The translations under genes were made by a program, and so were the position numbers. A stretch of 64,000 nt of DNA from positions 256,001-320,000 of the forward strand of contig CAWAOD010000014.1 of assembly GCA_963783575.1 (NCBI GenBank), read 5' to 3'. Numbering within the stretch: position 1 is the first letter of the stretch; each line of letters starts with the position of its first letter. A model generated the notes under the pieces. That model did not search any database. It had not been told where the DNA came from and saw only the letters and a list, made by a program, of their open reading frames with translations. The DNA comes from an uncultured Spirochaetota bacterium (GTDB lineage Bacteria; Spirochaetota; Brevinematia; Brevinematales; JAOACQ01). This document shows, piece by piece, positions 1 through 64,000 of the stretch.

Positions 1-212
1 ACTAAAAGTTTAAAAATAAAATTTATCTTTTTTTGAATCTGGATAAAAGCGATAATAAATCCGGTAACGGCTATTAAATAATTCAGCCAGAAAATTGTAT
101 TGCCGCTGCCGGAAAAAATTAAGATTGTTAAGGAAAAGTAAATAATCCCGGATATGGAAGATACAATAATCCCAAGAAATATTTTGTAAAAGAGCCTGCT
201 TTGTTCAATCAT
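1..212 (-). CDS. Membrane protein, 5' part only (runs off the window); third gene of the moxR-DUF58 operon
   Basis: Manual translation from ATG at 212: MIEQSRLFYKIFLGIIVSSISGIIYFSLTILIFSGSGNTIFWLNYLIAVTGF..., hydrophobic and open to the window edge; starts 6 nt after the DUF58 stop. Confidence 0.65.
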   Translation of the reverse strand, partial: MIEQSRLFYKIFLGIIVSSISGIIYFSLTILIFSGSGNTIFWLNYLIAVTGFIIAFIQIQKKINFIFKLL

Positions 213-218
213 ATTTAT

Positions 219-1400
219 TTATATCCTTAAAAAATTCACAAAACCATTTCTAATCTCAGCAAAAAAACACTGGAATCCGATGTTCCAGAGACTCAATTTT
301 CTGTTGATTGCAGGACCAATATTAACAATTGTAATTATAAAACCTTTTTCCCTTAAATATATAAGTTTTGACAATGATTCATCATCCAGATCGGGCGTAA
401 ATATAAAGAGATTCATACCCCAGGTCAGATCGAGCATACACCTGTCCAGAACCTCTTTTAATACGATGTTTTTGTTTGCTTCAATAACGGCAAGATCGGA
501 TAAAATTGCCATAAGATGCCTCCCTCTCCGGCCTGTATTATGATAAAGTATGGTATCGGAGTCATTCATCCTGCAATTTGATATCAGGCCAATGTCCTGC
601 TTCAAATTATAAAAATTTCTAAGTACGGAAGTTATTATCTCAATAGCCCTATCTATGTGATATTCCATTTTTCTTATATTGTAATCATCTTCAAACAAAT
701 TTAATATCAGCAGATTTCCTGAAGAAACCGTTTGCTGGTAGTGATTGACAATAATTCTGTTGTGTTTAGCGGAAAGTTTCCAGTTGATTTTTTTTACCTC
801 ATCCCCGAATTGGTAGTCATGGAAGCCTTTAATGACCGAAGGATCTTCAAACAAAGGCATGTAATTTTTTATCAAACCCAGAGGCTGTAAACTTCTGATC
901 GGCATATTGATAACCGGGAATGAATCAGGATAAACAATAACATCTTTAACAGTGTTTACTTCATAATTTTTTGAGAAAAGTCCGATTAAATCGGTAAAAT
1001 ATAATTCAGATGGGCCGATTAAATATTTCCCCCTTTTTCTACCCCGAACCGGTAATTTTATATTTTCTATGCCTTTTTTTGTGAATGAAACAATATAAGC
1101 GGGCTGATGGGTAACTGTTAAATTAAGATCAAGACGGTCTTTAATCTCAATAGCATGAATGGGAATAATCATTTTATTATCAACCGATAATGTGATTTCC
1201 TCATTAATTCCAATAAACACGGCTGCTTCTTCGGTATCTCTACCGAGATATAAATATTTCCTGATAAACCTCACATACAGGTAGTTCAAAATTATCAATA
1301 TTAAAATTCCATAAACGGCTAATTTTAATCCCGGAAAATTGATAAATATGAAATTTATTAATATTAGTATGGCTAAAATAATCAGTTTAGCAGATCTCAT
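219..1400 (-). CDS. DUF58 domain protein (MoxR partner)
   Basis: N-terminal TM segments, RGKYLIGP..DLIGLF, VIVYP, GFHDYQFGDEVKKINWKLSAK motif; follows moxR. Confidence 0.85.
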   Translation of the reverse strand: MRSAKLIILAILILINFIFINFPGLKLAVYGILILIILNYLYVRFIRKYLYLGRDTEEAAVFIGINEEITLSVDNKMIIPIHAIEIKDRLDLNLTVTHQPAYIVSFTKKGIENIKLPVRGRKRGKYLIGPSELYFTDLIGLFSKNYEVNTVKDVIVYPDSFPVINMPIRSLQPLGLIKNYMPLFEDPSVIKGFHDYQFGDEVKKINWKLSAKHNRIIVNHYQQTVSSGNLLILNLFEDDYNIRKMEYHIDRAIEIITSVLRNFYNLKQDIGLISNCRMNDSDTILYHNTGRRGRHLMAILSDLAVIEANKNIVLKEVLDRCMLDLTWGMNLFIFTPDLDDESLSKLIYLREKGFIITIVNIGPAINRKLSLWNIGFQCFFAEIRNGFVNFLRI

Positions 1401-1432
1401 TTATTGTATCCTAATTTGTTTCGGCATGCTTG

Positions 1433-2379
1433 TTAAACCTGAATCGGTACGGCAATGTTTGTCAGAATTTTTTCAATGATATTCTCCGGCCTTACATTTT
1501 TCAGCTTTGTTTCCGACCGGATGATTATTCTGTGTTTGAGTATATCCGCGGCGAGAGATTTTATATCTTCGGGAATTACATAATCCCTGCCGTTTATTGC
1601 CGCATTTGCCTGGGCCGCTTTATACAATGCAATGCTTCCTCGTGGAGAGGCTCCAGCAGAATCCCCGGATCATTACGGGTTGCTGCTGTTATTTTAATTA
1701 TATATTCCCTTAATGAATTTTCAACATGAACCTTTGGGATCATAAATTGAATATTCATAATCTTATTGATATCCAATACTGGCAAAATTGTATTTATAGG
1801 ATGGGACTGGTTCTGCATTAAAATTATCTCTTCCTCTTCCTTATTATCGGGATAACCGATTGTAAGACTGACAAAAAATCGGTCAAGCTGTGCTTCGGGA
1901 AGTGGAAAAGTCCCTTCAAACTCAATCGGATTTTCAGTGGCAATTACAAAAAAAAGTTTAGAAAGGGCAAGTGTAATTCCTTCAACTGAAATCTGGTTTT
2001 CTCCCATGGCTTCCAGCATTGCGGATTGGGTTTTTGGCGTTGTGCGGTTTATTTCATCAACTAGAATAATTTCGGAAAAAAGAGGTCCTTTTCTAAATTC
2101 AAATTTTTTAGTATCGGAATTATAGATTGAAAATCCTATTATGTCCGCTGGAAGCAAATCGGGTGTTCCCTGAACTCTTTTAAAAGATGCGTCAATCGAT
2201 TTTGCTATGGCTCTGGCAAGCATTGTTTTGCCAAGGCCGGGTACATCATCTAGAAGAACATGACCTTTGCAAAAAAGAGCAATAAGAGCTTTTTCTATAA
2301 TGTTCCTTTTACCTATAATCACTTTCTCAATGTTTGCCGTCAATTTTGCAGAATAAAGCTGAATTTCCTCAAATTCCAT
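1433..2379 (-). CDS. moxR: MoxR-family AAA+ ATPase, split by a 1-nt frameshift near 1653 (probable sequencing error)
   Basis: GHVLLDDVPGLGKT, DLLPADIIG, DEINRTTPKTQSA, ATENPIEFEGTFPLPEAQLDRF; adding one G restores GASPRGSIALYKAAQ..GRDYVIPEDIK. Confidence 0.9.
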
Positions 2380-2465
2380 AATTGCTCCTTACTCAAAACT
2401 TTTGACATTACTCAAATTTTAATATACGGTAGAAGTTGGTTTAATGATTTGTTTTTTTGTTATTT

Positions 2466-2493
2466 TTGACAATATAATAAAATATGATAAAAT
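2466..2493 (+). promoter_or_regulatory. Putative sigma70 promoter of the SprA-like gene
   Basis: TTGACA (2466) - 16 nt - TAAAAT (2488) with a TGn extension; implies the real start is TTG at 2538. Confidence 0.45.
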
Positions 2494-5400
2494 GTAAGTC
2501 AAAGATTTGGCATTCAGGAGTTCTGGGAAGGATATTTTTGAAAAAAATCATTTTATCCCTCGTATTGGCTTTTATTTCCGGACAGGCTATTGCAGAATCG
2601 AACACAATTAATACTCTTCAAACCAATAAGTTAGAAATCACATTGCAAACAAATCAAACCGGTTCAAACCCAATCGGGGATCTTGACATCAGCCGTAAAG
2701 TGCATCCAATGCTTTATAATTTTATAACAAATACAAGGGTTATAACTAATTTTACTGTCGAGAATGGTATTACGAATTATTTTATTACCAATACCAATAT
2801 TATTTTTATTTTTTACGACCCGTTCATGCCAGTTATAGATATTAATTCGAAAGACGACTTGAAGATTGCTATAGAAAATATGCTTTTTCCAATGGATGAA
2901 ATAATGTTTCAATATCCCGAAACAAAGAATCAAAAAAAAAGACGCTTATCCACTGGAATTAAATTGCTATCGGAAGATGAAATGAATCGGTTTTCGGAAA
3001 ACGCATTTATAAAATATTTGTACAGAAAAACAACTGGAAATCTTGAATTTTCACCTGAAGAGAAAAAACATTTTAATATGGGATTCGAACAATGGGAGAC
3101 CAAAATTATTGTCAGCGGCTGGGTTACTTTAAGCGCAGGTTACGGATCGGTATTCAAGGACGAAGCTTATCAGCAGGCATTACCTGGAATATTCCAGGGG
3201 TTTGATCTAAATCAAACAATGAGAGTTAATGTGGTAGGAAAAATAGGCGATAGAATACAGGTGAACATTAATCATAGTTCCGACAGCCCGGATAATGAGT
3301 ATGAGATAGCTTACAAGGCGCTTCCAACAGACACCGGCATACTTAAAGAACTCAGGGCTGGTAATATATCCCTGAATATACCTCAATCAAGCTATTTCGT
3401 AAAATATGAAGGGACTACCAAAGACAGTTATGGATTGAAGGCAGTCTTTGGCGTTGGGGATGTTGAAGTTCAGACTGTGCTTAACCTGACTCAAAACCAG
3501 AAGGGATATAAAAAATATGTGGGCACAAGACAGCTGGTACAAAGCATTATTCCTGATATAAACTATGTAAAAAGGAAATATTTTTTACTGCCAGATAAAT
3601 CAATAGATAATGGTACCATAGAATTACTGATTTCGACCAATTATTCATATAGCAGGCTTGTAGATGGACAGCCTTATCGTATTATGGTAGAAAGTATCGA
3701 TTATTTTGTTAATAATTCAACAGGAGAATTGACTTTAATTAACAATCTGGATAGAAATAGCAGCCTTATAGTTAGATATACCAGCGGCGGAACATTATTT
3801 ACAACAGATTATAACAGTACAGTTGGTACAGACGATAAAGGCGGCAAATACTTATATCTTTGGCAGCCTACAAAAAACTTTTCACCATACTTACATAATG
3901 GTTATTATAATATAGGATATAGAAATTTCGATCCTACAAGGGGTTTTTCTCTATCTGTAGTTTATTCATCGGATAAATCAAAACTAGCACCATTCCAGTT
4001 CATGCCATCCGATTATGTATTAAGCCCGATAAATGGTACCATAAAATTCAATAATCCTGAACCCTTTCCCGACAGTCTTGGACGGATCTATACCAATGCA
4101 ACCGATCCTGTTGATTCCGATTCACAGTATACGATGATAATTAATTTTTATAACCAGGTTGCCTCATACCAGCTTGATTATGGAATAATAGCTGGAACAG
4201 AAAGGATTTATGTGAATGGAAGGCTTCTTAATACAAGTGAATATACAATTGTGTATTCCATCGGGGAATTATATTTTAATAATTCATCATTAATCAACGA
4301 TAATGATGTAATTGAGATTTATTATGAATATAAACCGTTCTGGAGCGGTTCACAAAAGCTTGGAGTGGCAACTCGTATTGATTGGAAACCTTCCAAAATA
4401 TTTAATCTTGGGAGTACAATAGTTTACAACATTTCACAGAGGGATCCGGGTGCTCCAAATATTACTGCAACTCCTGACGGTGTATTTCTTTCGGATATTG
4501 ATGGTATTCTGGATGTTGCCAGGCTGCTAAACCTTTCTGAAGATATCAATTTAACCCTTAAAGCTGAATTTGCCCTGTCGGTTTTTAATCCTAATACTAT
4601 AGGTTATGCCATAATTGACGACTTTGAAAATGCCGGTGATTCATTCAGTGTTTCTAAAATTGAAAATAAATGGATTTTGTGCGCTCCTACAATGTCAATC
4701 AGTAATATTACATACACCAATCGCGGAAATCTACTTTATAAAGACTATCGATATTATAACCTGGATGGAAGTTTTTCGCTCATGAATGATTCAACCCCGC
4801 TAACGCCGGATAAGATGTTGGATTATTCTTTTAAACCGGGGCCGTATGTCGCATTTGGCGGTCATCTGGATCCTTCACAATATCCTAATATTGATCAATC
4901 ATCTTTGATATTTGACTATGATTTCAGACAGGGCGGAAATTGGGTTGGAGCTGCCCTCAGTCTGGCGGGTTCAGCCGGAGTTGATTTAAGCGAATATAAT
5001 CAAATAACATTCTGGGCTAAACTTCAGAGTGACCCGAATGGAGATAATAATTTTGAGGACAATCAAAATACAAGTGTTGATTTATATTTAGCTGCAGGGC
5101 AATTGAATGAGGATAGCGACGGTGATGGCATTCTTGAGCACGAATTGGACAGTGCACAGGCAGGATATGATTTTCATGATTATATAAATCCGAATATTGT
5201 AGTAACACATGTCGGCAGAGGGCGGCAGGGCGGAGGAGACGGTTTTGTTCAGACAGAGGATTTAAACGGTAATGGAATGCTGGATACAAATGAGAATGTC
5301 GTGATTTTTCCTTCACCCGGTTATACCGATTTAAGTAATGCTACTGTCAGCGAGGGGAGCTGGCAGAAATTTACAATAAATATAAGCTCGCTTAATTCAA

Positions 5401-8309
5401 CACAGGTTTCAAATCTTCAGCATGTTTCAGATCTTGGTTTATATATTGTAAAAAGAAATGGAGTTAAAGGCCGGGTTCTTATCGATTCCATCAGTTTTAA
5501 TAAAGTAAGCTGGAGTGATAAAATTATTGACGGCATTCTTGCTGATGAATCAACTGCCATTGAAGGCGACAGCGTTTCAGTATTTAACAATCCGGAATAT
5601 GCTGCTAACCGCTTTTATAATCCTCAGTCAAGTGATTCAAATACACAGGATAGATCAAGGATTTTTGAAAAACTTCATGGACCGAAAACCATTTCCGAGG
5701 CTAACCAATACAATGAGAAATCTCTTGAGATTGTCTACCATCTTTCCAATGCGACTATTAATACAAATATTTTACCTATTTCAGGCGGGACAACTGGTGT
5801 ACTTATTAAAAGATATTCTTTTTCAATCGATATTTCAAAATATAAGTATCTAAATTATTATATTTATATTCCCGATAAGGATGAAACAGGAGCAGCTATC
5901 AAATTACCGGGAGATACTTATACAAATGAAAACCTGGTATTTATTCTTGGAAACTCAGTTAATAGTTATTATAAATGGAAATTGCCTCTTAATTATATCG
6001 ATAAGAATGCATGGCATAATATCCAGATTAATATTTACGATCAACTCAAACAATTGATAGATAACCAAACAATTGACGGCTATGATAAACCAATTTCGAC
6101 AGGGTTTCCAAATGTTCAGGATATTAATTATATTGAGATTGGGGTAGAGACCTCTTCTACAAATGAACCGGTCAATAATGGTGTTATCTGGGTTAATGAG
6201 ATGTATGTATCTTCTGATATAAGCAGCATAGGGACCGCGTATTATATCAATCCTTCATTTGAATACAAAAAGCCGATTTGTAGCATAAATTCATTTGAAA
6301 TACTCGGACCTCTGTCTTTGAATTTTACATACGAAAACAGGGATTTTAATTTTATACCATCTGAAGGAAGTAAAATCGGAACTTATAATAATAATTATGA
6401 TTTCAGTTATTCTTCACGATTATTCAAAAACATCAATTATAGTTTTTCAATTAATGAAAACAAACAGGGAACCTCCACAAATGAGCTTGATATGCCGGAA
6501 TACCTTCAATGGAACGATCAGGTGGATGTTTTTAATTTTCTAGTTTCATACCTTTCAAAAGAATATATACCTTCTGTTAATCACTCTTTTACAGAAAGTT
6601 TTGAGACAAAACTGGCCAGAAATTTAATCAGCTCAGATAGCAATGACTATATAATGGATATTCAGAATGAGCAGTACAGTAGTTCTGCAAAGATTAGTTT
6701 AAATGAATTTATTCCTGTTGTTAATGGTTTTTCTATGAATCCCAGATTTAGTTTTGAAGATTCGTATTATATTATAGACCAGTCAAATTATACAAACGAT
6801 CAGGATCAATTTTACCTTACCAATGATTCAATATTCGGTATGAAAGATTTAAAAAAGTCGTTAACCGCCGGCGTCGGATTTTCTGTCTGGGTTTTTAATT
6901 TAAACGGTGATTTTCTGCAGTCTATAGAAAAATATTCGATGATAAATGATTTTGATGGATACCGCTCTGACATTGACAATCAAAAGAAATTACTGATAAA
7001 TGACCGCTACAGCCAGAGGCTTGAGGGAATTTCTCAGGGGTTTTATTTTCCGGATGAACCTTATGATAAAGGCAATTCGGATTCATATAACATTTCATTT
7101 AGCGGCGATAGACCGATTCCATACTTCAGTTTCTGGCTTAATGACAGGATCGGAAGAGAAGCTACGGCTTTCAGTTATGATTATAATTCTCAGAACCTGC
7201 TTTCAAAATCCGAAAAATATGGATTGGGATGTGATTATAAACTCAATTTATATCCCAAGGAGTTTTTGTTATTGGATTCGATACAGCTAAGGATGAATAG
7301 GGCCATTGATATGAATTATCAAACCATGAACTCAAATATATACTACACAAATGTTTTACCGAAATACGGTGAAATATATTATAACCAACCCGGTAATTAT
7401 TCGGCTTTTTTTAATGGAAACGCCGGTAGGACAAATAGTTTGAATCTTGTTACATATTTTTCAGAAGCCGGATACAACAGCAGTGTAAATTTCTCGGATA
7501 CAATCGGTATCGATTTAATGATGTCTGATATAAAGAATTTTCTCAGGAATTTCATACCAAACCGTTATAATTTTTCGACTACGCTTGTAACCTCCAGAAA
7601 TCTTAGTTCATATGGTCAGAGACTGGATAATTTATTTGGAACATCATTACCGTTAAGACTTTCAGAGTGGAAAATACCATTTATTAAGCAGGATAGTGAC
7701 TTCAGGATTGGCGATATTCAGCTTGGATTTAATTTTGAAAATATTGCAGATTATAATGTTAGAAAAACGACAGATATTATATCTGGCAATGCTAACGAAA
7801 CACTTCAGATTAACCGGTATATCAATCTTGTTTTATTTTATCAGCTTGATTATAGCGGAGAGAGCAATATTACTACTTCCGAGCCGTTTGAAGCCCAATA
7901 CGGCTTTCCTGCGCAACCTCCAAATACTTCAGCTATGACAAAATACAGCCATACAGGCAGGATAAATTTTAATTGGATGATTGATAATATCAAAGATTTG
8001 AATTTAATATTATTCAAGATAAATTTAAGAGGATCTACAGTTAATAATAAAGAAGGTGTTTCTATAACCGGCGACTCAATAGATTATGATGGAAATAATT
8101 TTACTCCATACAGCCAGAAGATATTCGAAATAACTATTGATCACCAAACACAGCTGGCATTATCAGATTATGTAACTGGAAATCTGGATCTTAAATGTTT
8201 GATAAATCAATATGCTGATGTAGCTCCGATAGACAGCGGAAAGCAAATAACCTATTTTCAACCAGGTTTTGGGTTTCAGACTTCAATTGATGTAAGAATC
8301 AAATTTTGA
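2484..8309 (+). CDS. Large outer-membrane protein, SprA/Sov (T9SS translocon)-like; likely start TTG 2538 (MKKIILSLVLAFISGQAIA signal peptide)
   Basis: FDLNQTMRVNVVGKIGDRIQVNINH...LKELRAGNISLNIP, IIDDFE, TEDLNGNGMLDTNE and GVIWVNEMYVS resemble SprA blocks; beta-strand-like C-terminal half ending in Phe. Confidence 0.65.
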   Translation: MIKCKSKIWHSGVLGRIFLKKIILSLVLAFISGQAIAESNTINTLQTNKLEITLQTNQTGSNPIGDLDISRKVHPMLYNFITNTRVITNFTVENGITNYFITNTNIIFIFYDPFMPVIDINSKDDLKIAIENMLFPMDEIMFQYPETKNQKKRRLSTGIKLLSEDEMNRFSENAFIKYLYRKTTGNLEFSPEEKKHFNMGFEQWETKIIVSGWVTLSAGYGSVFKDEAYQQALPGIFQGFDLNQTMRVNVVGKIGDRIQVNINHSSDSPDNEYEIAYKALPTDTGILKELRAGNISLNIPQSSYFVKYEGTTKDSYGLKAVFGVGDVEVQTVLNLTQNQKGYKKYVGTRQLVQSIIPDINYVKRKYFLLPDKSIDNGTIELLISTNYSYSRLVDGQPYRIMVESIDYFVNNSTGELTLINNLDRNSSLIVRYTSGGTLFTTDYNSTVGTDDKGGKYLYLWQPTKNFSPYLHNGYYNIGYRNFDPTRGFSLSVVYSSDKSKLAPFQFMPSDYVLSPINGTIKFNNPEPFPDSLGRIYTNATDPVDSDSQYTMIINFYNQVASYQLDYGIIAGTERIYVNGRLLNTSEYTIVYSIGELYFNNSSLINDNDVIEIYYEYKPFWSGSQKLGVATRIDWKPSKIFNLGSTIVYNISQRDPGAPNITATPDGVFLSDIDGILDVARLLNLSEDINLTLKAEFALSVFNPNTIGYAIIDDFENAGDSFSVSKIENKWILCAPTMSISNITYTNRGNLLYKDYRYYNLDGSFSLMNDSTPLTPDKMLDYSFKPGPYVAFGGHLDPSQYPNIDQSSLIFDYDFRQGGNWVGAALSLAGSAGVDLSEYNQITFWAKLQSDPNGDNNFEDNQNTSVDLYLAAGQLNEDSDGDGILEHELDSAQAGYDFHDYINPNIVVTHVGRGRQGGGDGFVQTEDLNGNGMLDTNENVVIFPSPGYTDLSNATVSEGSWQKFTINISSLNSTQVSNLQHVSDLGLYIVKRNGVKGRVLIDSISFNKVSWSDKIIDGILADESTAIEGDSVSVFNNPEYAANRFYNPQSSDSNTQDRSRIFEKLHGPKTISEANQYNEKSLEIVYHLSNATINTNILPISGGTTGVLIKRYSFSIDISKYKYLNYYIYIPDKDETGAAIKLPGDTYTNENLVFILGNSVNSYYKWKLPLNYIDKNAWHNIQINIYDQLKQLIDNQTIDGYDKPISTGFPNVQDINYIEIGVETSSTNEPVNNGVIWVNEMYVSSDISSIGTAYYINPSFEYKKPICSINSFEILGPLSLNFTYENRDFNFIPSEGSKIGTYNNNYDFSYSSRLFKNINYSFSINENKQGTSTNELDMPEYLQWNDQVDVFNFLVSYLSKEYIPSVNHSFTESFETKLARNLISSDSNDYIMDIQNEQYSSSAKISLNEFIPVVNGFSMNPRFSFEDSYYIIDQSNYTNDQDQFYLTNDSIFGMKDLKKSLTAGVGFSVWVFNLNGDFLQSIEKYSMINDFDGYRSDIDNQKKLLINDRYSQRLEGISQGFYFPDEPYDKGNSDSYNISFSGDRPIPYFSFWLNDRIGREATAFSYDYNSQNLLSKSEKYGLGCDYKLNLYPKEFLLLDSIQLRMNRAIDMNYQTMNSNIYYTNVLPKYGEIYYNQPGNYSAFFNGNAGRTNSLNLVTYFSEAGYNSSVNFSDTIGIDLMMSDIKNFLRNFIPNRYNFSTTLVTSRNLSSYGQRLDNLFGTSLPLRLSEWKIPFIKQDSDFRIGDIQLGFNFENIADYNVRKTTDIISGNANETLQINRYINLVLFYQLDYSGESNITTSEPFEAQYGFPAQPPNTSAMTKYSHTGRINFNWMIDNIKDLNLILFKINLRGSTVNNKEGVSITGDSIDYDGNNFTPYSQKIFEITIDHQTQLALSDYVTGNLDLKCLINQYADVAPIDSGKQITYFQPGFGFQTSIDVRIKF

Positions 8310-8467
8310 AGCATTCTTTTTGCCTCAGTTTTCAACATTTTATGAAGCTAATCCTGCGAGCTTATCCTTAATCTGAAAATGGTTTATGTTATTAATCACT
8401 TGATTAAAGAATCTTTAAAATTTATAATTATAAAGAATATCACTTCGGTAGTTTCAATACAGATTTT

Positions 8468-9055
8468 ATGTTTAATTTACAAATATATGATCGTAATATG
8501 TATCGTTTTATGATTTTGTTATATGTCTTTATTATTAGTTTTTATGCTGTTGACATTTCATTTTCACATAACTATGAATATGAGAAAAAAGTTAAATGGG
8601 GCATAGTAAATAGGGTTGTTGACGGTGATACTATTGCCGCTATAGTTGAAGGACAATATGAAAAGATACGTCTATTATTCATCGATGCTATGGAAAGCAG
8701 GAATAACCCAAAATTTAGGAGGGATCTGGATTATTATAAAGAAAATAATATAATGATTGAAAAGAAAGATCTTATAGAACTAGGAAAACAGGCGGCATAT
8801 TATTTAAGGTCACGGTTGCCGGCCGGATCTATAATTAAGCTGGAAATTATTGATGGCAAAGAAAGAGACAGATATAACCGTATTCTGGCTCTAATATACT
8901 ATAACAATATTAATATTAATCTTGAACTTGTGGCTAAAGGCTATGCTCGAACCTATTTTATCGGCTATACACCGGAAAAAGAAAAAGATGAATTTCTTAT
9001 AATTGAAAATGAAGCCCGTCATAAAAATCTGGGTATCTGGAGAGTATTGAAATAA
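8468..9055 (+). CDS. Thermonuclease (SNase) family protein
   Basis: VVDGDTI, KIRLLFIDAME, RDRYNRILALIY, NLELVAKGYAR, ENEARHKNLGIW. Confidence 0.9.
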   Translation: MFNLQIYDRNMYRFMILLYVFIISFYAVDISFSHNYEYEKKVKWGIVNRVVDGDTIAAIVEGQYEKIRLLFIDAMESRNNPKFRRDLDYYKENNIMIEKKDLIELGKQAAYYLRSRLPAGSIIKLEIIDGKERDRYNRILALIYYNNININLELVAKGYARTYFIGYTPEKEKDEFLIIENEARHKNLGIWRVLK

Positions 9056-9058
9056 AAT

Positions 9059-9191
9059 CAGTCACTCAGTTTGCCAGTCAGTTAGTCAGTAAGTCTGCAA
9101 AAAGAAAGCAAATATTTATGTTATAAACTAATCAAGTAACAGACTAACTGACTAATTAACTAACCAACTAAAAAGGCAAACTAAACGACTA
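9059..9191. repeat. Two arrays of degenerate 8-bp tandem repeats in inverted orientation
   Basis: Left: cagtcact cagtttgc cagtcagt tagtcagt aagtctgc. Right: ataaacta atcaagta acagacta actgacta attaacta accaacta..gcaaacta aacgacta. Perfect 12-bp IR at 9076-9087 / 9142-9153. Confidence 0.75.
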
Positions 9192-9192
9192 A

Positions 9193-9221
9193 TTGACAAA
9201 TTGTTATCTGTACGGTATATT
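9193..9221 (+). promoter_or_regulatory. Sigma70-type promoter
   Basis: TTGACA-N17-TATATT upstream of a GGAGG RBS; the ORF-track TTG start at 9193 is the -35 box. Confidence 0.55.
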
Positions 9222-9261
9222 CATGATTAATATTACAGCCAATTTGATAAGGGAGGTAATT

Positions 9262-9813
9262 GTGAGGATGGAAAGTTTTTTATTTTCCGGTGTTTTTTGG
9301 GGTGGTATTTTAGTTCTTTGGGGTATTTCTATTATAATAAATACAATGTTTCATGTAAATATTCCAATCTTTAGAATTATACTGGCATTTATATTTGTAT
9401 ATATTGGTTTCAAAATGCTCTGGGGCGGTTATAAATTCGGCAGTAAAGTTGAAAGGAATACGGTTATTTTCAGTGATACCCGAATGAAGTTTAATCCATC
9501 AGATGAAAATAACGAATATAATGTAATTTTTGGGAAGAGTGAACTGGATCTTACCGGGATATCAGTAGCCAATAAAAGTGAGAGAATCAGGGTTAACGTT
9601 ATTTTTGGAGAAGGCATAGTTGAAGTAAATCCCGATACTCCTCTTAAAGTTGATGCAAGTGCTGTATTTGCAGGCGCATTTACTCCCGATGAAACTGTAA
9701 CTTCTTTCGGGCATCATATATATCGTTCACCGAGTTATAAAAAAGATGAAAATTCTCTGGAGATTGAAGCAAATTGTGTATTTGGCGGTGTCCGCATACT
9801 TAATAGAAAATAG
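9262..9813 (+). CDS. LiaF/DUF2154-like membrane protein (start GTG 9262 or ATG 9268)
   Basis: Two N-terminal TM helices, then repeated VIFG/VFAG/VFGG beta units; RBS GGGAGG at 9251. Confidence 0.7.
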   Translation: MRMESFLFSGVFWGGILVLWGISIIINTMFHVNIPIFRIILAFIFVYIGFKMLWGGYKFGSKVERNTVIFSDTRMKFNPSDENNEYNVIFGKSELDLTGISVANKSERIRVNVIFGEGIVEVNPDTPLKVDASAVFAGAFTPDETVTSFGHHIYRSPSYKKDENSLEIEANCVFGGVRILNRK

Positions 9814-9815
9814 CT

Positions 9816-10499
9816 TTATTCTTTTTTATATTTTTCACAAGAATTATGCGCTAATTGTACAGGAAGCGGCAGTTTATAGTTAGTAATCAGTTTTTTTACA
9901 ATTTCAAGAGAACTTTGAGGAGATACTTTATATCCCGTTGATATGAAAATCGGCTTAATGTTTTCCTTTGATCTCAATACATAACCTACTAATAATCCGT
10001 TTACGGTCAATTCGGTAATTGAGAATTTTTTATTTTCCGGCATTTTAAATCCGTCGCTGTATAAATGTGATTTTGCACAGCCAATTGTTGGCTTATCCAG
10101 TAATATGCCGGACATAGTGGCAATACCCATCATTCTCTGATGAGATAAACCCTGCCCATCAAATATAATAATATCAGGAATAATTTTTATTTTTTCATAA
10201 GCTTCATAGAATACAGGAAATTCTCTATAAAACAATAATCCAGGGATGTATGGAAAATTTATACTATTGTTAGAATATGATTCTTCGATTACAATCATCC
10301 GATCGGCATTAACAATAATTATCGCGCAATAACATTTTTCTTTCGTATATGCAAGATCAACACCGGCGATAATTTTAGAAGCGCTGTATTCATCTTTTAG
10401 AGAAATGTACTGCTCCATTTCTTTTTGAAATTTGATTGCTTCATCTATTTTTTTGCTTTTTGATATTTCCAGGACTTTTTGTATATAATCATATTTCAT
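9816..10499 (-). CDS. nfi: Endonuclease V
   Basis: IAGVDLAY, FPYIPGLLFYRE, IFDGQGLSHQRMMGIA, PTIGCAKS, KPIFISTG. Confidence 0.92.
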   Translation of the reverse strand: MKYDYIQKVLEISKSKKIDEAIKFQKEMEQYISLKDEYSASKIIAGVDLAYTKEKCYCAIIIVNADRMIVIEESYSNNSINFPYIPGLLFYREFPVFYEAYEKIKIIPDIIIFDGQGLSHQRMMGIATMSGILLDKPTIGCAKSHLYSDGFKMPENKKFSITELTVNGLLVGYVLRSKENIKPIFISTGYKVSPQSSLEIVKKLITNYKLPLPVQLAHNSCEKYKKE

Positions 10500-10600
10500 C
10501 TTAATTCCTTTTTTGCAATTATTTTATATTTTAAATATAATAAAATAAGAGTAAAAAAATTACTACTATTTAATCAATAGTTATTTATAGAGGCCTTTTT

Positions 10601-11131
10601 ATGTTTAAACTTGGTATTATAGGATTGATATTTTGTCTATTTTTCATTTTTGGCTGCAGCATTAAATTTAAAACAAATCTTAATAGAGACAGAGATTATC
10701 CTGATTTAATATTAAATGATTTTAAATACATTTCAGCCGAAACATCGGGAAAAAGGGAATGGGAATTGCGTGCAAGCGAAGCTAAAATGTATAATACCAG
10801 AAATCAGGTATATTTGTATAATCTGGTTATGACTTTTTTTAATGAAAGCAATACAATAAAATCTTTCCTATCAGCCAACAGCGGCTTTGTAAATAAGGAT
10901 AATATGAATCTGATAGCAGAGGGAAAAGTAAAGATACTTTCTGATAATAAGGCTATTCTTGAAGCTAATCGAGTATACTGGGACAATAAAAAAAAGATAT
11001 TCTACAGTGATCCCGATGAGTTTGTAACCTTAATAAGAGGGAATACCATTATATCAGGTTATAATATGATTGCCGATTCTGAACTGAAAGAAGTAACTAT
11101 TGAAAGAGGAAAAGCCAAAATTAATGAATAA
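10601..11131 (+). CDS. lptC: LPS export periplasmic protein LptC (lipoprotein)
   Basis: Lipobox IFG-C, WELRASEAKMY, LSANSG, AEGKVKI, LEANRVYWDNKKK. Confidence 0.8.
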   Translation: MFKLGIIGLIFCLFFIFGCSIKFKTNLNRDRDYPDLILNDFKYISAETSGKREWELRASEAKMYNTRNQVYLYNLVMTFFNESNTIKSFLSANSGFVNKDNMNLIAEGKVKILSDNKAILEANRVYWDNKKKIFYSDPDEFVTLIRGNTIISGYNMIADSELKEVTIERGKAKINE

Positions 11132-12161
11132 ACTGATTTTTAAAATGGACTTCAAAGGTTCCTTATTATTTCTAATTTTAATTTTTTGCTATTATTTTAT
11201 TTTTGCCCAGGCAGCGAAAGAAACCAATAAAGAACCTATCAATCTGATTTCAGGTTTATCAACATATAAATGGGATATTAAGAAATGGATACTTGAATAC
11301 ACAAATAATATTGGTCCTGTTATTGTTCAGGGTGAGAGTATGTTGAAAGCCAACATGATGATATATAATGAAAATACCGAGGTCGGCTTTGCATATGGTA
11401 ATGTTTATTATGAAAATAAAAAAGACCGGAACATTTTAACCTCAGAAGAGGGAACTTATAACGGTAAAATTAAGGAAATTATAGCTAATAAAAATCCTGT
11501 TATCATTATGCAGAATGATAATACCGTTGCTAAAAGCGATATCATAAAAATATATCCTAATAAGGATTTAACTTATTTAATCGGAAATGTGTGGATAACA
11601 AATTCCAATAATATAATACTCGGAGAACAAGCGATTTTAAATCAGAAGACCGGTAAGTTTAATATTATAGGAAATGCGAAATCAATTCAAAAAGATTCAG
11701 TTCTTACTGCAGATAAAATAGACATTTATTCAACTAACAAACAGCTTGCAAGCTATACCGCTACAGGGCATGTCGTGCTTAATGATAAAGTACAGGGTTA
11801 TATAATTAATTCCGGTAGACTGGATTATTATAAAGAATTGGGTTATTCAAAAATAAGTATAAATCCCGTTATTACATTTACAAGTAATAATATTACTGCA
11901 TATTCTATAGTCATGGAAAAATATGATAAAGAGGATAAAGCTAATTTACTGGGGAATGTTATTATCATTCAGAATAATAAAAAAGCGTTTTCTAAATGGG
12001 GTGAATATTATACAAAAACAAAAAAAATGTATTTAACGGGCAATCCGATTCTGGTTGAAGGCAATACTAAGTTTGCTGCTCAGAAAATTATGGTTGATAT
12101 TGAAGCGGGAACCATGAGTATGATAGGAAAAGGCATTGGTTTTTATCAATACAAGAAATAA
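11100..12161 (+). CDS. lptA: LptA/OstA-family beta-jellyroll protein (likely start ATG 11124 or later)
   Basis: Signal peptide; repeated OstA-type units (AYGNVYY, LIGNVWI, ATGHVVL, LLGNVII, LTGNPIL); overlaps lptC. Confidence 0.75.
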   Translation: MKEEKPKLMNKLIFKMDFKGSLLFLILIFCYYFIFAQAAKETNKEPINLISGLSTYKWDIKKWILEYTNNIGPVIVQGESMLKANMMIYNENTEVGFAYGNVYYENKKDRNILTSEEGTYNGKIKEIIANKNPVIIMQNDNTVAKSDIIKIYPNKDLTYLIGNVWITNSNNIILGEQAILNQKTGKFNIIGNAKSIQKDSVLTADKIDIYSTNKQLASYTATGHVVLNDKVQGYIINSGRLDYYKELGYSKISINPVITFTSNNITAYSIVMEKYDKEDKANLLGNVIIIQNNKKAFSKWGEYYTKTKKMYLTGNPILVEGNTKFAAQKIMVDIEAGTMSMIGKGIGFYQYKK

Positions 12162-12183
12162 ACTAATTTGTTCGGAGGTATAA

Positions 12184-13032
12184 TTGGGAATTACGGAGCG
12201 CCCCGAAATTATAGAAAGTTTTGAGAAACTTGGTTTAAGCACTAATGAAGCCAAAGTTTACCTTGCTCTTCTGGAAAACCACCCGATTACGGGCTATCAG
12301 CTTAGTAAAAACAGCGGAATTCTACGTCCTGTTGTATACGAAATGCTTAACAGGCTGGTTGAAAAGGGTGGTGCCCGGATAATAAAATCAAACCCCGATA
12401 CATATATTCCGGTTGATATAGATGAGTTTTTAAAAAATATAGAAATTGATTACACTGATGCTAAAAAGAATATTTTTAAAACATTAAAGGACTTTCTTAT
12501 AATTGATAATACTGATTATTTCTGGAATATAATCGGTAGAAAAAACATTATTAATTCTCTTTTAATGATGATTGAGAGGGCCAAATCGGAAATTTATATT
12601 AATATCAACTCTCAGGATTTTCTTGACAATATTATAAAAAAATTGGAAGAAAAGCTTAAGGAATCAGTAGAAATTAATATATTCTCATATTATTTACTTG
12701 AAGCGAAAGGAATTACATTATATTCTTATAAACTTGACCAGCTTTTTAAAGCGGATGAGTTTTCACAGGACTTTATTTTAATTTGTGTTGATGGATTAGA
12801 ATCGATCATTGTAAATATGAGCGATGAAAAAACAGCTAAAGCTGTTTATAGTAAAAATCAGGCAATGGTTAAAAATATTAGGGTTAATATTATTAATAAT
12901 ATATATTTATATCGTATCTGGACTTATCTTGGTACGGATAGACTGAAAAGTTTAATTAATAACGATGATAGAAAACTCCTTGAAAGAATAGAGAAATATC
13001 TCTTAACAAGTGTTCCGAGTAGGCCGGAATAA
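12184..13032 (+). CDS. TrmB-family transcriptional regulator
   Basis: LGLSTNEAKVYLALLE..TGYQLSKNSGILRPVVYEMLNRLVEKGG wHTH; WNIIGRKNII..MIERAKSEI. Confidence 0.88.
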   Translation: MGITERPEIIESFEKLGLSTNEAKVYLALLENHPITGYQLSKNSGILRPVVYEMLNRLVEKGGARIIKSNPDTYIPVDIDEFLKNIEIDYTDAKKNIFKTLKDFLIIDNTDYFWNIIGRKNIINSLLMMIERAKSEIYININSQDFLDNIIKKLEEKLKESVEINIFSYYLLEAKGITLYSYKLDQLFKADEFSQDFILICVDGLESIIVNMSDEKTAKAVYSKNQAMVKNIRVNIINNIYLYRIWTYLGTDRLKSLINNDDRKLLERIEKYLLTSVPSRPE

Positions 13033-13112
13033 ATACTAACTTACATTATTTAGTCGATTTCTGATTATTTAATAAATAGAAAAGAAAGATATGTTATTCT
13101 GCCGATAATAAA

Positions 13113-13991
13113 TTGGAGAAAAAAATGGAAATTAAAACTGATGAAGTTTTAAGGGTTTATGAAAAATACAGCGATGAACAAATACCAATAGTTTATTTAT
13201 CAGATAATTATGTACAAAATGACAACAACTTAATTTCATTATTAAAAGGGACAAATTTTGATTCATCACATTATGAACTATTAAAAAAAGCAAATATTGC
13301 TAAACTGAATATAGTTTATAATGAGAGATTGTTTGCAAAACTGGTTGCCTGTTTCCCGGTAACATACAGGCTTCCTATAGGTAGAAAAAATATTATAGAA
13401 ATTGACAGGATTATTAATAGCTTAGAAGATGCCAATGGATTATCAAAACGGAAAAGGAATCTTATAACTGTCTGCGAACTATATAAAAAAGGAGATGAGA
13501 ATTCGTTTGAACCCATCCTTCATTTTGGAGATAAATTGAATTATAAAAAATGGAATGACATCAAGGTTAATCTCAATAGAAATGCAGTAATAGATTATCG
13601 TCTGGATGAATGTGGGATAATAATTTTTTATTTATTAAACTCCAATGATTCATATTATGCCCAGAAATTTATGAGATTTACTGATCTGGTGTCGGTAATC
13701 GTAGAGAGTAAAAATACAGGTGTGACTATATCTCAGGATTTTATCCCAGAGAGTGATGTTTATACAGTTAATGATAAAACAAAATTACTTGAAGTCTATA
13801 ATGATACTAAAGCTTCTTTAATTATTATTGGTGAAGATTTAAACGAGGATTATAAAATTGCTTTAAACCAGATTAAATTATTTGACCGCTTTGCAAGGAT
13901 GATGGTCATTAAGAATACTGATACTACACAAAAAATTGATATATTAAATAAAATTAAACAGGTCTATGGTATTGCTGTATGGGAAGAATAA
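13113..13991 (+). CDS. Hypothetical protein
   Basis: 292-aa ORF in a co-oriented run; no recognised motif. Confidence 0.7.
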   Translation: MEKKMEIKTDEVLRVYEKYSDEQIPIVYLSDNYVQNDNNLISLLKGTNFDSSHYELLKKANIAKLNIVYNERLFAKLVACFPVTYRLPIGRKNIIEIDRIINSLEDANGLSKRKRNLITVCELYKKGDENSFEPILHFGDKLNYKKWNDIKVNLNRNAVIDYRLDECGIIIFYLLNSNDSYYAQKFMRFTDLVSVIVESKNTGVTISQDFIPESDVYTVNDKTKLLEVYNDTKASLIIIGEDLNEDYKIALNQIKLFDRFARMMVIKNTDTTQKIDILNKIKQVYGIAVWEE

Positions 13992-14458
13992 AATTGAGTA
14001 ATATTTTCAGCAAATTTTTTGGGAATATTCTCTGGTTGAATATAAAGCGTTTTAAAATTCATATATTTTGGAGAATTCTATTAATCCTGATTAATTTTAT
14101 GCTTTTTTATTCAACAATATTACCAGTTTCAATATCAGTAATTTATTATATATTTGCAATAATTACATTGTCTAATCTTTTATTTATTTATATAAGAATT
14201 TATTCGGAAGGTGATTCCATTATTCTTATGCGAAGTTTTGGAGCCTCAAAAACTTTTATAATATTGGATACTGTTATTGAAATTGTGCTTGAGATTTTAA
14301 TAGCCGCAATATTGTTTTCATTTATTTATATTTATAGTAAACATGTATTTAATTATTTGATATTATTATTATTTCAAATTTTAATTGTTTCAATAATTAC
14401 ACCGATTTTCACGATTATTGAAATTTTTAATCTTGAAAAAAATGAGAAAGATTTATAA
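13979..14458 (+). CDS. Small FtsX-like ABC permease (C-terminal-domain type)
   Basis: Four TM segments with IILMRSFGASKTFI, resembling the FtsX EIxLMRxLGA motif; precedes an ABC ATPase. Confidence 0.6.
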   Translation: MGRIKLSNIFSKFFGNILWLNIKRFKIHIFWRILLILINFMLFYSTILPVSISVIYYIFAIITLSNLLFIYIRIYSEGDSIILMRSFGASKTFIILDTVIEIVLEILIAAILFSFIYIYSKHVFNYLILLLFQILIVSIITPIFTIIEIFNLEKNEKDL

Positions 14459-14471
14459 TTGAGGTTAATAA

Positions 14472-15158
14472 ATGGATATAAAGCTTATAAATATTTCAAA
14501 AAAATATCAATCTACTGATAATACCTTTATAAGTTCTTTGGAATCAATAAATATAGATATAAACTATGGGAATTATATTTCTTTTGTTGGGCCAACCGGA
14601 AGCGGTAAAACAACATTATTAAACATAATAACTGGAAATTTAAAACCGACATCAGGCGATGTTTTTTGGGGAAAATATTCGTTAATGAAAAGCCTTTCAA
14701 AGGATATTTTTTTGATAAGAAGAAGAAAATTCGGAATAATATTTCAGGAAGCAAACTTCATAAATGAGATTAATATTGAAGATAATATTTTATTACCACT
14801 TGTCATTAATTATGTAAGTATTTCCGATAAAATAAAATATTTTAATACTTTAATTGAAAGTTTAAATATTTCTTATTTAAAAAAAAGATACCCGGTAGAG
14901 TTAAGCGGCGGAGAGAGAAAAAAAGTGGCTATTGCCAGAGCGCTTATAAATAATCCCGAAGTGCTTATCGCTGATGAACCGACAGCTAATCTTGACGATA
15001 AGTCCGCAAAAGAGGTTTTTAATATATTCAGTAATCTTAATAAATTAGGCATTACGATTGTCATTGCCACGCATGATGTACGCTTCGGTTCATACTGTAA
15101 GGAAACTTATTATATTCTTAAAGGAAAAATTGAAAGATTTTCCAGTAAAGAAATATAA
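14472..15158 (+). CDS. ABC transporter ATP-binding protein (LolD/FtsE-like)
   Basis: GPTGSGKTT, LSGGERKKVAIARAL, IADEPTANLD, IATHD. Confidence 0.9.
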   Translation: MDIKLINISKKYQSTDNTFISSLESINIDINYGNYISFVGPTGSGKTTLLNIITGNLKPTSGDVFWGKYSLMKSLSKDIFLIRRRKFGIIFQEANFINEINIEDNILLPLVINYVSISDKIKYFNTLIESLNISYLKKRYPVELSGGERKKVAIARALINNPEVLIADEPTANLDDKSAKEVFNIFSNLNKLGITIVIATHDVRFGSYCKETYYILKGKIERFSSKEI

Positions 15159-15237
15159 TAACAAATGTGTCCCTTTATCTTACTCAGTGTAACTGCTAGA
15201 TCAATATTGATTAAAGAAGTTAATTTCAAAATGATAA

Positions 15238-16311
15238 ATGGGCGGTTATAAAATCTCATTACCCTTAAAAGGAAAATTAATGAATTATTTTATTGGTTTA
15301 TTTACATATATTTCAGGGAATAGAAACATTCAGGTACTTCTGTTAATATTATGTTTGATAATAATCGTCAAGATTGTAGAAATAATTTTAATAAACTTAA
15401 AATCAAAATGGTTTATAAAAGGAAAATCTAACCTTATATCTGGGACTCATTTTTTTTTAAGATTCATTATTATCAGTATTGTTTTGATATTATTAACAAT
15501 TATTGATTATTTAAAAATCGAAAAAGAAATATTAAATATAATAAATAAAACCTTTAATAGCTTTATTATTTTTTTATTATATCTTATATCAAAAGATGCG
15601 ATTAGTTTAATATTTAAATCAATTTCTTCAACAGTTTTATTAAGAAAAATTGCATTTTTAAGAAATAAAAATTTATTTGATTTATCTTATAAATTTTCCC
15701 ATATTACGCTGATTCTTATTACTGTTACTTTAATTTTTGGCCTCTGGAATGTACAGATCGGCCCTATACTAACAGGATTAGGCATAGCCGGTTTAGCAGT
15801 CGGTCTGGCTATTCAGGATTCATTATCAAATATTTTCGGCGGAATTTCACTGATTTTAGATGATGCTTTTGCTGAGGATGATTATGTTGAACTTCCAAAT
15901 GGAGAAACAGGTGTTATATATTCAATAGGTTACAGAAGCACAAAAATTAAAACATTCAGTGAAGAAATTATTATTGTTCCGAATGGTAAACTTGCTCAGA
16001 TGAATATTAAAAATCTTTCAAGACCTGCAAAATATTACAGACTAACACTGGATATCTCAGTTGAATACGGTAATAATATTGACCATATCAAAGATATTAT
16101 TATAAATGTTATTAAAAATATTGATGGAATACTGGATTTTCCTGAACCTTCAGTACTTATAACAAAAATTGCAAATTTATCAATAGATTTTAAATTATCA
16201 GTTAGTATAAGAAGTCCTTTTGACAAGGCTCAAAAAACAGATAGAATATATTCGGATATCTATAATAAATTTATTGAACTGGGAATAAAAGTCCCGGCCC
16301 CTTCAAAATAA
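15238..16311 (+). CDS. Mechanosensitive channel, MscS family
   Basis: GLGIAGLAVGLAIQDSLSNIFGG, G.IYSIGYRSTKIKT, IIVPNG. Confidence 0.9.
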   Translation: MGGYKISLPLKGKLMNYFIGLFTYISGNRNIQVLLLILCLIIIVKIVEIILINLKSKWFIKGKSNLISGTHFFLRFIIISIVLILLTIIDYLKIEKEILNIINKTFNSFIIFLLYLISKDAISLIFKSISSTVLLRKIAFLRNKNLFDLSYKFSHITLILITVTLIFGLWNVQIGPILTGLGIAGLAVGLAIQDSLSNIFGGISLILDDAFAEDDYVELPNGETGVIYSIGYRSTKIKTFSEEIIIVPNGKLAQMNIKNLSRPAKYYRLTLDISVEYGNNIDHIKDIIINVIKNIDGILDFPEPSVLITKIANLSIDFKLSVSIRSPFDKAQKTDRIYSDIYNKFIELGIKVPAPSK

Positions 16312-16335
16312 TACTTTTTTATTGGAGAATGATCA

Positions 16336-18417
16336 ATGAGAAAAAACTATCTTGGGCATATATTCTTTAATCTTACTATAATCCTGATTGCGTTTATTAT
16401 TTTTGTCTTTTTTGACATAAATATCAGTAAGGCAAATCAAATTTTAAATAATTCCAATTTTGAAAATACAGTAAAATTAATTACAATTGAATCGAATAAT
16501 AGTTTTTCAAACAAAATAGATTATGATTATAAAAATATTATACCTATGGAATGGAGTACAAATCATTATATCGATTATAATGAATTTAATGAAATTACAA
16601 ATCCAAATATTGTAAGGTTAAATAATAGCAATGAAATTGAGATTTCATTTTATTCTTTAAAAAATGCTTACTATCGATTTGAAATTCCAAAATTTATTTT
16701 ATCTAGAAATATAAGCTTAAAAAAAACTTATATTCAGATTTATAATGAAGGTATTCTTATACCAAGTTATTTAGGTCCTTCAAATATTTCTTTTACAGAA
16801 ATTGAAAATAGTAATTTTATTGCAAGCTGGTTTTATGGATTGAATCCTCCGATTGGAGATTATCAGGCCGTACTATTTATAAATAATAAGCCTTTGATCA
16901 CCAACAATTTTAAAATAATTCAAAGAGAACCCGTAAAGTTTAACAGAATGATGACATTTATTAATCTTGAATGGAACCAGGCAATAACAAACCGAAATAT
17001 TTACAATCATAATAATGAAAAGGTTAAATTTATCAATGGTCTTAAAGATTGGATGGATTATGGTGAAATTGATGCCTTTTTAACTTTGTCCGGCGAAACT
17101 ACAGGGTGGGGGAATATTACACCTGAAAAACCCTGGGAAAATTATCCGATAAAGAATCTTCAAATAATAGCAGAAGAGCTTCATAATAGCGGTAAGAAAG
17201 TTGGTGCGTATATTATGTGTTTTTATACTCCTCAGAATGGATGGAATAAAGCCGGTTACAAACCTGCAATGGGAGTATATTATGATGAACAGAGCGATTC
17301 ATTTAACGTCAATACAGGTAAATTTATTTCATTTAACGATAAGAAAAGGTTTAATGATATAGTTGAACTGGCTAGATATTTTAATAGTCTTCCTTATGTG
17401 GATTATATTGGTTTTGATTTTGTTAGATTTGGGGAATTAATTGGTTATGAAAACGCCGATGAATTTGTCAAAGATATGAATATAACGGTTCCTGATAATT
17501 GGAAAGATTATAATATTAATGATCAAATAATCTGGCTTGGTCAGAAGTTATGGCATAATTCAACAGGTTCAATTTCACAAAAATGGAAAGTTTGGATAGC
17601 TCATAAGACCGCTGATTTTATTTACAGGGTCAGGAAAGAGGCTAATCTGACAAAACCAATCTGGATTTTTTCTCTTGGGTGGAATCATGGCAGCGAGCAT
17701 GGGCAGGATCCATACTTTTTCCAGGATGCAGGTGTCTTTTCCGACTTTGTAATGCTCTACGAAGCTACCCCTGATATGATAGAAGCCATGAAGAAAAGCT
17801 GGTCTGAATATGTTGATAATTCCGACTTGAATTATATTCCAGGAAATCAGATTGATGCGGATTTATTAAAATCCGAATATAATAACAATCCAGTTGAAGA
17901 GTATTATCAGCGTTTGAATTCGGGGGTAGATTATGCTACCTATTTATCTAAAGGAATATTTATTCATGATATTTCACGGGCTTTTTGGGGCAGAAAAGGT
18001 ACTTATCCGTATAATGAATGGCTGATTTCTGGATTTTCTTCAGCAAGCTATGCTAGAATGCGGAATAATGAAATACCTTATAATATTAATATAGATACAA
18101 ATCAAATTAATAGTAAATTCGAAAATGTTATCTCAATTCCGGTTTCTATTGAATTTAAAAAAGATAAATTGTCAGAATTAAATGGTAAATCATTATATTT
18201 AGAAGTAATTGGTAATAATTCAATAAAAAAGATTGACATTTCTGAAAAAACTAATATAATATTAGTTGTAAATATAGGTCATAGGGAACAGGCAAATCGC
18301 TACTTTGCATTACGAAGCAAAATCGAAGGTTATCCTGCCTATTTTGTATTCGGTTATATAAATAATAAAAAATTGATTACAATAACTAAAGTTAGTAAGG
18401 TTATAAAAGATTTATAA
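16336..18417 (+). CDS. Exported protein with possible glycoside-hydrolase-like TIM barrel
   Basis: N-terminal TM anchor; ELHNSGKKVGAYIMCF and VDYIGFDFVRF resemble GH-like (DUF4015/GHL10-type) motifs. Confidence 0.45.
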   Translation: MRKNYLGHIFFNLTIILIAFIIFVFFDINISKANQILNNSNFENTVKLITIESNNSFSNKIDYDYKNIIPMEWSTNHYIDYNEFNEITNPNIVRLNNSNEIEISFYSLKNAYYRFEIPKFILSRNISLKKTYIQIYNEGILIPSYLGPSNISFTEIENSNFIASWFYGLNPPIGDYQAVLFINNKPLITNNFKIIQREPVKFNRMMTFINLEWNQAITNRNIYNHNNEKVKFINGLKDWMDYGEIDAFLTLSGETTGWGNITPEKPWENYPIKNLQIIAEELHNSGKKVGAYIMCFYTPQNGWNKAGYKPAMGVYYDEQSDSFNVNTGKFISFNDKKRFNDIVELARYFNSLPYVDYIGFDFVRFGELIGYENADEFVKDMNITVPDNWKDYNINDQIIWLGQKLWHNSTGSISQKWKVWIAHKTADFIYRVRKEANLTKPIWIFSLGWNHGSEHGQDPYFFQDAGVFSDFVMLYEATPDMIEAMKKSWSEYVDNSDLNYIPGNQIDADLLKSEYNNNPVEEYYQRLNSGVDYATYLSKGIFIHDISRAFWGRKGTYPYNEWLISGFSSASYARMRNNEIPYNINIDTNQINSKFENVISIPVSIEFKKDKLSELNGKSLYLEVIGNNSIKKIDISEKTNIILVVNIGHREQANRYFALRSKIEGYPAYFVFGYINNKKLITITKVSKVIKDL

Positions 18418-18646
18418 TATCTTATTAATCTTCTTCTTTACTTTCAATTTCAATAATCAATTATAAATCTCTATATTAAATGTATAATAAATCTATACTT
18501 ATTTAATTTATCCAAATCTTGTTTGGTATTGAAAAATCATAGTCGTTATAAATTTTCCAACTATTTATTTATTATTTAGTGGGATGATATTGAAGCATTT
18601 TTAAAATTAGAATATAAATCAAACTAAAATTTAAGGGAGAATTTTT

Positions 18647-20110
18647 ATGCCAAAGAAAATCAAGCTGAAAAATGGGAATGAGAATGAAGAGCCATTATTA
18701 GAAATTGATAATAATGACATCATCACTAATGATAATATAATTAATAAGGATGCAGAAATTAGCAAAAATGGTGTTTTTACATCATATATTCATTCAAACG
18801 ATCCAGCCGAAGTAATGAAACAGGTTTTTACCGAAGACAAAAAAATCTATATTAATAAATTAAAACAATTATCAATAACTGAATTGACTATCATTGCTGA
18901 GAATATGAAGATTGAAAATTATGAATCCATGCATACTCAGGAAATGGTATATCAAATATTGCGTAAACATGCCGACAACGAAGGTATTATCTATGGAGGC
19001 GGTACATTGCAGGTCATTGAAGGAGGTTTTGGTTTTTTAAGGTCACAAAGATACAATTTTCTACCGAGTTCAGATGACATATATGTTTCACCTTCTCAAA
19101 TTTCACTCTTTAAATTAAGAACGGGTGATACAGTAGAAGGTCATATCCGACCACCAAAAAGAACTGAAGAAGAGAAATTTTTTGCACTTTTGAGAATTGA
19201 AAAAATTAATGATAAATCACCTGAAGAGGCAAGGAAGAGGACTTTGTTCGATAATTTAACCCCTCTTTTTCCGGATAAAAGTCTTGAACTTGAAGTAGAT
19301 TCAGATGAAATTGCAATGAGAATCATGGATTTATTCACCCCGATAGGAAAAGGGCAAAGAGGTTTGATAGTTTCACCTCCAAAAGCTGGTAAAACTGTAC
19401 TTTTAAAAAAAGTTGCAAACAGCATTACAAGTAATCATCCGGAAGTCCGGTTGATTATATTTCTTGTTGATGAGCGGCCAGAAGAAGTTACGGATATGCA
19501 GCGTTCGGTTCAAGCAGAAGTTTTAAGCTCAACTTTTGATGAACCTGCGGCTAAACATGTCCCTCGTAGCACAAATGGTTCTGGAAAAAGCAAAAAGACT
19601 TGTTGAAAGCGGTTATGATGTCGTAATTTTACTTGATTCTATTACTCGTCTGGCAAGAGCCTATAACCAGGTTGAACCTACAAGCGGTAAAGTTTTGTCT
19701 GGCGGAATTGATTCAAATGCTTTGCATAAACCTAAAAAATTCTTCGGTGCGGCAAGAAATATAGAAGAGGGGGAAGTCTTACTATAATTGCAACAGCATT
19801 GGTTGATACCGGCAGCAAGATGGATGAAGTAATCTACGAAGAATTTAAAGGAACAGGAAATATGGAAATACATCTTGATAGAAATCTTTCCAATATAAGA
19901 ATATTCCCTGCAATTGATATTAAAATGTCAGGGACCAGGCGTGAGGAATTATTAATGGACAATGATTCACTTGAAAAAGTTAGAATGTTGAGAAAGGTTT
20001 TTGCTTCAATGCCGAATGAAGAAATTATTCAAAAACTAACCACAGCTATGAAAAAGACATTAAACAATGAAGAATTTTTTAACAATATTCAATATTTTTC
20101 AAATTCTTAA
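18647..20110 (+). CDS. rho: Transcription termination factor Rho, interrupted by two compensating 1-nt frameshifts (probable sequencing errors)
   Basis: [84 protein letters not shown] across three ORFs; shifts at CCC 19561-19563 and G5 19769-19773. Confidence 0.95.
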
Positions 20111-20113
20111 ATT

Positions 20114-20142
20114 TTGACTAATCATTTTAAATAGTTTATAAT
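20114..20142 (+). promoter_or_regulatory. Sigma70 promoter of tRNA-Leu
   Basis: TTGACT-N17-TATAAT, 12 nt upstream of the tRNA. Confidence 0.75.
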
Positions 20143-20154
20143 ACTTTTCGATTT

Positions 20155-20238
20155 GCCGGGGTGGTGGAATTGGTAGACACGCTAGCTTGAGGGGCTAGTG
20201 GGTGCAAACCTTTGTGAGTTCAAGTCTCGTCCCCGGCA
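20155..20238 (+). tRNA. tRNA-Leu (anticodon GAG), CCA not encoded
   Basis: Acceptor GCCGGGG/CCCCGGC-A, D-arm TGGTGGAATTGGTAGACAC, anticodon arm CTAGC-TTGAGGG-GCTAG, long variable arm, GTTCAAGTC T-loop. Confidence 0.95.
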
Positions 20239-20283
20239 ATTTTTATTTGACCTAATAAATGTACCTGATTAAGGTTACATGCA

Positions 20284-21369
20284 TTAGGTAAAGATCATTA
20301 ATTCTTTAATTTGGTTTTTTATCAAACTTGGCTGCAGCTTTGCTGAATACCCTATAGGTATTTTAGTTAAATAATAGAATGCATCCTTTAATTCCTTTTT
20401 TTCAATATAGCACACCGAAAGATTATATATTGCATCTGGTTTTTTTGATATTTCCATAGCCTGATGGAAGTTTTTAATAGCTTTGTTGATATCTCTCAAT
20501 TTATAATAAACAATACCAAGATTATAATAAGCTCTTTCAAATATTGGGGCTAATAAAATTGCTTCTTCATATTCTTCTATTGCCTTAATGAAATTATTGT
20601 TTATCAGATAGATATTTCCAAGATTGTAATGAAAAATCGGATTATTTTTAAAATAAGAAACCAGTTTTAACAAATGTTCTTTGGCTTTATCAAATTCTTT
20701 CAGACAATATAATTCTCTGCTTAAAAGATAACGGATTCTAATGTCTATTAAAGCATGCTTATTAATTGTTTCATTATTAACTATTTCTTTTATTGATGAT
20801 ATATTTCCAGTATTAAAAACCAATTCCATAAAATCTAAATATACATCACCGTTCTTAGGATATTCTTTTAAAAGTGTTTTGCTTTGTAAAAGAGCTAAAT
20901 GGTTTCTCCCGAATAAATAATCAAGAAAAATTGCTGCTCTTTGCTCCTCGATATGCAGTTCATATAAAAGACCGAAATATTTTATCTTCTGCTGAATTGT
21001 ATCCTGAAGATTATCAATTTTGCCCTTTTTTTTAAGTTCTTTAATTGCAAAAACCCTTAAAAAATAATTATTATCATCCATCATTTTAACCAGTATGTCA
21101 TTTAATTCGTCAAGTTCGCCTGTCATAAGTTTAAACCAATATAATGTGTAAAGTGAAAATCCGGTTAAAGAATTATTTTTTTGAATTATATTTGAAATTG
21201 ATCTGTAATCTGATCCCAAAAGATAAGTATAGAGTAAATAATCAATACTCTTTTTATTTTTTTGAGTTATCCATGATTCTGAGAAATAATGAATTGCTTT
21301 TTCCATATCCATTTTAACAAGAGCATCTTTACCTTTGTAAAATAATTCGTTAAGATTCACTTCTCCCAT
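20284..21369 (-). CDS. Tetratricopeptide repeat protein
   Basis: FHYNLGNIY..KAIEEYEEAI..P, AYYNLGIVYY..KAIKNF, AIYNLSVCY. Confidence 0.85.
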   Translation of the reverse strand: MGEVNLNELFYKGKDALVKMDMEKAIHYFSESWITQKNKKSIDYLLYTYLLGSDYRSISNIIQKNNSLTGFSLYTLYWFKLMTGELDELNDILVKMMDDNNYFLRVFAIKELKKKGKIDNLQDTIQQKIKYFGLLYELHIEEQRAAIFLDYLFGRNHLALLQSKTLLKEYPKNGDVYLDFMELVFNTGNISSIKEIVNNETINKHALIDIRIRYLLSRELYCLKEFDKAKEHLLKLVSYFKNNPIFHYNLGNIYLINNNFIKAIEEYEEAILLAPIFERAYYNLGIVYYKLRDINKAIKNFHQAMEISKKPDAIYNLSVCYIEKKELKDAFYYLTKIPIGYSAKLQPSLIKNQIKELMIFT

Positions 21370-22459
21370 TTAAATATCCTTGAATTAAAATATCCCCTCC
21401 TATATTTTCGACAGATACATCCCTTATTCTAAAAGCATCTGAAATATTTATATCAATATTTCCGTTAAAAAGAGGGATACCTTTCCCGCCAAGGATTATT
21501 GGAGCAATAAAAATAATCATTTTATCTATAATTTTTTCATGATATGCGTTATAAAATATTTTACTGCCGCCTTCTATTAATAAAGATTCAATAAACAATT
21601 GTTTTCCTAGATAATCCACAACTTCTTTTAATGAAATTTTTCCATCATTAAGACTGAACTTAGCATATTTTTTATTATTCTTGATACATAAATCTATGAA
21701 TTTATTTTCGATGTTGTTATTAACAATGAATAAGCTTTGTAAATTATCAGACATTACCAGAGATTCTACAGGTGTTTTTCCAAAAGGATCAATTATTATT
21801 CTAAGTGGATCTTTTATTCTATTTATAGTTCTGACATTTAATTTTGGATTGTCTTGTAAAATAGTACCAACACCTACTAAAACAGAATCAACTTTATTTC
21901 TTAGTTGATGTACCCATAATCTGCTCTCTTCAGAACTGATCCATTTAGAATCTCCATTGATACTTGCAATGTTACCGTCAAGGGTCATTGCACATTTTGC
22001 ATAAATAAATGGGGTTCCTGTCTTTATAAATTTAAAGAAATCCTCATTTAGAATTTCAACATCTTTTGTAAAATCAGATAAAATTCTGACTTTTATTCCA
22101 TTTTTCTTAAGTAGTTTTATTCCATTTCCATTTATTTTCGGATTAGGATCTTTAATACCTATAAATATTTCTTTAATTCCAGACTCAATAATTTTTTTTG
22201 TACATGATTGGGTTTTTTTACCTATAAATTCTACACAGGGTTCTAATGTTACATACATTACAGCACCTTTTGCCCTGCTGCCTGCTTCTTTTAAAGCAAT
22301 AATTTCTGCATGATCAAAACCAAATTTTTTTGTAGCACCTTTGCCCACAACTTCATTATTTTTGACAATTATACAACCAACAGCAGGATTTGGAGAAGTA
22401 TATCCTTTAACCGATTCGGCCAGTGTAATAGCTTCAAAAAAATATTTTTTGTTTTTCAT
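21350..22459 (-). CDS. ribD: Riboflavin biosynthesis deaminase/reductase RibD
   Basis: TSPNPAVGC, HAEIIAL, YVTLEPC, KDPNP, AMTLDGNIA, SKWISSEESR, LLIEGGS. Confidence 0.95.
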   Translation of the reverse strand: MKNKKYFFEAITLAESVKGYTSPNPAVGCIIVKNNEVVGKGATKKFGFDHAEIIALKEAGSRAKGAVMYVTLEPCVEFIGKKTQSCTKKIIESGIKEIFIGIKDPNPKINGNGIKLLKKNGIKVRILSDFTKDVEILNEDFFKFIKTGTPFIYAKCAMTLDGNIASINGDSKWISSEESRLWVHQLRNKVDSVLVGVGTILQDNPKLNVRTINRIKDPLRIIIDPFGKTPVESLVMSDNLQSLFIVNNNIENKFIDLCIKNNKKYAKFSLNDGKISLKEVVDYLGKQLFIESLLIEGGSKIFYNAYHEKIIDKMIIFIAPIILGGKGIPLFNGNIDINISDAFRIRDVSVENIGGDILIQGYLNGRSES

Positions 22460-22619
22460 AAATTCTCCTTAAAATTATGCCGATTAACAAAGCACATACT
22501 GTGCATTAATGTGCAAAACTATTATTTTTATAAATTTTTTATTATTTGTTTAAATTATAAAGAGTTATTGGATTTATTTCAAAATTAAATACAGGGTTGA
22601 TTTTTATTGATTAATAAGT

Positions 22620-22635
22620 TCATTACTAGTAATGA
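22620..22635. promoter_or_regulatory. Perfect 16-bp palindrome in the ribD-dnaA divergent intergenic region
   Basis: TCATTACTAGTAATGA is its own reverse complement. Confidence 0.4.
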
Positions 22636-22834
22636 GTTAAATATTAAGTTTTATCCTTTATTGACGCATGATTCAAGATTTAAAATTAAAAAAATGAATG
22701 TGCAGAAATCAAACAATACTATTTTTCTATGCGATAATGATATGTATTTTTGTTGAATTTATGATAGTGATTGATATATAATATTTCTCAATAAAGTATT
22801 AATATAAATTAAAATATTGGGAGGGGAGTCTTTT

Positions 22835-24178
22835 ATGGAAATATGGGATAAGATTTATCAGGAATTGACAAAGAACTTCGATTCATCTCTTAACACTGCA
22901 ATACTTGATAAAATCAGGTTTAAAGAAGTTCAAAATAATGATTCTATTGTATTAATTGCCCCTGATCCTTTAACCTCAGGATGGTTTAGCGATAATTATC
23001 TGGATTTAGCTAAAACAGCCTGTAAAAGTATTTTTAATAAAGAATATAAATTTATAGTTGAAGTTGCTTACAGTGATAAATCATATCAATCGGTTATAAT
23101 TAAAAACCCCAAAAAAATGGATAAAATTTCATTAGCACAATTGAATCCAAAATATACTTTTGAACGTTTTATTGTAGGTCCAAATAATGATTTTGCCCAT
23201 GCAGCCGCGGAACAGGTCGCCGCTAACCCGGCAAAATCTTATAATCCTTTGTTCATTTATGGCAATGCGGCACTTGGAAAAACCCATCTTTTACAGGCAA
23301 CCGCACATAAAATTATTGACACAAAACCGGAATTGAATGTTCATTATACAACCAGTGAAAATTTTACAAATGCTTTTGTGGAAGCAATAAGAAATGCTGA
23401 TACAAATAAATTCAGGAAGAAATATAGAAGTTTTGATGTTCTTCTTGTTGATGATATTCAATTTTTTCAGCAAAAAGAAAGCACACTGGAGGAATTATTC
23501 CACACTTTTAATGAATTGTTCCACGATAGAAAACAGCTTGTGTTTGCTTGTGACAGACCTGCTAAAAGCCTTTCTGCAATAGAAGACAGGTTAAGAACCC
23601 GGTTTGATTCCGGACTCAGTGTAAAAATAGAACCGCCGAATTATGAGATCAGAAAGGCGATCCTATTATCACGAACTGCTGAAGAGAAGACATATATTCC
23701 TGAAGATGTTATAGATTATATTGCTCAGAATATTGATAGCGATATCCGTCTTCTTGAAGGGTCACTAACAAAAATAATCGCTTATTCAAGTTTAAAAAAG
23801 AAAGATGTATCTCTGGATCTGGCTAAAGAAATTTTACGTGATAAAATTAAAGTGGAGGTACCAAAGAATATTACAATTACTGAAATTCAAAGGGTTGTTT
23901 CAAAGTATTTCAATATAACCGTTAATGATCTGAAGTCGGAAAGAAGGCTTGAAAATATAACTTATGCAAGGCATATGGCTATGTACCTTGCCAAAGAATA
24001 TACAAATCATTCATTAACAGAAATTGGTACTCTCTTTGGCGGAAAAGCTCATACAACTGTTATGCGTTCAGCTGATAAGATTTACAACTTAATAAAAAAT
24101 AGGAAAAAAACAAAGAAAGAAATAGAAGATATTATTTCAGAATTTTATAATACAAAAAAAGAGAATATTATATCATAA
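22835..24178 (+). CDS. dnaA: Chromosomal replication initiator DnaA
   Basis: LNPKYTFERFIVGPNN, YNPLFIYGNAALGKTHLL, LLVDDIQF, EELFHTFNEL, ARHMAMYL, IGTLFGGKAHTTVM; ATG 22835 follows GGAGGGGAG. Confidence 0.97.
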   Translation: MEIWDKIYQELTKNFDSSLNTAILDKIRFKEVQNNDSIVLIAPDPLTSGWFSDNYLDLAKTACKSIFNKEYKFIVEVAYSDKSYQSVIIKNPKKMDKISLAQLNPKYTFERFIVGPNNDFAHAAAEQVAANPAKSYNPLFIYGNAALGKTHLLQATAHKIIDTKPELNVHYTTSENFTNAFVEAIRNADTNKFRKKYRSFDVLLVDDIQFFQQKESTLEELFHTFNELFHDRKQLVFACDRPAKSLSAIEDRLRTRFDSGLSVKIEPPNYEIRKAILLSRTAEEKTYIPEDVIDYIAQNIDSDIRLLEGSLTKIIAYSSLKKKDVSLDLAKEILRDKIKVEVPKNITITEIQRVVSKYFNITVNDLKSERRLENITYARHMAMYLAKEYTNHSLTEIGTLFGGKAHTTVMRSADKIYNLIKNRKKTKKEIEDIISEFYNTKKENIIS

Positions 24179-24240
24179 GATTTCAAATTTGAATATAATG
24201 AATATATCAATGTTGATAAATAAATATGTATTTATTGATT

Positions 24241-24269
24241 TTGACTTAATAATAAAAATGTATTATAAT
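24241..24269 (+). promoter_or_regulatory. Sigma70 promoter of rpmE
   Basis: TTGACT-N17-TATAAT. Confidence 0.7.
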
Positions 24270-24298
24270 ATTAATAACAAAATTATGAGGGAGATATA

Positions 24299-24499
24299 AT
24301 GAGAGAGAAAATTCACCCAAAACTTTATGATACAAAGGTTAAATGTACTTGCGGAAATGAATTCACTATCCGGACAGCAGTTCCGGAAATCTCAGTTGAA
24401 ATATGTTCAAAATGCCATCCCGCTTATACCGGTCAAAGGAGAATAGCAGAAAGAGGCGGTATGGTTGACAGATTCAAGAAAAGATATAATATCAAATAG
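24299..24499 (+). CDS. rpmE: 50S ribosomal protein L31 (zinc-binding type)
   Basis: KIHP..CTCGN..VEICSKCHPAYTG..GGMVDRFKKRY. Confidence 0.97.
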   Translation: MREKIHPKLYDTKVKCTCGNEFTIRTAVPEISVEICSKCHPAYTGQRRIAERGGMVDRFKKRYNIK

Positions 24500-24516
24500 A
24501 TTCAGAATTATAGCTT

Positions 24517-25731
24517 ATGCAATCGCATATTTCTCAAGCATTATCTGTAAGTGCCGTTGCTAAGTTTATTTATTCTATCATTTCACAAAACATTTCAAAT
24601 ATCTGGGTACGAGGTGAAATAAGTAATTTTAAAATTCAGCAGAATGGTAATGCTTATTTCACTATTAAAGATACTGATTCTAAAATTAATGTAATAATAA
24701 TGTCTAATTCAAATGCAAGGAAAGTTATAGTCGATTTAAAAAATGGAATGGAAATTCTTATTTATGGTAAACTTTCATATTATAAAAAAGAAGGATATTT
24801 AACCTTTTTTGTTGAGGAAATAGAGTTTATCGGTGAGGGCTTATTAAAACAAAAATTCGATGAACTCAAAAATAAATTAGAAGCAGAAGGTCTTTTTTCA
24901 ATTGAACATAAAAGAAGAATTCCTGAATATCCTCAATGGGTTGGTGTAGTAACATCTCCAACAGGAGCCGCAATTCAGGATATACTTAATATTACTAATA
25001 GAAGATTTGGAAACATTAATTTAATTGTATTTCCTTCTGCTGTACAGGGCGAAAATGCTTCAAAGGAGATCGCAGATGCAATTTGGGTTGCTAATAAATT
25101 TGCCTCACATTATATTGATGTTTTAATAGTAGGAAGGGGTGGGGGATCTCTTGAAGATCTTTGGTGTTTTAATGAAGAGACTGTTGCCAGAGCGATTTAC
25201 TCTTCGAAAATACCAGTTATCTCAGCAATTGGGCATGAGATAGATTACACAATTGCAGATTATGTTGCTGATATGCGGGCACCGACTCCTTCAGCAGCCG
25301 CAGAATTAGTTGTAAAAGATAAAAAGCAGATTATTAATTATATTGAAAATTTATCAACAAGAATAGATACTATAATTAACAACAATATAGAAAATTTAAA
25401 GAAAAATATAGAATATTTGAGAAAAGAAAACTTGAAAAGGTTGGTTGTATCAATTTACGCAGAATATTCTATGACATATAACAATCTTAAAATTCGATTT
25501 TTAAATTTATTTGAAAATTATGTTAAAAAAATTAATACTTTAATAATTCTTCAAAAGGAAAAGCTCAAAACTTTGAATCCTAACAATATTCTAAAACGGG
25601 GCTATTCAATCACGTACAAAATTCTTTCCGATGGTTCAAAAATCAATATTTTAACTCTACATGCTGTCACTAAAGGAGATGTAATAAAAACGGTTATTAT
25701 GGATGGTAATTTTCAGTCTGTAGTAAAATAA
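24517..25731 (+). CDS. xseA: Exodeoxyribonuclease VII large subunit
   Basis: WVRGEISNF, VVTSPTGAAIQDI, VGRGGGSLEDLWCFNEE, SAIGHEIDYTIADYVADMRAPTPSAAAE. Confidence 0.96.
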   Translation: MQSHISQALSVSAVAKFIYSIISQNISNIWVRGEISNFKIQQNGNAYFTIKDTDSKINVIIMSNSNARKVIVDLKNGMEILIYGKLSYYKKEGYLTFFVEEIEFIGEGLLKQKFDELKNKLEAEGLFSIEHKRRIPEYPQWVGVVTSPTGAAIQDILNITNRRFGNINLIVFPSAVQGENASKEIADAIWVANKFASHYIDVLIVGRGGGSLEDLWCFNEETVARAIYSSKIPVISAIGHEIDYTIADYVADMRAPTPSAAAELVVKDKKQIINYIENLSTRIDTIINNNIENLKKNIEYLRKENLKRLVVSIYAEYSMTYNNLKIRFLNLFENYVKKINTLIILQKEKLKTLNPNNILKRGYSITYKILSDGSKINILTLHAVTKGDVIKTVIMDGNFQSVVK

Positions 25732-25751
25732 TACAAGAATACTGTTTCTTA

Positions 25752-26070
25752 TTATTTTAAGCTGCTTTTTAGACGGTAATCACTTATATCAAAAGAGATT
25801 AATATTGGGTTTTGTCCTTCTCTTTCAAGATATATAGCGCCATAAATAAATAATTGTGCATTGTATTTTTTACCTTGATATGTAAAATCGAAATTATGAG
25901 AATGTATCTCTGGAAACACTTATATTTGTTATATCATAATATGCAATATTTAATGTATTATAAATAAAACCCTTGAAAGGGAATGCAGTATCGGTGATTT
26001 CAACACTGTAAGCAATTGAAAAAGAAGCTGTTAAAATAAAAAATATCAGTAAAGTTCTCCATAACCTCAT
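25752..26070 (-). pseudogene. Small putative secreted protein (~105 aa) with a 1-nt frameshift; absent from the ORF track
   Basis: GGAGGA RBS; MRLWRTLLIFFILTASFSIAYS signal-like start; removing one base at 25914-25916 continues into PEIHSHNFDFTYQGKKYNAQLFIYGAIYLEREGQNP..SSLK*. Confidence 0.55.
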
Positions 26071-26412
26071 AAAATCCTCCTTTAAAACAAATTTATATCA
26101 CCCATAAATTAGTCACTACCTTTATATAATTATCATAATTTGATTTTATTATACTGTCAATTATTATGGTTAATTAAATACTGAAATTTTTATCATTTTA
26201 ATTTTAAAGAAAATATTATATTTATAGAGTTTTATAAGTTTTCATCATAAATAAAATATTGCATTTTTAGTATTTCATCATTAAAATATTATGCCTTATT
26301 AAACGATATATATGTAAGCAAATATAATTAAATAAACGATTTAATTGTATTGTTCTATAAATTATTTTGTGAAAAATAAAATTTATAATAATTTTTTGAG
26401 GTTTAAATATAG

Positions 26413-28100
26413 ATGAAATATCAGGTAACCGCCAGAAAATGGAGACCACAATCTTTCCGGGAAATTATTGGTCAGGAGAGTCTTGTTCTAACTATAAAAA
26501 ATGCAATTTCTACAAATAGGGTTCCGCATGCTTTTCTATTTTCTGGCGTTAGAGGAGTAGGTAAAACTACTACTGCCAGGATTATAGCAAAAATATTAAA
26601 TTGTCAAAACCCGTTAAATTATGAACCTTGTAATATCTGTTCTAATTGTAACGAAATCACAAACGGTAGCTCTCTTGATGTAATAGAAATAGATGGTGCA
26701 TCAAATAGAGGAATAGACAATATCAGACAAATCAAAGATAATATATCGTATCTTCCACTTTCTGGGAAATACAAAGTCTATATAATTGATGAAGTTCATA
26801 TGCTTACAAATGAAGCATCTAATGCCTTATTAAAAACTCTTGAAGAACCTCCGGAACATGTTGTATTTATTCTTGCGACAACCGAATCTCATAAGGTGAT
26901 TGCTACAATAAAATCAAGATGCCAGCATTATATATTCAAGAAAATTCCAGTAAAAATAATAATGACTCAGCTAAAAAATATTTGTGAAGCTGAAAAAATT
27001 TCCTACTCAGATGAAGGATTATATCTTATTGCTAATGCTGCAGAAGGATCTCTTAGGGATGCTGAAAGTATTTTTGACCAGGTTGTAATCTATTCAAGCG
27101 GTAATGTAAATGAGGAAAATGTTTCACATTTGTTAGGTACACCAGATTCAAACTATTATATTAAACTATTTCAATCGATTCATAACAGGGACACAATTCT
27201 TTTACTGAGAACTGTTGACGATTATATCAATCAAATAGGTGATATTAAAATATTTATAAAGGGGTTTTTGAGTTTTTTAAAAAATGGTTTGTTAATTAAA
27301 AAATTAAGTTTTAATGATGAATTACTTGATATTACAGAAACTAAATATAATGAATACTTTAAATTATTTGAACCTTTCTTGGAAAATGATATTATTAAAA
27401 TTATGGATTTATTATCTTCTGTTTTCAAAGAATTAAAAGGTGATATTAATGAAAGATTTCTACTGGAGATGACTTTATTCAAAGTAATGGATTATAAAAA
27501 TATTATACCTTTATCAGAATTGCGCGATGAAATAATAACTATTACCGGAAAAAGGGAAATACCGGGGTCAATATGCCTAGACCTGCTTCTGTTAAGTTGA
27601 AGAATATAACGGATAATATTCAAAAAAACGATGAAAAAAGGGTTAAATCAGAAGAAATTATTGTTACAAAACAAGGGTCTTTTGAAATTGAATTTAAAAA
27701 TGCATTATTACAGGTTTTATCAAATAGTATGATAATGAAATCAATGATATCTTCAATAAAAAATATCAATTTTAATAATAACAAAATGATTGTTGAATTA
27801 TCATCTGCTCATACAAGCGAATACTTAACAAATAACAGTAAGGATATTTCTAATGAAATTAATTCTATAACCAAGAAAAATATTGATATATTATTTGTAC
27901 ATAATTCAATTGCAGTTGCTGCCGTGTCACAGAAACCTGGATATTTAGAAGACACAATTTTAAGGCAGGATACTAAATCAAAAGAAAATATCAATAAAGA
28001 TAATAATTATAAGAATAATTCTTCAAAGAAAGAAGATGATACTTTACCTGATCTGGTAAATAATATATCAGATTTATTTAACGGTAAAATTGAAAAATAA
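26413..28100 (+). CDS. dnaX: DNA polymerase III subunit gamma/tau; C-terminal part in the -1 frame (shift near 27549-27567)
   Basis: ARKWRPQSF.EIIGQ, SGVRGVGKTT, EIDGASNRG, IIDEVHML, LLKTLEEPP, SRCQ; ORF 27573-28100 ends LFNGKIEK like tau C-termini and is followed by ebfC-recR. Confidence 0.93.
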
Positions 28101-28115
28101 TTTGGAGGACAATTT

Positions 28116-28418
28116 ATGGGACTAATGGATAATGCTAAAAATATGGCAAAATTAAAAAAAATGGCCGATGATGCAAAAAAAGTAATGTCGGATATTAAAG
28201 CAACCGGTGTTTCGAAAAAAGGTTATGTAAAATTATCTTTGGATGGTGAGAAAAATCTTAAAAATATTGAGTTTTCAGATGAGGCATTAAAAATTACATC
28301 AGATGAATTGGCAAAATGTACAAAAGAAGCCCATAAAGCCGCTGCTAAAGAAGTAGATAAAATGGTAAAAAAACAAATGAAAAATAGTGGTCTTAATGAT
28401 TTATTAATGGGAAAATAA
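28116..28418 (+). CDS. ebfC: YbaB/EbfC nucleoid-associated protein
   Basis: 100 aa, G.SKKGYVKLSLDG fold pattern, between dnaX and recR. Confidence 0.8.
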   Translation: MGLMDNAKNMAKLKKMADDAKKVMSDIKATGVSKKGYVKLSLDGEKNLKNIEFSDEALKITSDELAKCTKEAHKAAAKEVDKMVKKQMKNSGLNDLLMGK

Positions 28419-29012
28419 ATGATCCCCACATATCTCAATAATTTTATAAAAATATTTTCAAAGCTTCCGGGAATTGGATATAAAACATCTGAAAGGCTTG
28501 GATTTTATATACTACAGCAGCCGGAAAGTTTTTCAAATATGCTTGTTGATTCGATATTAAATTTAAAAAAAAACACTATGATTTGTTCCATATGCGGAAA
28601 TATTGATGATTCAGATCCTTGCCATATCTGTAATGATCCTTTAAGGGACAGAAAAATTATCTGTGTTGTTGAAACTGCGCTGGATATCTTTTACATAGAA
28701 TCAACAAATAGTTTTAATGGATTATTTCATGTATTAGGAGGAGTAATATCACCGCTAAATGGAATCACACCGAAAGATTTAAATATTGAGAGCCTTCAAA
28801 ATAGAATTAAGGGTGTAGAAATTAACGAAATTATTTTTGCAACAAGTCCTACCACTGAAGGCGATACAACTGTTTTATATATTAAAGATATAATTCTTGG
28901 AAATTCAATAAAATTTACACATCTAGCCAGAGGCATTCCTGTGGGTACTGGACTGCAGTATGCCGGCAAAATAAGCATATCACAAGCCATTAAGGGTAGG
29001 GAAGAAATATAA
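28419..29012 (+). CDS. recR: Recombination mediator RecR
   Basis: LPGIGYKTSERL, CSICGN..PCHIC, ICVVE, FHVLGGVISPLNG, ATSPTTEGDTT, LARGIPVG. Confidence 0.96.
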   Translation: MIPTYLNNFIKIFSKLPGIGYKTSERLGFYILQQPESFSNMLVDSILNLKKNTMICSICGNIDDSDPCHICNDPLRDRKIICVVETALDIFYIESTNSFNGLFHVLGGVISPLNGITPKDLNIESLQNRIKGVEINEIIFATSPTTEGDTTVLYIKDIILGNSIKFTHLARGIPVGTGLQYAGKISISQAIKGREEI

Positions 29013-29061
29013 GTTTTTATCCCTTGTACTTCCATTTTATATAATTTTCTTATCAAATATT

Positions 29062-29090
29062 TTGACATAATTAATATTGTACATTAAAAT
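29062..29090 (+). promoter_or_regulatory. Sigma70 promoter of carD
   Basis: TTGACA-N17-TAAAAT. Confidence 0.65.
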
Positions 29091-29127
29091 AATAATGCCT
29101 TTTTCTTTATTTTTATAGGGGAAAAAT

Positions 29128-29616
29128 ATGTTTAAAATTAGCGAAAGAGTTTTTTATCCTTACCATGGTGCTGGAGAAATTCAGAATATTGAAGAAAAAG
29201 AGGTTCTTGGAGAAAAAAGAATTTACTATGTAATTAGGTTTCCTTTAACAGAAACAACAATCATGGTTCCTTCTGATAATACGGAAGAATTGGGACTTAG
29301 GAATATTGCCGATCAAAGAGAAATAAAAAAATGCCTTGAAATCATTTCAGCTTCAACAAGTGAAACGGATGAAGACTGGAAAGTCCGATATAAAAAACAT
29401 CAGGATATGTTGAAATCAGGCACAACAAAAGAAGTAAGCCTTGTTATAAAAAACCTATATGATAGAAATCAAATAAAGGAATTGTCATCAACTGAAAAAA
29501 AACTATATAATAACGCCATAAATATGCTTGTCAGTGAAATAGCGCTATGCATAGGTAAAAACCAGGAAGATGTTAAATCCGAAGTTTGCCGTCTATTAGA
29601 AAAAAATACAAAATAA
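29128..29616 (+). CDS. carD: CarD-family transcriptional regulator
   Basis: VFYPYHGAGEI..IEEKEVLG..YYV, IMVP..LGLR, WKVRYK. Confidence 0.92.
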   Translation: MFKISERVFYPYHGAGEIQNIEEKEVLGEKRIYYVIRFPLTETTIMVPSDNTEELGLRNIADQREIKKCLEIISASTSETDEDWKVRYKKHQDMLKSGTTKEVSLVIKNLYDRNQIKELSSTEKKLYNNAINMLVSEIALCIGKNQEDVKSEVCRLLEKNTK

Positions 29617-29734
29617 TACTCTAAATTGTTGAAGGGATAATTTAATATATCATATTATATTTACAACTTAACATAATATATCTTATAGGAAATAACGTTT
29701 CCAAGATAATCTTAACTTTGAATATTCAAACTCA

Positions 29735-30349
29735 TTATTTTATTTCAAGCAAATTTTTGATATCTTTAAAAGTATATTCTTTGGCATTGATTCCCATCTG
29801 ACAAAATTGTAAGCAGTCATATACAATAAGACTAAAATGATTAAAATAATCATTTTCGATTAAATGACCTTTGTAAATATCATCCATTAATTTTATCCCA
29901 TCCCCACCATTTTTAATTGTATAATACATAACACCATAGATTGGCAGAATGGATGCGAATTCATCATTTATCCAGATTCGATTCGGTATATATATCATAA
30001 TCTCAGAAATGTCCTTGTTTTTATTTCCAATATTGAATAAATCAGATAGAAAAGATTTACTGTCGGATTTGACTTTTCTATACTGGTAATCAAGGCCGAG
30101 ACTTTTTATTCGCTCCAATAAATTCAGGACACATTTTTCTCTTTTTGATTCATTGATATTTAATAGGGAATTTTTAACCTCAACCAGTAAGTCGTGGCTT
30201 CCGATTAATTTATTCAAAATCTCTTTACTTTCCTTACGATTTCTCTGTTCAGTATTCTTATTATGATATGATAAAAAGTATTTTACCATATCCAGACTTT
30301 CTTTTGATTTGTTCTCACGGATTACTATTTTCATAACTATTTTCTCCAT
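29735..30349 (-). CDS. Hypothetical protein
   Basis: 204-aa ORF co-oriented with tmk; no recognised motif. Confidence 0.7.
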   Translation of the reverse strand: MEKIVMKIVIRENKSKESLDMVKYFLSYHNKNTEQRNRKESKEILNKLIGSHDLLVEVKNSLLNINESKREKCVLNLLERIKSLGLDYQYRKVKSDSKSFLSDLFNIGNKNKDISEIMIYIPNRIWINDEFASILPIYGVMYYTIKNGGDGIKLMDDIYKGHLIENDYFNHFSLIVYDCLQFCQMGINAKEYTFKDIKNLLEIK

Positions 30350-30363
30350 AATAGGTTATAAGA

Positions 30364-30993
30364 TTATTTTAAATATTTCCTCAGAAGATTATTCTTAAGT
30401 ACAAAAATAATTTCTTCTTTGATAATTTCTTTAGATTTGGTTCCATCAATAATATAAATCATATCTTCTGTTTCTTTCATTTTTAAATAAGACTCTCTGA
30501 TCATATTATGAAATTCAAGATTCTCCTTTTCAATTCTGTCAAGCTCTAGATTTCCAGTTGTTTTCCTTCTAAAACCTATTTCAACGGGGACATCGATTAA
30601 AAATGTTATATCTGGCCTGATACCGTTTATCGCTAATTCATTAGCCATTTTTATATCTTTCAATCCAACATTTCTACCTGCAGCCTGATATGCATATGTT
30701 GAATGATAATATCTGTCACATATTAATATAGCCCCCTTTTCCAAAGCCGGTTTGATGAGTTCATTTGCATGCTGGCTTCTATCGGCAAGAAACAGGAATA
30801 ATTCAGCAATAGGAAATACTGAAGAAGAATTTAATAATAATTTCCTGATATTTATTCCGAGTTCTGTACCTCCCGGTTCTCTTGTCAATATTACATCAAT
30901 ATTGGAATTTTTAAGAAATTGAAAAAGTAAATTGGATTGTGTTGATTTACCGCATCCCTCTATTCCTTCAAAAGTAATAAAAACCCCTTTCAT
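30364..30993 (-). CDS. tmk: Thymidylate kinase
   Basis: FITFEGIEGCGKSTQ, TREPGGT, ELFLFLADRSQH, CDRYYHSTYAYQ, DRIEKE. Confidence 0.96.
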   Translation of the reverse strand: MKGVFITFEGIEGCGKSTQSNLLFQFLKNSNIDVILTREPGGTELGINIRKLLLNSSSVFPIAELFLFLADRSQHANELIKPALEKGAILICDRYYHSTYAYQAAGRNVGLKDIKMANELAINGIRPDITFLIDVPVEIGFRRKTTGNLELDRIEKENLEFHNMIRESYLKMKETEDMIYIIDGTKSKEIIKEEIIFVLKNNLLRKYLK

Positions 30994-31023
30994 TAATACT
31001 CCCTGATTGTTATAAAATAAATA

Positions 31024-33180
31024 CTAACCGATCTTTTTAACCCCATCCCCCGCTTCACAAATATAAAATGAAGCAACAAGATTTGTTTTTTTTGTATAAT
31101 CGGCAGATACTACTGATATGAATTCATCTAATTTATCCTTATGAACAATACTTATGGTACATCCGCCAAAACCTGCACCGGTCATCCTTGTACCGATACA
31201 ACCTTCAAATTTTTTTGCAGCTTCAAAAAGACTATCCAATTCAATTCCCGTCACTTCATAATCATCTCGCAGTGATATATGAGATTTTTCCATTAATTTT
31301 CCGAATTCTTTCAGTCTATTATTTTTCAAATCTTCTGCGGCTTGTTTTACCCTTGCATTTTCAGTAACAACATGCTTCACTCTTTTTTTGATAATAGGAT
31401 TTTCGATATTGTCTTTTAACAACTCAAAATCTTCAATATTTAAGCTGCAAAGATTCGGAATTTTTCTTATTTTATTCAGATCCTTTAATCCCTTATCACA
31501 TTCGGCACGTCTTTCATTATATTTCGAATCCGATAAAGCCCTTTTTTTATTTGTATTGGTTATAACTAATTTATAATCACCCAATTCGAGCGGGATCATA
31601 TTATATTCTAGATTATCACAATTCAGCATAATGGCTTTTCCTTTTTCACCTATAGCCACAGCGAATTGATCCATAATTCCACAATTTACACCGACAAATT
31701 CATTCTCAGCTTTTTGACACAATAGAGCTATATTTTTTTTACTTATGCCAAGATTAAACATTTCCGAAATTCCGAAAGCAAATACAACTTCTAAAGCTGC
31801 TGAAGAAGATAATCCTGCTCCAATCGGTATCTCGCTGAAAAATAATACATCAAAGCCTGCATCGATCTTGTATCCTTTCTCCTTTAACACCTTTATGACG
31901 CCTTTCAGGTAATTAACCCATGATAATTCCTCATTTTTTACCATTTCATCATTAATTCCAGTAACTACAACTTCCTGAAAATCCAGAGATCTTAAACTGA
32001 TTTGACCATCCTTTCTTTTACGAATAGCCATATAAATGCCTATATCCAATGCAGCAGGAAAAACCCATCCTCCGTTATAATCAATATGTTCTCCAATAAG
32101 ATTAACCCTTGCCGGGGAGGAAAATACAGATAATTCCCATTCTTTTCCTCCGAAAATACTGATAAATTCTTTTATAACTTCCTGTTTTAAAAGAAAATGA
32201 TCCCACTTTGAGAGGTATTTTAATTTTGAAAGCCTCAATTGTTTAGCCGTTTCTTCCACTGACGCAACATTAGCGGCAGACCATGCACCCATTTCTGAAG
32301 AAGCGTAATATTTGATTTTATTTTTATCCCTTAATGGCGGATAGAATTCAATATGAAAATGGTAATAATCAGTGCTATTTTTATATTCGTCATTATTTAC
32401 AGGACGCTGATGGATAACCATCATATATGGAAATGGACGTTCGAAGACCATTTCAAAACTTCCTGTAATTAATTTTAAAATTTCCGCCAGAGATTTTTTC
32501 TCATTATCATTAAAATCCGTCATTAAACTTTTATGATTTTTTGATATAATAAATACGCCAAATGGATAATCGGTAAAGAAAGGCAGATATGCAATGAAAG
32601 AGTCATTTTCAAATATGATTCTCTGTTTAAATGAAATTTCATCTTCATTCATCTGGCAGATCAAGCATTTTCCCTTTTTTGAATAATAATCTTTTGAATT
32701 TTCAAGCTCGATTTGTAGTTTCTGCGGAATGTAAGAATAACCATAAATTTGACCATGAGGATGCGGCATTGTTACACCTACTTCTTCTCCCCTATTCTCA
32801 AATGGAAAAATCATTTGTATTTTTTTATCTTTTGAAAGTTCCTCAATCCTTTCTACCCAGAGATCTATTAATTTATTTATGTGTTCTACAGGCAATTGAT
32901 AGAGTGATTTTTTATGTTCGGGAGAATAAAGTATTACTTCACATTTGCCATATGATTCTTCTGTTTTATATAAATCTGAGCCTACAGTATCCGGATGCGG
33001 AGGAGTCTGACTTAAAACAGGGAAATCATTGTCATATTTTAATACATCATAATTTTCAGGTACTTTTCCGGAACCGGGGCAAAACGGACACATATCTTGA
33101 GGCATTTGCGGCCTGTCCTGTCTATGGGATGCAACCATTGTCCAGGTTTTTAGCAATGGATTCCATCGAAGCTCTGACAT
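31024..33180 (-). CDS. galT-galK: Fused galactose-1-phosphate uridylyltransferase (GalT) and galactokinase (GalK)
   Basis: N-half: ELRWNPL, CPFCPG, FENRG..GVTMPHPHGQIY, YHFHIEFYPP. C-half: ARVNLIGEHIDYNGG, PIGAGLSSSAA, CGIMDQF, GTRMTGAGFGGC. Confidence 0.92.
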   Translation of the reverse strand: MSELRWNPLLKTWTMVASHRQDRPQMPQDMCPFCPGSGKVPENYDVLKYDNDFPVLSQTPPHPDTVGSDLYKTEESYGKCEVILYSPEHKKSLYQLPVEHINKLIDLWVERIEELSKDKKIQMIFPFENRGEEVGVTMPHPHGQIYGYSYIPQKLQIELENSKDYYSKKGKCLICQMNEDEISFKQRIIFENDSFIAYLPFFTDYPFGVFIISKNHKSLMTDFNDNEKKSLAEILKLITGSFEMVFERPFPYMMVIHQRPVNNDEYKNSTDYYHFHIEFYPPLRDKNKIKYYASSEMGAWSAANVASVEETAKQLRLSKLKYLSKWDHFLLKQEVIKEFISIFGGKEWELSVFSSPARVNLIGEHIDYNGGWVFPAALDIGIYMAIRKRKDGQISLRSLDFQEVVVTGINDEMVKNEELSWVNYLKGVIKVLKEKGYKIDAGFDVLFFSEIPIGAGLSSSAALEVVFAFGISEMFNLGISKKNIALLCQKAENEFVGVNCGIMDQFAVAIGEKGKAIMLNCDNLEYNMIPLELGDYKLVITNTNKKRALSDSKYNERRAECDKGLKDLNKIRKIPNLCSLNIEDFELLKDNIENPIIKKRVKHVVTENARVKQAAEDLKNNRLKEFGKLMEKSHISLRDDYEVTGIELDSLFEAAKKFEGCIGTRMTGAGFGGCTISIVHKDKLDEFISVVSADYTKKTNLVASFYICEAGDGVKKIG

Positions 33181-33432
33181 AAAGTGTTCCCCCGATATTT
33201 AATTTAATATCCTCAAAACGAATATAATTTAATAACTTTTGTTTTGAAAATATTGATATGATAATTTTTGGCAGTATTTGAGAATTTAATAAGACTGACA
33301 GGATTACTTATAAAATAATAATGCCAGTCTTTATTTTACTTATTATTTTAAATTTAACTGGAACAAAAGTCAAAAAGTTTTTCAAAATTATACTTATAAA
33401 TCAATCCTTAGGACAAATCCCAATAATAATCA

Positions 33433-33461
33433 TTGACTTCTTATAATGTTATGTTTATAAT
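33433..33461 (+). promoter_or_regulatory. Sigma70 promoter of the menA-ndh2 locus
   Basis: TTGACT-N17-TATAAT. Confidence 0.65.
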
Positions 33462-33552
33462 TTATTAATATTTTTATAGTTATCAATTCGGAAAGTATGT
33501 AAAATAATTTTTATCGCATTTGAGTCCGATGTAAATAATGAAATGAATCTTA

Positions 33553-34467
33553 ATGAGAATAATTATGGAAATTACAAAAGACCTGATTATAAGGTATTTT
33601 AAAGCATGGTTTAAAGCTCTCAGACTTTTTTCACTTCCGATTGCATGGGTCTCTTGTTTATTAGGGGTTGTTCTGGCTTTTAATGACGGCTACCGGAACT
33701 TTCTTAATGCTGTTTTAATAATGATTGCAGGAAGCCTTCTTCAAACTGGAGTAAACCTGATAAATGATTTTTTTGAATTTAAACAGAGAAATATCGATGA
33801 TAAAATTCCCAATTTGAAAATATTTGGCCCTAAAAGAGAACTTATAGAATGGATAATATTCATTTCTGGAGTTGGATGTTTCACTTTAACTATTCCTATT
33901 GGTTTGTTTCTAGTTTATAAAACCGGGATTCCATTATTGATTCTTGGTATTGTTGGCTTAATCGGCGGGTATTTCTACACTGGAGAGCCTTTTAATTACA
34001 AGATTAAAGGGCTTGGGGTATTATTTGTGTTTTTTCTGATGGGTGTTTTTATGGTTACAGGATCCTATTATGCAATGTCAGGTATTGTTAATTTAAGTGT
34101 ATTATTAATATCAATTCCGGTTAGCAGTATGGTTTCAGAGATTCTTCTTTGCAATGAATTAAGGGATATCGAGGCCGATACCCGGCATGGTTTGAAAACT
34201 CTTTCCGTTAGAATTGGTTACAAAAATGCAGTTATATTATATTTTTTATTAATCGCAATAACATATGGTGGAATCATATGGCTTTACTTTATAGGATTGA
34301 TTCCCAATCTATATTTTTTATTATTTGGAATTCTTTTTATGATACCTCCAACGATAATTATTCTTAAAAATAATAATAAAATGAAAAATATAATTCCTTG
34401 GATGATGGTTCATCATTCAATTTTCGGATTACTTTTTATAGGAACTTATTTAATAAAAATAAATTAG
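33553..34467 (+). CDS. menA: UbiA-family DHNA prenyltransferase (MenA/DmkA-like)
   Basis: ALRLFSLP, QTGVNLINDFFEFK..D, FYTGEPFNYK..GLG, NELRDIEADTRHGLKTLSVRIG. Confidence 0.85.
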   Translation: MRIIMEITKDLIIRYFKAWFKALRLFSLPIAWVSCLLGVVLAFNDGYRNFLNAVLIMIAGSLLQTGVNLINDFFEFKQRNIDDKIPNLKIFGPKRELIEWIIFISGVGCFTLTIPIGLFLVYKTGIPLLILGIVGLIGGYFYTGEPFNYKIKGLGVLFVFFLMGVFMVTGSYYAMSGIVNLSVLLISIPVSSMVSEILLCNELRDIEADTRHGLKTLSVRIGYKNAVILYFLLIAITYGGIIWLYFIGLIPNLYFLLFGILFMIPPTIIILKNNNKMKNIIPWMMVHHSIFGLLFIGTYLIKIN

Positions 34468-34604
34468 TAAGCACTCACTTCGACATACTCGGGCTTGCTT
34501 CTTGATGAAAATGAATTTTTAGAGATACCGCCATTCCAAATAATAACTTAATAAATTTAATTATTAAAGATGTAGTATGAGCATAATTCTCGTAGGAGGT
34601 TTTA

Positions 34605-36680
34605 ATGATTGATAAAAAAAGGATAGTTGTTCTTGGGGGAGGTTATGCGGGAGTTAATTCTGTAAAAATATTATACAAAAAACTTAAAAAGAATAAAAAT
34701 ATTGAACTGGTTTTAATCGATAAGAATCCCTTTCATACATTAATGACGGAACTCCACGAGGTCGCAGGTGGCCGAGCCGAACCGGATTCTGTAAGGATAA
34801 GCTATAATAAAATATTCGGCGGAAAGAAAATCGATGTTATTATTGATAATATAAAAACAATCGATTTTATAAATAAAAACCTTATTTCAACATCCGGTGA
34901 ATATCATTACGATTATTTGATAATTGGCGCCGGAGCCGAACCGGATTATTTAAATGTTAACGGTATAAGAGAAAATGGATTTACACTATGGTCGTATGAT
35001 GATGCCATAGAATTAAGGGAACATATTGAATCAATTTTCCTTCAGGCTTCACGTGAAATCGATCATTTAAAAAGAAAGGAATTGCTTACTTTTGTTGTGG
35101 CGGGAGGCGGTTTTACCGGCGTTGAGTTCACAGGAGAACTCCTGGAGTGGAAAAATACTCTCAGCAGAAAATATGGTATAAATGAGAAGGAAGTTTCTGT
35201 TTACCTAATAGAAGCGCTTGACAGAATACTCTCAATATTGCCTGATTCATTAAGTTATAAAGCTCTTATGTACTTTCATAAAAAAGGTTGTGAAGTTCTT
35301 CTGAATTCTCAGATCCTGAAAGCAAATAATGGAGAGGTTTTCATCAAAGGCGGCAGAAGTTTTAAAACAAAAACGCTGGTATGGACCTGCGGTGTCCAAG
35401 GGTGCGAATTCGGAGCAAATCTTGGATTGTCAAAAGGTGTCTGCGTTACAAGAAGCTGTAATTATGATTTTGGAATAAGCGATGAACAATCAAAACTGGA
35501 CAAGTTTTCCGAAGGCGGAGAATATGTGAGCGGTAAACTCGGAAGAATCATGGTACATGATACTATGCAGTCCATAGAATATCAGAATGTCTTTATCGCA
35601 GGAGATCTTCTCTGGTATGAAGAAGATGGGCATGTCCTGCCGCAGGTTGTCGAAACAGCGCTTCAAACCTCTGAGACAGCAGCTAACAATATTATAAATG
35701 ACATAAATGGGAAGGAAAAAAAGTCTTTCAAGTCGGATTATCATGGTTTTATGGTTTCTATTGGCAGCAAATACGGTGTAGCTGCCCTGATGAATATTAA
35801 AATAAGCGGTTTTATGGCAATTGTTCTGAAACACCTTATCAATCTTCATTATTTATTAGGAGTAGCAGGGCTTAATACTATCTGGGATTATCTCAGGCAT
35901 CATTTCCTGGATATAAAAGATAACCGCTCTATTATCGGAGGTCACGCCGCTGCCAGGATAAGGATTTATTGGGTATTGATTTTAAGATTATTTCTCGGTA
36001 CAATGTGGCTTATTGAAGGGGCATCGAAAATATCAAGCGGATGGCTTGATCCGGGACATATTTATATTATCAGTACTTCTGCCGTAACGGGCGCAAGTAT
36101 AGTACAATCAAAAGATGATAAAATCTCAGAAGATACAAAGAAAAAAAATGATGCTTCTTCAGGGGCTTCTGTAATCGTATCGAATTCTCAGGATAAGACA
36201 AAACCGGAATCCTCAGCCGTTACTTCTGCATCTACAAATGTAGCGGAATCGAATGAAAAATCATTAACGGACGCAGTATCATCGGCCTCTGCTCCATCAT
36301 CATCAGCCCAGGTTCCCCTTATCAAGAAGCCTTTGGGAATTTATATCTGGATTGAAAATATATTAATATCCAGAGCCCCTTATGTTTTCCAGGCTTCCGT
36401 AGTTATTGCAGAAATTCTTATTGGACTTGCGCTTATCGGGGGTTTATTTACTTTTGTCGCTTCAATCGGCTCAATAGGTCTTTGCTTAATGTTTCTGATA
36501 TCCGCGCTTGCAGGTAAGGAGATTCTCTGGTATATGGCTTCTTCAATTATGATGCTTGGAGGAGCGGGAAGAGGTTTCGGATTGGATTATTGGGTAATTC
36601 CATGGATAAAAAAATGGTGGAACGGAACAAAAATAGCCAAAAAAACCTATTTATACATTGATGAGCCTAAAAACAAATAA
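34605..36680 (+). CDS. Type II NADH dehydrogenase fused to a C-terminal DoxX/TQO-like membrane domain (EET Ndh2-like)
   Basis: IVVLGGGYAG, HTLMTELHEVAGGR, VVAGGGFTGVE, FIAGD, PQVVETALQ; C-terminal LRLFLGTMWLIEG..K, AEILIGLALIGGLFT, GAGRGFGLDYW. Confidence 0.88.
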   Translation: MIDKKRIVVLGGGYAGVNSVKILYKKLKKNKNIELVLIDKNPFHTLMTELHEVAGGRAEPDSVRISYNKIFGGKKIDVIIDNIKTIDFINKNLISTSGEYHYDYLIIGAGAEPDYLNVNGIRENGFTLWSYDDAIELREHIESIFLQASREIDHLKRKELLTFVVAGGGFTGVEFTGELLEWKNTLSRKYGINEKEVSVYLIEALDRILSILPDSLSYKALMYFHKKGCEVLLNSQILKANNGEVFIKGGRSFKTKTLVWTCGVQGCEFGANLGLSKGVCVTRSCNYDFGISDEQSKLDKFSEGGEYVSGKLGRIMVHDTMQSIEYQNVFIAGDLLWYEEDGHVLPQVVETALQTSETAANNIINDINGKEKKSFKSDYHGFMVSIGSKYGVAALMNIKISGFMAIVLKHLINLHYLLGVAGLNTIWDYLRHHFLDIKDNRSIIGGHAAARIRIYWVLILRLFLGTMWLIEGASKISSGWLDPGHIYIISTSAVTGASIVQSKDDKISEDTKKKNDASSGASVIVSNSQDKTKPESSAVTSASTNVAESNEKSLTDAVSSASAPSSSAQVPLIKKPLGIYIWIENILISRAPYVFQASVVIAEILIGLALIGGLFTFVASIGSIGLCLMFLISALAGKEILWYMASSIMMLGGAGRGFGLDYWVIPWIKKWWNGTKIAKKTYLYIDEPKNK

Positions 36681-36710
36681 TGTATTTATGATTGTGAAGG
36701 GGTTTTTTTA

Positions 36711-37667
36711 ATGTGGGATAAATTTCCGGCTATACAAAAAGATCTGGATTTAATAAAAAGTAAAATGAGTGATGAGTTCCGAAAAGGCCATCCAATTGTT
36801 AGACGGGCTTTAACCGATTTCATAGATAATAATGGAAAAATGCTGCGTTCCGGTTTATTTGTAATATGTTCGCGTTTCGGTGATATTAATCTCGATAAAT
36901 TAATAAAGATCGGCGCGGCTATAGAAATGCTTCATCTGGCGACGCTGATTCATGATGACATTATTGACGATTCTGAAATAAGAAGAGGACTGCCGGCAAT
37001 TCACAAAAAATATGGAAAACGTGATGCGGTTTTAATCGGGGATTATTTATTCAGCAAAGCCTTTGTAATGGTTTCAGAATATGCGCAGGACATACATATA
37101 AAACTATTAACAAGAGTTCTCACATCAATTTGCGGTAGTGAATTAATCCAATCATCTCAGTTATATAGAAAAACTATTACTATCAGACAGTATTTGCGCC
37201 GTATTATTGGTAAAACAGCTTCTTTGTTTTCTTTAAGCTGCTATATTGGCGGACTTGAAAGCGGCTGCAATAATGAATCAAATCATATATTGGGAAGAAT
37301 CGGCTATTATTCCGGGATAAGTTTCCAGATAATCGACGATATACTTGATATTGAAGGCAAAAAAAGTCTTTTAGGAAAGCCTGTTCATACAGATTTATCC
37401 CTGGGAATATTTACTATGCCTGTAATATGCGCAATACAAAATGATGATGGGAAACTATCGAAAATGCTGGATAAATTCCCCTATTCGGAAAGAAAAATCA
37501 ATAAAATCATACATCTTGTCAAAGAATATGATGGAATAAATAAAGCAAGGGAATTCGCATCAAGGTATACGGAAAAAGCTAAAACGGAAATAGAAAGACT
37601 TCCCAATGTTGATAATAAAAATGTTTTATCATCAATTATACAGGAATTACTATCAAGAAACAATTGA
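36711..37667 (+). CDS. Trans-polyprenyl diphosphate synthase (HepT/DmkB-like)
   Basis: GKMLR, EMLHLATLIHDDIIDDSEIRRG, AVLIGDYLF, GKTASLF, FQIIDDILD, GKP. Confidence 0.92.
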   Translation: MWDKFPAIQKDLDLIKSKMSDEFRKGHPIVRRALTDFIDNNGKMLRSGLFVICSRFGDINLDKLIKIGAAIEMLHLATLIHDDIIDDSEIRRGLPAIHKKYGKRDAVLIGDYLFSKAFVMVSEYAQDIHIKLLTRVLTSICGSELIQSSQLYRKTITIRQYLRRIIGKTASLFSLSCYIGGLESGCNNESNHILGRIGYYSGISFQIIDDILDIEGKKSLLGKPVHTDLSLGIFTMPVICAIQNDDGKLSKMLDKFPYSERKINKIIHLVKEYDGINKAREFASRYTEKAKTEIERLPNVDNKNVLSSIIQELLSRNN

Positions 37668-37854
37668 AAATGTGAATATCGGTTTTTAGCCCTCTTATCC
37701 GGCGGAAAGATTCTGAAATTTATTCAGCAGAATAGTAAAAATAATATTTATTATTGAAATAAAAGTGATATATTATACGTCATATATAATAGATAAAATT
37801 TTGAAAAAATAAAATATTTCATAATATTTTCTTGATTTAGATGTTAAATTAAGG

Positions 37855-37906
37855 TATATCTTGAAATAGAATATTCTAGCTCAAGGATATCCTCGCAATA
37901 GAATAT
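37855..37906. promoter_or_regulatory. Three overlapping 20-bp imperfect inverted boxes (putative PadR operators)
   Basis: TATATCTTGAAATAGAATAT (37855), ATATTCTAGCTCAAGGATAT (37871), ATATCCTCGCAATAGAATAT (37887); 16-bp period. Confidence 0.6.
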
Positions 37907-37914
37907 TTTTATGA

Positions 37915-38580
37915 TTGAAAAGGTTTAAAATGGCTAATAAAAAAATTAATTCCGCCAGGGATGATAAAAATGTTTTAAATAGAATGGAGTTGCTGGCATT
38001 ACAGTTTCTCGATTGGGAAGAACCGTCTCATGCTTATGATATTGAAAAAATGATAGAAAAAGTTAATGCCAGGCAATGGATGGATATAGGTTTTTCTACA
38101 ATTTACACAATTTTAAAAAAACTGGAAGACAAAGGACTGGTAATAAGTGAAACTATAGTACAGGACCATAAACCGGCAAAAGTAGTATATCGTAAAACAA
38201 AAACGGGTAATGAAATTTTGAAATCTGAGGTAGCAAAGCTTTTTTTTAACTGGAAAGTGATTGACAACCTGTCATATTTTAATCAGACGGTTTTCAGTTT
38301 TTATTTGTTTAATAAAGAGGAAATGGAAGAATTAACAAAAAAAAGGATTACAGCCGGAGAAAATTTAATAAAGAAAATTGAACTCGAATTCCAGAATCAA
38401 AATAAAGGCTTTTCTAATTCTGTAGAGTATACCCTCCCGTTAAAGTGGGTTTATAACCATTTTCGCGATTTGATTAAAGCTGAAATTATATGGCTTAAAA
38501 ACTGGATTATTGATATAGAAATAATTGATTGGGAAAAATTTTGCATAGACATAAAAAAAAATAAACCTGATTTCCTTTAA
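37915..38580 (+). CDS. PadR-family transcriptional regulator
   Basis: HAYDIEK..RQWMDIGFSTIYTILKKLEDKGLV..KPAKVVYRKTKTG; C-terminal AEIIWLK. Confidence 0.88.
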   Translation: MKRFKMANKKINSARDDKNVLNRMELLALQFLDWEEPSHAYDIEKMIEKVNARQWMDIGFSTIYTILKKLEDKGLVISETIVQDHKPAKVVYRKTKTGNEILKSEVAKLFFNWKVIDNLSYFNQTVFSFYLFNKEEMEELTKKRITAGENLIKKIELEFQNQNKGFSNSVEYTLPLKWVYNHFRDLIKAEIIWLKNWIIDIEIIDWEKFCIDIKKNKPDFL

Positions 38581-38590
38581 CCAAAATAAT

Positions 38591-38610
38591 ATGTTATATT
38601 TATAGAATAT
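38591..38610. promoter_or_regulatory. Fourth putative PadR box upstream of the ABC operon
   Basis: ATGTTATATTTATAGAATAT matches ATATTCTA-N4-TAGAATAT with 2 mismatches. Confidence 0.4.
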
Positions 38611-38664
38611 ATTTTAGTTGGGAATGCTTAAATTGGCTTCCTACCCTAATTTAGAGGAGGAAAA

Positions 38665-39528
38665 ATGAATATTATTGAAATGAAGGGTGTTAAGAAAGAT
38701 TATGCTCTGGGCGAAACTACAGTACATGCCTTGAAAGGAATTGATTTTGCGGTAAAAGAAGGAGATTTTATCTCAGTTATAGGACCATCGGGGAGCGGTA
38801 AAACCACTCTTCTGAATGTCATAGGCTGTATAGATAATGCTACTTCCGGTACAGTCAAAGTCGGGGGTGAAATTGTGTTCTCGGATGATGCCGGTGAGGT
38901 CAAACCCTATACTGAGGGTAAAAAACTATGTAAAGATATGGTGCTTACTCGGCAGGAAAATACACAGTCTTTATTTATGAATGATAGAAAGATAACCGAT
39001 CTCAGGCTTTATAAAATAGGATTCATATTCCAGACCTTCAACCTGATACCTGTCCTTGATGTAATTGAAAATGTTGAATTTCCGCTGCTTTTAATGGAAG
39101 GTGAACGCAAAAAACTGAACAAAGAGGTTGGAAATATACAGAAATCCTGCGATGAGGAAGATAATTATATTAAAAGAAAACTTTCAAATAAAGAAATTAG
39201 GCAAAGAGCCATGGCGCTCATCGAAGAAGTCGGTTTAAAAGATTATGTTAAGCACAGACCCGCTGAATTATCCGGTGGGCAGCGCCAGAGGGTTGCAATT
39301 GCCCGTGCCCTTGTAACCAAACCGGATATTGTTCTTGCGGATGAACCTACGGCAAACCTGGATTCGGTAACAGGCGCAAACATTCTTGAATTGATGAAAG
39401 AAATGAACGAGTTGGAAAAGACTACTTTCATTTTCTCGACACATGATCCGGATGTTTTAAAATACGCCAGGAGTGTTGTTAAAATCAGGGACGGTCTGAT
39501 TGTCGGATCAGAAATCTTGAATCATTAG
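38665..39528 (+). CDS. ABC transporter ATP-binding protein (LolD/MacB-type) with two insertions
   Basis: GPSGSGKTT, IGFIFQTFNLIP, LSGGQRQRVAIARAL, LADEPTANLD, FSTHD. Confidence 0.92.
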   Translation: MNIIEMKGVKKDYALGETTVHALKGIDFAVKEGDFISVIGPSGSGKTTLLNVIGCIDNATSGTVKVGGEIVFSDDAGEVKPYTEGKKLCKDMVLTRQENTQSLFMNDRKITDLRLYKIGFIFQTFNLIPVLDVIENVEFPLLLMEGERKKLNKEVGNIQKSCDEEDNYIKRKLSNKEIRQRAMALIEEVGLKDYVKHRPAELSGGQRQRVAIARALVTKPDIVLADEPTANLDSVTGANILELMKEMNELEKTTFIFSTHDPDVLKYARSVVKIRDGLIVGSEILNH

Positions 39529-39538
39529 GGGGCAAAAT

Positions 39539-41065
39539 ATGGGTCTTATTTTTAAAATAGCATGGCGGAATATTCTCCGTCATAAGGGAAAAAGCATCAT
39601 CATCGGAATGATACTTTTCCTTGGAGCCCTTATAATGACTGCGGGAAATGCGGTTATATCAGGAATGGATAAAGGACTTCAGGAAAATATAGTCAATAGA
39701 TTCACTGGCGACATTGTTCTGATAGCCACAAACCAAAAAGATGAAGCCGTAGTTGCGGGCGGGATGATGGCGGGGACTGAAATTATCTCAGGTTATACAA
39801 ATGTAAAAAAATTGATGGAGAGCCAGGATTATATAAAGGACTTCATTCCGGTTTGCCGCGGTTTTACAATGGTTTTGAACGAAAAAGGAGATATGGGATT
39901 TACGGCGCTTCTGGGAGTGGATATTGAAAGATACCAGAAAATGTTTCATTCAAATATAATAGTTGTTGAAGGAAGCGCCTTAAGCGATGGGGATCGCGGA
40001 ACAATGGTTACTACAGGCGGACGCAGCAGAATGTATGATGGTATGGACGTATGGCTGACGCCATTCGGAACTCCATTCATTGCAAGCAACCTTACAGCGT
40101 CAGCAAAATCAAATATAAACAATCTGAACATCCAATCAAATGTTGTACTGATGGGCATGAGCGCAGACGGATCGCAGCAGGATATCCGCGTTCCGGTAAA
40201 AGGCGTAATGAAATACCGATATCTGAATAATTTCTGGGAGTCTTACAGTATTCTGGACATTGAGTCATTCAGGGATTGTTTCGGGTATGTGACCGCTGCC
40301 GATTCTACAATAAAGCTCAATAAAGAACAGGCAAATATATTGTCAAATGATGAAAATCTTGACAGTTTATTCGGCGGCAATGTAATCCAGAAGGTTGATA
40401 CAAAATCACAGGCTATAAAAGTCGGTTCTCTAAAGAGGGAATATAAAACAAATAATGTAAAAGTAGATATTGAAAATGGGATTTATAACCTTGTTTTTGT
40501 GAAACTTAAAAACAGCAATCAGGAAAGGAAAGATCTTATTAAGCTTAACACTGCTTTGAGCAATTCACATTTAAGTGCGAAGGCCATCAGCTGGAAAAAG
40601 GCGGCGGGGACTATCGGTGATACTGCTGCTATTATGAAAGGCGCTTTGAACGGATTTGTATTTTTCATATTTTTTGTCGCGATTATAATAATTACAAATA
40701 CCCTTTCAATGGCGGCGCTTGAAAGAACAAATGAAATCGGTATGATGAGAGCCGTAGGAGCACGAAAGGACTTTATTGGGACGATGTTTATGGCCGAAAC
40801 ACTGGTTTTATCTGCCGTATTCGGAGGTATAGGAATAATTGTCGGAATTGGAGCTACAAACATTTTGGCGGCCGTAAATATTTCTGCGGGTACAAATGAT
40901 GCACTACAGCTATTTTTCGGAGGCGATGTTTTCCATCCGATTTTAAACTGGCTGGATATTCTTACCGGAGTTATTGAGCTGGGAATTGTTACACTGATTG
41001 CCGCGGCTTACCCGCTTGTCGTCGCTAGAAAAATCACGCCCCTGGAAGCAATAGCCAGAGACTGA
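39539..41065 (+). CDS. ABC permease, FtsX/LolE/MacB type
   Basis: KIAWRNILRHK, large periplasmic domain, ERTNEIGMMRAVGA, AYP..ARKITPLEAI. Confidence 0.88.
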   Translation: MGLIFKIAWRNILRHKGKSIIIGMILFLGALIMTAGNAVISGMDKGLQENIVNRFTGDIVLIATNQKDEAVVAGGMMAGTEIISGYTNVKKLMESQDYIKDFIPVCRGFTMVLNEKGDMGFTALLGVDIERYQKMFHSNIIVVEGSALSDGDRGTMVTTGGRSRMYDGMDVWLTPFGTPFIASNLTASAKSNINNLNIQSNVVLMGMSADGSQQDIRVPVKGVMKYRYLNNFWESYSILDIESFRDCFGYVTAADSTIKLNKEQANILSNDENLDSLFGGNVIQKVDTKSQAIKVGSLKREYKTNNVKVDIENGIYNLVFVKLKNSNQERKDLIKLNTALSNSHLSAKAISWKKAAGTIGDTAAIMKGALNGFVFFIFFVAIIIITNTLSMAALERTNEIGMMRAVGARKDFIGTMFMAETLVLSAVFGGIGIIVGIGATNILAAVNISAGTNDALQLFFGGDVFHPILNWLDILTGVIELGIVTLIAAAYPLVVARKITPLEAIARD

Positions 41066-41098
41066 CAAAGTTAATCCATGAATTAATTTATTCTATGG

Positions 41099-42859
41099 AT
41101 GGAGGAAAATATGGGATTAATATTTAAGATAAGTTTAAGAAATCTGCTCAGGCAGAAAAGAAGGAATATACTCCTTGGAATAGCAATTGCATTCGGAATG
41201 ATGATTCTTGTTCTTGCAAATTCATTCTCCAGGGGACTTTCCGATATGATTTTCAATAAAATGCTGGTTTATTCAATGGGGCATATTAATGTCTCGGTAA
41301 TCGAAGGCGGCAAAAGCCGAGAGGGGATTATCAGGGATAAAGACCGGTTCATAAGTATTATAACAAATAATGCCAAAAATGTGCTACAGGTAAACCAGCT
41401 TATTGCCATGTATACAAGAGTAATAGGCAACGGCAGGGCGGATATGATGGCAATTGTCGGAATGCCCATGTCGAATGGAATTGAATATCTCAAAGGAGAA
41501 GTAAAAACAGGAAATATTTATGACTTCACAAATAAAAACATAGAAAATCCTATTATCGTTTATGAAAATAAAGCTAAAGATTTGAATGTAAAAGTCGGTG
41601 ATTACTTGAATTCACGTACGACAACGATTAACGGCCAGGTCCAGACTGCACGTTTTACTTTAGTAGCAATAATGAAAAGCGCTAATCTAATGCAGAGTAT
41701 GGCGGCTTATACACCGCAGGACAACCAGAAATTGATTCTTGGTTATAGAAAGTATGAATCTGGGCCCCTGCAGGTTGTTTTCCGTAAAATGGAAAATCCA
41801 AAGATAGCCGTAACAGAGGCCGATAAGATCCATAAAGCATTGAAACCGCAATTAGCCTTAATTTACGGCAATGCAGTTAAGGGAGGAATTTCTATACAGG
41901 CCACTACTCTATCCTACTTTACAAATACAAATGCGATGACAATTATATCAAACAACATTAAGCCGGTTTCAGGTTCAATTGTTCAGGCTACAAACGGCAG
42001 TAATGTTATGATGAGTCTTGGGCTTGCAGAGAAACTGAATTTAAAGGCGGGCGACAAATTTGAAGATATTTACAGGAACAGGTTTGATGGAATTATGACC
42101 ACAAACTCTTACATTGTTGCCTGCATTTTTAATCCCGGTAAAATATTGGGCCAGGATGTAATCCTTGTCCCGGAGCAGAATTTCTATCCGGGTTATTATC
42201 AAAACCTTCCGCCGGTTGCATCAACTTATACAAATGCTGAAATACCTTTGGCCAGCAGTGTTCTTTATCCCGCTCTGGCAACGGAATGGAAGCTTTTGCC
42301 CAGGACAAAAACCTCGGATGAATACCAGAAAAAGATTCAAAAAGTAACAAAGGAAAAATGGGAAGGAGCTTATGTGGACGTTAGTTCTATGTATGAAATT
42401 GCAAGTTTCATACTTCAGCTTGAGGCTGCTTTGAATATGATCTCTATTATCGCAGTGATTATTCTTTTTTTCATAATACTCATAGGTGTTGTTAATACTC
42501 TGCGTATGACAGTGAGGGAAAGAACCAGGGAAATAGGAACTATAAGGGCGATTGGAATGCAGAGAAAGGATGTAAGAAACACATTTATTATGGAGACATT
42601 TCTTCTGACATTGCTCGCGAGCATTGCGGGGATAATAACCGGTTTCATAATTATGGGACTTTTTTCATTCTGGAAAATTGAAACTGATAGTATTTTTTCA
42701 ATTTTCCTGATAAATAAGCATTTAAATTTTGTACCGAAATTCACAAGCATATTGAGTTATCTTATTGTAATTCTATTAATCGGCGTAATGACAGCTTTCT
42801 TCCCGGCGAGAAAAGCAGCAAAAATGTCATCTGCAGAAGCCCTGAGGCATTATGAGTAA
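41099..42859 (+). CDS. ABC permease, FtsX/LolE/MacB type
   Basis: KISLRNLLRQKRR, ERTREIGTIRAIGM, FPARKAAKMSSAEALR. Confidence 0.88.
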   Translation: MEENMGLIFKISLRNLLRQKRRNILLGIAIAFGMMILVLANSFSRGLSDMIFNKMLVYSMGHINVSVIEGGKSREGIIRDKDRFISIITNNAKNVLQVNQLIAMYTRVIGNGRADMMAIVGMPMSNGIEYLKGEVKTGNIYDFTNKNIENPIIVYENKAKDLNVKVGDYLNSRTTTINGQVQTARFTLVAIMKSANLMQSMAAYTPQDNQKLILGYRKYESGPLQVVFRKMENPKIAVTEADKIHKALKPQLALIYGNAVKGGISIQATTLSYFTNTNAMTIISNNIKPVSGSIVQATNGSNVMMSLGLAEKLNLKAGDKFEDIYRNRFDGIMTTNSYIVACIFNPGKILGQDVILVPEQNFYPGYYQNLPPVASTYTNAEIPLASSVLYPALATEWKLLPRTKTSDEYQKKIQKVTKEKWEGAYVDVSSMYEIASFILQLEAALNMISIIAVIILFFIILIGVVNTLRMTVRERTREIGTIRAIGMQRKDVRNTFIMETFLLTLLASIAGIITGFIIMGLFSFWKIETDSIFSIFLINKHLNFVPKFTSILSYLIVILLIGVMTAFFPARKAAKMSSAEALRHYE

Positions 42860-42901
42860 AAACAAATTTAAGACGGCTATTATTTTATTTAGGAGAAAAT
42901 T

Positions 42902-43675
42902 ATGAAAATAACTATTAAAAGTATATATGTAATGCTGATTATGTTTCTGGCAGTGTTTAACCTATGGTCTCTTCCTCAGGTAATGGACATAGTAAAACAG
43001 ATTGATGACCACCAGCATCTGGGTTCCGACATTTCCGCAAAGGCGGTTCTTACTCAGCAGAAAGTCGGACAGGGAATTAAAATATTTGAATCAATCTATT
43101 ACAGACGTGATAAAGATGATTCTTTTCTTATTGTAATGACAGCCCCGGATTCTGAAAAAGGCAATGGTTATCTGCGCGTGGGAGATAATTTCTGGATGTA
43201 CCGTCAAAATACAAGAACTTTCCAACATATCAACAGAGATGAAAGTATAAGTGGAACCGATGCAAAAGGCGGTGATCTTGAAACAAGAAAACTTGCCGAT
43301 CTGTATAAACCGGAAGTTGATACAAACAATAAGGAAACCCTTAATGAAGAAATGCTGGGTAAAAAAGAGGTTTATAAATTTACACTTATAGGAAAAGTAA
43401 ATGATGTGACATACCCGAAGCAGATTTATTGGGTCGAAAAATCGACTTTTCTTCCTCTTAAAATTCAATCTTATTCATTATCCGGCACATTAATGCAGTC
43501 GTCATATTACCCGAAATATACAATTGTAAGTGAGAAGTATGTTTTGCTCCAGGGTATTTTTGTTGATGAATTTGAAAAGGGTAATAAAACGATTCTGGAT
43601 CTTTCCGGAATATCATTAACATCAATTGAGGATTCGGTATTTACAAAGGGCTATCTTGAAAATTTGAGTAAATAA
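42902..43675 (+). CDS. Outer membrane lipoprotein-sorting (LolA-like) protein
   Basis: Signal peptide; APDSEKGNGYLRVGDNFWMY, SISGTD, YPKQIYWVEK, FTKGYLE. Confidence 0.8.
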   Translation: MKITIKSIYVMLIMFLAVFNLWSLPQVMDIVKQIDDHQHLGSDISAKAVLTQQKVGQGIKIFESIYYRRDKDDSFLIVMTAPDSEKGNGYLRVGDNFWMYRQNTRTFQHINRDESISGTDAKGGDLETRKLADLYKPEVDTNNKETLNEEMLGKKEVYKFTLIGKVNDVTYPKQIYWVEKSTFLPLKIQSYSLSGTLMQSSYYPKYTIVSEKYVLLQGIFVDEFEKGNKTILDLSGISLTSIEDSVFTKGYLENLSK

Positions 43676-43698
43676 TAAATATTTATAAACAAAATATG

Positions 43699-43721
43699 AA
43701 GGGCTGGGCTTTCCAGCCCTT
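43699..43721 (+). terminator. GC-rich hairpin (terminator- or REP-like) just upstream of the IS insertion site
   Basis: AAGGGCTGG-gcttt-CCAGCCCTT followed by TAAT. Confidence 0.55.
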
Positions 43722-43756
43722 TAATATAATATATAAGGAGGTGGTATGATAAAAAA

Positions 43757-43921
43757 GGTTGAAAAATAAAAGAGCCCGCATCAAAATAGATGAGGGCTCT
43801 GAATAGGACAAAGATCGAATCAATTTGTGGGGATAAACCCCGTTAGGAGTATGATCGAATCCTTGTCCGAACCACCATTTTGAGGATAAACCTCGTATTG
43901 GAGTATGGTAATTTTTCAACC
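43757..43921 (+). ncRNA. Putative IS110 bridge/seek RNA
   Basis: Closing stem GGTTGAAAAAT/ATTTTTCAACC; 5' hairpin 43771-43800; two internal-loop arms, each capped by GG-ATAAA-CC and containing GGAGTATG; loop sequences match the insertion junctions. Confidence 0.75.
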
Positions 43922-43977
43922 GGATTAATATACCACTAAAAGATTCAGGCCTCCCAAATAAATTAGGGAGGAAAACG

Positions 43978-44988
43978 ATGGACGCAAAAAAGTGGATCGG
44001 AATTGATATCCACAAAAAGCAAATTACCGTTTGCATTATTATAGAAAACGGTAAAAAATCAATCAAGCAATATGAGAGAAATGAAAAAGAATTAGCGGAA
44101 TTTGAGAAAGAGATTGACAAAGAAACGATAATCGGGATTGAATCGACAAACTGGACATGGGATTTAATCAAACGGTTAAAAGATAAAGCAAAAGATGCGG
44201 TTATTTTCAATACTATTGATTTAAAAAGATTAATGGATCGATTTAAAAAAACAGACAAGGAAGATGCAGAAAGAATGGCGATTATATTACAAAGATTTGA
44301 AAAAGAAGAGCTAAGTACCTGTCAGATAAGAAGCGACGAAGACGCTGAAATAAGAGGATTATTATCTGTGAGGGAAGAAATGGTTAGCAATAAGAAAAGC
44401 TATAAGACAAAGATAATAGCGATGATGGAGTATTGGGGGATTAAAACCGGAGACAAAATGTTCAACAATTTTGAAAAGAACACAAACTAGGTCAAAGAAC
44501 AAAACATACCTGAGAGTATAAAGAGAGCCGTAATCCAGATGTATGTTATGTTAGAAAATCTCAAAGAAGACATTAAGGTACTGGATAAAGAAACAGAAGC
44601 CTTAAGCATAAAGAGACCCGGATATAATGAGATTAAAGAATTAACGGGAATAGGCACAACAACCGGCGCATACATCATAACGAAGGTAGGCAATATAGAC
44701 CGCTTTAGTACCTCAAAAAAATTTGTATCATATATGGGATTAGCACCAAGAGTTAGTGAAAGTGACGGAAAAGGAACAAATGGTCAAATTACACGAAAAG
44801 TAGACGGTGCTTTTTTAAGGGTCATAGTACAAGCAGCCTGGGTTCGTGTGAGATATGATAAAGAAATGAAATCGTTTTATGAGAATATTCGAACAAGAAG
44901 AGGAAAACAAAAAGCGATCATTGCAGTAGCGAGAAAAATTATTGTGGAAGTATATTATAAGTTGTTGAATCTGAAATCTGAGGCTTGA
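43978..44988 (+). pseudogene. IS110-family transposase/recombinase (336 codons) with one in-frame TAG at 44488-44490
   Basis: WIGIDIHK, IGIEST, KKTDKEDA (DEDD); ORF 44539 is in the same frame with GIG..GNIDRFSTSKKFVSYMGLAPRVSES and KAIIAVARK. Confidence 0.88.
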
Positions 44989-45028
44989 ATCTTAAAATAA
45001 AACTTGACAAATTACATAGGAGTTAATT

Positions 45029-46453
45029 ATGTTTAATAAATCAATATTTTTAATATTTTTTGTTTTAATTGTCACAGGGTATTCATTCTCACAGGATAAT
45101 GTCGACGAATCAAGTCTTTTCGGCGATACAAGCTCGGTTGTCTCAAACAACCAGATAATAAATAATACAGTAACTTCAAATATTGATAAGGAATCGGTTG
45201 CTTTCACGGGAAGCATTATGAGTACGGGGCTTTATTCAATGACAAGAGACTGGGTAAATGGCATTACTAATACCGATTTAAACCAGCTTCAAACATATAT
45301 GCAGGGTAACCTTTTTCTTGATGTAAGACTTACAAAAGGTTTTAAAGCTTTCGCGAATATTGAGGCATTCTATACCTCTCAGGGGCAATTGACTCCTCAT
45401 TATTTTTCCGGTTTATCATTACAAACAAATATCATCACAAATTATGGACCGGCAATAACAAATGTTTCATTATCTACAAATAACATTACTTATTATGAAA
45501 CAAACAATACAATTCTTAGCCTGAAAGAATTCTTTGTGGATGGAAATATCAATCACGCGGCTTACATACGCGCGGGGAAACAGGTTGTTCAATGGGGAGT
45601 TAACTATTTCTGGAATCCGACAGATTTAATAAACATACAAAAAAAGACTTTTACGGATTTGAACAATTACAGGGACGGGAGTTATGGAATGAAAATCCTT
45701 GTTCCTTTTGGAACTGTAATTAACTTATACAGTTTTATAGATTTTACGGATATTCATGATCTGGAAGACACTGCTATTGCTGGAAAATTTGAATTCCTTA
45801 TTGCAAACACAGAATTTTCACTATCAGCCTGGGCAAAACGGAATAATCTTCCTGTGTATGGTTTTGATTTTTCAACAAGATTGTTTACCATAGATATATC
45901 CGGGGAAGCCAGCCTCTCTTACGGCGATAATGGAAAGCTATTGGATCTTAATAATCCGGTTGTTATTAAAAACTATGGACAGACGACTACAAACTATAAT
46001 TTAACACAGATTACAAATACCCTGGTTCCAAAATTCAGCCTTGGATTATCCAGGAGCTTTGATTTTATGAATATCAGCGACAGGATAACAACCCGGCTTG
46101 AGTTTTTTTATAACGGGGCTGGTTATGACAGCAATATTTTAAACGATCCGTATAAGAGATACTCTCTTTTGCAGCAATATAATCTTTACCAGCCTAATTA
46201 TCTTTCAAAATATTATATATCGTTGTTTACAACTTATAACGAATTTATTATACCTGATATGACATTTGCTTTTAACGGGATTATGAATCTTGTCGATTAT
46301 TCTTCAACACTTTATGGCACAATCAGCTATAACCCGCTTTATGATTTTACAATCAGCCTTAATATTTTCGGTTATACTGGGGCGACAAACTGCGAATATA
46401 CATTACAGGGTAATACGCTGGCCGCGAGCATTGTTGCAACCATGACCTTCTGA
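45029..46453 (+). CDS. Putative outer-membrane beta-barrel protein of the ABC/LolA-like operon
   Basis: Signal peptide, DESSLFGD, LKEFFVD..IRAGKQVVQWG..FWNPTDLIN, alternating beta strands, C-terminal Phe. Confidence 0.7.
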   Translation: MFNKSIFLIFFVLIVTGYSFSQDNVDESSLFGDTSSVVSNNQIINNTVTSNIDKESVAFTGSIMSTGLYSMTRDWVNGITNTDLNQLQTYMQGNLFLDVRLTKGFKAFANIEAFYTSQGQLTPHYFSGLSLQTNIITNYGPAITNVSLSTNNITYYETNNTILSLKEFFVDGNINHAAYIRAGKQVVQWGVNYFWNPTDLINIQKKTFTDLNNYRDGSYGMKILVPFGTVINLYSFIDFTDIHDLEDTAIAGKFEFLIANTEFSLSAWAKRNNLPVYGFDFSTRLFTIDISGEASLSYGDNGKLLDLNNPVVIKNYGQTTTNYNLTQITNTLVPKFSLGLSRSFDFMNISDRITTRLEFFYNGAGYDSNILNDPYKRYSLLQQYNLYQPNYLSKYYISLFTTYNEFIIPDMTFAFNGIMNLVDYSSTLYGTISYNPLYDFTISLNIFGYTGATNCEYTLQGNTLAASIVATMTF

Positions 46454-46619
46454 CAGGCTTCAAATATTTACAAATATTGTTCTCGATTTAATCCGTTTGC
46501 TAAAAATTTTACAATTATTTGCAAAATTAATAAATAATAATATAATGTAACAAAATATTTTTTTTGTATGTATATTTATATAATTATCCTTTACTAAATT
46601 AAAATATTTGGAGGTTATT

Positions 46620-47408
46620 ATGAATTTAAGAAGAAACATTTGTTTTTCTGGTTTGTTAATCGTTATGGGTATTTTCTTAGTAATTTTTTCCGGTTGTCCC
46701 ACTTCGCCGGGATCTTCCTCCAGTTCAACATCTACTTCGTCAACAAGTTCTTCGTCCATACCATTATCCAGCAACCCGCCCTTTATAATTAATGCGAGTT
46801 TTTTGACTTATAGCGGAACCGGCTTGATTTTAACTGGAGAACCCAATCAAGTAAGTTTAAGTTCAACTAATGGTAATATCTATAATTTTTCCAGTGATAA
46901 AGTGTCCTTAAATGGTTCTCCGTTAGTATATAGCAATAATACACATTATTTGTTTATATTAACAAACAGTGTTACTATTGCATCAGGCGGTGTCGTTACG
47001 GTCAGTGTAATAGATTCCGGCACCAATTACAATATTACCGGGACGAATTTTACAAGTTATCCGTCTGTCAGCGTTCCCTTATCGAATGCGTCATGGTATG
47101 TTTCAGGTTCTACGAATTTTCTCATATCATGGTCCGGCGGCGCCCCCACCCAAGGAGCCGGTTATTGGGCATTTGTGGAGGATACTAACAACCAAATCAC
47201 ATATTACGGCTTTAGCAGTAATAATGGGCCTATTAATTTACCAATAACCACAACCAATCTAAATGTCCCAGTATCCGCATTCAGCAACGCCAGTAAACCT
47301 TTGCCATTAATGATTATAGTTGCAATTGTGTCGACGAATTTAGGTGATACAACTGTGACAGGTGTATATTTAGGGAATATTGTTACCGTTCCTATAACAC
47401 TTCAATAA
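46620..47408 (+). CDS. Lipoprotein with Ser/Thr-rich tether and beta-rich domain
   Basis: GGAGG RBS before ATG 46620; lipobox IFSG-C; PGSSSSSTSTSSTSSSS linker. Confidence 0.75.
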   Translation: MNLRRNICFSGLLIVMGIFLVIFSGCPTSPGSSSSSTSTSSTSSSSIPLSSNPPFIINASFLTYSGTGLILTGEPNQVSLSSTNGNIYNFSSDKVSLNGSPLVYSNNTHYLFILTNSVTIASGGVVTVSVIDSGTNYNITGTNFTSYPSVSVPLSNASWYVSGSTNFLISWSGGAPTQGAGYWAFVEDTNNQITYYGFSSNNGPINLPITTTNLNVPVSAFSNASKPLPLMIIVAIVSTNLGDTTVTGVYLGNIVTVPITLQ

Positions 47409-47475
47409 GGATTTTGTTCAATTTGAGAATATTAGAATACCATGAATATGACCAGGGTACTAAGTTGATATAACT

Positions 47476-49164
47476 TTATAAAGAGCTGTGATGTATAAGA
47501 TCGTAGAAATTCTTCCATTCGCCGGAGTTAAAGAATTTATTTAAAAATATTTGTATCTCGGTTCTCAGGCCGTTCCGTGATATTATAATTGATGAGAGAA
47601 TTTCATTCAATATAGACTTTGTTTTTAAATCGATCTCCTGCAATTCGTTCTTTTTGATTAATTCAATAGTATAATTCTCCAGAAAAAAAGTATCGACAAA
47701 GTTTCCCAATAAATCCTGAACCGACGGTAAAAAATCGGCAATGATACGGATATTTTTATCCAGGAACGGAGAAAAAAATTCTACGGAATAGCGCAGCCTT
47801 TTAAATTTGATCCTTAGTTTATGAATTCTTTTATCCAGAATTTTAATATTTCTCGATTTTAATTGAGCGCTGTCTCCAGAGGTTTTTACGATCTTATTCG
47901 AGAAATTAAGGATTTCATCAGAGGTTTTTTTTAAAAAATCAACTGCAAAACTCTCTATTTTATTGTCTGATATACTTTTAAAATCTTTTCGAAAAAATTG
48001 GTTTTGTTCTATATCTTGCATTTTTTGCTTAAAATATAAGTATCGCCTTGATTTAAAAAAATTCTTCATTTTTTTTCTTCTTTCATCAAGCATACTTTTC
48101 AGAATTTGTTCTAAAAAAACAATGATACTGGTGTTTTTATTAAATGAAGCGGCTGTTATGAACTCCTGGTATTTTATGAAATAAACATCAAGGTCCCTGA
48201 CAGCGCCTAGTATTTCTGCGATTTTTTCAAAGTTATTTTTTAAGTATGTATAAAATCTGTAAGTCATTGTGTAACGGAAACTTTTTAAAGCTGTTCTGAT
48301 CTTACGAACAGCTACACGCATATCATGAACAAATTCACTGTCTATACCTATCGCAGCGCCGATCTCATTTTGTAACGCGATTTGAAAATAATGATTTAAT
48401 AAAATGGGAAAAACCTTGCTACAAGTTAAATCTTTATCAAATTCCAATTTTTTCATTTTTTTGAAAGAGAGATTGAAGTATGAAATTGTTTTTTCAAGTT
48501 TATTTTTTTCAGAAGGAGTAAGATGATACTCTTTGATCAACTTATTTCCAAAAGAATTGAATAAGTCGATTTCATGGGTTGATAACGAATAATTGACTTT
48601 CTTATCCTTACGGGTTTCAATCAATTCAAGTTCCAGCTCCAGAAATTTGAAAGAGTTTTCTCCTTGTAATTGCAATGATTGAGCAGTAGAATCATCAAAT
48701 GATAATTCGCATATTATAGAATTTTCGGTGATTTGATCGGATGAATTATATGTAATTTTCCATTTTCGGCGATTATTGTTAATTTTTACAATTGGTGCAA
48801 TGTTCTCGGATAAAATATAACCGAACTCATTCATAAAAAATGACTTAATTTTTTCTTCTGCTATAATATCGTTAAGGATTATATTTTCTTCCCGGAAAAC
48901 CTGCCATTCAAATCTATCGAAAAAAACAGATGATTTTTTTTTCTGCTGTAATTTGACCTCAATGACTGTTGAGTTGCCTGTAATTCGTTTTCTGCAGCCA
49001 AAGCCGGCCAGGAAAAGTCTACCGTCAGAAGTATCATAATAAAGATCTTCCTGTTCTTTAATTCCCAAGTAATTAACTGACAGGTGAATGTCTTTTTCAA
49101 GAAATTTAATAAAATCATCAGAATTAAAATCTGGCTTTATATCAAATTTAAACTCTTTTTCCAC
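47476..49164 (-). CDS. CYTH plus CHAD domain protein
   Basis: MEKEFKF, DLYYDTSDGRL, CRKR, ELELEL (CYTH); VHDMRVAVRKIR, LGAVRDLDV, HKLRIKFKRLRYSVEFF, QDLLG (CHAD). Confidence 0.88.
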   Translation of the reverse strand: MEKEFKFDIKPDFNSDDFIKFLEKDIHLSVNYLGIKEQEDLYYDTSDGRLFLAGFGCRKRITGNSTVIEVKLQQKKKSSVFFDRFEWQVFREENIILNDIIAEEKIKSFFMNEFGYILSENIAPIVKINNNRRKWKITYNSSDQITENSIICELSFDDSTAQSLQLQGENSFKFLELELELIETRKDKKVNYSLSTHEIDLFNSFGNKLIKEYHLTPSEKNKLEKTISYFNLSFKKMKKLEFDKDLTCSKVFPILLNHYFQIALQNEIGAAIGIDSEFVHDMRVAVRKIRTALKSFRYTMTYRFYTYLKNNFEKIAEILGAVRDLDVYFIKYQEFITAASFNKNTSIIVFLEQILKSMLDERRKKMKNFFKSRRYLYFKQKMQDIEQNQFFRKDFKSISDNKIESFAVDFLKKTSDEILNFSNKIVKTSGDSAQLKSRNIKILDKRIHKLRIKFKRLRYSVEFFSPFLDKNIRIIADFLPSVQDLLGNFVDTFFLENYTIELIKKNELQEIDLKTKSILNEILSSIIISRNGLRTEIQIFLNKFFNSGEWKNFYDLIHHSSL

Positions 49165-49183
49165 AAAGACCCGCGTAAATTTT

Positions 49184-49954
49184 TTATTTTCCTAATCTTT
49201 TATTTACAATTTCAAGATCGATCTTTAACCCTTTTATTGTTTTTTCTTCTTCTCTGGGGATTTTTTCATCAAAAGACATATTCAGGGATTTTTCAATTTC
49301 TTCTTTAGCTTCGGCGTATTTTCCGTCGTTCATTAGCATTTCAGCATAGATTTGATGGACATAGCGATAGTCTTCGCCGTATTTCAGCGCGATTTGAATG
49401 TCCTTATACGACTGTTCCTTATTTCCGATGCTTAAGGGCCAGCCAGGTGCAAAATTGTAAGTCTGGGCGCGGATTGCCCATGGAAGACCGCGGAAGAAAT
49501 TAGTTTTTATTTCAATAACCTTTGTCATTTCGTCCTTAACTGTTCCAACACAGAAAAGACTATTCAAAATTCCGTTTGCCTGTGACCATAATCCGTATCC
49601 GGTAGCCTTCCAAAAGTGACCGTCAACGCCGTTCGGATTAAGTGCAATAGCTCTATCTGCATAATCTTTGGTTTTCCAGTAATATTCTTTTCTTTTATTT
49701 ATATTCGTTTCATAGATATCTCCCTCAAAGTATAATATTGCTGCATATTCCCAGTTTAAATCATAAGAATTGGAATTAGTAGACAATTCGTTACTGAGAT
49801 TTTCAAGAAGCTTTATATTTCCTTCATGCGTATTGCGCTCCATTGCAATATCTTCATCTAAAAATTCTTCTGTATTTAAACAGAATGACGGAGTGTTTAA
49901 AATTAATATACAATATAATACCCCGCACATTCTTAACATAATGATCCACCCCAA
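49184..49954 (-). CDS. Exported TPR-like protein (TatT/RMDN-like)
   Basis: Signal-like N-terminus; YADRAIALNPNGVDGHFWKA..G, APGWPLSIGN. Confidence 0.6.
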   Translation of the reverse strand: MGWIIMLRMCGVLYCILILNTPSFCLNTEEFLDEDIAMERNTHEGNIKLLENLSNELSTNSNSYDLNWEYAAILYFEGDIYETNINKRKEYYWKTKDYADRAIALNPNGVDGHFWKATGYGLWSQANGILNSLFCVGTVKDEMTKVIEIKTNFFRGLPWAIRAQTYNFAPGWPLSIGNKEQSYKDIQIALKYGEDYRYVHQIYAEMLMNDGKYAEAKEEIEKSLNMSFDEKIPREEEKTIKGLKIDLEIVNKRLGK

Positions 49955-49955
49955 A

Positions 49956-51467
49956 TTATATCATTAAAGATAACTTTTTATCATCATTTTGATTTATATT
50001 ACTGGAATTTATGGTTTCGGATTCGTTCATCTTCAAGAACTCGCCCCCCAATCTGAGAAGTTCTTCTTTTTTATTTAAATCCGGATTGTCAAGAACAAGC
50101 TGAAGCAGATGTTCAAGCATTATACCGATTATTTTTGATGGCTTCAATTTGAAATGCTCCATAATATCAAAGCCGTTAATCTTTAAATCGGTAACTTTCA
50201 GAGCATTATCGGCCTGGATTATTGAATCAATCCTCTTCCTGAATTTATTAAGTATATCCGTATCACCCATTTTCATCCCGCTTCCTATCCTGTCAGCTTT
50301 CCTTAGCTCAAATAAATCACTTAAAAATAAATAATCGCCGTTAATTTTTCTCAAAAAGCGTCTGACAGCCCCGTCGCTCCATTCTTCAGTATAATAGAAC
50401 ATATGCAGTTTAACAAGCTTTGAAACATAATTAATATCATTATTACTGAATTTTAATCTCTTCATTATTTTTTCAGCCAGTCTTTCCCCAATTATTTCAT
50501 GATTATAAAAAACATTCCCGTTTCCATTGTATATGGCAAAATTTTTGGCCCTTGCTTTACCGATGTCATGAAATAATGCGGCAAGTCTGACAATCGGTTT
50601 ATCCTTTGAGACTGCGTCACAGGTGTAAAGATTATGATAATAAATATCATGCTTATGGAATTCGTTTTGATCTATTGAATAACCTTCAAGAAGCTCAGGA
50701 ATAAAAAGATTGAGAAGACCTGATATTCGAAGATTTTCTAATCCAATGGAAGGTTTTCCTGATTTTAGCAATTTAATCAATTCATCATGCACTCTTTCCA
50801 TTGATACCATAGATACAATATTATGGACAATTGGAATGGCGTCAAGCGTATCCTTATCAATATTAAACTCCAATTGTGATGATAAACGGCAAGCTCTTAT
50901 AGGCCTTAATCCGTCCTCGCTGAATCGTTCCACAGGATTACCAACAGTTTTTATCAATCTATTATCAATATCTTTTAAACCGTTATAAAGATCGTAGATC
51001 TTTTTTTCCATAACATCATAAGCCAATGCGTTTATTGTAAAATCCCTTCTGGATAAATCTTCAGAAAGGGTGGTTGAAAACCGGACATTTTCCGGATGCC
51101 GTCCGTCTTTATAAATACCGTCGATTCTAAATGTTGTCATTTCGTATTTAGAGAAGCTTTTATCTTTTTCAATAATAATTGTTACCGTACCATGACTTAA
51201 ACCTGTCGGAACAGTAAATACCCTAGATTTGCCTTTTTCCTTAAATATCCTTATTACATCTTCCGGTTTTGCGCTGGTATTAAAATCGAAATCCGAATCT
51301 TTCAAATCTGTATTTTTGAAACCCCCGGCTAGAATAATGTCTCTGACTACACCCCCCACAAGGTAAACCTCAAAACCGTTTTTCTGTAATTTTTGAAAAA
51401 TATAGAGAATATCTTCGGGGACTTTTCCCTGAAAGAGATCGATTCTTTTATATTGAATGACGCTCAT
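49956..51467 (-). CDS. cca: CCA tRNA nucleotidyltransferase with HD domain
   Basis: YLVGGVVRD..DFDFNT, HGTVT, EDLSRRDFTINALA, RFSEDGLRPIRACR, ALFHDIGK. Confidence 0.9.
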   Translation of the reverse strand: MSVIQYKRIDLFQGKVPEDILYIFQKLQKNGFEVYLVGGVVRDIILAGGFKNTDLKDSDFDFNTSAKPEDVIRIFKEKGKSRVFTVPTGLSHGTVTIIIEKDKSFSKYEMTTFRIDGIYKDGRHPENVRFSTTLSEDLSRRDFTINALAYDVMEKKIYDLYNGLKDIDNRLIKTVGNPVERFSEDGLRPIRACRLSSQLEFNIDKDTLDAIPIVHNIVSMVSMERVHDELIKLLKSGKPSIGLENLRISGLLNLFIPELLEGYSIDQNEFHKHDIYYHNLYTCDAVSKDKPIVRLAALFHDIGKARAKNFAIYNGNGNVFYNHEIIGERLAEKIMKRLKFSNNDINYVSKLVKLHMFYYTEEWSDGAVRRFLRKINGDYLFLSDLFELRKADRIGSGMKMGDTDILNKFRKRIDSIIQADNALKVTDLKINGFDIMEHFKLKPSKIIGIMLEHLLQLVLDNPDLNKKEELLRLGGEFLKMNESETINSSNINQNDDKKLSLMI

Positions 51468-51469
51468 TT

Positions 51470-52144
51470 TTACCCCGATTTATGCCCCTGTTTCTGCAGA
51501 GCATATTTTACAAGTTCTTTAGAATTGTTAAAAATATAAATAATTTCAGGCTGTAAAATTCCAGCGCCAAGCAATACTTTTTCAGCCATTTCGTCACTGA
51601 TAAAGCCGCTTATTCCATGAGAATCCGTATCAATAACCATTTTTGCATTATGGGCTAATGCAAGCTTTGCCACATGGCCGTTGGTCAGGGAGTGCCCCTT
51701 CTTGGCCGTGATTTCGAGATGCACCCCGTTTTTATTTGCCAGTAGGGCTTCTTCTTCTGTAAGAAGACCCGGATGCCCAAGAATATCAACTTTAGCCCTT
51801 ATGGCGGCCATATTTGTACCTTTTCTCACCGGTTCGACAATAGTTTCTCCATGAACCACAACAATTGAAATGCCATGCCCCCTTGCATATTCGGTTAAAT
51901 CCCCTATTTCTTCAGGTAATACATGAGTCAGCTCTATACCTGAAAGGACCGTTATCTCATTCTGAAGATTATTCATATCAATTGCAAATTTAACCCCTTC
52001 CTTGCAAAGAATCTCAATATTGGAAGAATCTGTATGGTCTGTAATAGCTATGGCCTCATATCCTGCAATTAAAGCTCTTCTGATATGCTCGGCAGGAACA
52101 AGCTCCCCGTCGCTCCAGAGCGTGTGTGTATGCAAATCTATCAT
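51470..52144 (-). CDS. PHP-domain (histidinol-phosphatase-like) protein
   Basis: DLHTHTLWSDG, AITDH, GIELTHV, VHGETIVEPV, ILGHPG, DTDSH. Confidence 0.88.
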   Translation of the reverse strand: MIDLHTHTLWSDGELVPAEHIRRALIAGYEAIAITDHTDSSNIEILCKEGVKFAIDMNNLQNEITVLSGIELTHVLPEEIGDLTEYARGHGISIVVVHGETIVEPVRKGTNMAAIRAKVDILGHPGLLTEEEALLANKNGVHLEITAKKGHSLTNGHVAKLALAHNAKMVIDTDSHGISGFISDEMAEKVLLGAGILQPEIIYIFNNSKELVKYALQKQGHKSG

Positions 52145-52287
52145 AACTTCTCCATATTTTATTTCGGAAGTATAATATATTACTACTCGTTATTCCGAAT
52201 AAAATAACCTAATATATTACAGTAAAAAGCCAATTTTTGCAATCAAAAAGAAATATTGTGTAATATTGAAATTAGTAATTTAAATAT

Positions 52288-53457
52288 TTACGGTTTAAAT
52301 TGGCCTGCATAATGGCATGAAACAAGATGATCCTTCTCAATTTCAAGTAAAGGCGGAGTAATTATATCACAAATCCCTATTTTTGCGATCGGACAGCGCG
52401 GATGGAAAGAACAGCCCGGAGGTGGATTTAATGGGCTTGGAACATCACCTTTTAAAATAACCCTGTTTTTTTTAATTTCAGGGTCAGGTACGGGATTAGC
52501 CGACATTAAAGACACTGTATATGGGTGAAGCGGCTTTTTAAATAACTCATCGGAACCGGCTGATTCGGATATTTTTCCAAGATACATAACGGCGATACGG
52601 TTTGAAAGATGTTTAACAAGAGACAGATCATGTGAAATGAAGATATATGTTAAATCGAACTCTTTCTGCAGATCGCTTAAAAGATTGAGAATCTGAGCCC
52701 TTACTGAAACGTCAAGCGCCGACACGGCCTCATCGGCAATTATCATTTTCGGTTTTAAGGCTAATGCCCTTGCAATGCCGATCCTCTGTCTTTGCCCGCC
52801 GGAAAATTGGTGCGGATAACGTGTTAAATATTCGTTAGAAAGCCCTACTTTATCAAGCAGACCGGATACTATTTCTTCAATATTTTTAATATTATTGATA
52901 AATAAACCTTCGGCAATGATATCTTTTATTTTCATCCTCGGATTTAATGACGAATAAGGATCTTGAAAAATGATTTGAGCGTTTTTTCTGAAATATTTCT
53001 TTTTTTCATTCCCTCTTGTAAAAAATTCTTCCATCAGACCTGATGTTCCTTTTTTTAGATACAAAGCGGCGTAATTTCTGTCTGCTGCGGTTTCAAGATG
53101 TTCTAATATCATATCTTCCGTTTTAAATTCTTTTATTAATATCTTGAATCTTTGAACATAATGATTATTTATATAATTCTTTGCCCGCATTCCGGACATA
53201 AATAAAGGAGTAGTATCAATATCTTCGAAAAATATTTTTCCGGCAGTAGGATCAAATAGCCTTAAAATCGACATGCCAAGCGTGCTTTTACCGCATCCCG
53301 ATTCCCCGACAAGCCCTAAAGTTTCACCCTGGAAAACCTCCAGCGATACACCATCAACTGCTTTAACATGAGCAAATGTTCTTTTAAAAACACCTTTTTG
53401 AACCGGGAAGTGTTTTTTAATATTTTCTATCCTGAGTAAAGGTTTTCTTTTTTCCAC
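52288..53457 (-). CDS. oppF: Oligopeptide/dipeptide ABC transporter ATP-binding protein (OppF) with helical insertion
   Basis: GESGCGKST, IFQDPYSSLNP, YPHQFSGGQRQR, HPYT, PPPGCSFHPRCP. Confidence 0.88.
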   Translation of the reverse strand: MEKRKPLLRIENIKKHFPVQKGVFKRTFAHVKAVDGVSLEVFQGETLGLVGESGCGKSTLGMSILRLFDPTAGKIFFEDIDTTPLFMSGMRAKNYINNHYVQRFKILIKEFKTEDMILEHLETAADRNYAALYLKKGTSGLMEEFFTRGNEKKKYFRKNAQIIFQDPYSSLNPRMKIKDIIAEGLFINNIKNIEEIVSGLLDKVGLSNEYLTRYPHQFSGGQRQRIGIARALALKPKMIIADEAVSALDVSVRAQILNLLSDLQKEFDLTYIFISHDLSLVKHLSNRIAVMYLGKISESAGSDELFKKPLHPYTVSLMSANPVPDPEIKKNRVILKGDVPSPLNPPPGCSFHPRCPIAKIGICDIITPPLLEIEKDHLVSCHYAGQFKP

Positions 53458-54474
53458 TTAATTAATTTCCTTTTTCCTGATTTTATCTATTTCCTCAATA
53501 AGGCGGTCAATATGCCAGCAACGCGAAAGATGTCCGGTTTCAGCTTCAAACATCGCAGGATGTTCATCTCCGCATTTTTGTGTCGATAAAAAACAACGGT
53601 CTGAAAATTTGCATCCGGCCGGAAAGTTTGACGCGGAAGGAACATTGCCGGGAATAGACCATAATCTTTCACGTTTCACATCTATCCTGGTTATAGAGTT
53701 TATTAATCCCCAAGTATAGGGATGGAGGGGATTTTTATAAATCGATTTTGTCAGGCCTGTTTCCATCTCTTCTCCGCCGTACATTACGATTGCCCTATCG
53801 GTAATTTCAGCGATAATACCAAGATCATGAGTGATAAAAATTATAGCCATCCCATACTGGTTCTGCAAATCCTTCATAAGTTCGAGTATCTGCGCCTGAA
53901 TGGTTACATCAAGTGATGTTGTCGGCTCATCGGCAATAAGTATCGCCGGATTGCATGATAAAGCCATCGCTATCATAGCCCTCTGCCGCATCCCTCCGGA
54001 TAATTCATGAGGATACCGGCCAAGACATTTTCCGGGTTCCGGTATTCCGGTTTTCCTGAGTAATTCTTCGGCCTTATCCCTTGATTCTTTTTTACTCATA
54101 CCAAGATGGAGTTCCATCGGTTCCTGTATCTGAAAACCGACGGTAAACACAGGATTCATAGCAGTCATCGGTTCCTGAAAAATCATCGCTATTTCTTTAC
54201 CCCGTATCTTCTGCATTTCATGATCTGTTAATTTAACTATATCACTGCCTTTATAAATGATTTCACCGCTTTCAATAAAACCGTTTTCATCAAGGATGCG
54301 GAGGATACTTAGTGAAGTAACGGATTTCCCTGATCCCGATTCGCCTACTATCCCAAGAGTCTCTCCCCTGTGCAGATCGAAGTCTATGCCGTTCACTGCT
54401 TTGATAATACCGGCGTCGGAATTGAAATAGACTTTTAAGTTTCTAACACTCAATAAAATGTCTTTATCTTCCAT
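53458..54474 (-). CDS. oppD: Oligopeptide/dipeptide ABC transporter ATP-binding protein (OppD)
   Basis: GESGSGKSVT, IFQEPMTAMNP, YPHELSGGMRQR, DEPTTSLDVTIQAQ. Confidence 0.9.
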   Translation of the reverse strand: MEDKDILLSVRNLKVYFNSDAGIIKAVNGIDFDLHRGETLGIVGESGSGKSVTSLSILRILDENGFIESGEIIYKGSDIVKLTDHEMQKIRGKEIAMIFQEPMTAMNPVFTVGFQIQEPMELHLGMSKKESRDKAEELLRKTGIPEPGKCLGRYPHELSGGMRQRAMIAMALSCNPAILIADEPTTSLDVTIQAQILELMKDLQNQYGMAIIFITHDLGIIAEITDRAIVMYGGEEMETGLTKSIYKNPLHPYTWGLINSITRIDVKRERLWSIPGNVPSASNFPAGCKFSDRCFLSTQKCGDEHPAMFEAETGHLSRCWHIDRLIEEIDKIRKKEIN

Positions 54475-55799
54475 TACAACCTCATTTTCGGGTCAAAAAT
54501 ATCCCTCAGCGCGTCCCCGACAAGATTCCAGGATAATACAAAAAAGACCATTATCGTACCGGGAAAAAGAATTGTAAACCAGTACTGGAAAGGATTTGAA
54601 CCGCCGCTGAGCATCCAGTTCCTTCCGTAAGAGAGTATCGATCCCCAGTCCGCGTAACCCTGGGGCGCCCCGATTCCAAGGAAGCTCAAGGCAGCGGCTG
54701 TTATGACTATTGAACCTATCCGCATTGATGCGAGCACAATTACAGGAAATATAGAATTCGGCAGGATATGCCGGATGATAATCATCCAGCCCGGAGTTCC
54801 CAGAGCCCTGGAAGCCAGAACATACTGCTCATTCTTTGTCTGGAGGATATTTCCACGGATAAGACGCGCGGTACCCATCCAGCCGAATATGATCAGTGAA
54901 AAAACAACCTTGTCAAGACCGGTGCCAAGAATTGTTGTCAGGACAATTGCGGAAAGGGTGTATGGTATTGACAGGAACATATCGACAATCCTCATAAGGA
55001 TTTCATCCAGCCATCCGCCGTAGTAAGCGCAAATCGACCCCACAAACAAACCTATTATTGTTGAAACAAACGTGACAAGAATCCCAATTTTAAAAGCGTT
55101 CTGGGTTCCCCAGACAACGCCGTAAAAAATATCCCGTCCGTTGCATATGCCGAAAGGATATTTTATGGTCGGCGGCTGAGGCTCCGTTATCCATGTAACA
55201 ATTGGCATAAGATACGGATCAAAATTCATCATTTTCCTGTATATATTTTCCATCCGGTTGTAAACCCGGATTGCTTTTATCCGGAATTCACTCTCAGTTT
55301 GATTATCAAGCCCCGAAATTAATTTTGCCGCTTCCGCGGATTGAACTGTCCTCATGGCATATTTGGCGATTTCGGCTTTCAGATCGTCTATAGCCTGGCG
55401 GCGGTTTGTCTGCCAGTTTTGTAAATAAGACTTGTCAAGTACAAAATTATCAACAAGTTCCTGAAGATTGGTTAATAAAACCGTTTCAACAACGGCGGAT
55501 TTACTGTAAGTTTTAATTTCGCTTCCCAGCAGCTGCATGGAGTTATTATTAGAAACATAATATTCAAACATTGAAGCATTGAATTCACGGAAGGCCTGCA
55601 TTATTTCAGTCATACCGGCTTTATCGGCGATTAACTTTTTTGCCTTAACCAAAGAAGGTTCCTGCTGGAACTTAAATGGCGAGATTAAAGGCGCCAATAT
55701 CCCGATAAAGATGAATAATATCAAAACTATCAGGCCGAACATTGCCGAGGAATTGTTTCTGAACTTACGGATAATATTAAGCCATTCTTCTCTATTCAT
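54474..55799 (-). CDS. oppC: Peptide ABC permease (OppC) with a large extracytoplasmic insertion
   Basis: GRDIFYGVVWG, GGWLDEILMRIVD, ARLIRG..EQYVLASRALG..RHILPN, GDALRDIFDPK. Confidence 0.88.
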   Translation of the reverse strand: MNREEWLNIIRKFRNNSSAMFGLIVLILFIFIGILAPLISPFKFQQEPSLVKAKKLIADKAGMTEIMQAFREFNASMFEYYVSNNNSMQLLGSEIKTYSKSAVVETVLLTNLQELVDNFVLDKSYLQNWQTNRRQAIDDLKAEIAKYAMRTVQSAEAAKLISGLDNQTESEFRIKAIRVYNRMENIYRKMMNFDPYLMPIVTWITEPQPPTIKYPFGICNGRDIFYGVVWGTQNAFKIGILVTFVSTIIGLFVGSICAYYGGWLDEILMRIVDMFLSIPYTLSAIVLTTILGTGLDKVVFSLIIFGWMGTARLIRGNILQTKNEQYVLASRALGTPGWMIIIRHILPNSIFPVIVLASMRIGSIVITAAALSFLGIGAPQGYADWGSILSYGRNWMLSGGSNPFQYWFTILFPGTIMVFFVLSWNLVGDALRDIFDPKMRL

Positions 55800-55807
55800 T
55801 AAAAATC

Positions 55808-56845
55808 CTAACTTAATCGAATTCTCGGGTCTATAACGGCATAGCTTATATCTACGATCAGGTTGCCGAAAATTAATATAAATGACGAGAAAACCAGACA
55901 GCCCATTATAGAGGCGTAATCAAGCTGCCTTGCCGCCATTGCGGCAAAACTTCCCAGGCCGGGACGGTTAAAAACCGTTTCAACAATAATCACTTCCATA
56001 AAAAGGCCGATGATTGTCTGGCCTGCGACTGTCGCTACAGGAATAAGGGCATTCCTCCTTGCATGAACAAAAATTACCGTATGCTCTGATAGCCCTTTGG
56101 CCCTGGCAGTTCTCACATAATCTTTCTGCAAGACCTCAAGCATAGCTGAACGTGTTATCCTCAGTAAATAAGCCCACCACAGGTATGATAAAGTTATTAC
56201 CGGCCCGATTATATGGCGGAGATCGTCCCACAAAATATCAAGCCTGCCGTTCAGGATGGAATCTATAGTAATAATGCCCGAAAAATGCCTGAAACTGCCG
56301 GATCTTAAAACCTCTTCGGCCCAGTTGCTGAGAAGCCCCGGCGGGAACCATCCCAGAAACAGGTAAAACAGCATTAACACCAGAATACCGAAGACATAAT
56401 CGGGAAAAGACCAGCCTACAATCGCGAAAATCCTTATCGATTGATCGAGAGCTGAATTGTGATGTACCGCGGATTTTATTCCAAGCCAGATCCCGATACC
56501 GATGATAGGTATTATTGAATAAAGCGCCAATTCCAGAGTGTATGGAAGCCTGTGAACCAGGGCATCGAGAACCGGCTCCTTTCCGACCAGAGACCATCCC
56601 AGATCTCCCCTGACGGTATTTCCAAGCCATTTACCGTAGCGGATGACAAACGGGTCGTTTAAACCGTATTTTTGTTTGATCTTTTCAAGGTCATCGGACG
56701 ATAATGTCCTGAGCATGTTTTCATTGACATAAGCCGCCAGAAGTTTATCCGGGCCGAGAACCTGGATCATCGAGAACATTATTATAGTTACCCCGAGCAT
56801 AATGACCGGTAAAATCAGAAGCCTGCGGATTATATAAGAAGTCAA
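55808..56845 (-). CDS. oppB: Peptide ABC permease (OppB)
   Basis: YIIRRLL, GDLGWS, RITRSAMLEVLQKDYVRTARAKGL..HARRNA, ETVFNRPGLG, IDPRIR. Confidence 0.9.
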   Translation of the reverse strand: MTSYIIRRLLILPVIMLGVTIIMFSMIQVLGPDKLLAAYVNENMLRTLSSDDLEKIKQKYGLNDPFVIRYGKWLGNTVRGDLGWSLVGKEPVLDALVHRLPYTLELALYSIIPIIGIGIWLGIKSAVHHNSALDQSIRIFAIVGWSFPDYVFGILVLMLFYLFLGWFPPGLLSNWAEEVLRSGSFRHFSGIITIDSILNGRLDILWDDLRHIIGPVITLSYLWWAYLLRITRSAMLEVLQKDYVRTARAKGLSEHTVIFVHARRNALIPVATVAGQTIIGLFMEVIIVETVFNRPGLGSFAAMAARQLDYASIMGCLVFSSFILIFGNLIVDISYAVIDPRIRLS

Positions 56846-56862
56846 TGGATCCTCCGGTTTCG

Positions 56863-58752
56863 TTAAATTGATTTTGATAACTGGATGTATTCGAAGAAAT
56901 CAGATCCCCTCATAGGATTGCTGATAAAACCCTTTATCCTATCATTCATAAGATTCATTCCTATATTAAGATAAAGCGGTAAATTGACCCCGTCAGCATT
57001 AACAATCTGCTGAATTTTAATATAAAGATCAGCTCTTTTTGCTTCATCCAGGGTTGTTGAAGCTTCGTTAATAGCCTCATCAAGGCTTTTTCCGCCGAGA
57101 GGCGGTATCTTTGAGGATGCGTATTTTTTGTAATCATCGCCGTAGAATCTTCCATAATCTCCGTAAGAACTGTAATATGTATAAATGAAATTATTCGGGT
57201 CCGGGTAATCCGCCTGCCACCCTATAACGTAAAAGGGCATTGTCCTGTTCTTTTGAGCATCCAGGTACGTCGGCCAATCGACCCCTCGGACATCCACCTG
57301 GAATTTCGGATTAATCTTCGCCAGATTGTTGCGCATCATTTCAGCAAGTTTCTGCCTTGTATCGTTTCCATTATTATAAAGCAAGATCATTTTAAAACCA
57401 GCGCTCCACAACTTTCCCTTAAAGGCCTTTTTAAAATAATCCGAAGCCTTATTTAAATCAAATACATATTTCGGTATTTTTTCACTGTAACCGATGAAAG
57501 TATCGGGCAGGCAAGTTCCGATCCTTTTACCGAGCCCATGCAGGACGTCTCTAATGAATGTGTCCGCGTCGTAGGAATAGATAAACCCGAGCCGCACATT
57601 CTTATCCGAAAAGAAATCGGGAGGAATACCGTCGCCATCAAGTTTCCCGCTGCCTATATATTTGGAGTCCGGATTTACGTTCCAGGTTGTTTGAACTGCT
57701 GTTAGGCTCATGGTTGTTAGATTTTCATTAAGAACCGTTCCTTTTTTGCCTTTTACCTGGTCTATATATTGGGGGTCAACATAGATGATATCGGCCTCCC
57801 CTTTTTCCAGCATTGCAAGCCGGGTTGACCACTCGTCGACTCCCTGAATTATAATTCTTTTAACGGAGGCAGGACCCTTCCAGTAATTTTCATTCCGTTC
57901 GAGGGTTAGTTTTTTCTGCGCCCTGTCCCAGCTGATCAATTTGTACGGGCCGGAACCCATGGCGGCAGCATAAAGCGATGAATCTTCCTTTTTCATATTA
58001 TGTGTTTTCCACCATTCTTTTGATGTTCCATCCCACATGCCTTTCTGCTTTATGCAGCAGTTTTTATCAAGGATAGCTGAAAAAGATGCGTACTGAGCCA
58101 TAATATTTAAAAATGGCGGAAATACCTTTTTAAGATGAAATATAACCAAGTCACCTTTAACTTCAACTACCGGTTCAATAATATCTCTGTAAAAACTTTC
58201 CAGTTTGTCGGTATATTGAGGCTTCACATTACCTTTATCATCAAAGATTTCATTCCAGGGTTTACCAAGATATTTTTCAACCATAGGCTCAAGGCCGTTT
58301 GAATTTAACAATGGGTCGAAGAATATCCAGGTAGGCCCGCCTAGCGGAGAAAAGACAAGCGCTCTTCTAAAGGAATACGCCACATCCTCGGCAGTTAAAT
58401 CATCCCCGCTCCAGAACTTTATTCCTTTTCTTATTTTAAATATATAAGTTTTTCCACCGTCTTTTATACCGCCGTTTTTTATCGTCGGTACTTCAAGAGA
58501 AACTCTCGGCAGGAATTCTTTTACGCTTGAGCCTTTGTATTCGAGGAGCATATCATACATATTTAAAATTACTTCAGCGCCTGCTGTTTCATAATCAAAA
58601 TGGGGATCAAGCGAATCCGGTTCGCCGATTGTCAGATTAACTATTGTATCCTGTCCCGTTTTGCTGAAGATATTTGAAAAGGATGTAGTAAATATTAAAA
58701 TCGAATAAATAAAAATTACACCAGATATTTTAAAATTTCGAAATTTTCTCAT
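56863..58752 (-). CDS. oppA: Family 5 ABC substrate-binding protein (OppA/DppA-like)
   Basis: EPDSLDPH, TYIFKIRKGIKF..LTAEDVAYSF, GSGPYKL, LERNENYW, GWQADYPDP. Confidence 0.88.
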   Translation of the reverse strand: MRKFRNFKISGVIFIYSILIFTTSFSNIFSKTGQDTIVNLTIGEPDSLDPHFDYETAGAEVILNMYDMLLEYKGSSVKEFLPRVSLEVPTIKNGGIKDGGKTYIFKIRKGIKFWSGDDLTAEDVAYSFRRALVFSPLGGPTWIFFDPLLNSNGLEPMVEKYLGKPWNEIFDDKGNVKPQYTDKLESFYRDIIEPVVEVKGDLVIFHLKKVFPPFLNIMAQYASFSAILDKNCCIKQKGMWDGTSKEWWKTHNMKKEDSSLYAAAMGSGPYKLISWDRAQKKLTLERNENYWKGPASVKRIIIQGVDEWSTRLAMLEKGEADIIYVDPQYIDQVKGKKGTVLNENLTTMSLTAVQTTWNVNPDSKYIGSGKLDGDGIPPDFFSDKNVRLGFIYSYDADTFIRDVLHGLGKRIGTCLPDTFIGYSEKIPKYVFDLNKASDYFKKAFKGKLWSAGFKMILLYNNGNDTRQKLAEMMRNNLAKINPKFQVDVRGVDWPTYLDAQKNRTMPFYVIGWQADYPDPNNFIYTYYSSYGDYGRFYGDDYKKYASSKIPPLGGKSLDEAINEASTTLDEAKRADLYIKIQQIVNADGVNLPLYLNIGMNLMNDRIKGFISNPMRGSDFFEYIQLSKSI

Positions 58753-58932
58753 AATAACCCTCTTTTATTCAATTTTAATATTGACATAAGTTTTAGATCA
58801 AATAAGTTGTTAAATTAAAACTACGAAAGGTTTCTATACTAAAGCCTTTACACCATAATTATTGAGTATATTTTCTATTAACCGGGGGTTTTTGTCAATA
58901 TATGTCAAATATAACCGGAATTTATTAATTAC

Positions 58933-60543
58933 TTAAATAATCTTGTAGAAATCTTTAGAAATTCCTATCTTCAAATTCTCATCAAATTCAACTATTCCCC
59001 TATTCTTTAAAGAATCAATTATTTCAAAATATGATTTAATATCAAGGCCTGAAAGTGCTCCATAACCTTTATTAACTGAGTCGCTGGTTTTATACCCGAT
59101 TATTATCTCTCTAAAACGGTCTATATCAAACTTATTATTAGGAGAAAAACAGGAAATCAATTTTTTTTCAATTTGATCCAACTTCTTTTTATGAAAACCG
59201 GCTTTCTTTTCAAGGCAATAATCGCATATTCCGCAATCTTCTCCGGCTTCGCCGAAATAATGTCTGATAAATCCTGTTCTGCAAGATGAAGATGAAATGA
59301 AACGTTTCATTACAAGTACTTTTCGGAAGGCAATATTTCTTTTTTTCAAATATGCATTCCTGAATTTTTTTATATTTTTAGGTTCATCAATTCCAAGCAT
59401 ATTACTTAAATTATCAATTTTGTCTTTTTCAACATCTTTTAAATCTTTCTTGTTGAATAAATTTATAATATCTTTCCATTCGGGATAGAAATCCGAAACT
59501 ATTGAATTCAATCCTTTATAATCAGTAAGATGTACTAATATTTCCGCTTCCGATACCTGACCGTCCCTTCCTGCTCTTCCTATTTCCTGATAGTATTCTT
59601 CTATTTCGATAGGAATATCAAAATGAAAAATTTTCCGGATATCTTTTTTGTCTATTCCCATACCAAAAGCCGATGTTGCAATAATAATATTTTTCCTGCC
59701 GCTAATGAATAAATCCTGATTGGCTTCCCTTTCTAATTTTGTTAAACCTGCATGGTATATCGTACTTGAAAATCCGCTGGATTCAAGCAGATAGGACAGA
59801 TTATTACACATATACTTCGATGTTGTATAAATTATTGTGCTATTTTCATAATCCAGCCTATTCAGCAGATATTTTATTTTATTATCAATAAAGCTTACCG
59901 AAATTTTAATATTTTCCCTGAATGAGCTTTTCTTGAAGATTACCGGATTCTTCAGATACAGATGCCTGATTATATCCTCTGTTATTTCGGGAGTCGCCGT
60001 TGCAGTAAAAGCTGCTGTAACCGCTTCTGGAAAATGTTTTAAGAAAAGGTGGATTTTCAAGTAAGAAGGACGGAATGTATTACCCCAGAGTGATACACAG
60101 TGGGCTTCATCAACAGCAATAAGTGATACCTTAATCCCTTTATGAATCAATATCATTGAAAATTCAGGATTGATAAGCCTTTCAGGTGTTAAATACAGAA
60201 TTTTTAAATTTTGTAAATTATCGATTACATTGTTTATTTTATTTGCAGTTCTTGAAGATGAAAGATAATCGCATGACTCAATATGTCTTTCTTCACGAAG
60301 GGTTCTAATCTGATCCTTCATCAGTGATATAAGCGGTGTTACAACTAATGTCAGTCCTTCTAGCATAAGCGCGGGAATCTGAAATGTGGCGGACTTTCCC
60401 CCGCCTGTTGGAAATATAGCGACGGTATCTTTATGATCAAGAATGCTTTCAATGACATCGAGCTGGAATTCACGGAACTGTAAAATATTAAAAGATTCTC
60501 TTGCGATTTTATAAATATTCTGTAATTGAATTAATTTATCCAA
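58933..60543 (-). CDS. recQ: RecQ-family ATP-dependent DNA helicase
   Basis: PTGGGKSATFQIPA, PLISLMKDQ, VDEAHCVSLWG..FRPSY, TATAT, YHAGL, AFGMGIDK, YYQEIGRAGRDG, CR..CGICDYC. Confidence 0.92.
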   Translation of the reverse strand: MDKLIQLQNIYKIARESFNILQFREFQLDVIESILDHKDTVAIFPTGGGKSATFQIPALMLEGLTLVVTPLISLMKDQIRTLREERHIESCDYLSSSRTANKINNVIDNLQNLKILYLTPERLINPEFSMILIHKGIKVSLIAVDEAHCVSLWGNTFRPSYLKIHLFLKHFPEAVTAAFTATATPEITEDIIRHLYLKNPVIFKKSSFRENIKISVSFIDNKIKYLLNRLDYENSTIIYTTSKYMCNNLSYLLESSGFSSTIYHAGLTKLEREANQDLFISGRKNIIIATSAFGMGIDKKDIRKIFHFDIPIEIEEYYQEIGRAGRDGQVSEAEILVHLTDYKGLNSIVSDFYPEWKDIINLFNKKDLKDVEKDKIDNLSNMLGIDEPKNIKKFRNAYLKKRNIAFRKVLVMKRFISSSSCRTGFIRHYFGEAGEDCGICDYCLEKKAGFHKKKLDQIEKKLISCFSPNNKFDIDRFREIIIGYKTSDSVNKGYGALSGLDIKSYFEIIDSLKNRGIVEFDENLKIGISKDFYKII

Positions 60544-60588
60544 AAGTTATCTCCCATAAATATACGGAAGTTTATTTGACAAAGAATT

Positions 60589-61650
60589 TCATGATTGAAA
60601 AAGATATTTGAAAGTCGTATCGATTAAATCCATTAATTCGGGATCGAATTTGCTTTTTTCCATCCTGAGTCTTGATATATATTCTCTATAAGGGCGCTGT
60701 TTGTAAGACCATTCGCCGGCCAATATCAATTCAAAATAACTGCAGATACATATCATTTTTCCTAGAAAGGAAATGTCTTCACCGGAAATGCCTTTCGGGG
60801 TACCGGTACCGTCATAAAATTCCTCATGCTCGACAATCCCTCTTAATACTTCATCATGAAGCTCATGTTTACTGTTTTCTGATAACACATATTTATAAGA
60901 TTCGATAGGATGAAGCTGAAAAGTGCCGGTTTTACTTTCATTGATGTCTATTCTTTTCTTCTCAACAATCCAGGCTTCATATTTTAATAGTCCTATATCA
61001 TGCAGAAGGGCTGAATATATAATATTTTCAAGCATTTTAGCGTCTATCATACCTGATAATATTTTTATCGCATAGGAATGAAATGTTATCATAGCTATAA
61101 AGCATGTATTTACCGAGTGTTCGAATAATTTTTTTGAAAAGGATTTAATCTGGGAAAGTTTCCAAACAATATAGTCGCTTTGAGTTAAAACCGATTTCAA
61201 ATATTTTATAACAAATCCCTTTTTTTCATCTGAGAGATTTTTAAAAGTTTCGGATTTATCAAAAAGCGATAATAAATAACTTACCCATTCTATTCTTTTT
61301 TCTTCTGCAATATAATGGGGAACTGTTGTTCTTACCCTTACAAATATATTCAATTTCTCAGGGCATCTTTCCCTTATCTTGGCTATATCTTTTTCTGCCA
61401 GAACTTTCTCTGATCCGATCAAAATGTTCATTTTCGAATCCTGAAAAGGTTCCAGAAGCATTAAACTTTTACCTTTCCTAATCTCTGATTCTATTGCGTC
61501 AATCGTCAGCAAAAATTCTTCCATCAAAACCTCCGGTACAATTAATACATGCGCGCCCCTGGATGCCAATAATTTTGGTGTCCTGATTATTCTGTATTTA
61601 TAATTTCGCAACTTTGCGAAAATTATATTGCTGTGGGAAAGTTTATTCAA
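60589..61650 (-). CDS. HD-GYP-like domain protein
   Basis: FEHSVNT, ALLHDIG, HP..SY, HEEFYDGTGTPKG..I. Confidence 0.8.
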   Translation of the reverse strand: MNKLSHSNIIFAKLRNYKYRIIRTPKLLASRGAHVLIVPEVLMEEFLLTIDAIESEIRKGKSLMLLEPFQDSKMNILIGSEKVLAEKDIAKIRERCPEKLNIFVRVRTTVPHYIAEEKRIEWVSYLLSLFDKSETFKNLSDEKKGFVIKYLKSVLTQSDYIVWKLSQIKSFSKKLFEHSVNTCFIAMITFHSYAIKILSGMIDAKMLENIIYSALLHDIGLLKYEAWIVEKKRIDINESKTGTFQLHPIESYKYVLSENSKHELHDEVLRGIVEHEEFYDGTGTPKGISGEDISFLGKMICICSYFELILAGEWSYKQRPYREYISRLRMEKSKFDPELMDLIDTTFKYLFQS

Positions 61651-61678
61651 TATATCAGCGCTGTGTATGATAGCTTAT

Positions 61679-63187
61679 TCAGGATTCTTCCGATTCCATC
61701 ATATAATTCGGGGCTTCTTTTGTAATGATAACATCATGAGGATGAGATTCCCTTAATGATGCTCCGGTAATTTTCATAAACCTGGTTCTGGATTTGAAAT
61801 CAGAAATTGTAGGCGTTCCGCAATATCCCATTGCGGATTTTAACCCGCCGATAAGCTGGTAGACCACATCTTTCAAATCTCCTTTATACGGTACTCTTCC
61901 CTCGATTCCTTCCGGTACCAGTTTCTCCGGTTCATAATCGTCCTGAAAATACCTGGATTTCGATCCTTCTTTCATTGCTCCCAGAGATCCCATTCCCCGG
62001 TATGATTTATACCTTCTTCCCTTATAAATCACAAATTCTCCGGGGCTTTCCGTAGTACCTGCAAGTAAATTGCCTATCATAACTGAATCGGCTCCCGCAG
62101 CTATTGCTTTCGCAATATCGCCGGAGTATTTTATCCCGCCGTCCGCAATAAGAGGTATGCCGTACTTTTTTGTGGCGGAATAAACATCCATAATAGCGGT
62201 AATCTGGGGAACGCCTATTCCGGCAACAACGCGGGTTGTACATATCGAACCGGGGCCTATTCCAACTTTAACCGCATCCGCTCCGGCTTCTATCAAATCT
62301 TCTGCGGCTTGCGCAGTCGCAATGTTTCCCGCAATAATATTCTGCCCCGGGTATTCTTTTCTTATAATTTTTAACATATCAATGACTTTTCTATTATGCC
62401 CATGCGCTGTATCTATAACAATAACATCAACCTCAGCCTCTATGAGCTTTCTCACCCTTTCCATCTCAATATCACCTGTTCCAACTGCTGCACCTACCCT
62501 GATCCGGCCATTTTCATCCTTGGTGGCATCCGGAAACTCGGCTATTTTAGTAATGTCTTTTAAAGTTATCAAACCGGTAATTTTATTGCTTTTATCAACT
62601 ATCGGAAGCTTTTCAACCCGTTTCTCCCTCATTATTTCGCTTGCTTTTTTTAAATCAACCTCGCCCTCATATGTTACCAGATATTTCCTTGGGGTCATAA
62701 TATCTTTAATAGGTTTTACCCCGCTTTTGTCCGATTCGAAAAAATCAAGATCGCGTCTTGTTATGATTCCCATTAATTCATTGTTTTCATTCACAACAGG
62801 AATTCCGGAAATGTGGTATTGGTGCATTACATCCCTTACATCCTTCACCTTTTTATCGATAGTAAGTACAATTGGATTTGATATGACAATGTTTTCAAAA
62901 CGTTTTACCTTTTTAACCTCTTCAACATGCTTCTCTATCGGAAAATTCCTATGTATTATTCCTATGCCTCCAAGCTGTCCGATAGCGATAGCCAGGTTTG
63001 ATTCGGTTACTGTATCCATTGCTGACGAAACAATCGGGATCTTCAATTTAATATTTTTAGTAAGGTACGATGCTGTATTTGCTTGAGTAGGAATAACTGA
63101 TGACTTGTTCGGTATGATCAATATATCGTCAAAAGTCAATCCCTCACGCTGTGTATAAAACTTATTATTAATATATTCTTCTTCCAT
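61679..63187 (-). CDS. guaB: IMP dehydrogenase
   Basis: [22 protein letters not shown] pair, [35 protein letters not shown]. Confidence 0.98.
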
Positions 63188-63234
63188 ATTTTCCCTCCAA
63201 TTATAGTCACTAGCCGCCTCATTAGCTTTATGAA

Positions 63235-64000
63235 CTAATTCAGGCCCAAAACATCTTCAATCTTATATAAACCCTTACCATTTTTAACAATATACTTTGC
63301 GGCTTTTACGGCACCTCTTGCCAATGTTTCACGGGAGGTCAACTTATGGGTAATCTCAATTCTTTCACCGATACCAAGAAAATTGACGGTATGGTCGCCG
63401 ACAATGTCTCCGCCCCTGATTGCTGACATGCCGATTTGTTTGCCAGGCCTTTCACCGGTAATTCCTTCCCTGCCGTATATCACGTCATTGGTATGATAAA
63501 CCTCTTTTAATATATTGAGAAGCTTTATCGCTGTACCGCTCGGTGCGTCTTTTTTCAACCTGTGGTGGGCTTCCACTATTTCAACATCAAAGCCTTCGTC
63601 CAGTATTTCTGCAGCAAGGCGGGTCAATTTTGCAATAAGGTTAACACCGATGCTGTAATTCGGTGACCAGATTACAGGTATCAATTTTCCCGCTTCCCGG
63701 ATTAAATTCATTACTTTATCATCCAGGCCTGTTGTTCCAATAACAAGGGCTATTTTATTATTAACTGCGATTTCTATATTTTTTTCTGAAGCCTTCGGTG
63801 ATGAAAAATCTATTATTGCATCGCATTCAGTGGCATATATTTCGGGATTGCCGGTTATAGCAATACCAATATTTCCAATACCGGCAAAAATGCCGGCATC
63901 CATCCCGATATATTGCGAATCTGCGGCTTCAAGAGCTCCGGCTAGCTTTAATTCCTTATCCCCTTCAATAACTTTGATTACAGTTATTCCCATTTTGCCC
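63235..64000 (-). CDS. dapB: 4-hydroxy-tetrahydrodipicolinate reductase, 5' end outside the window
   Basis: IDFS, VIGTTG, SPNYSIGVN, EIVEAHHRLKKDAPSGTA, IRGGDIVGDH. Confidence 0.95.
   Translation of the reverse strand, partial: GKMGITVIKVIEGDKELKLAGALEAADSQYIGMDAGIFAGIGNIGIAITGNPEIYATECDAIIDFSSPKASEKNIEIAVNNKIALVIGTTGLDDKVMNLIREAGKLIPVIWSPNYSIGVNLIAKLTRLAAEILDEGFDVEIVEAHHRLKKDAPSGTAIKLLNILKEVYHTNDVIYGREGITGERPGKQIGMSAIRGGDIVGDHTVNFLGIGERIEITHKLTSRETLARGAVKAAKYIVKNGKGLYKIEDVLGLN

Follow-up and report, generated by a model that had tools for sequence, protein, structure and literature searches.

Recombination guided by bridge RNAs of the IS110 family has been in print since 2024 (PMC11208160, PMC11208158), and the bridge RNAs of IS621 and its close relatives are under development as genome-editing tools. 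For IS621, the guide template used by BridgeRNADesigner reads LLLLLLLCC ... RRRRRCCHH (Durrant 2024 supplement, PMC11208160). In the RNAs of IS1111-type elements, a segment complementary to the top strand precedes one complementary to the bottom strand (Siddiquee 2024, PMC11187229), and the IS1111 group is described as having its non-coding region downstream and subterminal inverted repeats of 7–17 bp (Durrant 2024, PMC11208160). A collection of 86 bridge RNA models, many deviating from IS621, has also been presented (bioRxiv 10.64898/2026.10.21.760802).

Here we analysed a stretch of 64,000 nucleotides from an uncultured Spirochaetota bacterium, referred to as the window. A preliminary description, made from the letters of the sequence, had proposed a bridge-RNA-like non-coding RNA at positions 43757–43921. 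Our analysis indicates that the product of this segment is very probably a bridge RNA, carried by an insertion sequence of the IS110 family that belongs to an ISLin1-like clade.

The insertion sequence and its transposase

The IS110-family insertion sequence occupies positions 43741–45022 of the + strand (1,282 bp), with a left end of 237 nt and a right end of 34 nt. These borders are where similarity between the copies in the genome stops, at AGGAG on both sides; six copies are present, 98–100% identical. The transposase gene (43978–44988, + strand, 336 codons) encodes a protein with matches to PF01548 (6.2e-18) and PF02371 (3e-19), both above the curated cut-offs, so that the Pfam test found a DEDD RuvC-like domain followed by a Tnp domain. 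By its domain content, this is an ordinary IS110-family DEDD transposase, of the same family as IS621, and the earlier suggestion of a new RNA-guided recombinase has to be given up. Its RNA would instead be a new variety among bridge RNAs of the known type, and the system would work like IS621. A phmmer search matched IS621 (8wt6) at 8e-7, in the Tnp domain only. Residues D10, E55, D93, D96 and S262 were invariant across 27 transposase homologues; they may correspond to IS621 D11, E60, D102, D105 and S241, the alignment to IS621 having covered the Tnp domain only.

The window copy is interrupted by an in-frame TAG (44488–44490). Two of the six copies (contigs C9 and C16) are intact, with TGG at that codon, and contigs of two other sequencing runs have G at 44489. 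One copy carries TAA in the transposase gene, and an 11-bp deletion is common to two copies, one of which is additionally split by about 2.5 kb. The insert in the split copy (L006/L007, same genome, C12:18643–22461) lies near element position 1100; a contig from another metagenome ends at 44801, matching this insertion point. The RNA of the window copy is identical to that of the intact copies, and the window copy, with its nonsense codon, could therefore be movable in trans.

A hairpin at 43950–43971 (CCUCCC...GGGAGG) masks the transposase's own Shine-Dalgarno sequence, and a counterpart in other letters (UCUCUC/GAGAGA, CCUCUC/GAGAGG and others) was predicted in all seven close relatives. The gene is also flanked by a 14-nt inverted repeat (43940–43953 / 44980–44993, 93% complementary), one half lying just 5′ of the ribosome site and the other across the stop codon. 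An exact complement of 9–14 nt was kept in five of seven relatives, with letters that were partly different. One possibility is that this repeat forms a long-range stem in the mRNA.

Structure and conservation of the RNA

Folding and a covariance model placed the RNA at 43757–43921 of the + strand, within the left end. An 11-bp closing stem (43757–43767 with 43911–43921, 11/11 paired) joins the RNA ends around a 5′ hairpin (43771–43800), arm 1 (43806–43868) and arm 2 (43871–43909), all on the + strand. The arms share the caps GGGGAUAAACCCC and GAGGAUAAACCUC, and GGAGUAUG is present twice. The preliminary description had drawn this same architecture, and every part of it was recovered in place. 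The minimum free energy of the segment was −87.8 kcal/mol, compared with −49.5 ± 4.7 kcal/mol for 200 shuffled sequences (z = −8.2), none of which folded as well.

The four-helix shape was recovered in single folds of seven homologues with 45–87% protein identity to the intact copy, and the covariance model was built from these sequences, each of which takes up the shape when folded alone. When RNAalifold was run on a plain MAFFT alignment, misalignment led to wrong pairing in the 5′ hairpin and in the closing stem, and this result was superseded by the single folds and the model. The window RNA scored 196.6 bits when the + strand was searched, against 13.6 bits for the − strand; given this difference and the G-U pairs, the RNA strand is, as read from the sequence, the + strand. 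The model also detected RNAs upstream of transposases only 25–30% identical, with scores of 58.8, 40.6 and 22.2 bits. A search of Rfam 15 over 43400–45300, with E-values up to 10, gave no match on the RNA, and weak matches only on the upstream terminator.

Covariation was assessed in 11 homologues aligned to the model, an alignment that is biased in favour of the structure by having been fitted to it. In this alignment, 88.4% of cells could pair and both sides had changed in 32 of 47 base pairs, a value reached by none of 500 shuffles, while slid controls gave at most 12 such pairs. A conserved two-loop structure with covariation among homologues was what the preliminary description had named as a check on its proposal, and both were found, in the seven similar folds and in the 32 pairs. 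By its fold and covariation, the RNA predicted at 43757–43921 is very probably real.

The target loop

Arm 1 was compared with the insertion sites of ten elements, ISLin1 among them, that differ in their targets and whose borders are given by multiple copies or an empty site. For each, the ten bases ending at the left junction were taken, and the longest sense match ending exactly there was sought anywhere in the left-end RNA. This junction-anchored matching replaced unanchored exact-word matching of whole left ends against junctions, which was too noisy in A/T-rich sequence. The anchored matches were 5, 7, 7, 8, 7, 7, 6, 9, 7 and 7 nt long; in 70 non-cognate control pairs, the mean was 3.99 nt, and matches of at least 6 nt occurred in 7. 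In all ten elements the left-flank match lay directly after the inner hairpin of arm 1, and none of the ten had a sense copy of the left flank on the 5′ side. The matched words varied from AGGAG-type to CACAGAG, GCTGCG, TGTAAGCGA, TTCATAG and GTGTGTG. Because the cognate matches sit after this hairpin across differing targets, arm 1 is, on these alignments, the target loop.

In the window RNA, the 3′ side of the target loop, GUUAGGAGU (43842–43850, + strand), is a sense copy of the left flank plus an AG core. It would correspond to the RTG, core and handshake of IS621 and would pair with the bottom strand. The preliminary description had matched UUAGGAG (43843) to the left flank, a match that is supported by covariation in homologues; in the window family alone, the exact match to the flank is AGGAG only, and 431 of 2000 shuffles were as good, which is not significant. 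The base preceding AGGAG agrees with the target loop at one of six sites in this genome and disagrees in L036. By reading, the two bases after the target-loop core (the handshake positions) are identical to the two that open the left end; this is so for G001, for G011b, for ISLin1 and for the archaeal element. One of the two agrees in own2 and in L013, and in the window element they agree only if one base is bulged. This agreement may hint at a handshake with the first left-end bases.

The 5′ side of the target loop, AUUUGU (43823–43828, + strand), together with the preceding AUCA, corresponds in position to the LTG of IS621. Compared in register with the right flanks at seven sites of the window family, it matched at 0, 5, 3, 3, 5, 2 and 2 of 7 positions, and the positions expected to read the core matched at 0 of 2. 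These matches were judged to be at about the level of the A/T-rich background, and the earlier pairing of AAUCAAUU with the right flank was not supported. G001, a second Shine-Dalgarno-targeting element with eight sites, gave 1–4 of 7. At two of three ISLin1 sites the 5′ side matched 6/7 together with the core, and at one of two G011b sites it matched 6/7. In own2 it matched 2–4 of 7 in the scripted register and, shifted by one base, 7/7 at L034 by reading. A 5′-side guide was found in these three elements and not in the window element. Since the LTG-like 5′ side does not match right flanks in the window family, target choice there seems to rest on about 7 nt.

The donor loop and element ends

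The right end (45004–45022, + strand) consists of the −35 box TTGACA (45004–45009), AATTA (45010–45014) and CATAGGAG (45015–45022), the last of which is, by alignment, the left donor half plus the AG core. The 3′ side of arm 2, GUAUUGGAGUA (43895–43905, + strand), is a sense copy of right-end ATAGGAG at 6/7. The single mismatch falls in the window donor word AUUGGAG (43897), for which the match to the right end had been proposed beforehand. Support for that match came from five relatives at 45–50% identity: AUAGGAG stands in the donor loop of four and in the left end of the fifth (L009), and the right ends of all five read CATAG or CATAGGAG.

Among other elements, the donor word covaries with the right end: G011b has ATAGAAG, own2 ATAGACG and the archaeal 'Bathy' element ATAGGTG. 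The donor words AUAGGAG, AUAGAAG, AUAGACG and AUAGGUG pair off with right ends CATAGGAG, CATAGAAG, CATAGACG and CATAGGTG, respectively. Because its 3′ side follows the right end in this way, arm 2 is, as far as these comparisons go, the donor loop.

On the 5′ side of the donor loop, CCAUUUU (43875–43881, + strand), the bases CCAU are able to pair with the start of the left end, GTGG (ATGG in relatives). The case for this pairing is weak: AACAU of own2 fits ATGTT, and the 5′ side of ISLin1 does not match its own left end. The preliminary description had read ACCACC (43871) as the reverse complement of junction GGTGGT. This is literally true, but as a guide the word fails, being mostly part of the arm 2 base stem. 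In relatives these positions are ACCGC and face GCGGU in the stem, a compensatory change, and the left end there is ATGGT; only CCAU against ATGG/GTGG is common to the window element and its close relatives.

Taken over both loops, the 3′ sides vary with the left flank (ten elements) and with the right end, as the guide-target covariation anticipated in the preliminary description would have it. A bridge RNA with target- and donor-binding loops, the target loop before the donor loop, was therefore borne out for the 3′ sides: of the four guide registers originally offered, UUAGGAG and AUUGGAG stand, and AAUCAAUU and ACCACC do not.

Core and guide polarity

From the aligned junctions of the six copies, the left target half of the window copy is ATATATA, followed by AGGAG (43736–43740), the two spanning 43729–43740 of the + strand. 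The last AG of this AGGAG is probably the core. The crossover point within AGGAG is unreadable from the window element and was carried over from the ISLin1 empty site and G011b. The ISLin1 empty site reads ...CATTAT-AG-AAGCGAG, and the occupied site ...TATAG|ATTAGTATGAT ... CATAGGAG|AAGCGAG. The core would thus be AG on the transposase-sense strand and CT on the opposite strand, read directly in ISLin1 and G011b and by extension in the window element.

In the ISLin1 target loop, the inner hairpin is preceded by CGCUCU-CU-U and followed by G-UU-UCAU-AG-AU, and the loop would fit the IS621 template exactly if the DNA strand being read were the one opposite the transposase. The left-flank guide was on the 3′ side in ten of ten elements, which is not the IS621-type layout. 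The preliminary description had suggested a CT core opposite the transposase and guides inverted relative to IS621; the ten-element matches, the ISLin1 empty site and the IS621 template all agree with it. Just upstream of a full ISLin1 copy, at L198:111–130, there is a second right-end fragment (...AACATAGGAG, then the same right-flank bases), which suggests a tandem or nested insertion at a repeated target.

Two other elements resemble the window element. The genome itself holds a second IS110-family element, own2, in three copies (L033, L034 and L035; contigs C13, C16 and C5), with 24% protein identity, the same reversed loop layout, the target ...GCTG-CG-GGGAGCA and the right end CATAGACG. 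An element of a same-genus genome (L012, L015, L018, L021, L023, L025, L027 and L029) has a transposase only 27% identical to that of the window, yet it hardly differs from the window element in its ends, AGGAG|ATGGTATGAT ... TTGACATTTATCATAGGAG|, or in its Shine-Dalgarno targets. The alternatives are great age and conservation of donor and target, or an exchange of the ends.

Target sites

The AGGAG at 43736–43740 is the original Shine-Dalgarno sequence of the host gene, and the right end brings in a fresh AGGAG, six bases upstream of the start codon of the host gene (ATG at 45029). AGGAG with an ATG 5–7 nt downstream was found at all six copies in this genome, at all eight copies of the second element in the same-genus genome, in four relatives with known right flanks and in one contig from another metagenome. 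This placement was shared by every insertion with a readable right flank, a total of about 19 sites. Of the 6,551 AGGAG sites in this genome, 14.8% have an ATG at 5–7 nt, as do 22–26% of WWAGGAG/TAAGGAG sites; two further counts, in which the ATG spacing was taken from an extended pattern, are not comparable with these. Because no more than this share of such sites precedes an ATG, a 7-nt guide is insufficient for restriction to start sites, and a further contribution must come from selection after insertion or from some unrecognised way of reading the start region.

An intrinsic terminator (43699–43721) of the upstream LolA-like gene (42902–43675) ends 15 nt before the targeted AGGAG. Since the terminator sits there, the host gene at 45029, cut off from its former promoter, must depend on read-through from the element.

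Proposed promoter and mechanism

A −10 box, TATGAT (43745–43750, + strand), with TG two bases upstream, is present in the left end and likewise in relatives. In the integrated state this amounts to a weak TG-extended −10 only (9/12). Across a circle junction, TTGACA (45004–45009), 13 nt of right end, GTGG and TATGAT (43745–43750) would follow one another, giving a 17-nt spacer, and the same holds in relatives. The arrangement points to a promoter rebuilt where the right end meets the left end. A search of sequencing runs listed no RNA run that contains the stretch, and among contigs from four DNA runs neither a circle junction nor an empty site was found. Five nucleotides after the captured host AGGAG come an ATG and a 7-codon mini-frame (MIKKVEK, stop; 43746–43769) that runs into the closing stem; this ATG may be without function, because it belongs to the −10 box.

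From the loop-flank matches and the conserved fold, which were observed directly, we infer the following course of events. In the excised circle, right-end TTGACA and left-end TATGAT, 17 nt apart, would form the promoter, and transcription would start at about 43757, the first base of the closing stem. The RNA would fold into the closing stem, the 5′ hairpin and two internal-loop arms built as in IS621. [quoted passage not shown] The transposase would then exchange strands at the core, CT on the strand opposite its own gene. Because both loops spell xxAGGAG, the element would land on Shine-Dalgarno sequences and leave a fresh AGGAG before the host start codon.

Discussion

The guide role of the loops has to be weighed against a role in expression only. 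The structure could be a 5′-leader regulator of the transposase with no guide function, the AGGAG of its loops acting as decoy ribosome-binding sites. The leader is clearly regulated, as the separate conserved hairpin masking the transposase Shine-Dalgarno sequence in 7/7 relatives shows, and the loop-flank match in the window family is confined to AGGAG. Loop words nevertheless track the flank in elements that do not target AGGAG (CACAGAG, GCTGCG, TGTAAGCGA, TTCATAG, GTGTGTG), and they track the right end as well (ATAGAAG, ATAGACG, ATAGGTG), which would be unexpected of a decoy site; we consider such a regulator without guides very improbable. It is also hard to credit that the element keeps the IS621 layout, with a long left guide on the 5′ side and the transposase-sense strand read, and that the reversed polarity is an artefact of the shared AGGAG. 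The donor of close relatives can be parsed on the + strand as ATA-GGAG-AT-GG-TAT, an IS621-like format. However, the bases after AGGAG at the six target sites are TT, AA, GA, AG, AA and AC, so that an AT core is not common to them; the ISLin1 empty site has only AG(A) in common with the donor; and the left flank has no sense copy on the 5′ sides of the ten elements.

For target choice only, a further explanation is on balance somewhat probable: placement before start codons may result from selection after insertion rather than from recognition by the RNA, copies in genes having been lost and copies that rebuild a ribosome site being harmless. It would account for the fact that 22–26% of the sites available to a guide of about 7 nt precede an ATG at 5–7 nt, yet 6/6 and 8/8 copies do so, and it agrees with a right-flank guide judged to be at background. 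Against it stand the same placement bias in every lineage, over about 19 sites, and the right-flank word predicted for the relatives, AAAATGA, which contains ATG and fits L009 at 6/7, so that some recognition of the start region may play a part.

By inserting at ribosome-binding sites and then rebuilding them, the element would be a tidy case of a mobile element limiting harm to its host. The same RNA architecture, with the polarity of the sites reversed relative to the RNA and transposase genes, would mean that polarity is free to evolve. Natural targeting seemingly by a short 3′-side guide alone would also bear on the 'half-match' off-targets reported for IS621 (bioRxiv 10.64898/2026.08.31.748434). 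The accessible literature describes no bridge RNA aimed at ribosome sites and no reversed guide order in a left-end RNA, although figures and supplements of recent preprints (10.64898/2026.10.21.760802, 10.64898/2026.08.14.744561) may cover both.

The window element is like IS621 (PMC11208160, PMC11208158) in several features. In both, the left end carries the RNA, upstream of the transposase and in the same sense, and a promoter is rebuilt on the circle, here at the level of sequence. The order of 5′ stem-loop, target loop and donor loop is the same, each loop being composed of stem, guide, stem-loop, G and guide; both systems have a two-base core and short inverted ATA/TAT words beside the donor. 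The window element differs in that its CT core is on the opposite strand to the transposase, that a further closing stem of 11 bp links the RNA ends, and that its long 5′-side guide does not match the targets. The proteins are distant, with the phmmer match (8e-7) covering the Tnp domain only.

With IS1111-type seekRNAs (PMC11187229), the window element shares the guide order. Their non-coding region is downstream of the transposase and their subterminal repeats are long, whereas here the region is upstream, in a left end of 237 nt as against 34 nt for the right end, and the repeat, CATA/TATG, measures 4 bp, which sets the element apart from the IS1111 group. ISEc21, as described in the same source, has its non-coding region upstream, as here, but the opposite guide order. 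The ISLin1-like clade would thus combine an IS1111-type guide order with an RNA in the IS110-type place, in an order reversed relative to both IS621 and ISEc21.

In a tblastn search against plasmids, the only named families found were ISLin1 and ISAtu7, with no IS1111-type reference. ISLin1 of Leptospira interrogans, named in ISfinder, has 28% protein identity by tblastn. It has the same left-end RNA layout, right end CATAGGAG, AG core and, as its empty site shows, reversed guide order. Its target, ...TTCAT-AG-AGAGCG..., differs in not being a ribosome-binding site, and its two target guides both match, the 3′ side at 7/7 and the 5′ side at 6/7 plus core. The mycobacterial IS110 elements IS900 and its relatives insert upstream of host start codons, in the interval that follows the ribosome-binding site, and in one orientation; the IS900 transposase is antisense to the target gene, whereas that of the window element is co-directional.

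We tentatively propose, as a plausible but still doubtful synthesis, that the ISLin1-like clade reads its recombination sites opposite its own genes and so represents a third arrangement beside the IS621 and IS1111 types. In its ribosome-site lineages the 5′-side guide would have decayed, leaving a 7-nt Shine-Dalgarno guide alone to direct insertion before start codons, with the site rebuilt behind the element. This would be a natural form of half-site bridge targeting.

Follow-up and report, generated by a model that had tools for sequence, protein, structure and literature searches.

A probable bridge-RNA-type IS110 element inserted between Shine-Dalgarno sequence and start codon in a Spirochaetota genome

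We describe an insertion sequence of the IS110 family which, with a probability that we put at about four in five, is a bridge-RNA-type element aimed at Shine-Dalgarno (SD) sequences. It was found in a 64,000-nucleotide stretch of the genome of an uncultured Spirochaetota bacterium (hereafter, the window), where it lies directly after the SD sequence of a protein-coding gene, and its right end places another SD sequence in front of the start codon. The main evidence comes from the junctions of the element and its relatives and from a predicted, structured left-end RNA, the candidate guide strands of which vary with the target.

The element and the site it occupies

The element spans positions 43741..45022 of the forward strand (1282 bp), with the boundaries derived from six copies that are 99-100% identical. 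It starts with GTGGTATGAT at 43741 and ends with ...TTGACAAATTACATAGGAG at 45022. The right terminus CATAGGAG (45015..45022, forward strand), which would comprise the left donor and the core and which supplies the replacement SD, is identical in all six copies, and ATAGGAG is the right terminus of the relatives as well. The ends (GTGGTATGAT... and ...CATAGGAG) carry no terminal inverted repeats, and the only sequence repeated in the flanks is AGGAG, which is common to the target and the right end, with no longer target duplication. Because AGGAG is shared by both sides, the exact crossover cannot be read from a single copy; comparison with sister families suggests that the core dinucleotide is the last AG of GGAG.

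The transposase gene (43978..44988, forward strand) consists of 336 codons and is broken in the window by a TGG to TAG change at 44488-44490 (W171*). Recoding of this TAG, or a deliberately split transposase, was considered and rejected because other copies have TGG. The window copy, which has the same direction as the targeted gene, is one of four defective copies among the six in the source genome; copies C9 and C16 encode the intact 336-aa protein. In the C9 protein, PF01548, the RuvC-like DEDD domain, was detected at residues 7-150 (E = 1.5e-17), along with PF02371, the Tnp domain (E = 9e-19). The distant matches to the recombinases of IS621 (E = 2e-7) and ISCro4 (E = 3e-7) involve the Tnp domain only; phmmer aligns RVSESDG of the transposase with RRYESGS of IS621, and the serine in this motif probably corresponds to the catalytic S241, in the numbering of the IS621 paper. 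Judged by its sequence, the element is a member of the IS110 family.

The ends contain two promoter-like boxes, namely, a -35-like TTGACA in the right end (45004..45009, forward strand) and an extended -10-like box, TGGTATGAT, in the left end (43742..43750, forward strand), the latter being kept in all related families. Joining the right and left ends yields TTGACA-17 nt-TATGAT at the would-be circle junction, a putative promoter split between the element ends, by analogy with IS621 as described in PMC11208158. As inserted, TTGACA-18-TATGTT (10/12) at 45004-45033 and TTAATA-18-TATGAT at 43721-43750 also score as promoter-like. No circle junction, tandem copy or solo right end was detected in the source genome, and no circle junction in four sequencing runs, each of which contains at most 0.15 of the sampled words. 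After insertion, the host SD is located 5 nt upstream of the ATG of a mini-ORF (ATG ATA AAA AAG GTT GAA AAA TAA; 43746..43769, forward strand). In the relatives, ORFs of 5-12 codons start from the same left-end ATG, the peptide is not conserved, and the mini-ORF is probably incidental.

The element follows a LolA-like gene (42902-43675) and a terminator-like host hairpin (43699..43727, forward strand, with stems at 43706-43719 on the forward strand and 43721-43699 on the reverse strand) that precedes the targeted SD by about 8 nt. A match of this hairpin to the Rfam family Termite-leu (22 bits, where the gathering threshold is 51) was taken as chance. The host SD itself, AAGGAG (43735..43740, forward strand), would form the left target and the core, and the left flank ends ...TATATAAGGAG at 43740. 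On the other side of the element, the spacer TTAATT (45023-45028) leads to the ATG (45029-45031) of a gene of 474 codons (45023..46453 including the spacer, forward strand). The protein has no Pfam match; a homologue is present in 12 of 12 genomes of the taxonomic family, and in six of the seven loci shown a LolA-like ORF lies directly 5' of it. The original observation, that the reconstructed empty site is the ribosome-binding site and start codon of this gene and that the right end of the element restores the SD at identical spacing to ATG 45029, is borne out by the sequence: the joined flanks read TATATAAGGAG-TTAATT-ATG, and TAGGAG of the right end, including the AGGAG, takes the place of AAGGAG with the distance to the ATG unchanged.

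The search for an empty allele in a related genome succeeded for the gene architecture but not for sequence identity. In G025, a genome of the same genus, a LolA-like gene, a hairpin and AAAAGGAGTCTTCC are followed, uninterrupted, by the ATG of the orthologue (74% amino acid identity). Two of the six loci have an empty orthologous site in G025; the orthologue of the gene downstream of C9, in five relatives, gave a match of only 28% and was useless as an empty site.

Insertions at gene starts in copies and relatives

Enrichment of the insertions of this element and its relatives upstream of start codons had been proposed as a check, with insertions unconnected to ribosome-binding sites named as the contrary outcome. 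We found an ATG 5-7 nt after GGAG at 22 of 22 right junctions and no insertion away from an SD among the examined insertions of the element and its relatives. These junctions comprise six in the source genome, one each in G022, G023, L048, L057 and a contig of sequencing run X4, nine in G025, and those of L101 and L102, so that the 16 junctions outside the source genome represent relatives, a second family, other metagenomes and two miniature derivatives. The transposase of the second family (that of G025, nine copies counted) is only 27% identical to that of the window element. At the left junctions, 21 of 21 flanks end in GGAG (20 in AGGAG and one in TGGAG), a motif that was absent from the query.

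In the source genome, the left flank of each of the six copies ends in RGGAG, an ATG lies 5-7 nt past the GGAG, and all six downstream ORFs are intact (151-474 aa), with Pfam domains in three of the five that were scanned. In the G025 family, two of the nine right flanks open short ORFs only (38 and 32 aa). The transposase is co-directional with the targeted gene in all copies. As the background, 1119 of the 11216 RGGAG sites in the source genome (10%) precede a start, defined as an ATG that lies 4-8 nt downstream of RGGAG and begins an ORF of 80 aa or more. For RGGAG sites with flanks of at least 75% AT, the corresponding fraction is 765 of 2967 (26%), so that the probability of six out of six is approximately 3e-4.

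A search of genome contigs for related loci yielded one relative, and a pattern scan of metagenomes yielded 47 loci, three of which are true elements and 44 are chance matches to the 17-base pattern. Across the phylum, the pattern GGAGRTGGTATGAT matched in 21 of 401 genomes, and among the 30 loci examined, transposase-bearing elements were present only in the window's own taxonomic family. Two left ends were observed at contig ends in G086. The remaining examined matches are ordinary genes in which the gene's own SD, spacer and ATGAT fit the pattern by chance, for example, a gene that starts with MIRGLYIGASGM.

A predicted left-end RNA with candidate guide strands

The 240-nt left end is predicted to fold with z = -8.2 into a 5' stem-loop (43772..43799, forward strand; compensatory changes at five of seven predicted pairs), a first, putatively target-binding internal-loop module (43806..43868, forward strand; compensatory changes in the outer stem) and a second, putatively donor-binding module (43871..43909, forward strand; an A:U to G:C compensatory change in the outer stem). 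In an alignment of seven lineages, the 5' hairpin and both loop modules are kept, with double changes in nine of 52 pairs; compensatory changes affect the 5' hairpin, the outer stem of each module and, within loop 2, its inner hairpin. The left-end RNA has no match in Rfam.

The presence of GGAG in both RNA loops, as originally noticed, was confirmed: it occurs within GTTAGGAG (43842-43849) and ATTGGAG (43897-43903). The former makes up the loop-1 3' strand and repeats the SD target in sense orientation. Loop 2 has GTATTGGAG (43895-43903) as its 3' strand, which in turn repeats the right end, ..CATAGGAG, in sense orientation except for one mismatch in the window lineage. Across 25 element-flank pairs from four families, the loop-1 3' strand agrees with the left flank and core at 5-8 of 8 positions; a score of 3/8 for L052 reflects a motif register one base off in the extraction. 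The loop-2 3' strand is identical to the right end at 7 of 8 positions in all 18 elements in which both were read. The loop-1 strand varies with the target, such that UCAAGGAG occurs with TCAAGGAG and UUGGAG with TTGGAG, and CACAGAG and CGCGAAG are seen in a sister family with non-SD targets. We regard G023, L057 and the sister families famC and famB as cases of natural retargeting, and the comparison backs the proposal that ribosome-binding sites are used in an RNA-guided manner. The miniature derivative L102 is a remnant that stops exactly after the loop-1 GTTAAGGAG and is followed by a spacer and the ATG of a GH16 gene, a break point whose sequence fits a crossover directly after GGAG.

As far as the sequences go, the target is visibly specified on one half only. 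In the window lineage, the loop-1 guide UUAGGAG and the commonest target AAGGAG have only 5 contiguous nt in common. The loop-1 5' strand contains no complement of GGAG, and its complementarity to the six right flanks did not exceed that to 1062 SD-led starts (best z 2.4 over six registers). In the sister family famB, by reading of the sequence, the loop-1 5' side complements the right target.

These observations suggest the following course of insertion. The left end would be transcribed into a non-coding RNA with the 5' hairpin and the two internal-loop modules; the loop-1 3' strand (GUUAGGAG here, UUAAGGAG or GAAAAGGAG in relatives) would pair with the template strand of the SD, and the loop-2 3' strand (AUAGGAG) with the right end of the element itself. 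The DEDD/Ser recombinase would then exchange strands at the 2-nt core, the last AG of GGAG, with CT opposite, and entry would therefore occur directly after the SD and always co-directionally with the gene. Since the right end is ATAGGAG, extending beyond the core, AGGAG would stay at its original distance from the start codon. Read-through transcription from the host could cross the element, because its sense strand has no terminator-like site, and may serve both the element genes and the downstream gene. We infer that the guide strands pair with target and donor, that the U-rich loop-1 5' strand has a role in this process, and that expression of the downstream gene continues from the rebuilt SD.

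The guide motif alone is insufficient to account for the 100% association with gene starts, and selective loss of gene-breaking insertions may contribute. Taken further, this leads to an explanation by selection without aiming, under which any (A)AGGAG in AT-rich DNA is hit and the copies at gene starts survive. It differs from targeting proper only in the share assigned to each factor, and it agrees with the visible specification of a half-site of only 5-8 nt, with the base composition of the six insertion sites, which is that of ordinary SD-led starts, and with the half-site recognition reported for IS621 in a preprint (bioRxiv 10.64898/2026.08.31.748434). However, against a background of 10-26%, purging would have to be very efficient to leave 22 of 22 right junctions at starts in several genomes and two families, and dead copies and miniature remnants, too, are found only at starts; we consider this explanation unlikely, if still deserving of some weight. 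Recognition of the SD by the protein instead of the RNA appears highly improbable, given that guide and flank co-vary in G023, L057, famC and famB while the transposases of G023 and L057 are still close, and that RNA guidance is established for the family (PMC11208160 and PMC11187229).

The guide could also read the SD together with the start codon, with the loop-1 AAGGAG-UAUGAU pairing with the template of AGGAG and TATGA(T) and a 4-7-nt spacer looped out, which would make translation starts as such the target of the element; the donor junction, GGAG-NTGG-TATGAT, follows the same pattern. Of the 22 right junctions, 21 have a T immediately before the ATG, compared to 57% of the 1062 SD-led starts, albeit with the background taken from one genome and with sites that are not independent, and GGAG followed by UAUGAU is present in every clade member. 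Yet UAUGAU pairs with a 5' AUCAU in the consensus fold, and this stem is invariant and hence uninformative; the G025 family has AUUAAU in its place; the spacing varies from 5 to 7 nt; and the T at -1 could just as well belong to a -10-like hexamer separated by 17-19 nt from TTGACA in the right end. Such dual reading thus strikes us as improbable. Somewhat less so, but still rather doubtful, is that the terminal AGGAG is an inherited donor-recognition sequence which restores the SD by accident, with the downstream genes silenced or otherwise expressed. CATAG is kept at the right end even in the non-SD sister families, where the terminus is CATAGAAG or CATAGACG, a difference of one or two bases, and loop 2 must match the right end whatever its sequence; the rebuilt SD, as little as one base away from what a neutral ancestor would have had at this end, could be a by-product. 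Against accident, both SD-targeting groups, for all the divergence of their transposases, keep GGAG and not GAAG, the downstream ORFs of the source genome are all intact, and the 5 nt in common with the target exceed the 2-nt core that recombination guarantees.

Known elements and implications

IS900 inserts into targets of the form CATGN(4-6)*CNCCTT, where the asterisk marks the insertion point. IS900 and IS901 of Mycobacterium avium, both of the IS110 family, have been described as inserting, always in the same orientation, between an SD and its start codon (PMC2942039, citing Doran 1997 and Inglis 2003), and the IS900 target motif given in PMC8141618, CATGNNNNNNTCTCCTT, is the reverse complement of AAGGAGA-N6-CATG. 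Thus, SD-to-start targeting was published decades ago, and the habit is not new; the window element, set beside IS900 and IS901 by their published description, shares with them the family and the site of insertion. What is distinct here is the sense orientation, a right end that rebuilds the SD, and the guide order. The published IS900 motif follows the orientation of the element itself, so that the IS900 transposase is antisense to the targeted gene, whereas that of the window element is sense. IS900 has an antisense ORF, hed, that borrows host signals, whereas the longest antisense ORF within the window element (191 aa) does not span it. Neither SD restoration by the element end nor the RNA logic appears in the accessible portions of the IS900 descriptions in PMC8141618 and PMC2942039; PMC4607514 and a preprint (bioRxiv 10.64898/2026.10.21.760802) contain nothing on SD targeting.

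The likeness to IS621 and ISCro4, as portrayed in PMC11208158 and PMC11208160, extends to the DEDD RuvC-like and Tnp domains, a predicted left-end RNA built of a 5' hairpin and two internal loops, putative -35 and -10 boxes split across the right and left ends, and a putative 2-nt core with CT on one strand. The order of the loop strands, however, is reversed: under the IS621 rule in PMC11208160, the 5' side of a loop is the sense copy of the left half, whereas in the window element it is the 3' sides (7-8 nt) that match the left flank and core and the right end. In addition, unlike in IS621, the loop-1 5' side is a short U-rich stretch without visible specificity, and the target is a class of about 1000 sites, whereas that of IS621 or ISCro4 is one repeated sequence. 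In IS1111-type seekRNA elements (ISEc11, ISKpn4 and ISPa11), the complement of the top strand comes first in the RNA, 5' of that of the bottom strand (PMC11187229), the order that we infer for the window element and that is clearest in the sister family famB; the non-coding region of the IS1111 type is, by the same source, downstream of the transposase gene, whereas that of the window element is upstream, as in the IS110 type.

We tentatively suggest, well short of even odds, that in one clade of bridge-RNA elements a one-sided guide, itself an SD sequence, has replaced the usual two-sided guide with a single address; the start TATG is possibly read by this guide as well, and the guide strands would be ordered as in IS1111 despite an RNA gene that precedes the transposase. 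If so, every SD-led gene start would be a potential landing site, and the donor junction, AGGAG-N5-ATG, would mimic a translation start. The right end would repair the SD, so that insertion would be nearly neutral, and, with the sense orientation, host promoters would drive both the guide RNA and the transposase. Short remnants would be expected in 5' leaders because the guide DNA resembles the target.

The value of these findings lies in the RNA logic and the variant layout, and they establish no new principle. For work on bridge recombinases, they offer natural guides that are dominated by a half-site, along with a guide order unlike that of IS621, and for genome annotation, short structured leaders between an SD and a start codon would be explained as remnants of such elements. 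They point to an RNA-guided recombinase that nature would have tuned to a class of sites, the commonest conserved motif of the genome, and not to a single address, with the damage limited in that the signal split by insertion is replaced by the element itself.

Placement between the Shine-Dalgarno motif and the start codon

The IS110-family element in the window (43741-45022, plus strand, 1282 bp) is flanked by ...TATATAAGGAG on the left and by TTAATT-ATG on the right, and this ATG opens a 474-aa open reading frame (ORF). The same arrangement is found in all six copies in the source genome: RGGAG immediately abuts the element start GTGGTATGAT, and the element end ...TTGACAAATTACATAGGAG is followed by 5-7 nt and then by ATG, so that, as originally proposed, the element sits between a Shine-Dalgarno (SD) motif and its start codon. 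The downstream ORFs are intact (151-474 aa); three of the five scanned contain Pfam domains (nitroreductase, hexapeptide transferase and lipocalin), and all 12 genomes of the taxonomic family have a homologue of the sixth. Across the whole genome, 1119 of 11216 RGGAG sites (10%) are located 4-8 nt before the ATG of an ORF of at least 80 aa, and 765 of 2967 (26%) when only sites with flanks as AT-rich as the real ones are counted. Given the latter background, the probability of finding six of six copies at starts is about 3e-4; the SD-start placement is not a chance outcome.

The window belongs to contig C14 of an 18-contig assembly; the other copies are in C9 (167686-168967), C16 (217902-219183), C11 (two) and C12 (18649-22461). 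An intact 336-aa transposase, assigned to the IS110 family by its PF01548 and PF02371 profile matches, is encoded only by the C9 and C16 copies, and its likeness to the solved IS621 and ISCro4 recombinases is distant (E 2e-7 and 3e-7). The remaining four are disabled by W171* (window), by E36* or, in two of them, by a shared 11-bp deletion. Because the in-frame TAG of the window copy (44488-44490) occupies the codon that is TGG in other copies, its transposase gene is, by its sequence, a pseudogene, and a recoded or split gene was ruled out. The C12 copy is split by an IS21-type element of 2.5 kb in opposite orientation (C12:19698-22235; loci L006, L007), with genes for an IstB_IS21 ATPase (PF01695) and for an rve-domain transposase; the junction of this insert was also found on one contig of sequencing run X1.

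Three genomes of the same taxonomic family (G022, G023 and G030) each harbor a single copy, with transposases 46-50% identical. The junctions are ..TTCAAGGAG before ATGGTATGAT and CATAGGAG before TAAATGATG in G022, and ..CTCAAGGAG on the left and CATAGGAG before TTAAATATG on the right in G023; in G030, the left flank is ..ATATAAGGAG and the contig ends directly after CATAGGAG. A metagenome scan with a pattern taken from within the element's RNA yielded 47 loci, 3 of them real: L048 (flanks TTCAAGGAG and TAATATATG), L057 (TTCTTGGAG and ATGATATG) and L052, a truncated remnant with the left junction only. Contigs of runs X4 and X2 added one right junction, followed by GATTATATG, and one left junction, preceded by AATAAATAAGGAG, respectively. 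A miniature of about 120 bp (L101, G027:C21), with matching ends ATGGTATGAT...CTCATAGGAG and no transposase, is preceded by ATTAGGAG, whose SD shares bases with the stop codon of the gene before it, and followed by GAAAT-ATG, where a DUF2442 gene begins.

A second family, with a transposase 27% identical, is present in G025, a genome of the same genus that is 57% complete. All eight copies recovered by protein search are at SD-start sites, and a ninth was identified afterwards; the right-flank ORFs comprise 87, 38, 202, 437, 187, at least 467, 270, 32 and at least 71 aa, two of the nine (38 and 32 aa) being short. The two SD-targeting groups cluster in a small transposase tree whose branches are long and whose support for this grouping is weak (83/88).

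Altogether, ATG is found 5-7 nt past GGAG in 22 of 22 right junctions (the two miniature derivatives, L101 and L102, included), compared to the background of 10% or 26% of RGGAG sites in the source genome, and 21 left junctions found by queries without GGAG comprise 20 AGGAG and one TGGAG. Among the source genome, relatives, and metagenome and run contigs examined, there was no copy away from SD-start sites, the kind of insertion that would speak against the original prediction that ribosome-binding sites are the landing sites. The SD-start placement could owe a share to aiming and a share to later selection. Furthermore, the base before the start codon is T (TATG) at 21 of the 22 sites, compared to 57% of 1062 SD-led starts in one genome, that of the source; the element may read this base.

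An empty allele in a related genome was found as to its architecture, and not as to the exact letters of the empty site: the orthologous locus in G025 is uninterrupted and consists of a LolA-like gene, a hairpin, AAAAGGAGTCTTCC and the ATG that starts a protein of 74% identity. The lipocalin locus in G025 likewise lacks the insertion. The hairpin after the LolA-like gene (within window 43694-43741) is separated from the next SD by only about 8 nt, in the window as in G025; its Termite-leu (Rfam) match, at 22 bits where the gathering score is 51, is probably due to chance.

Left-end RNA and its guide strands

The 240 nt preceding the transposase-coding region form a much stronger fold than shuffled sequences (z = -8.2). 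In a consensus of seven lineages, a 5' hairpin and two internal-loop modules are kept, with compensatory changes in the 5' hairpin, both outer stems and the inner hairpin of module 2, and double changes in 9 of 52 pairs. No Rfam family matches this RNA, and its layout is that of bridge RNAs as published (PMC11208160, PMC11208158). The 3' strand of loop 1 (target-binding) reads, in the sense direction, as the left flank plus the core, the inferred exchanged dinucleotide, and that of loop 2 (donor-binding) likewise reads as the right end. In a tabulation of 25 element-flank pairs drawn from four families, loop 1 matches the left flank at 5-8 of 8 positions (3 in L052, where the regular expression was off by one), and loop 2 matches the right end at 7 of 8 in all 18 elements with both read. 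The cross-family control averages 4.3 of 8, a value inflated because two families share the SD target.

The other two families, famB (C13:280059-281042, C16:220567-221550 and C5:69345-70328; L033-L035) and famC (L016, L019 and L031 in G022 and G025), share the left-end TATGAT box and the CATAG right end with the SD-targeting element and have non-SD targets, ..GCTG-CG-GGGGGC for famB and CACAGAG or CGCGAAG for famC. On contig C16, a famB copy follows the SD-targeting element 1.4 kb further downstream. RTGGTATGAT occurs 45 times in the source genome, and several two-copy sets with shared left flanks and continuations, outside the known families, may be further elements or remnants. Contigs C7 (48955 bp, G+C 0.52) and C17 (13132 bp, 0.49) may be foreign DNA or assembly contamination, the other 16 contigs having G+C of 0.33-0.39.

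The informative cases, which read as natural retargeting, are those where the guide changes with the flank: UCAAGGAG in loop 1 and TCAAGGAG in the flank in G023, UUGGAG and TTGGAG in L057, CACAGAG with CACGGAG and CACAGAG in famC (L016, L019), CGCGAAG in both for L031, and GCUGCG with GCTGCG (2 of 3 copies) or GTTGCG (1) in famB. This tracking of the left flank argues for the predicted RNA guidance. Comparison of loop with loop inside famC and inside famB assigns the shared core to the final two bases, AG or CG, so that crossover would occur directly after GGAG; AG is CT on the opposite strand, as in IS621. In famB, the loop-1 5' strand GCUCCCC complements the right target GGGGAGC (read by eye). 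The corresponding strand in the SD-targeting clade is short and U-rich (UUUGU, UUUAU), and its complementarity to the six right flanks does not exceed that to 1062 ordinary SD-led starts; therefore only one half-site is visibly specified. Locus L102 (G030:C5), a 117-nt solo left-end fragment, ends exactly after the loop-1 GTTAAGGAG and continues into GATAAT-ATG of a GH16 gene; this is suggestive of the expected leftover of recombination between the target-like guide DNA and the right junction, and suggests that the guide's own DNA can serve as a recombination site.

The rebuilt Shine-Dalgarno motif and transcription

As predicted, the SD is rebuilt in sequence: the right end ...TTGACAAATTACATAGGAG leaves GGAG 5-7 nt from ATG in six of six copies. 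This restoration could be a by-product of the donor sequence rather than design, given that the right end of sister families aimed at other targets reads CATAGAAG or CATAGACG, which puts the SD-restoring end one base from the apparently ancestral donor sequence. However, recombination secures just the 2-nt core at the right junction, whereas the right end shares 5 nt (AGGAG) with the target, and does so in both SD-targeting groups. Restoration of the SD is likely, albeit unproven, to be a selected feature.

If the ends were joined in a circle, the right-end TTGACA and left-end TATGAT would be 17 nt apart, which matches the IS621 junction promoter as described (PMC11208158); TGGTATGAT, an extended -10-like sequence, is kept in all four families. 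In the integrated window copy, a promoter scan detected TTGACA-18-TATGTT spanning the right junction. The T before ATG (for example, window 45028-45031) puts a TATGNN hexamer 17-19 nt past the right-end TTGACA. At the left end, a mini-ORF of 7 codons (window 43746-43769) starts at the ATG in the TATGAT box, 5 nt after the host SD; the relatives' ORFs at this ATG have 5-12 codons and no conserved peptide. A scan of the element interior listed no terminator-like sites on the sense strand, so host read-through transcription into the element is possible. With only about 8 nt between the upstream hairpin and the SD, the targeted gene probably relies on upstream transcription regardless.

Relation to known IS110-family systems

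Unlike in IS621, the long sense match to the left-end flank is on the 3' side, and therefore the top-strand complement would come first, the order described for IS1111-type seekRNAs (Siddiquee et al.). In the elements covered by that account, the non-coding region is downstream of the transposase (PMC11187229), whereas here it is upstream. The single visibly specified half-site recalls the half-match activity reported for IS621 in a preprint (bioRxiv 10.64898/2026.08.31.748434). Our search of the literature, mostly that outside subscription journals, found no paper linking bridge-RNA or seekRNA guides to SD targeting. The insertion point of IS900 is CATGN(4-6)*CNCCTT. The IS900 target motif is given as CATGNNNNNNTCTCCTT, and its hed ORF is described as lacking its own ribosome-binding site and start codon (PMC8141618). 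For IS900 and IS901, placement between SD and start codon has been described (PMC2942039).

Taken together, these results confirm the observation behind the original prediction and support its interpretation. The element is of a known kind, the IS110-family elements that target translation-initiation sites; new here are the sense orientation, the SD-restoring end and the one-sided guide in IS1111-like order.
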